Below, in pieces: positions 1 through 29,697 of a stretch of 29,697 nt of DNA (positions are counted from its first letter, which is position 1; each line of letters opens with the position of its first letter). The DNA lies in contig DSBP01000170.1 of assembly GCA_011049465.1 (NCBI GenBank), positions 1 through 29,697 of the forward strand, given 5' to 3'. The stretch is from a bacterium. GTDB taxonomy: Bacteria; Oederibacteriota; PGYV01; DSBP01. The notes beneath the pieces are model-generated. The model made no database searches and was not told the origin of the DNA. It saw only the letters and a list, made by a program, of their open reading frames with translations. The position numbers and the translations under genes are program-made.

Positions 1-38
1 ATTGCTGAAAGAAGAAAAATACAATTATGGAGGTTAAA

Positions 39-596
39 ATGAAAAAAGGTTTTGTTGTTTTCCTGGTTTTGGCCGGTTTTGGATTGGTTTTGCTGAGCTG
101 CGGGAAAAAGGATGAGCCCGCGTCTCCGTCATCGGACGGCTGTTCTTATGCTTTTGGGTATAATCTCAATGATGACAATATGGATTGGCAGGGAAACTAT
201 CTCGCGGGAAATGATTTTACGATGAGCGGTGATATGGTCATTAAGCGGCTGTCGCTGAAGGCCGCAAACGCGGGAAAAATCGCAATGGCCATATATGCTG
301 ACAACGGGTCAGGGGTGCCGGGCGCGCTTATTGCTGAGACCGGAGTTATAAACGGCCGCGCGGGATGGAACCATGCGGCAATACCGGAGGCAGCGCTTGA
401 AAACGGCAGCAAGTATTGGCTCATCGCCATCAGCCAAAATACAAGTGTAATGACATCGAGAACTGCCGCCGGTATTGTCGGGGTATTCAAGAGTTATTTA
501 TGGGATGACGTGGAGGCTTTCGGAATTCCGTCGGATATAGGCGGCTGGACCGGATACGACAATGAAATGAAGATTTATGCGTCGGTGTGCGACTGA
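39..596 (+). CDS. Secreted lipoprotein with a small beta-rich domain (loosely choice-of-anchor R / DUF4082-like)
   Basis: ORF track 27..596; GGAGG at 28-32 favours the ATG at 39 (MKKGFVVFLVLAGFGLVLLSC, lipobox LLS-C). The AIYADNGSGVPGALIA..GW...YWL motif resembles extracellular beta-sandwich domains; the domain name is a tentative recollection. Confidence 0.6.
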   Translation: MKKGFVVFLVLAGFGLVLLSCGKKDEPASPSSDGCSYAFGYNLNDDNMDWQGNYLAGNDFTMSGDMVIKRLSLKAANAGKIAMAIYADNGSGVPGALIAETGVINGRAGWNHAAIPEAALENGSKYWLIAISQNTSVMTSRTAAGIVGVFKSYLWDDVEAFGIPSDIGGWTGYDNEMKIYASVCD

Positions 597-639
597 GGGG
601 AGTTTTGTTAAGTATATATTTTATAATTAAGGCGGGAAA

Positions 640-1383
640 ATGGCCGAGGACGGGATAAAATCATTCTGGCGGGAAACCGCGCAGGTGCTGAAGAGAGAGG
701 GTGTCTTTGCCGCTGTTAAGAAAGTCAGGAGGGCGGCAAAGGAAGAGATCAGGATTCTCTTCAGGATAAAGTGCGTTGAAAAGGAATCACAGCTTGCGAA
801 AAAATACTGCAAAGGCCGCGGGCTGGAAATCGGCGGTGCGGCACACAACCCTTTTAACCTGGATACGCTGAATGTGGACTATACATCCGAACTGAATGAA
901 TTTAAGCGCATGGAAATCAGAAAATGCTTCAGGCATCTTCCTGTGGATATCGTGGCGCCCAGGGACAACATACCGCTTCCGGACGAATCGCAGGATTTCA
1001 TAGTGAGCTCGCATGTGCTGGAGCATTTTTTCGACCCCATGAAAACGCTTATGGAATGGGAGAGGCTCATAAAAAAGGGCGGGGTAATATTTATGATAAT
1101 CCCGCACAGGGACAGGACGTTTGACAGCGGCAGGGAACGCACAACACTGCGCGAGCTGATAGACAGGCATGAAGGAAGGGCGGAGGAAAGGCCCAGCCCG
1201 AACAATCATCACAGCGTTTGGATCACGGAAGACGTGGCCGAACTTGTGGAGTATATGAATAAACGCGGATATTTCAAAACCCCTTTAATAATAGCAGAGG
1301 CGCAAGATGTAGACGATAAAGCCGGAAACGGATTTACCGTGGTGCTGGCCAAAGAGCATTCGCGGCAGGAAAAGCGGATGTAG
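640..1383 (+). CDS. Class I SAM-dependent methyltransferase (Methyltransf_11-like, surface-glycan-associated type)
   Basis: GLEIGG motif I, acidic NVD, and DFIVSSHVLEHFFDP...W.RLIKKGG motifs. Confidence 0.8.
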   Translation: MAEDGIKSFWRETAQVLKREGVFAAVKKVRRAAKEEIRILFRIKCVEKESQLAKKYCKGRGLEIGGAAHNPFNLDTLNVDYTSELNEFKRMEIRKCFRHLPVDIVAPRDNIPLPDESQDFIVSSHVLEHFFDPMKTLMEWERLIKKGGVIFMIIPHRDRTFDSGRERTTLRELIDRHEGRAEERPSPNNHHSVWITEDVAELVEYMNKRGYFKTPLIIAEAQDVDDKAGNGFTVVLAKEHSRQEKRM

Positions 1384-1552
1384 CGGGTACGGGATTATTG
1401 TTTAATTGTATGAGCTTCGGCGGACAAGCGGCTTGCGGTTTCTTCAAAAAACATGTTAAGATTAAGTTGTAATATCTTGGTTTTATCGGTGTTTTACAGC
1501 AGCCCCTTTAGCGCTGCTGCTTCAACGTTTTTAAGAGAGAAAGGAAGGGGAC

Positions 1553-2329
1553 GTGGCTGACAGGGCCGTTACATTTGAGACAAAGGTATGGGAAGGCGAC
1601 TGGCGTTTTGTACTATGCACAGGCCGCCTGGAAAAGATGATAAAGAGCTTAAACTACGGGTTTAATGAAAAAATACTTTACATAAATAACGTAAAGGACA
1701 GGGCTCGGGTGGGAAGGGCCGCGGAAAAAAAGAGGCGGCGCGGTGTTATTGATTCGTATGTTTTTGTGGAGGACATGGCGCCTGATACGCTCGCGCATTT
1801 TAATATGACTCAGGAGGATTTTAAGGGCGGTTACTATTATTCGATACAGGAGCTGACGGGCATACTGAACTGCCGCACAAAATACCTGCTTCATATGGCG
1901 GGCGACGCTATGGTTTCAAACAGGGAAAAATGGATAGATATGTCAATTGACAGGATGGAAAAGGACCCGTCCATATTCGCCGCCAACCCCAACGGCGACC
2001 CGCAGGATGTAATGCAGAACCTCGTGGAGGAGGAAGAGGATTTTTACAGGGGGTTCGGGTTTTCGGACCAGTGCTACCTGATACGCGCGGATGATTATAA
2101 AAAGCACATATATAATGAAACACACGAGGCGTCCAAAAGGTTTCCGAGGTACGGCGGGGAGCTCTTTGAAAAGAGGGTGGATTCATACATGCGCAATCAC
2201 GGCTTATACAGGCTAACCTCCAAAAAAGCGCTGTATAAGCACAGGAACTTTCCTGCGGACAGAGTGCGGCGGGCAATACTTTACATAACGGGCATAAACC
2301 TTAAAAAGGGGGGGAATATAAAGGAGTGA
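1553..2329 (+). CDS. Hypothetical protein, possibly glycosyltransferase-fold (GT-A-like)
   Basis: 258 aa ORF with GTG start after GGAAGGGG; YLLHMAGDA (DxD-like position) and FSDQCYL motifs; function not recognisable with certainty. Confidence 0.5.
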   Translation: MADRAVTFETKVWEGDWRFVLCTGRLEKMIKSLNYGFNEKILYINNVKDRARVGRAAEKKRRRGVIDSYVFVEDMAPDTLAHFNMTQEDFKGGYYYSIQELTGILNCRTKYLLHMAGDAMVSNREKWIDMSIDRMEKDPSIFAANPNGDPQDVMQNLVEEEEDFYRGFGFSDQCYLIRADDYKKHIYNETHEASKRFPRYGGELFEKRVDSYMRNHGLYRLTSKKALYKHRNFPADRVRRAILYITGINLKKGGNIKE

Positions 2330-2486
2330 AGCCGGGAAAGCAGGCAACGGCGGAAGTTTATATTTGATATTTTATATTGTATAGTGAAGGAAAGAACGAG
2401 CTGAACAGTTAAAACTGAAAGCTGAAAGTTAAGGAGCGCGGGACAAAGGGTTTGAGCAGGTTTTGAATTGAGTTGTCCGGTTTAAC

Positions 2487-2558
2487 GCAGCCGCGGACTT
2501 TGAACCCTGAGTCTGTCGAAGGGAGTCCGCGGTATTTGATTTGCGCGAAATTATTCGC
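2487..2558. repeat. Degenerate GTAG-type REP unit with a 22-nt insert in the first hairpin loop
   Basis: gcagCCGCGGACTTT[gaaccctgagtctgtcgaaggg]AGTCCGCGGtatttga; compare the uninterrupted copies at 12316 and 13825. Confidence 0.75.
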
Positions 2559-2640
2559 TTAGACAGGGTTCATCCCACGTCTAAGCGTCTTGTAATTCGG
2601 GGATTGTTCAATTTGCAGATGATGATTTTCGTAAATGTAC

Positions 2641-2669
2641 TTGACAAATCAGGGCATTTTTTGTAAAGT
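2641..2669 (+). promoter_or_regulatory. Sigma70-type promoter of the tetR-tolC-adaptor-RND operon
   Basis: TTGACA (2641-2646) - N17 - TAAAGT (2664-2669), 32 nt upstream of the ATG at 2701. Confidence 0.65.
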
Positions 2670-2685
2670 TAGTAACTACTTACTT
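2666..2685. promoter_or_regulatory. Candidate TetR operator (imperfect inverted repeat over the -10/TSS)
   Basis: AAGTTAGT-aact-ACTTACTT (7/8 palindromic); TetR regulators typically autoregulate at such sites. Confidence 0.5.
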
Positions 2686-2700
2686 ACAAAGGACGCGCGG

Positions 2701-3336
2701 ATGAGAAAAACAGAGAAACAAAAAAGGATGCCTGCGGAAAAGCGCAGGATACAGATAATGGAAGAGATGCTTGAGCTTGCCGCCAAAAAGGGGCTTGACG
2801 GCACGAAGACAAGGGACATCGCGGCTGCCTGCGGCATATCTGAGGCGGCCGTATTTAAATTATTCAGGTCAAAACATGAGATTTTTATGGCGGGACTGGA
2901 ATACAAGTTCGGCGGCGCGAAGCGGGAGCTGATAAAAAAGATAAACTTTGACCCCGAAAGGCCGGAAATCGCGCTAAAGGTATTTGCCAATGACATGTTT
3001 GAGATAATGGAAAAAAATGAGAGTCTGGCAAAGGTGATGATTCTTACTATTATAGAACACCCCGAGTACATCATGCGCCACATCAGGAAGAGCGCGATAC
3101 AGGAGAGAAAGATTATTGTAAATGCGGTAAAAGCGGGCATAACATCGGGCCTCTATAAAAAACTTGATTTGGAGACGGTTGCCACGCTTGTGCCAATCGC
3201 GCTGATAGGCACAATAGTAACAAGGCTTATTATCAGGGGCAAAAAACCGGGTAAAAAAGAGAGGCAGAGAATAATAGATGATTTAATAGAGGTGTATTTG
3301 CACGGAGTCATGAAAAACAGGGGCGGCAACAGATGA
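2701..3336 (+). CDS. TetR/AcrR family transcriptional regulator
   Basis: N-terminal HTH (KKGLDGTKTRDIAAACGISEAAVFKLFRSKHEIF). Start reset from 2635 to 2701 because the promoter lies at 2641-2669. Confidence 0.9.
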   Translation: MRKTEKQKRMPAEKRRIQIMEEMLELAAKKGLDGTKTRDIAAACGISEAAVFKLFRSKHEIFMAGLEYKFGGAKRELIKKINFDPERPEIALKVFANDMFEIMEKNESLAKVMILTIIEHPEYIMRHIRKSAIQERKIIVNAVKAGITSGLYKKLDLETVATLVPIALIGTIVTRLIIRGKKPGKKERQRIIDDLIEVYLHGVMKNRGGNR

Positions 3337-4727
3337 AAATACGGATAAAAACGGTTATAGCGGTTTTTTTTCTCCTGTTTATTGCGCTTCCTTCCGCGGC
3401 CTCGGATGCGGATGCGGTAAAACTCAGCCTTGAGGCAGCGGTTAATCTGGCGCTTGAAAAAAACGAAACTTTAAGAAGTGAGCGGCAGAAGGTGCTCGCC
3501 GCAGAGGAGATTGTCAAGAGCACTGTGGCGGGATTCCTGCCGCAGATCAAGGCCTCCATTGACTGGAAGCGCTATTACGAAAAGCCGGTAATGGAATTTG
3601 ACATGTCAGAGATGGGAGCGATGTTCGCTCCGCTGTTCGGAGCACTGGGCCAGCCCGCTCCGGATATAGGAATTATGCAAATAAGCCCGGTAAAGGAATT
3701 TGAGGCGTCATTCGGGCTGACGCTTACGCAGCCGATTTTCCTGGGCGGCAAGATGGCGCTCGGCATCTACCTCTCCAGCCTGGCTGAAAAGACGCAGAGG
3801 ACCGCCTATAAAAACTTTGAGAATGAAATAAGGTATTATACGAAAGTATCATACATGAACGCGCTTTTGAGCCGCGACGTGTATGAGCTCACCCGCTCCT
3901 CGTATAATAAGGCGCTGAAGAACAGGGATGTTGTTAGGAAAGGCGGGGTATCGGGCAGGATGTCAAGAATGGAAAACATAAGGATGGAAGCTGACATTGC
4001 GATGAAAAAGCCGAGAATGCTGGAGGCCCGGATGAACCATGAAACGGCCCTGAGGAACTTAAGCCGGCTCACGGGCATTGACATCGAAGCGAAAATCGAG
4101 CTGACAGGCAGGATGCCTGAGGAGTTTCCGGAGTATGACAAAAACCTGCTCAGGCAGAAACTTCGCGAAAACAACCTCATGATAAAAATAATGAAAAATA
4201 CGGTTGCGTTGTATGACAGCCTTCTGACGCTTGAGAGGACAAAATACCTTCCTGATATATACGGCTTCGCGTCTTATCAGTACGCGGGCGGAAACGGAAG
4301 CAATATGTTCATCGGCGCTGAAAATGTGAACAGGACGGTTCTCGTGGGAATAAAGGCGGAATACGGCCTGTTCACAAGCGGTAAAAGGCTCTTTGACAAC
4401 AGCAGGGCAGAACGTGAGCTTGCCGGGAAAAAAATTGAGCTTGAGAAGACGGCCAATGACCTTGAGTTTGAGCTTGAAAAAGCGCTTCACGAATACTCAA
4501 GGCTTAAGGAGACATACAGGGAGCTGATATACTCGGAAAAGCTTGTAAAGGAGGCGTACAGTGCCGTGCATGAGATGTTTGAGGCGGGGCTGGTTACCAT
4601 CAATGACCTGAATGACGCTGAAAACAATCACGATGAGATGGTCAAGGGCAAAAAGAGGGCGCTCTTCGGGATTAATGAGGTGCTCGCCAGGATAGACAAG
4701 CTTACCGCCGGCGGTGACGGCAAATGA
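3333..4727 (+). CDS. TolC family outer membrane efflux protein
   Basis: Signal peptide; LSLEAAVNLALEKN, LPQIKAS, LTLTQPIFLGG and ...FEAGLVTINDL repeats typical of OEP proteins; overlaps the tetR stop (ATGA). Confidence 0.9.
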   Translation: MKIRIKTVIAVFFLLFIALPSAASDADAVKLSLEAAVNLALEKNETLRSERQKVLAAEEIVKSTVAGFLPQIKASIDWKRYYEKPVMEFDMSEMGAMFAPLFGALGQPAPDIGIMQISPVKEFEASFGLTLTQPIFLGGKMALGIYLSSLAEKTQRTAYKNFENEIRYYTKVSYMNALLSRDVYELTRSSYNKALKNRDVVRKGGVSGRMSRMENIRMEADIAMKKPRMLEARMNHETALRNLSRLTGIDIEAKIELTGRMPEEFPEYDKNLLRQKLRENNLMIKIMKNTVALYDSLLTLERTKYLPDIYGFASYQYAGGNGSNMFIGAENVNRTVLVGIKAEYGLFTSGKRLFDNSRAERELAGKKIELEKTANDLEFELEKALHEYSRLKETYRELIYSEKLVKEAYSAVHEMFEAGLVTINDLNDAENNHDEMVKGKKRALFGINEVLARIDKLTAGGDGK

Positions 4728-5362
4728 GGAAAACATTCATTCTGCTGGTTCTGGTATTAGCGGCATCCATCGCGGGCCGCATTATGTTCCTTGAGGCTGA
4801 AAAAAAGAGAGAGACAATAAGCGTTGAGAATATATGGAGGGCAGAGGGCAGGCCCGTTGATGTTTTTACCGCTAAAAAAGGGAGCCTTGAGCTTTACACG
4901 CTTGTCTCAGGCATACATGAGGGCGGCAGGATAAAGGTTGACATTGCCCCGGACAAAGCTGTTCTGATAAGGCCCGGCCGGGGGTTTACCGCTGAGCCGG
5001 GCATAAGCGGCACGGTTGTAAAGGTTTCTGCGGCGCCTTCCCGGATATCCGGGCTGCATTCCGCGGAGCTTAAGGTTGAAAGCGGCAGCGCGGCCCCGGG
5101 GCAGATAATAAGGCCGCGGATAAAAACAGGCGTCATTGAGAACACGGTGCTTGTGCTGAATGGCTGCGTTGTTGACGGCCGTTATATATGGGTCAATGAT
5201 GAAGGGGTGCTGCGGAAAAGAAAGGCGGCCGTAAAGGCGCGAAATGACAGGTACACGGCCGTAAGCGGGGGAATAGAGGCGGGGGAGCGGGCTGTTGTCT
5301 ATTACGGCGAAGCCTTTACAGAGGGCGAAAAAGCAAGAACGCATAAAGAAGCGGGTGAATGA
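4724..5362 (+). CDS. Unusually short RND periplasmic adaptor (MFP-like) protein
   Basis: N-terminal membrane anchor, RPVDV membrane-proximal start, beta-barrel (GTVVKVSAAP...PGQII) and C-terminal VLV...V...AVSGGIEAGERAVV; only 212 aa; lies between tolC and the RND gene with ATGA overlaps. Confidence 0.75.
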   Translation: MRKTFILLVLVLAASIAGRIMFLEAEKKRETISVENIWRAEGRPVDVFTAKKGSLELYTLVSGIHEGGRIKVDIAPDKAVLIRPGRGFTAEPGISGTVVKVSAAPSRISGLHSAELKVESGSAAPGQIIRPRIKTGVIENTVLVLNGCVVDGRYIWVNDEGVLRKRKAAVKARNDRYTAVSGGIEAGERAVVYYGEAFTEGEKARTHKEAGE

Positions 5363-8300
5363 CAATGCTTGAGCGGCTGATAAAAAACCCCATAACAACT
5401 TCGGTCTTTGTGCTCTTTTTTGTCATCCTTGGAATTGTCTCGATGACAGATATGGTAATACAGCACAAGCCAGATATAGATTTTCCAATGGCAAGCATTC
5501 AGGTTGTGTATCCGGGAGCATCATCCTCTGACATAGAAAATCAGGTTGTAAAAAAGATAGAAAACGCCGTATCCGAGGCGTCTGATATTGAGGACATAAT
5601 CTCATACGCCAATGAAAACTACGGGCTTGTGCTTGTGAAATTCTCGCTTGAATCCGACCCTGACGTAAAAGCCGTGGAGATAAAGGACAGGGTTGAGGCG
5701 ATAATAAAAGAACTTCCTGAGGGCGCTGAAAAGCCAGTTATATCAAAATTCAATATTCTGTCCGAGCCGATTGCCGTTCTTGCCCTGTATGGCGCTGATG
5801 ACGAGGCGGCCATGCATGAGTTTGCCGAAAAAACCATAAAGGACAGGATGGCTGTCATAGACGGCGTGGCCAATGTGCGGGTTGAAGGCGGCAGGGAGCG
5901 GCAGATAAACATAGAACTTGATAGCGGCCTTATGCGCGCGAACTATACCGCGATAACAGACGTAATAAGGGCCGTGTCGTATAAGAACTTAAACATGCCG
6001 GGCGGCTCAATTACACGGGGCACAAAAAAGGTAAACGTAAGGCTTGTCGGCGAGTACGGCTCAATAGAGGAGATAAAAAACACGGATGTGATAACCTCTG
6101 AGGGTGCGGCAATAAAGCTGTCCGCTATCGCCGAAGTAAAGGACGGTTACGGGGAGGCGGAGGCAATAAGCGGTTATAACGGGAAAAAAGCGGTTGCGGT
6201 CAGGGTTATAGGCCAAAAAAACGGTGATGAGGTATTGATAAGCCGCAGGGTCCTTAATGAGGCCGAAGCGCTTAAAAAAAACCTGCCTGAAGGAATGAGC
6301 CTTGATGTTGTAACCGAAAAGGGAAGCGTTATCCTGTCGGAGACAATGATTACCTTCAGGAACATTATACTGGGAATGGCGCTTGCTTTCATATTCTTGT
6401 ATCTTATACTCGCGGACATAAGGGCCGCGTTAATCGCGTCCATAGTCATACCCACATCAATACTGTCCACGTTCTTTCTTATTGACAAGTCCGGATTCAC
6501 AATCAATATCATGACGCTTATGGCCTTTGTGACCGCGCTGGGAACATTAATAGCGAACGCCCTTGTTGTCATTGAAAATGTATCCGTACACATTGAAAGA
6601 GGGGACGACAGGATAAAGGCCGCTGTCAACGGCACAAAAGAGGTCGCTGTATCGGTCTTGGCGGCCGCGGGCACAAACCTTGTTGTCTTTACGCCGATTG
6701 CGTTTGTCGGCGGGATAATAGGAAAGTTTCTGGCGCAGTTCGGGCTGACGGTTGTTTACGTGAGCCTCTTTTCCCTGATCGCGTCGTTTACGCTTACGCC
6801 CATGCTTTGCGCCTTGTTTCTCCGGCCCGGAGAAAAAAACAAAAAGGGCGCGTTCGCGGGAGCGGTGTCAAAACGGGCGCATATCATACTTGACGCGATG
6901 GTGGAAAAGTATAAGGCAGTATTTGACTGGGCCTTCGCGCACAGATGGAAGGCAATGGCAATTACGGGAGTTTTGGCCGCGGGTTCGCTGTTTGTCATGC
7001 CTTATATAAGCGGCGATTTTCTTCCGCACAAGGACAGCTCCCGCCTTTCGATAAGCGTAAAGGCCGTGCCCGGCACATCTGTTGAGCGCACGGCCGCGAT
7101 AATGGATGAAATTTCGGAATATGTAAAGACAATTCCCGAGGTCAGGGATATCGCTTACACGGCAGGGGGAAACAAAAGCTATACGGCAGCGGCTGTTGTT
7201 ACGCTTGTGAAGCCGGAACAAAGAAAAAAGAGCGATAAAGAGATAATAAACGATATTACGCCTTTTGCCGCGATGATTCCCGGGGCCGAGATAGCGGTAT
7301 CCGCCCATAATGACCTTGCCGGCGACCATGAATATGACATCTCCTTCCATGTTTACGGCATTGAATACGAAAAGATAAAAATGTACGCGGACAGGATAGA
7401 GGCAGTGCTCAAAGAGCAGGGCTATTTCAGGACCCTTGAGAGGTCGGATGAGCTTCCCTCGCGGGAAATACGGTTTGTGCCGGATGAAAAAAAGATGAAA
7501 AATTACGGCGTGATGAACGCGCAGGCAGGCATGGTTCTGCGTTCCGCGCTCCATGGCAATGATTCGGCCGTATACAGGGAAGCGGGAGAGGAGTACAGGA
7601 TAAATATCTCCCTCGCTGATGACTATAAGCGGGCCGCGGAAGACATAGGCAATATCCAGATAATATCAAAGAAGGGGCTCATGCCGCTGCGCGAGCTGGG
7701 CAGTATCAGCGAGGCGGACACAGAGCCCGTGATAAAGCGGCACAATAAGAGCAGGGTGATACAGTTTGACGGCTACCTTTACAAGGGGTCGCAGACCGAG
7801 GTGCAGAGGTTCCTTGAGGCGAGGGCCGGGGAGATGGGCTTTGAAAGAGGGTACGGAATAAAATATGTGGGAATGACCGAGATGATGATAGATTCAATGA
7901 AATCAATAATGAAGGCCATGCTTATAGCGATAATCCTGACATTTATGCTTCTCGCTGCCATTTTAAATTCGCTGAAAACCCCGCTCGCGATTGCCGTGTC
8001 CGTGATTACGTCATTTGTTACCGTGGGTTATTTCCTGTTTTTTACAAGGTTCGGCATAAACCTCGGCTCAATGGTCGCGTCCATAATGATGGTCGGCCTT
8101 GCTGTCAACAACTCCATACTCCTGCTTGATTACACCATACACAAGCTGAGGGAAGGCATGGCAGTGAGAAAGGCGCTGTGGGAGGGGGTAAAGGCGAGGT
8201 TCAGGATAATACTTGTCACAACTGCGGCTGTTATGGCGGGCGTTTCGCCGGCACTTTTTGACTCTGACCTTACAAGGTCGTCAATGGCAGCTGTTATCAT

Positions 8301-8400
8301 GGGCGGCATGATAGGCTCGTGGATATTTACCTTTTTCCTGACGCCGGTTATTTTTGAGATGATGGGCTGCCACAAGGGGATGGGAAGGGAAAAGAGCTGA
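5359..8400 (+). CDS. RND efflux permease (AcrB/AcrD/AcrF family)
   Basis: 1013 aa with 12-TM RND architecture and two large periplasmic loops; PDIDFP, YPGASSSDIENQV, GGRERQI and MPGG motifs. Confidence 0.95.
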   Translation: MTMLERLIKNPITTSVFVLFFVILGIVSMTDMVIQHKPDIDFPMASIQVVYPGASSSDIENQVVKKIENAVSEASDIEDIISYANENYGLVLVKFSLESDPDVKAVEIKDRVEAIIKELPEGAEKPVISKFNILSEPIAVLALYGADDEAAMHEFAEKTIKDRMAVIDGVANVRVEGGRERQINIELDSGLMRANYTAITDVIRAVSYKNLNMPGGSITRGTKKVNVRLVGEYGSIEEIKNTDVITSEGAAIKLSAIAEVKDGYGEAEAISGYNGKKAVAVRVIGQKNGDEVLISRRVLNEAEALKKNLPEGMSLDVVTEKGSVILSETMITFRNIILGMALAFIFLYLILADIRAALIASIVIPTSILSTFFLIDKSGFTINIMTLMAFVTALGTLIANALVVIENVSVHIERGDDRIKAAVNGTKEVAVSVLAAAGTNLVVFTPIAFVGGIIGKFLAQFGLTVVYVSLFSLIASFTLTPMLCALFLRPGEKNKKGAFAGAVSKRAHIILDAMVEKYKAVFDWAFAHRWKAMAITGVLAAGSLFVMPYISGDFLPHKDSSRLSISVKAVPGTSVERTAAIMDEISEYVKTIPEVRDIAYTAGGNKSYTAAAVVTLVKPEQRKKSDKEIINDITPFAAMIPGAEIAVSAHNDLAGDHEYDISFHVYGIEYEKIKMYADRIEAVLKEQGYFRTLERSDELPSREIRFVPDEKKMKNYGVMNAQAGMVLRSALHGNDSAVYREAGEEYRINISLADDYKRAAEDIGNIQIISKKGLMPLRELGSISEADTEPVIKRHNKSRVIQFDGYLYKGSQTEVQRFLEARAGEMGFERGYGIKYVGMTEMMIDSMKSIMKAMLIAIILTFMLLAAILNSLKTPLAIAVSVITSFVTVGYFLFFTRFGINLGSMVASIMMVGLAVNNSILLLDYTIHKLREGMAVRKALWEGVKARFRIILVTTAAVMAGVSPALFDSDLTRSSMAAVIMGGMIGSWIFTFFLTPVIFEMMGCHKGMGREKS

Positions 8401-8407
8401 AGTATTG

Positions 8408-8950
8408 TCAGTTATATTTGTTCATCACGAAAAAATCATTGCCCTCGGCGTCGTTGATGACTATCGCGTAAAAGTCCTTAACCTCAAGGCGGTAAATGGC
8501 CTCGGGCCCCAGTTCGGGAAAGGCTATTATTTCTGATGACAATACATGCCGCGCGTATTCGGCGCCAAGGCCGCCCAGCGCGGAAAAATAGACAGCTCTG
8601 TGTTTCGTGATGGCGTCCTTGACCGCGACAGAGCGCTCGCCTTTTCCTATCATGCCCTTTAACCCGTGTTCGAGCAGAAGAGGCGTATATGAGTCCATTC
8701 TTGACGAGGTTGTCGGGCCGCACGAGCCTATGACATTTCCCTCTTTGGCGGGCGTGGGGCCGCAGTAATAAACAATCTGGTTCTTGAGGTTGAAGGGAGG
8801 TTTTTGCCCTTTTTTAAGCATATCGGCCACTCTGGCATGGGCCGCGTCGCGCATTGTATAAATAACGCCTGATATTAAAACCTCATCCCCGGTTTTCAGT
8901 TCCTCTATAATATCCTGTGTGAGCGGGGCCGTAACCTTTTTCAATTGCAT
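8408..8950 (-). CDS. Fe-S hydro-lyase beta subunit (class I fumarate hydratase, C-terminal domain)
   Basis: RDAAH, YYCGP, GPTTSSRMD, MIGKG and GPEAIYRLEV motifs; adjacent to the alpha subunit, mdh and icd. Confidence 0.9.
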   Translation of the reverse strand: MQLKKVTAPLTQDIIEELKTGDEVLISGVIYTMRDAAHARVADMLKKGQKPPFNLKNQIVYYCGPTPAKEGNVIGSCGPTTSSRMDSYTPLLLEHGLKGMIGKGERSVAVKDAITKHRAVYFSALGGLGAEYARHVLSSEIIAFPELGPEAIYRLEVKDFYAIVINDAEGNDFFVMNKYN

Positions 8951-8955
8951 TCTCC

Positions 8956-9795
8956 TTATATTGTTATTGTTTTATGCCTTGCGCTGTGGCACTGGATGTT
9001 TACTGCCACGGGCAGGCTCGCGATGTGGCAGGCGTGCGTCTCGACTTTTACGGCGAGCGCTGTTGTCTTTCCGCCGAAACCAAGCGGCCCGATATTGAGG
9101 CTGTTTATCTTTTCAAGCAGGATCTTCTCGAGCCGCGCCGCGTTTTTATCCCTTGTGTTCTTGTCGCCAATATCCCTGAGAAGCGCTTTTTTGGCGAGAA
9201 GCGGCGCTGTCTCGAAATTACCGCCTATGCCGGCGCCCACAACAAACGGTGGGCAGGCCGAGGCGCCTGCTTTTCTTACGGTGTCAATTACAAACTCTAT
9301 TATGCCTTCCTCGCCGTCAGCAGGGGAGAGCATCTTCAGGGCGGATTTATTCTCCGCGCCCGCGCCCTTTGCCATGAGCGAGAGCTTAAGCCCTGAGCCT
9401 TTGACAAGCGCGATGTGTATTATTGCGGGTGTGTTGGTTCCTGTGTTGCCGCGTGTTACCGGGTTGGCTGTTGACTTTCTCAGCCCGCCTTTTTTATAAC
9501 CCGTTTCAACGCCTTTGTTTATCGCGGCATATATGTCGCCGTCTATGGTTATGCCCGATCCGATTTCCGCGAAGACAACAGCTATGCCCGTGTCCTGGCA
9601 CAGTGGATAAACCCCCTTCTTGGCCAGTTTGTGATTTTCAACAATCTTATAAAGGATACCCTTGGCTTTTTTTGATTTTTCGTTTTCAGCCGCTTCCTTA
9701 AGCGCTTTCAAGGCATCATAAGGAAGATAGTGGTTGGCGGAGAGTACAAGCGATTCGACAGCTTCTGAAATCTTTTTTTCCGTAATAACCCTCAT
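8956..9795 (-). CDS. Fe-S hydro-lyase alpha subunit (class I fumarate hydratase, N-terminal domain)
   Basis: PLCQDTG, KGAGAENKS, ACPP, GIGG, GPLGFGG and QCHSARH motifs. Fumarase is favoured over tartrate dehydratase by the TCA context. Confidence 0.9.
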   Translation of the reverse strand: MRVITEKKISEAVESLVLSANHYLPYDALKALKEAAENEKSKKAKGILYKIVENHKLAKKGVYPLCQDTGIAVVFAEIGSGITIDGDIYAAINKGVETGYKKGGLRKSTANPVTRGNTGTNTPAIIHIALVKGSGLKLSLMAKGAGAENKSALKMLSPADGEEGIIEFVIDTVRKAGASACPPFVVGAGIGGNFETAPLLAKKALLRDIGDKNTRDKNAARLEKILLEKINSLNIGPLGFGGKTTALAVKVETHACHIASLPVAVNIQCHSARHKTITI

Positions 9796-9831
9796 GGGCC
9801 ACCTCGGCCATAAGCCGCTGAAAAACGCGCC

Positions 9832-10758
9832 TTACAGCATCCCCTTGATTTTTGTTATCTGTTCCTTTATGGCCGCGGCAGAGTCGTATAACGCGCGGCC
9901 CTCCTCGTGGGTGAGCTTGATGTCAACGACAGCGTCCGCGCCTTTTTTGGACAGCTTTACAGGGAGCCCGATGAAAAGGTCATCAAGGCCGTAAAATCCG
10001 TCGGCATAGACAGAGCAGGGAAGAAGCGCGTTTTCGTCTTTTACTATTGCTTCCATCATCCTGACGGTTGAGGCTGCGGGCGCGTAATAAGCGCTCCCTG
10101 TCTTCAGCAGGGAAACAATCTCAGCTCCGCCGTTTCTTGCCCTGTCAGAGAGTATTTTTATGTCCTCCGCGGGAATGACGCTGCTGATATCAAGTCTGTT
10201 TATTTTTGTGTGCGAAATAAGAGGCACCATTGTGTCGCCGTGCGAGCCCAGAATCATTGACGATATTGCCTTTGATTTTGCGCCTGTCTTTGACTGTATG
10301 AAGTGGTAAAAACGGTATGTGTCAAGGATGCCCGCCATGCCCAAAACGCGCGATCGGGGAAAGCCCGTTACCCTGTAGGCGGTGTAAGCCATCAGGTCAA
10401 GCGGGTTTGATACCACTATTACAACAGGCTCCTTCGGGGAATCCTTTATTTTCAGAGAGATGGATTTTATTATCTCGAAGTTTTTGACAAGCAGGTCATC
10501 GCGGCTCATGCCCGGCTTGCGGGCAAGTCCGGCTGTTATTACTATAATGTCTGAGGCCTTTATCCTCTCGTAATCATCCCCGCCCTCAACCGAAACGTCC
10601 GCGCCAAAGAGGTACTTTGACTGGTTGAGGTCAATGGCCTTGCCTTTTGCCATATCGGGTTCTATGTCAAGAAGATAGATGTCGCCCAGGTTTTTCATCA
10701 GCGCTATATGCGCTGTTGTGGCGCCCACGTTTCCCGCGCCGATTATTCCGATTTTCAT
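9832..10758 (-). CDS. mdh: Malate dehydrogenase (LDH-like)
   Basis: KIGIIGAGNVG, RKPGMSRDDL (MDH-specific Arg), SNPLD, GSHGD and GSAYYAP. Start at 10758 (GGAGAG RBS); an alternative ATG at 10782 overlaps the icd stop. Confidence 0.95.
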   Translation of the reverse strand: MKIGIIGAGNVGATTAHIALMKNLGDIYLLDIEPDMAKGKAIDLNQSKYLFGADVSVEGGDDYERIKASDIIVITAGLARKPGMSRDDLLVKNFEIIKSISLKIKDSPKEPVVIVVSNPLDLMAYTAYRVTGFPRSRVLGMAGILDTYRFYHFIQSKTGAKSKAISSMILGSHGDTMVPLISHTKINRLDISSVIPAEDIKILSDRARNGGAEIVSLLKTGSAYYAPAASTVRMMEAIVKDENALLPCSVYADGFYGLDDLFIGLPVKLSKKGADAVVDIKLTHEEGRALYDSAAAIKEQITKIKGML

Positions 10759-10781
10759 TTTTTTCTCTCCGGGTATATTCA

Positions 10782-11981
10782 TTACAGGTTCTCTATTATC
10801 TTGTCAGCGTATTGGGAGCATGAAACCTCTGCGGCGCCTTCCATCTGGCGCGCAAGGTCATAAGTGACTGTTTTTTGCGCGATTGTCTTTTCAATGCCCG
10901 CCGTAATAAGCGCGGCTGCCTCGTTCCACCCCATATGCTCAAGCATCATGACCCCGCTTAAGATTACAGAGGATGGGTTAACCTTGTCAAGGCCGGCGTA
11001 TTTCGGGGCAGTGCCGTGCGTTGCCTCAAATAGCGCGTATTTTCCGATATTCGCGCCGGGCGCCATTCCGAGGCCGCCAACCTGCGCTGCTGCCGCGTCA
11101 GAGAGGTAATCGCCGTTTAAGTTCGGCGTTACTATTACGTCGTATTCGTCCGGCCTTAAAAGAATCTGCTGGAACATCGCGTCCGCTATGCGGTCTTTTA
11201 TGATTATTTTTCCGTCAGCGGACGCGCCCGCCCATATTTCGGATTCCTTTACAATCTTATCCCTGAAATTTTCCTCAGCCTCTTTGTAGCACCATTTTGA
11301 GAAGGCGCCTTCGGTGAATTTCATTATATTGCCCTTGTGGACTATTGTGACGCTCTTTTTGCTGTTTTTTACCGCGAAGTTAAGCGCCATTCTCATCAGG
11401 CGCCTTGTGCCGAATTCGCTTATGGGTTTTATGCCGATGCCGCTCTCCGATATGATTGACTTGTTGAAATTCTCATTTAAAAAAGTGATGACTTTTCTTG
11501 CCTCAACAGAACCCGCTTCCCACTCTATGCCCGCGTAAACATCCTCGGTGTTCTCCCTGAATATGACAATGTTGAGTTTTTCGGGCTCCTTGACAGGGGA
11601 GCCGACGCCCTGAAAATACCTGACGGGCCTCACGCAGGCAAAGAGGTCGAGCTTCTGCCTGAGCGTCACGTTCAGGCTTCTTATGCCGCCGCCGACAGGC
11701 GTGGTAAGCGGCCCCTTAATCGCCACTCCGTATTCCTTTATGGCGCTTATGGTATCATCGGGCAGGTAGGAGCCTGTCGCGCTTTTTGCCTTTTCTCCGG
11801 CGAGTATCTCTTTCCATTCTATTTTTTTCGCGCCGTTATAAGCCTTCTCCACTGCCGCGTCAAAGACCCTGACAGAAGCCTTCCAGATATCAGGGCCTAT
11901 TCCGTCGCCCTCGATATAGCAGACATACGGGTTGTCAGGAACGGTTATTCCATCTTCTGTTACGGTTATTTTCTCAGCCAT
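10782..11981 (-). CDS. icd: NADP-dependent isocitrate dehydrogenase (dimeric type)
   Basis: [38 protein letters not shown] and [12 protein letters not shown] motifs. Confidence 0.97.
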
Positions 11982-12033
11982 TAATCACCTCTATATAATG
12001 AATTCACCCCGCAGAACCCTGTGGGGATATATC

Positions 12034-12062
12034 ATAATAACAGTAATATAGTGGAGTGTCAA
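12034..12062 (-). promoter_or_regulatory. Sigma70 promoter of the icd-mdh-fumarase operon
   Basis: Minus strand TTGACA (12062-12057) - N17 - TATTAT (12039-12034) with extended -10 TG; short hairpin 12007-12026 in the leader; AGAGGTG RBS before 11981. Confidence 0.7.
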
Positions 12063-12149
12063 ATAAAAATAATTCCTGTCCGCGCCTGAAAAAATTCATG
12101 ATTCATGGTTCGTATTCCTGATTAACGCGTAAATCCCGGCAGGTGTTGT

Positions 12150-12492
12150 TTTAAAATTTCAACTTTCAGATGCCGTATTTGATGCTGCCCGCCCCGTCCT
12201 GCGATAGTGGTGTTAAGGCAAGGGTTATTTTGTAATCGTATTAACTTTAAAATTTCGACTTTTAGTTGCCGTATTCATCTCCGTTTAAGCGTTTTGCTTT
12301 GTTGTGAAAGTACTTGTAGGCGCGGACTTCAGTCCGCGGTATTTGAAATGCGCGCGAACTGAAGTTCGCGGCTACAAGGACTAAATCATACGTTGAGCTC
12401 TTAATATGAATAAGAATTAAGAATGGCAAATAGTTATTAGTGTTTAATGCTACCCACCCCGTCCTGCGTCAGTATGTGTTAGGGCAATGGTT
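12150..12492. repeat. Two pairs of imperfect direct repeats in the icd/M23 intergenic region
   Basis: 12150-12179 vs 12246-12275 (27/30 identical); 12182-12226 vs 12447-12492 (shared atgct.ccc.ccccgtcctgcg...tgtta.ggcaa.ggtt). Confidence 0.7.
12316..12375. repeat. GTAG-type REP doublet (two inverted palindromes)
   Basis: GTAGgCGCGGACTtcAGTCCGCG-spacer-CGCGAACTgaAGTTCGCGgCTAC. Confidence 0.85.
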
Positions 12493-12543
12493 GTTCAGCA
12501 GCCCGCAAAAAACAAGGATTAAAAACCGTGATGCGTCGTTTTT

Positions 12544-12567
12544 GTAGGGGCGATTCACGAATCGCCC
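12544..12567. repeat. GTAG-type REP of a second sequence type
   Basis: GTAG-GGGCGATTCacGAATCGCCC: a GTAG tag followed by a palindrome. Confidence 0.8.
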
Positions 12568-12684
12568 AAGCGTCTTGTATTTTGGGGTTTGTATTAACTT
12601 GCATAGCTGTTTTTGCAGGGTTTTAAGTTTGGCACTAACTTGCAAATTGCAAATTTAAACTGTTTCATCGGCTATCGATTTTAG

Positions 12685-12713
12685 TTGATTTTTAGGATAA
12701 AATTTAATATAGT
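12685..12713 (+). promoter_or_regulatory. Candidate sigma70 promoter of the M23 peptidase gene
   Basis: TTGATT - N17 - TATAGT; AGGAGG RBS at 12730-12735. Confidence 0.4.
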
Positions 12714-12741
12714 TAAATTATAATATCTCAGGAGGCGGGAA

Positions 12742-13785
12742 TTGAAGGAAAAGGCCCTGGAAGTGCTTAAGAAATGCCGTGAAGACCTGAAAATTGTCTG
12801 TTTTAAAAGGATACTTGTTTTAACCGGGCTTGTGGCCGTGGTTACTTCTGTGGCATTTCTCTCTGTCCTTATGAGCGCCCGTGACAGCGTGGCGCATATA
12901 CCCGTAAAACTTGATGTTTTCGAAGACATATTAAAGAGCAAGGGACAGAACATCGAGGCTATTGACAGCGACAGGTTTACCGAGATATCAAAGCGCGATA
13001 AGGAACTGGCGCACGTGTTTTTAAGGCGGAATTTTCTCGGCCGCGTGGATTATACGCTTTACAGGGTGAAGCAGGGGGAGAATTTCTGGGGCATAGCAAA
13101 GAGGTTTGGGGTAAGCATAGACACCATAATAGGCGCGAACCCGGATTTAAAGAGCCTTACGGCTTATGTTAACCAGGAAATAATTGTAATGACAAAAAGG
13201 GGTGTTATACACGAAGTTAAGGACAGGGAAGAAAACCTTGAGCTTTTATCCGAGCTGTATCGGGTGGATATTGAGAGGATAAAGCAGTCAAATGACCTGT
13301 CAAAAGGAAAGGGCGAGATAAGGCTTGGCGATGTAATATTCATTCCGGGCGCGAAGCCTGTTTACATGCACGAGGACCTTAAGAATTTCTACGCGCGGCG
13401 CTCAATGTTCCGCTCGCCTATGTCAGGAACATATACATCGCTCTTTGGCGAGAGGCGGCATCCTGTGACAGGAGAGAGGTCATTTCATGACGCCGTGGAC
13501 ATCAGGGCAAAAATAGGGACATGGGTCGGCGCGGCAGCTGAGGGCACGGTTACATACGCGGGATGGCTCGGAAACCTGGGTTATACCGTCAAGATAAGGC
13601 ACAAAGACGGATACGAGTCATTATACGCCCACCTGAGCAAGATATATGTAAAGCCGGGAGAAAAGGTGCATCAGGGCAAGCTTATTGCGAAGACCGGAAA
13701 CTCGGGCAGGACAACCGGCCCGCATCTTCATTTCGCGATCTATCACAAGGGAAAGGCAAAAAATCCGCTGAACTACCTGTGGTAG
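12742..13785 (+). CDS. LysM-domain M23 family metallopeptidase (cell-wall endopeptidase)
   Basis: N-terminal TM helix; LysM YRVKQGENFWGIAKRFGVSIDTIIGAN plus a second degenerate LysM; M23 HDAVD (HxxxD) and GPHLHF (HxH); TTG start after AGGAGG. Confidence 0.92.
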   Translation: MKEKALEVLKKCREDLKIVCFKRILVLTGLVAVVTSVAFLSVLMSARDSVAHIPVKLDVFEDILKSKGQNIEAIDSDRFTEISKRDKELAHVFLRRNFLGRVDYTLYRVKQGENFWGIAKRFGVSIDTIIGANPDLKSLTAYVNQEIIVMTKRGVIHEVKDREENLELLSELYRVDIERIKQSNDLSKGKGEIRLGDVIFIPGAKPVYMHEDLKNFYARRSMFRSPMSGTYTSLFGERRHPVTGERSFHDAVDIRAKIGTWVGAAAEGTVTYAGWLGNLGYTVKIRHKDGYESLYAHLSKIYVKPGEKVHQGKLIAKTGNSGRTTGPHLHFAIYHKGKAKNPLNYLW

Positions 13786-13824
13786 GGCTGAAACTGAAAA
13801 GTTAAGGGCGTAAATGTGGTAAAT

Positions 13825-13885
13825 GTAGGCGCGGACTTTAGTCCGCGGTAGTTAAAAGCCGGCGCGAACTGAAGTTCGCGGCTAC
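13825..13885. repeat. GTAG-type REP doublet, same family as 12316
   Basis: GTAGgCGCGGACTttAGTCCGCG-spacer-CGCGAACTgaAGTTCGCGgCTAC, preceded by a 7-nt-period tract (gaaactgaaaagtt). Confidence 0.85.
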
Positions 13886-13958
13886 AAAGTATGTTTAAAA
13901 TTTAAAACCAAGGCAAAATATTGAAAACAACCGTGAAGATTAAACCTGAAGCCACAAC

Positions 13959-15419
13959 ATGCGCGCGGCAATAGCTTATCCTCCTGTTTTTCGGGGCGGG
14001 AAAAGGCCCCTGCTCGGGCAAAACCGCCAGTTCAAATACACCCATTCAAAAGAGATAAAGATATTTCCGCTTGTGCCGGCTCACGCGGCGACAAGCCTGC
14101 GGGCAGCCGGACACGAGGTTCTCTGGCTTGACGGGATAAATAATGAAAATTTAAATTATGAGGCGGAAATCGCGAAGCCGGCCCCGGAAATAATACTGCT
14201 GGAGACAAAGGCCCCTGTCCTTAAAAAACATTGGGAGTATATTGGCTCCGCGAAATTAAAGATGCCGAAATGTAAATTTGTTTTAGCCGGCGACCATGCC
14301 TCCTTTTTTCCCGGAGAGTCAATGAAAAATTCATCCGTTGATTATGTCATAACGGGCGGTGATTATGACGCGGCTTTTACGGCGCTCTGCGGCCATCTTG
14401 AGGGCAGGGGCGAAATGCCGCCGGGAGTATGGTACAGGGAAAACGGGGAGATAAAAAATTCCGGCAGGCCTGTCATGGTTGAAAACCTTGATGAGCTCCC
14501 TTTTATAGACAGGGAGCTTACCCGCTGGAAGGATTACGGCGAAGCATATCTTTACAGGCCCTGCGCGTATATTCTTACCGGCAGGGGCTGCGGCAGGGAA
14601 GGAAAGGAGACCGGCGGGGTGTGCACTTTTTGCGTGTGGCAGCACGCCTTCTGGGAAAAAAAGGCGCGGCTGCGCTCGCCTGCCAATGTCGCGGAAGAGA
14701 TTGAGATGCTTGTGAAAAAATACGGGGTTTACGAGGTTTTTGACGACAATGAGTCGGGCGCTGTCTGGTCAACGGCGTGGCTTGAGCGTTTTGTTGTGGA
14801 GGTTGAAAAGAGGGGGTTAAAGGGCGGATTTGTAATCTCGTCAAACGCGCGCGCCGAGAACCTGACAGAGGAAAAATGCCGCCTGATGAAGAGGGCGGGC
14901 TACAGGCTGCTGAAGGTGGGGCTTGAATCAGCGTCAAACGCGACGCTTAAGAGGATAGGAAAACTTGAGTCAATCGGGGAGATAAAGGAAAATATCAAGC
15001 GCGCGAAGGATTACGGGTTCCGCGTGCTGCTTACGATGATGGTGGGTTATCCGTGGGAGACAGAAGCTGATGTGAAGGGGACCTATGAGGCGGCAAAGGA
15101 ACTTATGCTCTATAAAATCCGCTTCGGCGATTCGCTTCAGGCGTCAATTGTGACGCCGTACCCGGGCACGCCGCTTTACCGCGACGCGCAGAAGAACGGC
15201 TGGCTCACTGAGGCCGCGGCTGATTATGAGAATTTTGACATGGAGCATGATATTTTAAAATCCAATTATAATAATGAATACTGGTGCAGGAAAATGTGGA
15301 ACATACACAAGCACCCGCTCTTTTTGCTCAGGAGCCTGATAAGCGTGCGCGGCCCGCGCGACATAGCGCTGGCGTTGAGGGGAGTGAAATCGCTTCTGGG
15401 GCATACGAAGGACTATTGA
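13959..15419 (+). CDS. B12-binding domain / radical SAM protein (HpnJ-like subgroup)
   Basis: N-terminal cobalamin-binding-like domain (AGDHASFFP, VITGGDYD) and radical SAM core TGRGC-X10-CTFCVW, VGLESAS, MMVGYPWET, TPYPGTPLY. Confidence 0.85.
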   Translation: MRAAIAYPPVFRGGKRPLLGQNRQFKYTHSKEIKIFPLVPAHAATSLRAAGHEVLWLDGINNENLNYEAEIAKPAPEIILLETKAPVLKKHWEYIGSAKLKMPKCKFVLAGDHASFFPGESMKNSSVDYVITGGDYDAAFTALCGHLEGRGEMPPGVWYRENGEIKNSGRPVMVENLDELPFIDRELTRWKDYGEAYLYRPCAYILTGRGCGREGKETGGVCTFCVWQHAFWEKKARLRSPANVAEEIEMLVKKYGVYEVFDDNESGAVWSTAWLERFVVEVEKRGLKGGFVISSNARAENLTEEKCRLMKRAGYRLLKVGLESASNATLKRIGKLESIGEIKENIKRAKDYGFRVLLTMMVGYPWETEADVKGTYEAAKELMLYKIRFGDSLQASIVTPYPGTPLYRDAQKNGWLTEAAADYENFDMEHDILKSNYNNEYWCRKMWNIHKHPLFLLRSLISVRGPRDIALALRGVKSLLGHTKDY

Positions 15420-15420
15420 G

Positions 15421-15456
15421 AACAATTGAAAATTGAAAACTGAAAGCTGAAAATTA
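15421..15456. repeat. Heptamer tandem array just after the radical SAM stop codon
   Basis: aattgaa aattgaa aactgaa agctgaa aatt; the same type as 2412-2431 (aaactgaaagctgaaagtt), 13790-13803 and 23682-23700. Confidence 0.75.
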
Positions 15457-15577
15457 AGGCAAGGGCGGGAATTCAACTAAAATCAGAAAACCTGAAGTTA
15501 AGCCATGTGTTGCGGCCTTAATAGGAATAAGAATATGAATCAGGAATTGGTTTTTAACCGGGCCTTCCAGTCCGCTA

Positions 15578-15606
15578 TTGCGCGGGGATGTGAAGAGTAG
15601 TATAAT
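15578..15606 (+). promoter_or_regulatory. Sigma70 promoter upstream of the second radical SAM gene
   Basis: TTGCGC (15578-15583) - N17 - TATAAT (15601-15606); AAGGAG RBS before 15631. Confidence 0.6.
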
Positions 15607-15630
15607 CCAATAAAACAGCAAAAAGGAGCG

Positions 15631-17148
15631 ATGGTGAAACTTAAGGTAATGCTCGTCAACCCGCCGCGGGTTGGCGGTTATCCTGTGGTGCGGGAGGAGC
15701 GGTTTGAGCACAGGGATATGGGCTCTGTCTATCCGCCCCTTTCCTTATTATATATGGCGGCTGTGCTTGAGCGCGATGAGCGGCTGGAGATAAGGCTCGT
15801 TGACGCCAACGGGTTTAACCTTTCGCCCAATGATGTGAGGGCCGGGATAATAAAATTCTCCCCTGATATTGTGATCGCGCGATGCGGTTTTGACACGCAA
15901 AAAGAGGACTGCGCGGCACTGGCAGCCGCGAAAGACCTGGGCGCGCTAATCGTCCTGCGAAACAAAATTATCGCAGGCACCCCGCACATAAGGGACGCGC
16001 TATTAAAAGAGGGGTGCGCCGATGTGTTTATTGATTCCGAGCCTGAGGCGGTTTTGCCGGGGCTTATGGACGCGGCCTGCGCGGAGAAGCAAAGAATAGC
16101 CGCGGAGCCAAAGCCGTACGCCTGCGCCTTTGACGGGAGCAGGGACAGGTTCTTTGGGCTCTCATTTCTGGAAGGCGTAAAGGGAGTCTCTTATTATCAT
16201 AACGGCGCGGTAGTATCAACGCCTTCGGCCCCTGACACAGAAAACATTGATTCGCTTCCGTTCCCCGCGTATCACCTCCTTCCGTCACTTGATGTTTACC
16301 ACACGGGGGTCATGGAGCCGCCTTTCGCGCTTGTCGCGACAACGCGCGGCTGCCCGTTTGGCTGCACCTTTTGCGCCTACGGAAAATCAAAGTGCAGGGA
16401 GCGCTCTGTGGAATCGGTCATAAACGAGCTCAAAATACTTAAGGAGAGGCACGGCATAAGGTCGTTCCTCTTCTTTGACGACACTATTTCCATAAAGGGA
16501 GGCAGGGTGGAGGAGCTCTGCCGCAGGATGAAGGAGGAAGGGCTCGACAAGCTGGACTGGGTATGCTGCACGCGCGCGAACCTTCTCGACTTTGAGATGC
16601 TCAAAGCAATGAAAGGTGCGGGAATGAAAGAGATAGCCATAGGCATAGAGACGGGCTCTTCTGAAATTCTTAAGAACATAAAAAAGGGAGTGTCGCTTGA
16701 TGATGTAAGGCGGGCGGCAAAATGGTGCAAAGAGCTTAAGATAATGTTCTACGGACTCGCGATAATAGGCCTGCCCGGAGAGACAAAAGAGACGGTTGAG
16801 GAGACGGTCCGCTTCATAAAAGAGATAGACCCTTTTTACACGCAGCTTTGTTTCGCTGTGCCGTTTCCGAATACGGACATGTACGCGTATTATGATGAAA
16901 AGGGGCTGCTGCTGACAAGGGACTGGTCAAAATATTCCCCGCTCTCTGATGAGCCTGTGATAAGGACAGAAGCGCTCTCCGCTTCTGAGCTTAAAAAGCT
17001 GAGGCGCAGTGCATATATGAGCCTGCTTTTGAGGCCCGCGTACCTGCTGAAAAAGGTGAGGATTTTTGACTGGCGATGGAACATTAAAGGGATAAAAAAG
17101 GTGCTGGGCAGGATATGGGCGGTAATAACCGATAAGCCCGTAAGGTAG
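15631..17148 (+). CDS. B12-binding domain / radical SAM protein
   Basis: MLVNPP...YPPLSLLYMAAVLE cobalamin-domain start; canonical RGCPFGCTFC (CX3CX2C); FFDDTI, IGIETGS, IIGLPGET and PFPNT motifs. Confidence 0.9.
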   Translation: MVKLKVMLVNPPRVGGYPVVREERFEHRDMGSVYPPLSLLYMAAVLERDERLEIRLVDANGFNLSPNDVRAGIIKFSPDIVIARCGFDTQKEDCAALAAAKDLGALIVLRNKIIAGTPHIRDALLKEGCADVFIDSEPEAVLPGLMDAACAEKQRIAAEPKPYACAFDGSRDRFFGLSFLEGVKGVSYYHNGAVVSTPSAPDTENIDSLPFPAYHLLPSLDVYHTGVMEPPFALVATTRGCPFGCTFCAYGKSKCRERSVESVINELKILKERHGIRSFLFFDDTISIKGGRVEELCRRMKEEGLDKLDWVCCTRANLLDFEMLKAMKGAGMKEIAIGIETGSSEILKNIKKGVSLDDVRRAAKWCKELKIMFYGLAIIGLPGETKETVEETVRFIKEIDPFYTQLCFAVPFPNTDMYAYYDEKGLLLTRDWSKYSPLSDEPVIRTEALSASELKKLRRSAYMSLLLRPAYLLKKVRIFDWRWNIKGIKKVLGRIWAVITDKPVR

Positions 17149-17185
17149 AAAAAGCAGGGAATAATGTCTCTTTGAGGAGGAAGTT

Positions 17186-18283
17186 TTGAAGATACTTGTT
17201 GTGTCCCACAGTTCAGTGATTGAATACCACCAGCAAAAGCTTGAGATACTGGCAAAGGATTACGGCCACGAGATAACGCTCGTTACGCCGCCGTGGTGGA
17301 TGGAAGGGGGAGTCAGGGCAGAGGCCTTCACGGGCGGCTCGATAAAGTACCGTATCGGAAAGACGTTTGTGTTTAAAAAGCGCGCGTTTCATTTTTACTT
17401 TGACGCGGGCCGCATAATAAAAGAGGAGAATCCCGATATTGTCCACGTTGAGGAGGAGCCCTTTACCTTTGCGTGTTTTCAGTTTTTAAGCGCGGCGAAG
17501 AAAAGGGGGAAAAAAACGGTTTTTTTCACATGGGAAAATATCCGGAGGCGGCACAACCCCGGTTATGAGTTTTTCAACAATTACTGCATTAAAAACACGG
17601 ACGCGGCCATAGCGGGCAACAACGAGGGAAGGGATATTCTTGTTGAAAAAGGATGCAGGGCTCCGGTTTATGTGATACCGCAGTACGGAATTAACATGAA
17701 AGATTTCATTTTACGGGGCGGGGACGCGCCAAAAAGAGATTATAAAATCGGTTATGTGGGAAGAATACTGCCGGAAAAGGGGATAGTGGTGTTGATTGAC
17801 GCGCTCTCGGGGATTCCTGACGCGCGCCTTGTAATGGCAGGGACAGGAGCTTCCGGTTACACGGCTCTTGTCAGGGAAGCCGCGGAAAAGAAACTTGCAG
17901 GCAGGCATGAGTTTACGGGTTTTGTGGAAAGGGAAAAGATGGGAAGGCTGCTCGCTTCGCTTGATATACTTGTCCTTCCTTCGCTCACGACAAAGACATG
18001 GAAGGAGCAGTTCGGCAGGGTTATAGCGGAGGCGTTTGCCTCGGGCGTGCCTGTAATAGGCTCCGGCTCGGGAGAGATACCGAACGTAATAGGAGACGCG
18101 GGCCTTGTCTTCAAAGAGGGGAGCAGCGCTGACCTTGCGGGAAAGATTATGCATCTCATGGCAGACGGAGAACTTTATAAAAGCTGCGCGGAAAAGGGCA
18201 CGAAGAGGGTTTTGGAGCACTACACGAATGAGGGCATAGCAGCGAAGCTTGATTTTGTTTACCGCGCGCTTTTGAAAAGGTGA
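17186..18283 (+). CDS. Glycosyltransferase family 4 (GT-B)
   Basis: PDIVHVEEEP, YVGRILPEKG, EQFGRVIAEAFASGVPVIGSGSG (ExFG...E motif); TTG start after GAGGAGG. Confidence 0.92.
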   Translation: MKILVVSHSSVIEYHQQKLEILAKDYGHEITLVTPPWWMEGGVRAEAFTGGSIKYRIGKTFVFKKRAFHFYFDAGRIIKEENPDIVHVEEEPFTFACFQFLSAAKKRGKKTVFFTWENIRRRHNPGYEFFNNYCIKNTDAAIAGNNEGRDILVEKGCRAPVYVIPQYGINMKDFILRGGDAPKRDYKIGYVGRILPEKGIVVLIDALSGIPDARLVMAGTGASGYTALVREAAEKKLAGRHEFTGFVEREKMGRLLASLDILVLPSLTTKTWKEQFGRVIAEAFASGVPVIGSGSGEIPNVIGDAGLVFKEGSSADLAGKIMHLMADGELYKSCAEKGTKRVLEHYTNEGIAAKLDFVYRALLKR

Positions 18284-19017
18284 GCCTGATGCGCGAAGAG
18301 GCAGCGGCGCGGGTTAAGGGGATAATGGACGGTTTTTTTAGCCTTTTTTATCCGTCGCCGTGCGCCTGCTGCGGCAGGTATATAAAGGATTTCATCGGAA
18401 TGTATATATGCGCCTCCTGTTATAACGCGATAAGCCCAATACCCGCGGTTTCGTGCGTTAAATGCGGCAAGCCGCTTGACACGGCCGCGCTTGAGGAGTG
18501 CGGCGAGTGCGGCGTGTATAAAAAACTCTTTTCGGTTGTCAGGCAGGCAGGGCTCTATGAGAAAGGGCTCAAAGAGCTTGTCTGGCTCCTCAAATTCAGC
18601 GGAAAAAAAGAGGCGGCCCGTGTCCTCGCGAAACTGATAATGAACTCAAAAGCGGCAGCTCTCTTTGAGGGAGCCGGGCTCATAGTGCCCGTGCCGATGG
18701 CTGAACAGGCAAGGCGCGAAAGGGGCTACAATCATACTGAACTGCTGGCATCGATACTTTCAGGGCAAACATCCGTTAAAATGAGCAGGTGCCTTGTAAA
18801 GGTAAGAGAGACCGCGCCGCAAAACAGCCTTGAACGCAGGGAAAGGATAATGAATCTGAAGCGGGCCTTTAAGGCAATAAAGCCCGTAAACGGGTTTGTT
18901 GTCGTTGTTGTTGACGATGTCTACACCACAGGCGCGACCATGAACGAAGCCGCACGCGCCCTGCTCGAAGCCGGAGCAAAGGAAGTAAGGGGAGCCGCGG
19001 CAGCGAGAGCGGTATGA
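18280..19017 (+). CDS. comF: ComF family protein (zinc ribbon + phosphoribosyltransferase domain)
   Basis: CACC...CASC...CVKC...CGEC zinc ribbon; VPVPM..RRERGYNH; VDDVYTTGAT PRPP loop. Confidence 0.9.
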   Translation: MSLMREEAAARVKGIMDGFFSLFYPSPCACCGRYIKDFIGMYICASCYNAISPIPAVSCVKCGKPLDTAALEECGECGVYKKLFSVVRQAGLYEKGLKELVWLLKFSGKKEAARVLAKLIMNSKAAALFEGAGLIVPVPMAEQARRERGYNHTELLASILSGQTSVKMSRCLVKVRETAPQNSLERRERIMNLKRAFKAIKPVNGFVVVVVDDVYTTGATMNEAARALLEAGAKEVRGAAAARAV

Positions 19018-19028
19018 AAAACAATTTC

Positions 19029-19488
19029 AATTTGTAATTTGCAATTTTGAAGTTTAAAAGGCAGTTAAAAAAGAGGGCCGTAAAACAGGAGGGGCGCAGA
19101 TGAACAGGGAAGAATTAAAGAAAAGAACCAAAAGGTTTGCTTTACAGATTATCGGGTTTGTCGAGAAAATTCCCAAAACGTATGCGGGAAGGGTTATAGA
19201 AAACCAGATTTTGCGGAGCGGGGTTTCTGTAGGGGCAAATTATCGCGCGGTTTGTAAGGCGAAGTCAAGGAAGGATTTTATTAATAAACTGAATATAGTT
19301 GCAGAAGAAGCTGACGAGACACAGTATTGGCTTGAACTGCTTGCGGAATCTGGTATGATTAAACATGAAAATACAGCGTATTTGTATAATGAGGCGAGAG
19401 AAATAACCGCGATGGCCACCGCTTCTATCAGGACGGCGCGTCAAAACGGGGTTAAGAAGTATAACTTGTAAATTGCAAATTCAAAATT
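19029..19488. mobile_element. Putative intervening-sequence-like cassette: four-helix-bundle gene between inverted heptamer arms
   Basis: Arms 19029-19054 and 19463-19488 are reverse complements at 22/26 positions. Mobility is inferred, not shown. Confidence 0.5.
19100..19471 (+). CDS. Four-helix-bundle protein (TIGR02436 / 23S rRNA IVP / bAvd-like family)
   Basis: LKKRTKRFAL...QILRSGVSVGANYRAVCKAKSRKDFINKLNIVAEEADETQYWLELL signature; AGGAGG RBS. Confidence 0.92.
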   Translation: MNREELKKRTKRFALQIIGFVEKIPKTYAGRVIENQILRSGVSVGANYRAVCKAKSRKDFINKLNIVAEEADETQYWLELLAESGMIKHENTAYLYNEAREITAMATASIRTARQNGVKKYNL

Positions 19489-19507
19489 TCAACTTGCCGG
19501 GAAAAGG

Positions 19508-20185
19508 ATGTGCGTGATGGCATCAAAAGAAGGAACTCTTGTGCTTCTATCCGGCGGGCAGGATTCCACGACCGCTTTGTTTTGGGCCAAGAAGAGGTTT
19601 TCGCGTGTTGAGGCGGTGTCTTTTGATTATGGACAGCGCCACAGGGTTGAGCTTAAGCACGCGGCCAAAACAGCCGCGCTTGCGCGGGCCGGGCACACGG
19701 TGATGCCTGTCAGGGAGTTTGAAGCCATTAAATACAGCGCGCTTATAAAGGGCGCGAAGCGCGGGAAAAAAGACAGGGTGAATAAAAAACTGCCCGCGAC
19801 GTTTGTGCCGGGCCGCAACATACTCTTTCTCGCTGCCGCGGCCTCTTATGCCTACACAAAAAAGATTCACAACCTTGTTATCGGTGTCTCCCAGGTTGAT
19901 TACTCGGGCTATCCTGACTGCAGGCGCGGGTTCCTTAGCGCCATGGAAAAGGCGCTGTCCCTCGGCCTTGATTACAGGATAAAAATACACGCCCCGCTTA
20001 TCAATAAAACAAAGAAAGAGACGGTTCTGCTGGCGAAAAAACTGGGCGTCCTTCATTATTTGAAACACACGCACACCTGCTATGAGGGAAAAACCCCGGG
20101 CTGCGGCAAATGCGCGGCCTGCGTTTTACGCGCGAAGGGGTTTGAGGACGCGGGTGTGGAAGACCCGCTGTTTGAGAGGAGATAA
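19508..20185 (+). CDS. queC: 7-cyano-7-deazaguanine synthase
   Basis: LLSGGQDSTT, FDYGQRH..E, TFVPGRN, GYPDCR, THTCY and CGKCAACVLR motifs. Confidence 0.96.
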   Translation: MCVMASKEGTLVLLSGGQDSTTALFWAKKRFSRVEAVSFDYGQRHRVELKHAAKTAALARAGHTVMPVREFEAIKYSALIKGAKRGKKDRVNKKLPATFVPGRNILFLAAAASYAYTKKIHNLVIGVSQVDYSGYPDCRRGFLSAMEKALSLGLDYRIKIHAPLINKTKKETVLLAKKLGVLHYLKHTHTCYEGKTPGCGKCAACVLRAKGFEDAGVEDPLFERR

Positions 20186-20190
20186 GGGCA

Positions 20191-20297
20191 AGTTTGAATT
20201 TCTAATTTGCAATTTGGAAGTGTTGGCCGCAGAAACGGTAACAGGCGGTCTTGCGGGGATTTTCTAACTTCTAAATTGTAAATTTAAAATTCAAACT
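20191..20297. repeat. ORF-less long hairpin with heptamer-periodic arms
   Basis: 20191-20221 pairs with 20267-20297 (27/31 Watson-Crick plus 2 G-U) around a 45-nt loop. Confidence 0.8.
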
Positions 20298-20384
20298 AAT
20301 CGGCTTCCCGCATAATACGAAATGCCGCCGCGTTTCACTTCGAAAAACATCACTTCGAAAAACTCTTGTGTTTTAAGAAATATT

Positions 20385-20412
20385 GTGCTACGATTTCCAT
20401 GATTTGTGGCAC
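20385..20412. promoter_or_regulatory. Candidate NikR operator
   Basis: GTGCTAC-N14-GTGGCAC, a 28-bp near-palindrome 25 nt upstream of nikR, overlapping a possible TTTCCA-N17-TACAAT promoter (-10 at 20417-20422). Confidence 0.6.
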
Positions 20413-20437
20413 GTAATACAATACCAAAAGGTGAAGG

Positions 20438-20854
20438 ATGAAAAAACTTACCCGTTTCGGCGTCTCGATAGAAGAGGAACTTTTGTCGAAATTCGACAAA
20501 ATAATAAAAAAGAAAAAATACCGCAACCGTTCTGAGGCGCTTCGGGACCTTGTGCGCTCGCTCATAGTTGAGGAGGAGTGGCTCGACGGCAAGGCTGAGG
20601 CAATAGGCACCATAAATATCGTCTATGGCCACCATAAAAAAGGGCTCTCCCGGGCGCTGACGCGCATACAGCATGATTATCATACCCTGATTGTCTCTGA
20701 CACGCATGTCCACCTTGACCACGACAACTGCCTTGACGTCATAATAGTAAAGGGCAGGACGGCTTTGCTTAAAAAAATCGCGGATGAGCTTATTTCCGCG
20801 AAGGGCGTGAAGTTCGGCAGGCTTACAATCGCGACAAAGGGAAAGGACCTGTAA
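20438..20854 (+). CDS. nikR: Nickel-responsive ribbon-helix-helix regulator NikR
   Basis: RFGVSI...RNRSEALRDL RHH domain; YGHH, QHDYH and HVHLDHDNCLDV (H-x-H...C nickel site) motifs. Confidence 0.95.
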   Translation: MKKLTRFGVSIEEELLSKFDKIIKKKKYRNRSEALRDLVRSLIVEEEWLDGKAEAIGTINIVYGHHKKGLSRALTRIQHDYHTLIVSDTHVHLDHDNCLDVIIVKGRTALLKKIADELISAKGVKFGRLTIATKGKDL

Positions 20855-21483
20855 TGAGACAAACGGGAGGCACGGGAAAGAGGAGCGGGATTGACAGGAT
20901 AGCGGCGGCAGCTCTGTTTCTCTCCTTTGGGGCGCATTTGCTGGCCTTTGCCGCGCCCGGTGTTGTGCATATAATAATGAAAATCAAAGAGGCCGCGTCC
21001 ATTGAGGCAAAAGAGAGCGTTATTATGCCAGTGATGCTTCTGATTCCGGACATTAAAGCGTCCGGCGAAAAATCAATTGTCTCCAAAAAGGATGGCCCGC
21101 GTGAAAGCGCGCCGGAGCCCGCGGCGCAGCCCGGCCTTTACGCGTCAAAGCCCGCGGAGGCGCATGCTGTCAACGCTGCCGCGTATGAGTCAAATGAGAT
21201 GCTCGCCTATACGGACGCGGTAAAGAGAAGGATACAGCTCGCGCGCAGGTACCCGGCTTCGGCGCGGCGCGCCGGGATTGAGGGCGATGTCGGACTTGTC
21301 TTTACAATAACGAAAGAGGGCGCGCTGAAAGAGGCATTGGTTGCATCGGGTTCAGGCGCGGCAGAGCTTGACGAAGAGGCTGTCAGGACAATACACAGAG
21401 CATCGCCATTTCCAAAACCGCCCGCTCAGTTTGAGAAGAGCGGGCTTGAGATGCAGGTAAAAATAGTATTTAAGCTTGATTAA
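20854..21483 (+). CDS. tonB: Energy transducer TonB
   Basis: N-terminal TM segment, Pro/Ala-rich linker, TonB C-domain RRYPASARRAGIEGDV..FTITKEG...SGSG...LDEEAV...ASPFP; TAATG coupling to nikR. Confidence 0.88.
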   Translation: MRQTGGTGKRSGIDRIAAAALFLSFGAHLLAFAAPGVVHIIMKIKEAASIEAKESVIMPVMLLIPDIKASGEKSIVSKKDGPRESAPEPAAQPGLYASKPAEAHAVNAAAYESNEMLAYTDAVKRRIQLARRYPASARRAGIEGDVGLVFTITKEGALKEALVASGSGAAELDEEAVRTIHRASPFPKPPAQFEKSGLEMQVKIVFKLD

Positions 21484-21506
21484 AAACAGAAAAAGGAGAA
21501 GAGAGG

Positions 21507-23351
21507 ATGAAGCGAGCAACGGTTGTTTGCATGTTTTTGCTGCTGTTTTCCGCGTTAACGGGTTCTGATATCATAAACCTTGGAAGCGTGGTTGTTGAGG
21601 AGGGCTCGCTGACAAGGGGGGTGAATGAGTTTGGCCAGTCATCCACGGTATTTTCAGGAAGCGCGGTTGAGGCATCGGCCGCGTCAAATGTGGCCGACAT
21701 ACTTGAAAGGGTTTCGGGTATATATATAGAGAAGGCAGGCGCGCTCAATTTTACAGCAGGCTCAAGTGGCACGTCTGTTTTAAAGATAAGGGGAATTGGC
21801 TCGCTGCCGAACTCGGGAATACTGGCGGTTGTTGACGACAGGCCCCTGTTTATGGGTTTGTTCAAGCACCCGATGTTTGACATGCTGCCGCTTGATTATG
21901 CTGAGCGTGTTGAGGTCATAAAGGGGCCCTCAGGAGTCCTTTTCGGCAACCAGGCAGTTGGAGGCGTTATTCATATAAGTTCCAAAAGGCCGGAGCCGGG
22001 CAAGATGAAGACCGTGCTCTCCTCGGCCATGGGCAATTATTACACGCAGGACCATTACATAAACAATATGGCGGAATTCGGCGGGTTTGATTACATGGTG
22101 TCAGCGGGATACAAGGGCACAGAGGGGCCTCGCCGCAATTCCGACTCCTACCAGCAGAACTATATGATAAAAGCGGGTTATGATTTTGAGGGGCTGTTCA
22201 GGCTCTCGGGTTCGGGGCAGTATTCTGAGGTGACTTTTTACAACCCCGGGCCGGTTAATGAAAACTGGCACAGGGAGCAGGAAGGCGCGAAAATGATTCA
22301 AAGAAGCGGGGACATTACAATAGAAAGAAAAGAGGATGACTGCGTCTCAAAGATAATAGTTTACGCTGACACGGGCGCCAACAAATTTTTAAAGCAAAAA
22401 CCGGGGCCCGTGCTTATTCCGGGAAGCTACAATGTCTTTAATAATTACGGCGCGAGGGCAATGAGGGAATGGAGGCTGCTCCCGGGAAACCTCATAAAGG
22501 CGGGTTTTGACTGGCAGTATTTTGACGGTGGTTTTGAGAATTACCCGCCGAATCCTGCCATGAAGATAAAAGAAAAGAGGAGCGAGAATGATTACGCGCC
22601 TTATCTCATGGCATCCCGGCAAATAGGAGCGCTCTCGCTCTCTTTAGGCGCGAGGTATGGTATTAATACACTGTGGGGCCCTGAGCTTATTCCGCAGGCA
22701 GGAGTTAAGGTGTCGGTTTATGAGGGGAATACGGTATTTGTGAATGCCTCAAAGGGGTATAAAACTCCGGCTATGGGGCAGGTGATATTTGAGGACTATG
22801 ACGAGCTTGTTCCCGAGAATTTCTGGCAGTATGAGGCGGGTGTGACACACGAGATAAAGGGTCTGCTCTATGCGGGCGCGTCTGTTTACCAGACAGAGGG
22901 AAACAACCTGCTGATGGAGGATCCTGTTGACAGCAAATACAAAAATAGCGGGTTTGTGCTTATCAGGGGCGTTGAGGCTGAGTTTGATGTAAATGTCCTT
23001 GACATGTTCAATGCCGGCGCGTCATGCGCGTATATGGACCCTCGTGAAAAGACCGAAGGAAACGCGTTTTTTACGGGCGGCGCGTCCGTAAGCACAAAGG
23101 CGCTTGCCGGGATTAAGTTCAAAATAGAGGGAAGGTTCGCGAAGGAACGTTTTGATACGGACCACAGAAAAAACAGGCTTGATGACTACCACATATTAAA
23201 CGCGTCAGCCGGATATGACGCGGAGATACTCGGCACGGACACATCCTTTTTTCTTGAAGTAAAGAATATGCTCGACAACAAGTACGAGGTTAAAAAGTAC
23301 TATCCCGCGCCGGGATTCCTTATCAGAGGCGGGATGACGATAAGGATATGA
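21507..23351 (+). CDS. TonB-dependent outer membrane receptor
   Basis: Signal peptide, TonB-box-like VVVEEG, plug (ADILERVSGI, IRGIG, VVDDRP, ERVEVIKGPSGVLFGNQAVGGVI) and C-terminal KNMLDNKY...PG...GMTIRI barrel end. Confidence 0.92.
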   Translation: MKRATVVCMFLLLFSALTGSDIINLGSVVVEEGSLTRGVNEFGQSSTVFSGSAVEASAASNVADILERVSGIYIEKAGALNFTAGSSGTSVLKIRGIGSLPNSGILAVVDDRPLFMGLFKHPMFDMLPLDYAERVEVIKGPSGVLFGNQAVGGVIHISSKRPEPGKMKTVLSSAMGNYYTQDHYINNMAEFGGFDYMVSAGYKGTEGPRRNSDSYQQNYMIKAGYDFEGLFRLSGSGQYSEVTFYNPGPVNENWHREQEGAKMIQRSGDITIERKEDDCVSKIIVYADTGANKFLKQKPGPVLIPGSYNVFNNYGARAMREWRLLPGNLIKAGFDWQYFDGGFENYPPNPAMKIKEKRSENDYAPYLMASRQIGALSLSLGARYGINTLWGPELIPQAGVKVSVYEGNTVFVNASKGYKTPAMGQVIFEDYDELVPENFWQYEAGVTHEIKGLLYAGASVYQTEGNNLLMEDPVDSKYKNSGFVLIRGVEAEFDVNVLDMFNAGASCAYMDPREKTEGNAFFTGGASVSTKALAGIKFKIEGRFAKERFDTDHRKNRLDDYHILNASAGYDAEILGTDTSFFLEVKNMLDNKYEVKKYYPAPGFLIRGGMTIRI

Positions 23352-23416
23352 AAAGAACAAGTTTGAATTTGCAATTTATAATTTGCAAATTATCCGCGGT
23401 CATGAAACCGCGCGAA

Positions 23417-23677
23417 GCCGGTAATCCGGATTTGGAATTGTTTTGTCTGTGTAGGCGCGGACTTTAGTCCGCGGCATTAAAGCGCGCGAACTGCCCTTCG
23501 GCTTCGCTCAGGATATTTAGTTCGCGGCTGCGAAGACGGATACAAGGGCAGAGTGCCGGTAATTCGGATTTGGAATTGTTTTGTCTGTGTAGGCGCGGAC
23601 TTTAGTCCGCGGCATTAAGGCGCGCGAACTGCCCTTCGGCTTCGCTCAGGATATTTAGTTCGCGGCTGCGAAGACGG
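23417..23677. repeat. Tandem 123-bp duplication, each copy a REP doublet with a loop insert
   Basis: 23417-23539 and 23555-23677 (period 138, 2 mismatches); GTAG REP starts at 23451 and 23589; heptamer arrays flank it at 23361-23391 and 23682-23708. Confidence 0.9.
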
Positions 23678-23723
23678 GAAGAAACTGAAAACTGAAAATT
23701 TTAAATTATTTTTTCCGGGAGAA

Positions 23724-24563
23724 ATGATGAAAAAAGTATTTTCCGGGATTTTTGTATTATGTCTGTTTATAACAGGATGCTCCCCGGATAAAACCGCGGC
23801 AGGGCGCCCGCTTCTCGCGGGGAACCTGCTGGTTGAGTCCATGGTGCGGGATATCTGGCCCGCGGCTGATGTTGTATCGCTTGTGCCGCCGGGCGCGTGC
23901 CCCGGGCATTATGACATGAAGCCGTCTGACGCAGAAGCCATAAGCCGCGCCGGGCTCTTCATTTACCAGCCGTTTCAGGAGGCCTTTTATGAAAAGGCGG
24001 TAAAGATAAACCCTGCAATACAAAAGGCTGTCATAAAAGAGGGCGGGCTCACTACGCCGCGCGGGTATATCATGGGGCTGGATGAGACGGCAAAGATTTT
24101 GTCCGGATTCTTTCCGGATAAGGAGGGGTTGTTTGAGGGGAACAGGAGAAGGGTTTCCGGGACAATAACAGAGGCAGAAGAAAAATGGGCCGGCCATACC
24201 GGCCGCATAAGGGAAAAAAAATTCAGGGTCATAACGACGGTTTTTCATGAACCGCTCTGCGAATACCTGGGTTTTGAGGTTGTCGGAAAGTTTGGCTCGC
24301 CTGATTCCCTGACGGTCAGGGATGTCCGGGCGCTTAAAAACGCGGCTGAAGACAAGGGGGTTGATTTTATAGTGAGCAATGTAACCGGAAATCACGGGAT
24401 TGCGGCGGCGATAATCGGGAAAGAGATAAAAAAGCCGGTAATTGCGTTCGCTTCCATTCCGGAATCAGGCGCCGGTGGCAGCGGGTTCTTTAAGCTGTGG
24501 AACTACAATATGGAAGAACTGGCGAAAGCAACAGGGATAAGGGATGATTATGGAGCGGAATAA
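23724..24563 (+). CDS. Metal ABC transporter substrate-binding lipoprotein (ZnuA/TroA-like, atypical ligand motifs)
   Basis: Lipobox ITG-C; VVSLVPPGACPGHYDMKPSD in the position of the TroA DPH motif; precedes a ZnuC/ZnuB-like pair. Confidence 0.82.
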   Translation: MMKKVFSGIFVLCLFITGCSPDKTAAGRPLLAGNLLVESMVRDIWPAADVVSLVPPGACPGHYDMKPSDAEAISRAGLFIYQPFQEAFYEKAVKINPAIQKAVIKEGGLTTPRGYIMGLDETAKILSGFFPDKEGLFEGNRRRVSGTITEAEEKWAGHTGRIREKKFRVITTVFHEPLCEYLGFEVVGKFGSPDSLTVRDVRALKNAAEDKGVDFIVSNVTGNHGIAAAIIGKEIKKPVIAFASIPESGAGGSGFFKLWNYNMEELAKATGIRDDYGAE

Positions 24564-25251
24564 ACCGGAGGCCGCGGCAAAGGCCGAGCGCCTCTCTTTT
24601 TTCGCGGGCAAAAAGCAGGTCCTGAAAAACATATCATTTGAGGTGAACAAAGGAGAGTTTATGGCTGTGCTCGGGCCCAATGGCGCGGGCAAGACCAGCC
24701 TGATAAAGGCATTTCTGGGTTTTAACAGGCCCGCTTCGGGCCGCGTATTCGTGGAAGGCACGGAAGTCTCGCCAAAGACAGCAGGGGAAATAAGGAGAAG
24801 GACAGCCTATCTTCCGCAGTCATTTGACGTTGACAGGAATTTTCCCATACTTGTAAAGGATGTTGTCTCAATGGGGTGCGGATATGTCAATGATGCAGTG
24901 GTGAAGGAACTGAATATCCGGGCGCTGCTTGAGCGGCCGTTCGGGCTCATATCCGGGGGAGAGAGGCAAAAGGCAATGCTTGCCATGGTGCTGTCAAGAA
25001 ACCCTTCTGTGCTTTTTTTTGACGAGCCAAACCTCAACCTTGACCCGTTTTCTTACAGGAATTTCCTGAAAGTTGTATCCTCTGTTTACGCGAAGCACGG
25101 CCTTACCGTAATCTTTGTGACGCATCTTGTGACAAATATGCCCGAGGCGTGCAAAAGGGTGCTGGTTTTAAAGGAAGGGGAGGTAATACGCGACGGGGAA
25201 AAGGAAAAGGTGATGTCGGGCAAAAATTTTATGGAGGCGGTATATGGCTGA
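24544..25251 (+). CDS. Metal ABC transporter ATP-binding protein (ZnuC/MntA-like)
   Basis: Walker A GPNGAGKT, AYLPQ, signature ISGGERQK, Walker B FFDEP, H-loop VTH. Confidence 0.92.
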   Translation: MIMERNKPEAAAKAERLSFFAGKKQVLKNISFEVNKGEFMAVLGPNGAGKTSLIKAFLGFNRPASGRVFVEGTEVSPKTAGEIRRRTAYLPQSFDVDRNFPILVKDVVSMGCGYVNDAVVKELNIRALLERPFGLISGGERQKAMLAMVLSRNPSVLFFDEPNLNLDPFSYRNFLKVVSSVYAKHGLTVIFVTHLVTNMPEACKRVLVLKEGEVIRDGEKEKVMSGKNFMEAVYG

Positions 25252-26047
25252 GGCGCTTCTTCTTAAAACACTTGCCGTCACATCTCTCGCGGGGGCGCTT
25301 TGCGGGCTGACAGGCGGCTTCATATTTCTCCTCAATATTCCTTTTATAGGAGTGCTGATTTCACACGCTGCCATGGCAGGGGGCATATGGGGGATAATAG
25401 CCGGGGTTCCGCCCAAGGCCGCGGCTTTCGCAGCCTCGCTCATCGCTGTCTTTGCCGCGGGCCCGGTATCTGACAGGGCAAAGCTTAACGCCAACATATC
25501 AATGTCCATAATCTTCTCCGCTTTTATGGGAATCGCTTTTTTGGGCGTGGGAATAACAGGAGGCATGAACCAGCAGATAATGGGTTTTTTATGGGGCAAT
25601 GTCCTCTTTGCCGGAATCGGAGACATAGTGCTCATAACAGCTCTTATAATCCTTACGCTCATTCTGCTCGCGGCAAAAGGCAGGCAGTACGAGGCGCTTC
25701 TTTTCAACAGGGAGATAGCCGCGTCTCTGGGCTACAATACAAAGGCGCTCTATTACGGGCTCCTGCTTATAATAGGCGCGGTCATTACGGTGACTCTTGA
25801 TGTTATCGGAGGGCTCATGCTCTTCAGCCTGATAATAACCCCGCCCGCGATAGCCTACCAGCTCACTTATGACATGAAGAGGTTTTTCGGGCTGTCGCTG
25901 CTTGCCGGTTTTACAGCCGGGCTCGGAGGCGCTTTCATATCCTATTTATTGAACCTGCCCGTATCAGCCACAACAGTACTTTTTGTATCCCTGCTTTTCT
26001 CCATCTCGTTTGTCTTCTCGCCCAAGAGGAGGAGAGATGGGCGTTAA
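25244..26047 (+). CDS. Metal ABC transporter permease (ZnuB/MntB, ABC-3 family)
   Basis: Multi-pass hydrophobic protein with SHAAMAG, LWGNVL and GGLMLFSLIITPPAIA family motifs. Confidence 0.92.
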   Translation: MAEALLLKTLAVTSLAGALCGLTGGFIFLLNIPFIGVLISHAAMAGGIWGIIAGVPPKAAAFAASLIAVFAAGPVSDRAKLNANISMSIIFSAFMGIAFLGVGITGGMNQQIMGFLWGNVLFAGIGDIVLITALIILTLILLAAKGRQYEALLFNREIAASLGYNTKALYYGLLLIIGAVITVTLDVIGGLMLFSLIITPPAIAYQLTYDMKRFFGLSLLAGFTAGLGGAFISYLLNLPVSATTVLFVSLLFSISFVFSPKRRRDGR

Positions 26048-26633
26048 GTGTTTTGACAGGATGGCCGCGGCATACACAAACGGCTGGGTTAAGTGCGCGA
26101 AGAAGAGGGATGAAATACGGAGATTCACGGCGCGGTTCGGGCTCGAAAAAGGAATGACAATAATCGAGCCGGGATGCGGCAGCGGCGAATTTACTCCTTT
26201 TCTTCTGGCAGAGGCGGGAAAAAACGGAAGGGTGATATGTGTTGACAGCTCTTCTGAGATGTCAAAACTGGCGAAGCAGAGGCTTAAGGCAGGGAAAAAC
26301 GCACGGGTCATAAAAGCATGCGCGTCAAAGATGCCTGTTAAAAGCGGTTCAGCGGACGCGGTAATATGCTTCAACTGTTTTCCGCATTTCTATCCCAAGG
26401 AGCGGTTTATCAGGGAATTTCACAGGGTTTTAAAGCCCGGAGGCCTGCTTGTAATCGCCCACGACGCTTCGTCGGCGGCGATAAACGGAATGCACCGGCG
26501 CATCGGGTTTAATATGAAAAAACACGGGATACCCGCGCCCGGCGAGATGAGAAAAATGTTGTATCACGCGGATTTTGTGATAGAGTGCTTTAAAAGCCGC
26601 GGCCGGTATATGCTTGCCGCGCGAAAGCAATAG
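26037..26633 (+). CDS. Class I SAM-dependent methyltransferase
   Basis: IEPGCGSG, VDSSSEM and DAVICFNCFPHF...RVLKPGG motifs. Start moved from 25983 to the ATG at 26037 (GGAGGAG RBS, overlapping the permease stop). Confidence 0.85.
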   Translation: MGVKCFDRMAAAYTNGWVKCAKKRDEIRRFTARFGLEKGMTIIEPGCGSGEFTPFLLAEAGKNGRVICVDSSSEMSKLAKQRLKAGKNARVIKACASKMPVKSGSADAVICFNCFPHFYPKERFIREFHRVLKPGGLLVIAHDASSAAINGMHRRIGFNMKKHGIPAPGEMRKMLYHADFVIECFKSRGRYMLAARKQ

Positions 26634-26651
26634 TTTTAATGGGGGGTTGAG

Positions 26652-27539
26652 ATGAAGATTATTATAACCGGCGCTACGGGATTTATAGGATCCGCTGCCT
26701 GTGAAATGTTCGCGGATAAGGGCTGCGACGTGGCTGCTGTAACAAGAGATACTTCCGCGGCAGCGATGAAAGGCTTGAGATACATATCGTGGGAAGCGCT
26801 TGACGGGGAGGCTGACGGAGCTGACGCGATAATAAACCTCGCGGGAGAGAACATCGGCGCGTCACGCTGGACGCGGGCAAGAATGGACAGCCTGATGGCG
26901 AGCAGGGTTATGGCCGGAACAAGGGTTGCGAACGCCGTTAAAAAAGCGAAAAAAAAGCCGGGCCTGCTCATCCAGGCGTCAGCAGCGGGTTTTTACGGGG
27001 ACAGGAAAGATGAGGAAATAACAGAGGAATCGGCCCCGGGAAAAGGCTTCTTGGCTGAGGTGTGCGCGGCGTGGGAGGGCTCGACTCTGGCTGTGGAAAA
27101 AGCAGGCGTAAGGCGGTGTGTCTTAAGAATGGGGGTTGTGCTGGGAAGAGGCGGGTTTTTAAAAAAGATTGAAACGCCCTTCCGGTTTTTCCTGGGCGGG
27201 CCAATGGGCAGCGGCCTGCAGAAGATATCGTGGATACATATTGAAGACCTGCTTTCATTGTTCAGGTTCTGCGTGGAAAACAAATCAGCGGCAGGCATAT
27301 ACAATGCCTGCTCGCCAAACCCGGCAACAAACAGGGAGCTTTCATCTGCGCTTGGAAAGGCGCTGAAACGGCCCTCGTTTTTCAGGGCGCCTGAAACCGC
27401 CCTGAAGCTTCTTCTCGGTAAAATGGCGGATGAAGCAATCCTCACAGGCGCGTCTGTCCTTCCCGCGCGGCTGATGAAGGAGGGGTTTGTTTTCAGGTAT
27501 TACGATATAGAAGAGGCGCTGAAGGAAATATACGGCTGA
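26652..27539 (+). CDS. TIGR01777 family NAD-dependent epimerase/oxidoreductase (YfcH/SDR39U1-like)
   Basis: ITGATGFIG, IINLAGENI..RWT, SRV, ASAAGFYG, FLAEVCAAWE and SWIHIED motifs. Confidence 0.92.
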   Translation: MKIIITGATGFIGSAACEMFADKGCDVAAVTRDTSAAAMKGLRYISWEALDGEADGADAIINLAGENIGASRWTRARMDSLMASRVMAGTRVANAVKKAKKKPGLLIQASAAGFYGDRKDEEITEESAPGKGFLAEVCAAWEGSTLAVEKAGVRRCVLRMGVVLGRGGFLKKIETPFRFFLGGPMGSGLQKISWIHIEDLLSLFRFCVENKSAAGIYNACSPNPATNRELSSALGKALKRPSFFRAPETALKLLLGKMADEAILTGASVLPARLMKEGFVFRYYDIEEALKEIYG

Positions 27540-27596
27540 CAAATTTGTATATATATACAAAAAAGACTTGACAAATTTGTACGTATGTGTAAAAAT
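27537..27596 (+). promoter_or_regulatory. Promoter region of the AAA ATPase with repeated palindromic boxes
   Basis: TGACAAATTTGTA at 27537-27549 and 27569-27581; TTTGTATATATATACAAA palindrome 27544-27561; TTGACA at 27568-27573 with only a weak -10. Confidence 0.45.
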
Positions 27597-27621
27597 GTCA
27601 TAAAAGAGCTAAAGGTGTGAT

Positions 27622-28848
27622 ATGCGCGGAGATTACAGAAAAAGGTTTCTTGAGGAGACGGTGTTTGACCCTGTTTTTGGCAGGCAGATGAGGTTTGTGA
27701 TAGGCCCGAGACAGTGCGGAAAAACAACCATGGCCCGTGAAAAACTGGCGGAAGGGAAAATGCCGGAATTGTATTTTAACTGGGACAGCGCTGAAGTGAA
27801 AAGAAAGTACAGGCGCGAGGGCAGCCTGATACCCAAAACAAGGGCGGCGGAGAAAAAATGGGTTTGTTTTGATGAAATACATAAAATGCCGAAGTGGAAG
27901 AATGTTTTGAAAGGAATATTTGATACACGGGAAGACGAATACAACTTCATTGTAACGGGGAGCGCAAGGCTTGATATTTTAAGAAAAGCAGGGGACAGCC
28001 TCGCGGGGAGATATTTTGTTTTCAGGCTGAGTCCGTTTATACTGGCCGAGATGACGCAAAACAGAACGGAATACCTGAGGCCCGAATCAAATCCCCTGGA
28101 TTTTGTTCATAAAAATCTTCCGGAAAAAAAGGGCGCGCAGAAGCATATGGAAAGCCTGATAATGCACGGCGGTTTCCCCGAACCGCTGTTCAAAGGAGAG
28201 GAAAGATTCTCAAGAATGTGGAACGAGGAGTATTTTGAAAGGATAATCAGGGAGGACATGAGGGATTTATCAGCCGTTCATTATCTGGAAAAAGCTGTTG
28301 ATCTCGCGAAGATACTTCCCGGAAAGGTCGGAGCGCCTCTTTCTGTTGAGTCTCTTGTAAGGGATTTGGAGATAAACCACAGGACGGTTAAAAGGTATCT
28401 GAAGCATCTGGGGCTTAATTTTCTGATTTTTGAACTCTGTCCGTACGTGAACACAGTGAAGGCAAGGCGCCTGAATAAAAAAATGACAAAAGTCTATTTT
28501 TATAATTATTCGGTTATACAGGATGAGGCGGCGAGGTTCGAGAATTACATCGCTGTTGAACTGAAAGCCAGGGTTGACCTGTGGAACAGCGGAGGAGCCG
28601 GAAAGTTCGATCTTTATTACATAAGAAACAGGGAAAAGAAAGAGACGGACTTTCTGATAACGAACAACGACAGGCCGTACCTTCTTCTTGAGGCGAAGAT
28701 TTCCGGCGTGCCTGTTGAAAGCCATCACAGGTATTTTTCCGGGGCGCTCGGGGGGATACCTTTTGTTCAGCTTGTAAAAAAAAAGGTTGATGTCAGGGAA
28801 GACGCGGGCAGGTTTTTTACCGCGCCCGCCTCAAGGTTTTTTGGGTAG
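27622..28848 (+). CDS. AAA_14 / DUF4143 ATP-binding protein (COG1373) with a C-terminal PD-(D/E)xK-like domain
   Basis: Walker A GPRQCGKT, Walker B CFDEIH, TGS, LAGRY and GGFPE motifs; C-terminal ETDF...LEAK. Confidence 0.88.
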   Translation: MRGDYRKRFLEETVFDPVFGRQMRFVIGPRQCGKTTMAREKLAEGKMPELYFNWDSAEVKRKYRREGSLIPKTRAAEKKWVCFDEIHKMPKWKNVLKGIFDTREDEYNFIVTGSARLDILRKAGDSLAGRYFVFRLSPFILAEMTQNRTEYLRPESNPLDFVHKNLPEKKGAQKHMESLIMHGGFPEPLFKGEERFSRMWNEEYFERIIREDMRDLSAVHYLEKAVDLAKILPGKVGAPLSVESLVRDLEINHRTVKRYLKHLGLNFLIFELCPYVNTVKARRLNKKMTKVYFYNYSVIQDEAARFENYIAVELKARVDLWNSGGAGKFDLYYIRNREKKETDFLITNNDRPYLLLEAKISGVPVESHHRYFSGALGGIPFVQLVKKKVDVREDAGRFFTAPASRFFG

Positions 28849-28913
28849 AGGAAGGATGAAGCCGGAAGCTGAAGTTTAAAATTAAAACAAGGGGATTACG
28901 GTAATTTTGAGCG

Positions 28914-29170
28914 TTGAACCTTGAACTTTGAACCGTGTCTCATAGTGAGGGAAATAAGACGGGTTCAAGTTCAGCGTTGAAGGTTTCATGTTTTAAACCA
29001 AACCCGTGTCCAAAATCAACCGGCAGTTAAAGGCGGTAATTTGTAATTTGTAGTTTGTAGTTGGAAAAACAACCCGAAACCTGCCAGCCTGAAACTTGAA
29101 ACTTTCTAACCTGAAACCTGAAATCGAACCCTGAGCGGAGTCGAAGGGTGAACCGTGAACTTTGAATTCT
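28914..29170. repeat. Mosaic of heptamer arrays, a heptamer-armed hairpin and a CCCTGAGC..GTCGAAGGG element
   Basis: Hairpin 28922-28940 / 28957-28973; GTAATTT/GTAGTTT x4 at 29036-29063; (C/A)CTGAAA tract 29088-29124; gaaccctgagcggagtcgaaggg at about 29127-29149. Confidence 0.7.
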
Positions 29171-29232
29171 TGTGTTAAGGCGGGGTGTGGCATTTGAAGT
29201 CAAAATTTCGTGTTATTATTAGGGGGGAAACA

Positions 29233-29288
29233 GCGGTAGTTTGCGTATTTCGTCGTTTTGCATGGCAAAACCAAACTGCGTTTTTTTT
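29233..29288 (+). terminator. Possible intrinsic terminator
   Basis: GTTTTGC-atg-GCAAAAC hairpin inside an outer AGTTTG/CAAACT stem, with a T8 run at 29281-29288; the stem is weak. Confidence 0.3.
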
Positions 29289-29298
29289 AATGGAAAAC

Positions 29299-29327
29299 TT
29301 GACATACGCCAAATACGCGGCTATGCT
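29299..29327 (+). promoter_or_regulatory. Sigma70 promoter of the final gene
   Basis: TTGACA (29299-29304) - N17 - TATGCT (29322-29327). Confidence 0.7.
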
Positions 29328-29491
29328 TATATCACTGCCAAACTATTTTGAACGGCTTACTCCTGCAGCGGCAAGAATTTGGTAAAGGAGTATTTATGGC
29401 AAGGGGAACAGGGGAACACGCGGGCAAATCAAAAGAACTTAATTCATTTCATATATTGCTGTGCTCAGAATATGCGGGAGGGTGAAACACC

Positions 29492-29697
29492 ATGAAAAAA
29501 ATGCTGATGATTTTGTTGTTTGTGTTCGGTTTTTTTGGGGTAATATTTGGCGCGGCAGAAGTAAGGAACGTAGCAGTCACGGGCGGGTGTTATACACCGG
29601 GGCAGAATATAACGGTTAACTTTGAGGTGCGCTGCGCCGCATGGCAGACAACATTCGGGTCAATAATCTTTTCTACGGATAACAGCCCTCATTATAC
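29492..29697 (+). CDS. Secreted protein, 5' portion only (runs off the window)
   Basis: Not in the ORF track. GGAGGG RBS, then MKKMLMILLFVFGFFGVIFGAAEVRNVAVTGGCYTPGQNITVNFEVRC..., open to the window end, with a Sec signal peptide. Confidence 0.75.
   Translation, partial: MKKMLMILLFVFGFFGVIFGAAEVRNVAVTGGCYTPGQNITVNFEVRCAAWQTTFGSIIFSTDNSPHY

What the first reader, a model, noticed from the sequence alone, without database searches (positions are those of the whole stretch)
19018..19507. Four-helix-bundle gene enclosed by inverted heptamer arms inside an mRNA operon (IVS-like cassette)
Seen: the gene sits between comF and queC. Its left arm (19029-19054, AATTTGTAATTTGCAATTTTGAAGTT) and right arm (19463-19488, overlapping the stop codon) are reverse complements at 22/26 positions. 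All four mismatches fall on the variable dinucleotide of an AAATT-NN heptamer, so the transcript could close a stem with regularly spaced 2x2 internal loops around the whole ORF. Known: this protein family was first described in 23S rRNA intervening sequences, which are bounded by a stem and excised, and it is structurally related to the RNA-binding DGR accessory protein Avd. Inference: this is a self-contained, possibly mobile or RNA-excised cassette in an mRNA, with the protein recognising the heptamer-periodic stem. There is no rRNA, reverse transcriptase or transposase nearby to explain it.
Basis: partly seen in the sequence, partly recalled or inferred. Interest (0 to 1): 0.75.

Follow-up and report, generated by a model that had tools for sequence, protein, structure and literature searches.

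The report
Four-helix-bundle gene in heptamer hairpin
[quoted passage not shown] The two runs are ordinary copies of a repeat found about 200 times in this genome, so the case shows how an unexplained gene-plus-repeat module is built but does not show that it is an excised RNA.

Summary
Arms 19029-19054 and 19463-19488 are complementary at 22 of 26 positions. All four mismatches fall on the variable dinucleotides. The arms enclose an intact PF05635/TIGR02436 four-helix-bundle (4HB) gene between a ComF-family gene and queC.

The arms are not a matched pair. AATTTNN runs occur about 176-244 times in this 2.08-Mb Goldbacteria-like MAG, against about 2 in a shuffle. 81% of random array pairs match as well, and the variable dinucleotides of hairpin arms do not covary.

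The junction is a variable slot in relatives:
- a 10-15-nt empty gap (3 loci)
- an ORF-less heptamer hairpin (5 loci)
- a UPF0047 gene (2 loci)
- an orthologous 4HB gene with a different heptamer unit (1 locus)
- the same 4HB clade one or two gaps away (2 loci)

About half of the 4HB genes sampled in the phylum carry inverted heptamer arms. This scan has noted the same layout on other DNA many times. In print, only the 23S rRNA IVS version is described.

RNA excision and protein-arm recognition remain untested. The long-range stem is weak and no RNA data exist.

Separately, the same arrays flank a 273-nt structured repeat with at least 87 copies, which has no Rfam match.

The parts
18280..19017 (+). 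Upstream host gene: ComF-family phosphoribosyltransferase with a double zinc ribbon. Its TGA stop is at 19015-19017, 11 nt before the left arm.
   Evidence: PF00156 plus PF18912; TIGR00201 at 110.8 bits, below the cut-off of 233.6. The glycosyltransferase(GT)-comF-queC gene order is conserved in relatives.
19029..19054 (.). Left arm: three AATTTNN heptamers followed by AAGTT at the inner end. It is one copy of the genome-wide array.
19087..19094 (+). Shine-Dalgarno-like AGGAGGGG, 5 nt before the ATG of the 4HB gene.
   Evidence: Read. Similar purine-rich motifs precede most relatives' 4HB genes.
19100..19471 (+). Four-helix-bundle gene, 123 aa, PF05635/TIGR02436. It is the only copy found in the assembly.
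   Evidence: AlphaFold model pLDDT 93 with four helices. Best fold matches are 2RLD, 2GSC, then Avd 4DWL/8UB7.
19463..19488 (.). Right arm: the same array in reverse complement. It overlaps the last three codons and the stop of the 4HB gene.
   Evidence: An identical 26-mer occurs elsewhere in the genome (maximum 26/26).
19508..20185 (+). Downstream host gene queC. The likely start is the ATG at 19517, preceded by AAGGA.
   Evidence: PF06508 at 237 bits; TIGR00364 at 225 bits.
20191..20297 (.). ORF-less hairpin of the same AATTTNN family just after the queC stop. This is the gene-free form of the element.
   Evidence: MFE -41.9 kcal/mol, z -5.5, 0 of 200 shuffles as good. Arm duplex -33.8 kcal/mol.
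23358..23393 (.). Single AATTTNN array 7 nt after the stop of the TonB-dependent receptor gene.

Best explanation
This is one instance of a recurring module: a PF05635/TIGR02436 four-helix-bundle gene lodged in the loop of an intergenic hairpin made of inverted tandem heptamers.

Shown here:
(1) The module is an insert into a conserved glycosyltransferase (GT)-comF-queC gene string, because relatives have comF and queC 10-15 nt apart.
(2) The hairpin and the gene are separable. The same junction holds ORF-less heptamer hairpins in five relatives, and this genome has 32 ORF-less hairpins.
(3) The arms are ordinary members of the genome's commonest dispersed repeat (consensus four ordered AATTTNN units then AAGT), not a co-evolving pair.
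(4) The gene lineage has stayed in this neighbourhood for a long time. It has moved between adjacent gaps, and its arms have been replaced by different heptamer units.

Inferred:
- The gene is co-transcribed with the operon and translated from its own Shine-Dalgarno sequence.
- The arrays act as sequence-specific recognition sites rather than as a stem selected for pairing. The cores are conserved while the NN positions drift without compensation.
- The most economical reader is the Avd-like, probably pentameric, 4HB protein itself. It would bind the arrays on RNA or DNA at its own borders and at about 170 other sites.

My odds: about 0.85 for the 'what it is and how it got there' part, about 0.3 for arrays as recognition sites of the 4HB protein, and about 0.25 for RNase III processing of the arm stem as in 23S rRNA intervening sequences.
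For: Family assignment and fold.

Insert status and allele series at the comF-queC junction:
- Empty: L122, L124, L125.
- ORF-less hairpins: L038, L040, L041, L119, L121.
- 4HB with ATGCANN arms: L037.
- UPF0047 gene: L120, L145.
- One-sided array: L173.
- Giant array: L042.

Same 4HB clade: the window, L037 and L038 group with 96/97 support, at 53-55% identity against 33% or less to other paralogues. L038 carries it in the GT-comF gap. L173 carries a 4HB fragment of 47 aligned residues, 55% identical to the window's, upstream of an epimerase gene.

Family-wide arms: 13 of 27 4HB loci from order- and phylum-level relatives have an inverted-repeat score of 12 or more, against 1 of 22 control ORFs in the same loci.

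Generic arms: 176 arrays against about 2 in a shuffled genome; 244 pattern hits against 2 for the reversed control; random-pair statistics.

No covariation at NN: 37% Watson-Crick against 42 +/- 5% when arms are re-partnered. There is no G.U strand bias in 32 hairpins.

Polarity: hairpins are F-then-R in 10 cases and R-then-F in 2. Arrays just after stop codons read AATTTNN in the gene's sense strand in 32 cases and on the other strand in 11.

No sigma-70-like promoter and no intrinsic terminator was matched in the two gaps that flank the 4HB gene. An RNase III gene is present.

The Coxiella IVS has tandem heptamers in its RNase III-cut stem (PMC4990558).
Against: - No expression or processing data exist for this organism.
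- There is one 4HB gene but at least three heptamer unit families in the genome: AATTTNN about 240, CTGAAAN about 100 and ATATTTG about 40. A one-protein-one-unit reading does not fit unless paralogues lie in the missing 18% of the genome.
- In L037's genome the arm unit occurs at only two loci, so arms need not belong to a large family.
- Many relatives have near-perfect complementary arms (L016, L017, L028). There, a stem reading is as good as a binding-site reading.
- The covariation test rests on 12 hairpins and 63 cells.
- 59% of the AATTTNN arrays here are attached to an unrelated 273-nt repeat. The abundance of this unit may therefore reflect that element's spread and not anything the 4HB protein does.
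Confidence: 0.65

Rival explanations
1. IVS-like RNA element. On the operon transcript the arms pair, RNase III cuts the stem, the comF and queC halves are separated, and the 4HB mRNA is released, possibly bound by its own product.
For: - The only experimentally studied relatives work this way. The Coxiella 23S IVS has an S23p ORF, a 28-bp stem with tandem heptamers, and RNase III cuts at the first repeat (PMC4990558).
- The arm duplex is -18.3 kcal/mol, better than 500 of 500 shuffles.
- The MFE fold of 19015-19505 pairs part of the arms.
- RNase III is encoded in the genome.
- No terminator or promoter was matched in the gaps flanking the 4HB gene.
- The right arm is joined to the stop codon in all three orthologous cassettes.
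Against: - The stem is 5 + 12 + 5 A/U-rich pairs with two 2x2 loops across 408 nt.
- It is absent from the centroid, and the whole fold has z -1.2.
- Arms do not covary and show no G.U enrichment on the sense strand.
- The neighbouring ORF-less hairpin is far more stable, so selection for a stem is not evident at the gene-bearing copy.
Confidence: 0.25
2. Active mobile element. The arm-gene-arm unit, or the gene alone, moves into heptamer hairpin loops by an unidentified enzyme. The 4HB protein is the element's own factor, and other array-bounded DNA such as the 273-nt repeat is non-autonomous cargo.
For: - Empty, hairpin-only and filled alleles exist at one junction. The same 4HB clade occupies three different slots of one neighbourhood.
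- A second, unrelated cargo (the 273-nt element) occupies inverted-arm loops at five sites and shares the arm family.
- The AATTTNN family is 8-80 times more abundant here than in three relatives.
Against: - No transposase, recombinase or RT lies in or near the cassette.
- The two Y1 transposase genes have their own, different REPs.
- No target-site duplication is visible.
- There is a single 4HB copy in the genome.
- The orthologues have diverged about as much as ComF (53-55% against 50%), which fits vertical descent with rare moves.
- The 273-nt element carries its arrays in direct, not inverted, orientation.
Confidence: 0.15
3. Coincidence of neighbours. An ordinary small gene lies between two intergenic gaps, and each gap independently carries one of the genome's many heptamer arrays, so there is no cassette.
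For: - The arms are generic.
- Arrays commonly follow stop codons.
- queC itself lies between an R array and an F array.
Against: - The layout recurs around this gene family in other genomes with unrelated heptamer units: 13 of 27 against 1 of 22 controls.
- The same geometry, with the right arm on the stop codon, is kept in three orthologues whose arms differ.
- Relatives lack both gene and arms together.
Confidence: 0.07

Closest known systems
ORF-bearing intervening sequences of 23S rRNA (Coxiella burnetii S23p IVS; also Leptospira, Xanthomonas, Brucella per PMC4990558)
   Same: Same protein family (PF05635). A single small ORF of about 0.4-0.5 kb is enclosed by complementary termini. Tandem heptamers lie in the 5' arm upstream of the start codon (GACAGAT x3-4 in Coxiella).
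   Different: The host context is an mRNA operon gap, not helix 45 of 23S rRNA. The arms here are weak (22/26, two 2x2 loops) and are copies of a genome-wide repeat. This gene has a strong Shine-Dalgarno sequence, whereas the Coxiella ORF is thought not to be translated. Excision is untested here.
Over-represented intergenic heptameric repeats (Xanthomonas GGGAATC, Nostoc GGGGAYT: PMC4692102; Geobacter metallireducens four-heptamer elements at 49 sites: PMC2700814)
   Same: Arrays of about four 7-nt units with conserved and variable positions, at dozens to hundreds of intergenic sites, some as inverted pairs (here).
   Different: Those papers do not link the arrays to 4HB genes. The units there are G-rich and were discussed as quadruplexes or regulatory RNA. 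Here the unit is A/T-rich.
Avd, the accessory protein of diversity-generating retroelements (PDB 4DWL, 8UB7)
   Same: Four-helix-bundle fold, TM 0.72-0.82 to the model. Homology of PF05635 with Avd is stated in PMC10053308. Avd is a pentamer that contacts RNA and the RT.
   Different: 13-14% identity. No RT was found in the assembly and no TR/VR repeats lie nearby.
REP/BIME elements with RAYT transposases
   Same: Short palindromic intergenic repeats at gene ends, in hundreds of copies.
   Different: The genome's two Y1/RAYT-like genes are flanked by other, G+C-rich REPs. Heptamer arrays are tandem-periodic and have no associated Y1 gene.

Membership tests
PF05635 / TIGR02436 four-helix-bundle protein (S23p, 23S rRNA IVS protein) | Profile score above the curated cut-off | tested here: met
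   PF05635 at 72.3 bits (cut-off 33.8); TIGR02436 at 97.2 bits (cut-off 24).
PF05635 / TIGR02436 four-helix-bundle protein (S23p, 23S rRNA IVS protein) | Up-down four-helix bundle like 2RLD and 2GSC | tested here: met
   Model pLDDT 93 with helices 3-23, 28-51, 57-83 and 93-115. 2RLD TM 0.81-0.92 at 40% identity; 2GSC TM about 0.8.
PF05635 / TIGR02436 four-helix-bundle protein (S23p, 23S rRNA IVS protein) | Homopentameric ring | not tested
   2RLD and 2GSC have five chains each. No complex prediction was run.
ORF-bearing 23S rRNA intervening sequence | Inserted in a 23S rRNA helix | tested here: not met
   It lies between the ComF-family gene and queC. There is no rRNA match in the window at E<=1.
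ORF-bearing 23S rRNA intervening sequence | Complementary termini that enclose the ORF and contain tandem heptamers | tested here: met
   26-nt arms, 85% complementary, three heptamers each.
ORF-bearing 23S rRNA intervening sequence | Excision from the transcript by RNase III | not testable with these tools
   No sequencing run was listed. An RNase III gene is present. The fold is marginal.
Diversity-generating retroelement | Adjacent reverse transcriptase and TR/VR repeat pair | tested here: not met
   No RVT_1 match in the 82%-complete assembly. No long direct repeats in 18900-19650.
Transposable element (IS or MITE) | Encoded or identifiable transposase, element-specific terminal inverted repeats, target-site duplication | tested here: not met
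   The only ORF is the 4HB gene. The arms are generic repeat copies. No duplication is seen at the borders. There is no TnpB, and the Y1 genes have other REPs.
Transposable element (IS or MITE) | Presence/absence polymorphism at orthologous sites | tested here: met
   Empty (L122, L124, L125), hairpin-only and filled junctions are seen. This holds only between species with 43-57% ComF identity.
Intergenic heptameric tandem repeats | Excess of period-7 arrays, mostly intergenic | tested here: met
   568 period-7 arrays against 102-124 at periods 5, 8, 10 and 11. 156 of 176 AATTTNN arrays lie outside long ORFs.

The most novel reading that the evidence does not exclude
The heptamer arrays are a landing-pad or address system read by the Avd-like 4HB protein. 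In this genome, the single 4HB gene with its inverted arms would be the autonomous partner of a non-autonomous 273-nt structured RNA (or ssDNA) element. That element carries the same arrays and has spread to at least 87 copies. This would be an RT-less, transposase-less mobile or RNA-protein system of a new kind.
Probability: 0.1. Interest if true: 0.85.

Novelty: new variant of a known kind. Interest (0 to 1): 0.6.

Why it matters
Three loose ends of bacterial genomics meet here:
- the function of the very widespread 4HB/S23p family, which has been unknown since the 1990s
- the origin of ORF-bearing rRNA intervening sequences
- the unexplained excess of heptameric tandem repeats between genes

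This locus gives a clean allele series at one operon junction: empty, hairpin only, hairpin plus 4HB, and another small gene. It shows that the hairpin and the gene are separable layers, and that the arms follow the genome's repeat family and not the gene.

It also gives a testable contrast between a stem and recognition sites, because the arm cores are conserved while the NN positions do not compensate. With one protein and about 200 candidate sites, it is a simple system for binding and RNase III assays.

Tried and rejected
- Sequencing runs: none was listed for 18800-19700, so nothing can be said on expression.
- Rfam: no family matched the window or six repeat-bearing loci at E<=1, apart from one tRNA.
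- Closer relatives: scans of genome contigs and metagenome contigs with ComF found nothing above 57% identity. No strain-level empty allele could be sought.
- Coding reading of the 273-nt repeat: rejected. One frame is open in 29 of 65 copies downstream, but the 5' part has stops and there is no clear 3-nt periodicity.
- RAYT/REP origin of the arms: rejected. The Y1 genes are flanked by unrelated REPs.
- Sigma-70 promoter reading of the array: no acceptable -10 by inspection, and no hit in the scan.
- PADLOC and PHROGs: no match for the 4HB protein.
- UPF0047 gene of this genome (C188) as a second armed gene: rejected. It only neighbours a hairpin.
- 273-nt core motif in viral contigs: no match.
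- Literature: full-text searches found no paper linking 4HB genes with heptamer arms outside rRNA.

Full report
**1. The observation**

The window is the whole contig C1 of a 2.08-Mb, 357-contig MAG that is 82% complete and 48% G+C. Its closest ComF relatives are Candidatus Goldiibacteriota MAGs and some MAGs labelled Spirochaetia.

After the TGA stop of a ComF-family gene (19015-19017) comes a run of three AATTTNN units ending in AAGTT (19029-19054). Then come an AGGAGGGG Shine-Dalgarno-like motif, a 123-codon ORF (19100-19471), and the reverse complement of the same kind of run (19463-19488), which overlaps the last codons and the stop.

The repeat finder reports the arms as 26 nt and 85% complementary. 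The four mismatches lie on the NN positions and are not wobble pairs.

The ORF is a clear PF05635/TIGR02436 member. Its AlphaFold model (pLDDT 93) is a four-helix bundle. It is most like 2RLD and 2GSC, and then the DGR protein Avd. This agrees with the homology stated in PMC10053308.

**2. Is it more than chance?**

Against composition it is. The arm duplex is -18.3 kcal/mol against -7.5 +/- 2.5 for shuffles.

Against this genome it is not.
- Runs of three or more AATTTNN units occur 176-204 times, against about 2 in a shuffled genome. The pattern search gives 244 hits against 2 for the reversed control.
- They share an ordered consensus (units ending AC, GG, GC, GC, then AAGT).
- 81% of random array pairs match at 22/26 or better. 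83% of other arrays would pair with the left arm at least as well as its real partner does.
- The full cassette RNA folds no better than shuffles (z -1.2), and the closing stem is missing from the centroid.
- The ORF-less hairpin of the same family right after queC (20191-20297) is very stable: -41.9 kcal/mol, z -5.5.

**3. A family-wide layout**

TIGR02436 genes occur in 29 of 41 genomes sampled from the order and phylum, in up to 10 copies. Reading their flanks shows inverted tandem repeats of about 7 nt around most of them. The unit differs between genomes, and between paralogues of one genome: in G029, L010 and L036 differ.

A simple score finds inverted arms of 12 or more in 13 of 27 4HB loci, against 1 of 22 control ORFs from the same loci. 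Near-identical proteins share units (L024/L027/L030, L009/L012, L018/L022).

Earlier notes of this scan describe the same layout on other DNA in hundreds of genomes. I treat those as leads only.

In print I found the heptamers of the Coxiella 23S IVS stem and its RNase III excision (PMC4990558). I also found heptamer-repeat excess without any link to this gene (PMC4692102, PMC2700814). I found no paper on the operon version.

**4. The empty-allele test**

The glycosyltransferase(GT)-comF-queC order is conserved in 15 related loci. The comF-queC junction takes these forms:

| State of the junction | Loci |
|---|---|
| 10-15-nt gap holding only the queC ribosome-binding site | L122, L124, L125 |
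| ORF-less heptamer or double-heptamer hairpin | L038, L040, L041, L119, L121 |
| One-sided array | L173 |
| Array over 400 nt with an assembly gap | L042 |
| 82-nt AT-rich gap with no inverted repeat | L039 |
| UPF0047 gene | L120, L145 |
| 4HB gene with arms of unit ATGCANN | L037 |

The 4HB proteins of the window, L037 and L038 form a supported clade (96/97). They are 53-55% identical to one another and 33% or less to the other paralogues. L038 carries the gene one gap upstream, between GT and comF, with ATATTTG arms. L173 carries a 4HB fragment (47 aligned residues, 55% identical to the window's) upstream of an epimerase gene.

In all three complete cassettes the right arm overlaps or abuts the stop codon.

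So the module is an insert, and the hairpin and the gene are separable. The gene lineage is old in this neighbourhood: ComF is 50% identical between the same genomes. The arm unit has turned over completely. In L037's genome the arm unit occurs at only two loci. In L038's genome it occurs at about five. Only here does it belong to the dominant family.

**5. Stem or sites?**

This genome has 32 ORF-less heptamer hairpins, mostly at gene ends. In the 12 AATTTNN pairs, the variable dinucleotides of the two arms are complementary in 37% of cells. When arms are re-partnered among hairpins the figure is 42 +/- 5%. Allowing G.U on either strand changes nothing. G.U is not enriched on the sense strand.

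Hairpins have a fixed polarity: F then R in 10 cases against 2, with the AAGT end facing the loop. Arrays that follow a stop codon read AATTTNN in the gene's sense strand in 32 cases and on the other strand in 11.

Conserved cores with drifting, uncompensated NN fit arrays of recognition sites better than a stem selected for pairing. The sample is small, however, and other genomes have near-perfect arms.

Period-7 arrays number 568, against about 110 at the control periods 5, 8, 10 and 11. They fall into at least three unit families, yet only one 4HB gene was found. That argues against a simple one-protein-one-unit rule.

**6. What else uses the arrays**

59% of the AATTTNN arrays abut a 273-nt repeat, and all but one are co-oriented with it.
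- The repeat has at least 87 copies of 200 nt or more, on 115 contigs, and makes up 1.5% of the assembly.
- It often sits in tandem with arrays between units.
- Copies are about 82% identical.
- A closing stem of about 30 bp is kept in nearly all of them. It has many G.U pairs on one strand, few A.C pairs, and some double changes.
- It does not look coding and has no Rfam match.
- BLAST did not find it in 98 other genomes of the phylum, and its core motif has no match in viral contigs.
- Five copies lie between inverted arms, two of them with CTGAAAN arms. The hairpin loop therefore accepts at least two unrelated cargos.

No RT or TnpB was found. The two Y1 transposase genes have their own REPs.

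**7. Verdict**

It is a self-contained insert of the IVS-protein family with heptamer arms, and empty alleles exist. But the arms are generic copies, the long-range stem is weak, and mobility is slow. RNA excision and protein-arm recognition remain untested.

The nearest known thing is the ORF-bearing 23S rRNA IVS. This locus fails that family's defining location test, and its processing could not be tested. I therefore file it as a new variant of a known kind.

Noticed in passing
G000:C4:9681-9953 (= L002:1182-1454), with at least 87 further copies. Fragments in the window at 12181-12230 and 12449-12511 (minus strand).: A 273-nt dispersed repeat making up 1.5% of the assembly. Its closing stem of about 30 bp has many G.U pairs on one strand and some compensatory changes. 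It does not look coding and has no Rfam match. It was not found in 98 other genomes of the phylum, and its core motif has no match in viral contigs. It usually carries an AATTTNN array at its 3' end and is often in tandem. Neighbouring genes are mostly on the opposite strand. It is a candidate new structured RNA or ssDNA-level mobile repeat.
   Followed up: partly
L120:1110-1432 and L145:290-840 (relatives' comF-queC junction): In two related metagenome contigs the slot that holds the 4HB gene here holds a 145-aa UPF0047 (PF01894) gene instead. It is preceded in L120, or followed in L145, by CTTAAAA-type heptamers.
   Followed up: partly
G000:C73:5707-6219 (L107:1420-1932) and G000:C245:7-312: Two Y1/RAYT-like transposase genes. 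One has two G+C-rich REP types beside it in alternating orientation (C245); the other has one type, all copies upstream of the gene (C73). The REP type beside the C73 gene also occurs in the window at about 12317-12375 and 23451-23660.
   Followed up: partly
Window 2360-2380 and 23683-23705; genome-wide: Two further heptamer families, ATATTTG (about 40 arrays) and CTGAAAN (about 100 arrays). The same units form the 4HB arms in L038 and the giant post-comF array in L042. Unit families are therefore shared across species of the phylum.
   Followed up: partly
Alignment A2 (window, L037, L038 against other paralogues): The operon-resident 4HB clade replaces the family's common SNIAEG...GS..E motif with ANYR..C.AKS and EEADET.YWLELL. 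It is a distinct subfamily.
   Followed up: no
L018, control ORF: A gene that is not a 4HB gene, in a relative's locus, is flanked by inverted GCTTGGA/GCTTAGA heptamer arrays. This hints that other cargos exist elsewhere too.
   Followed up: no
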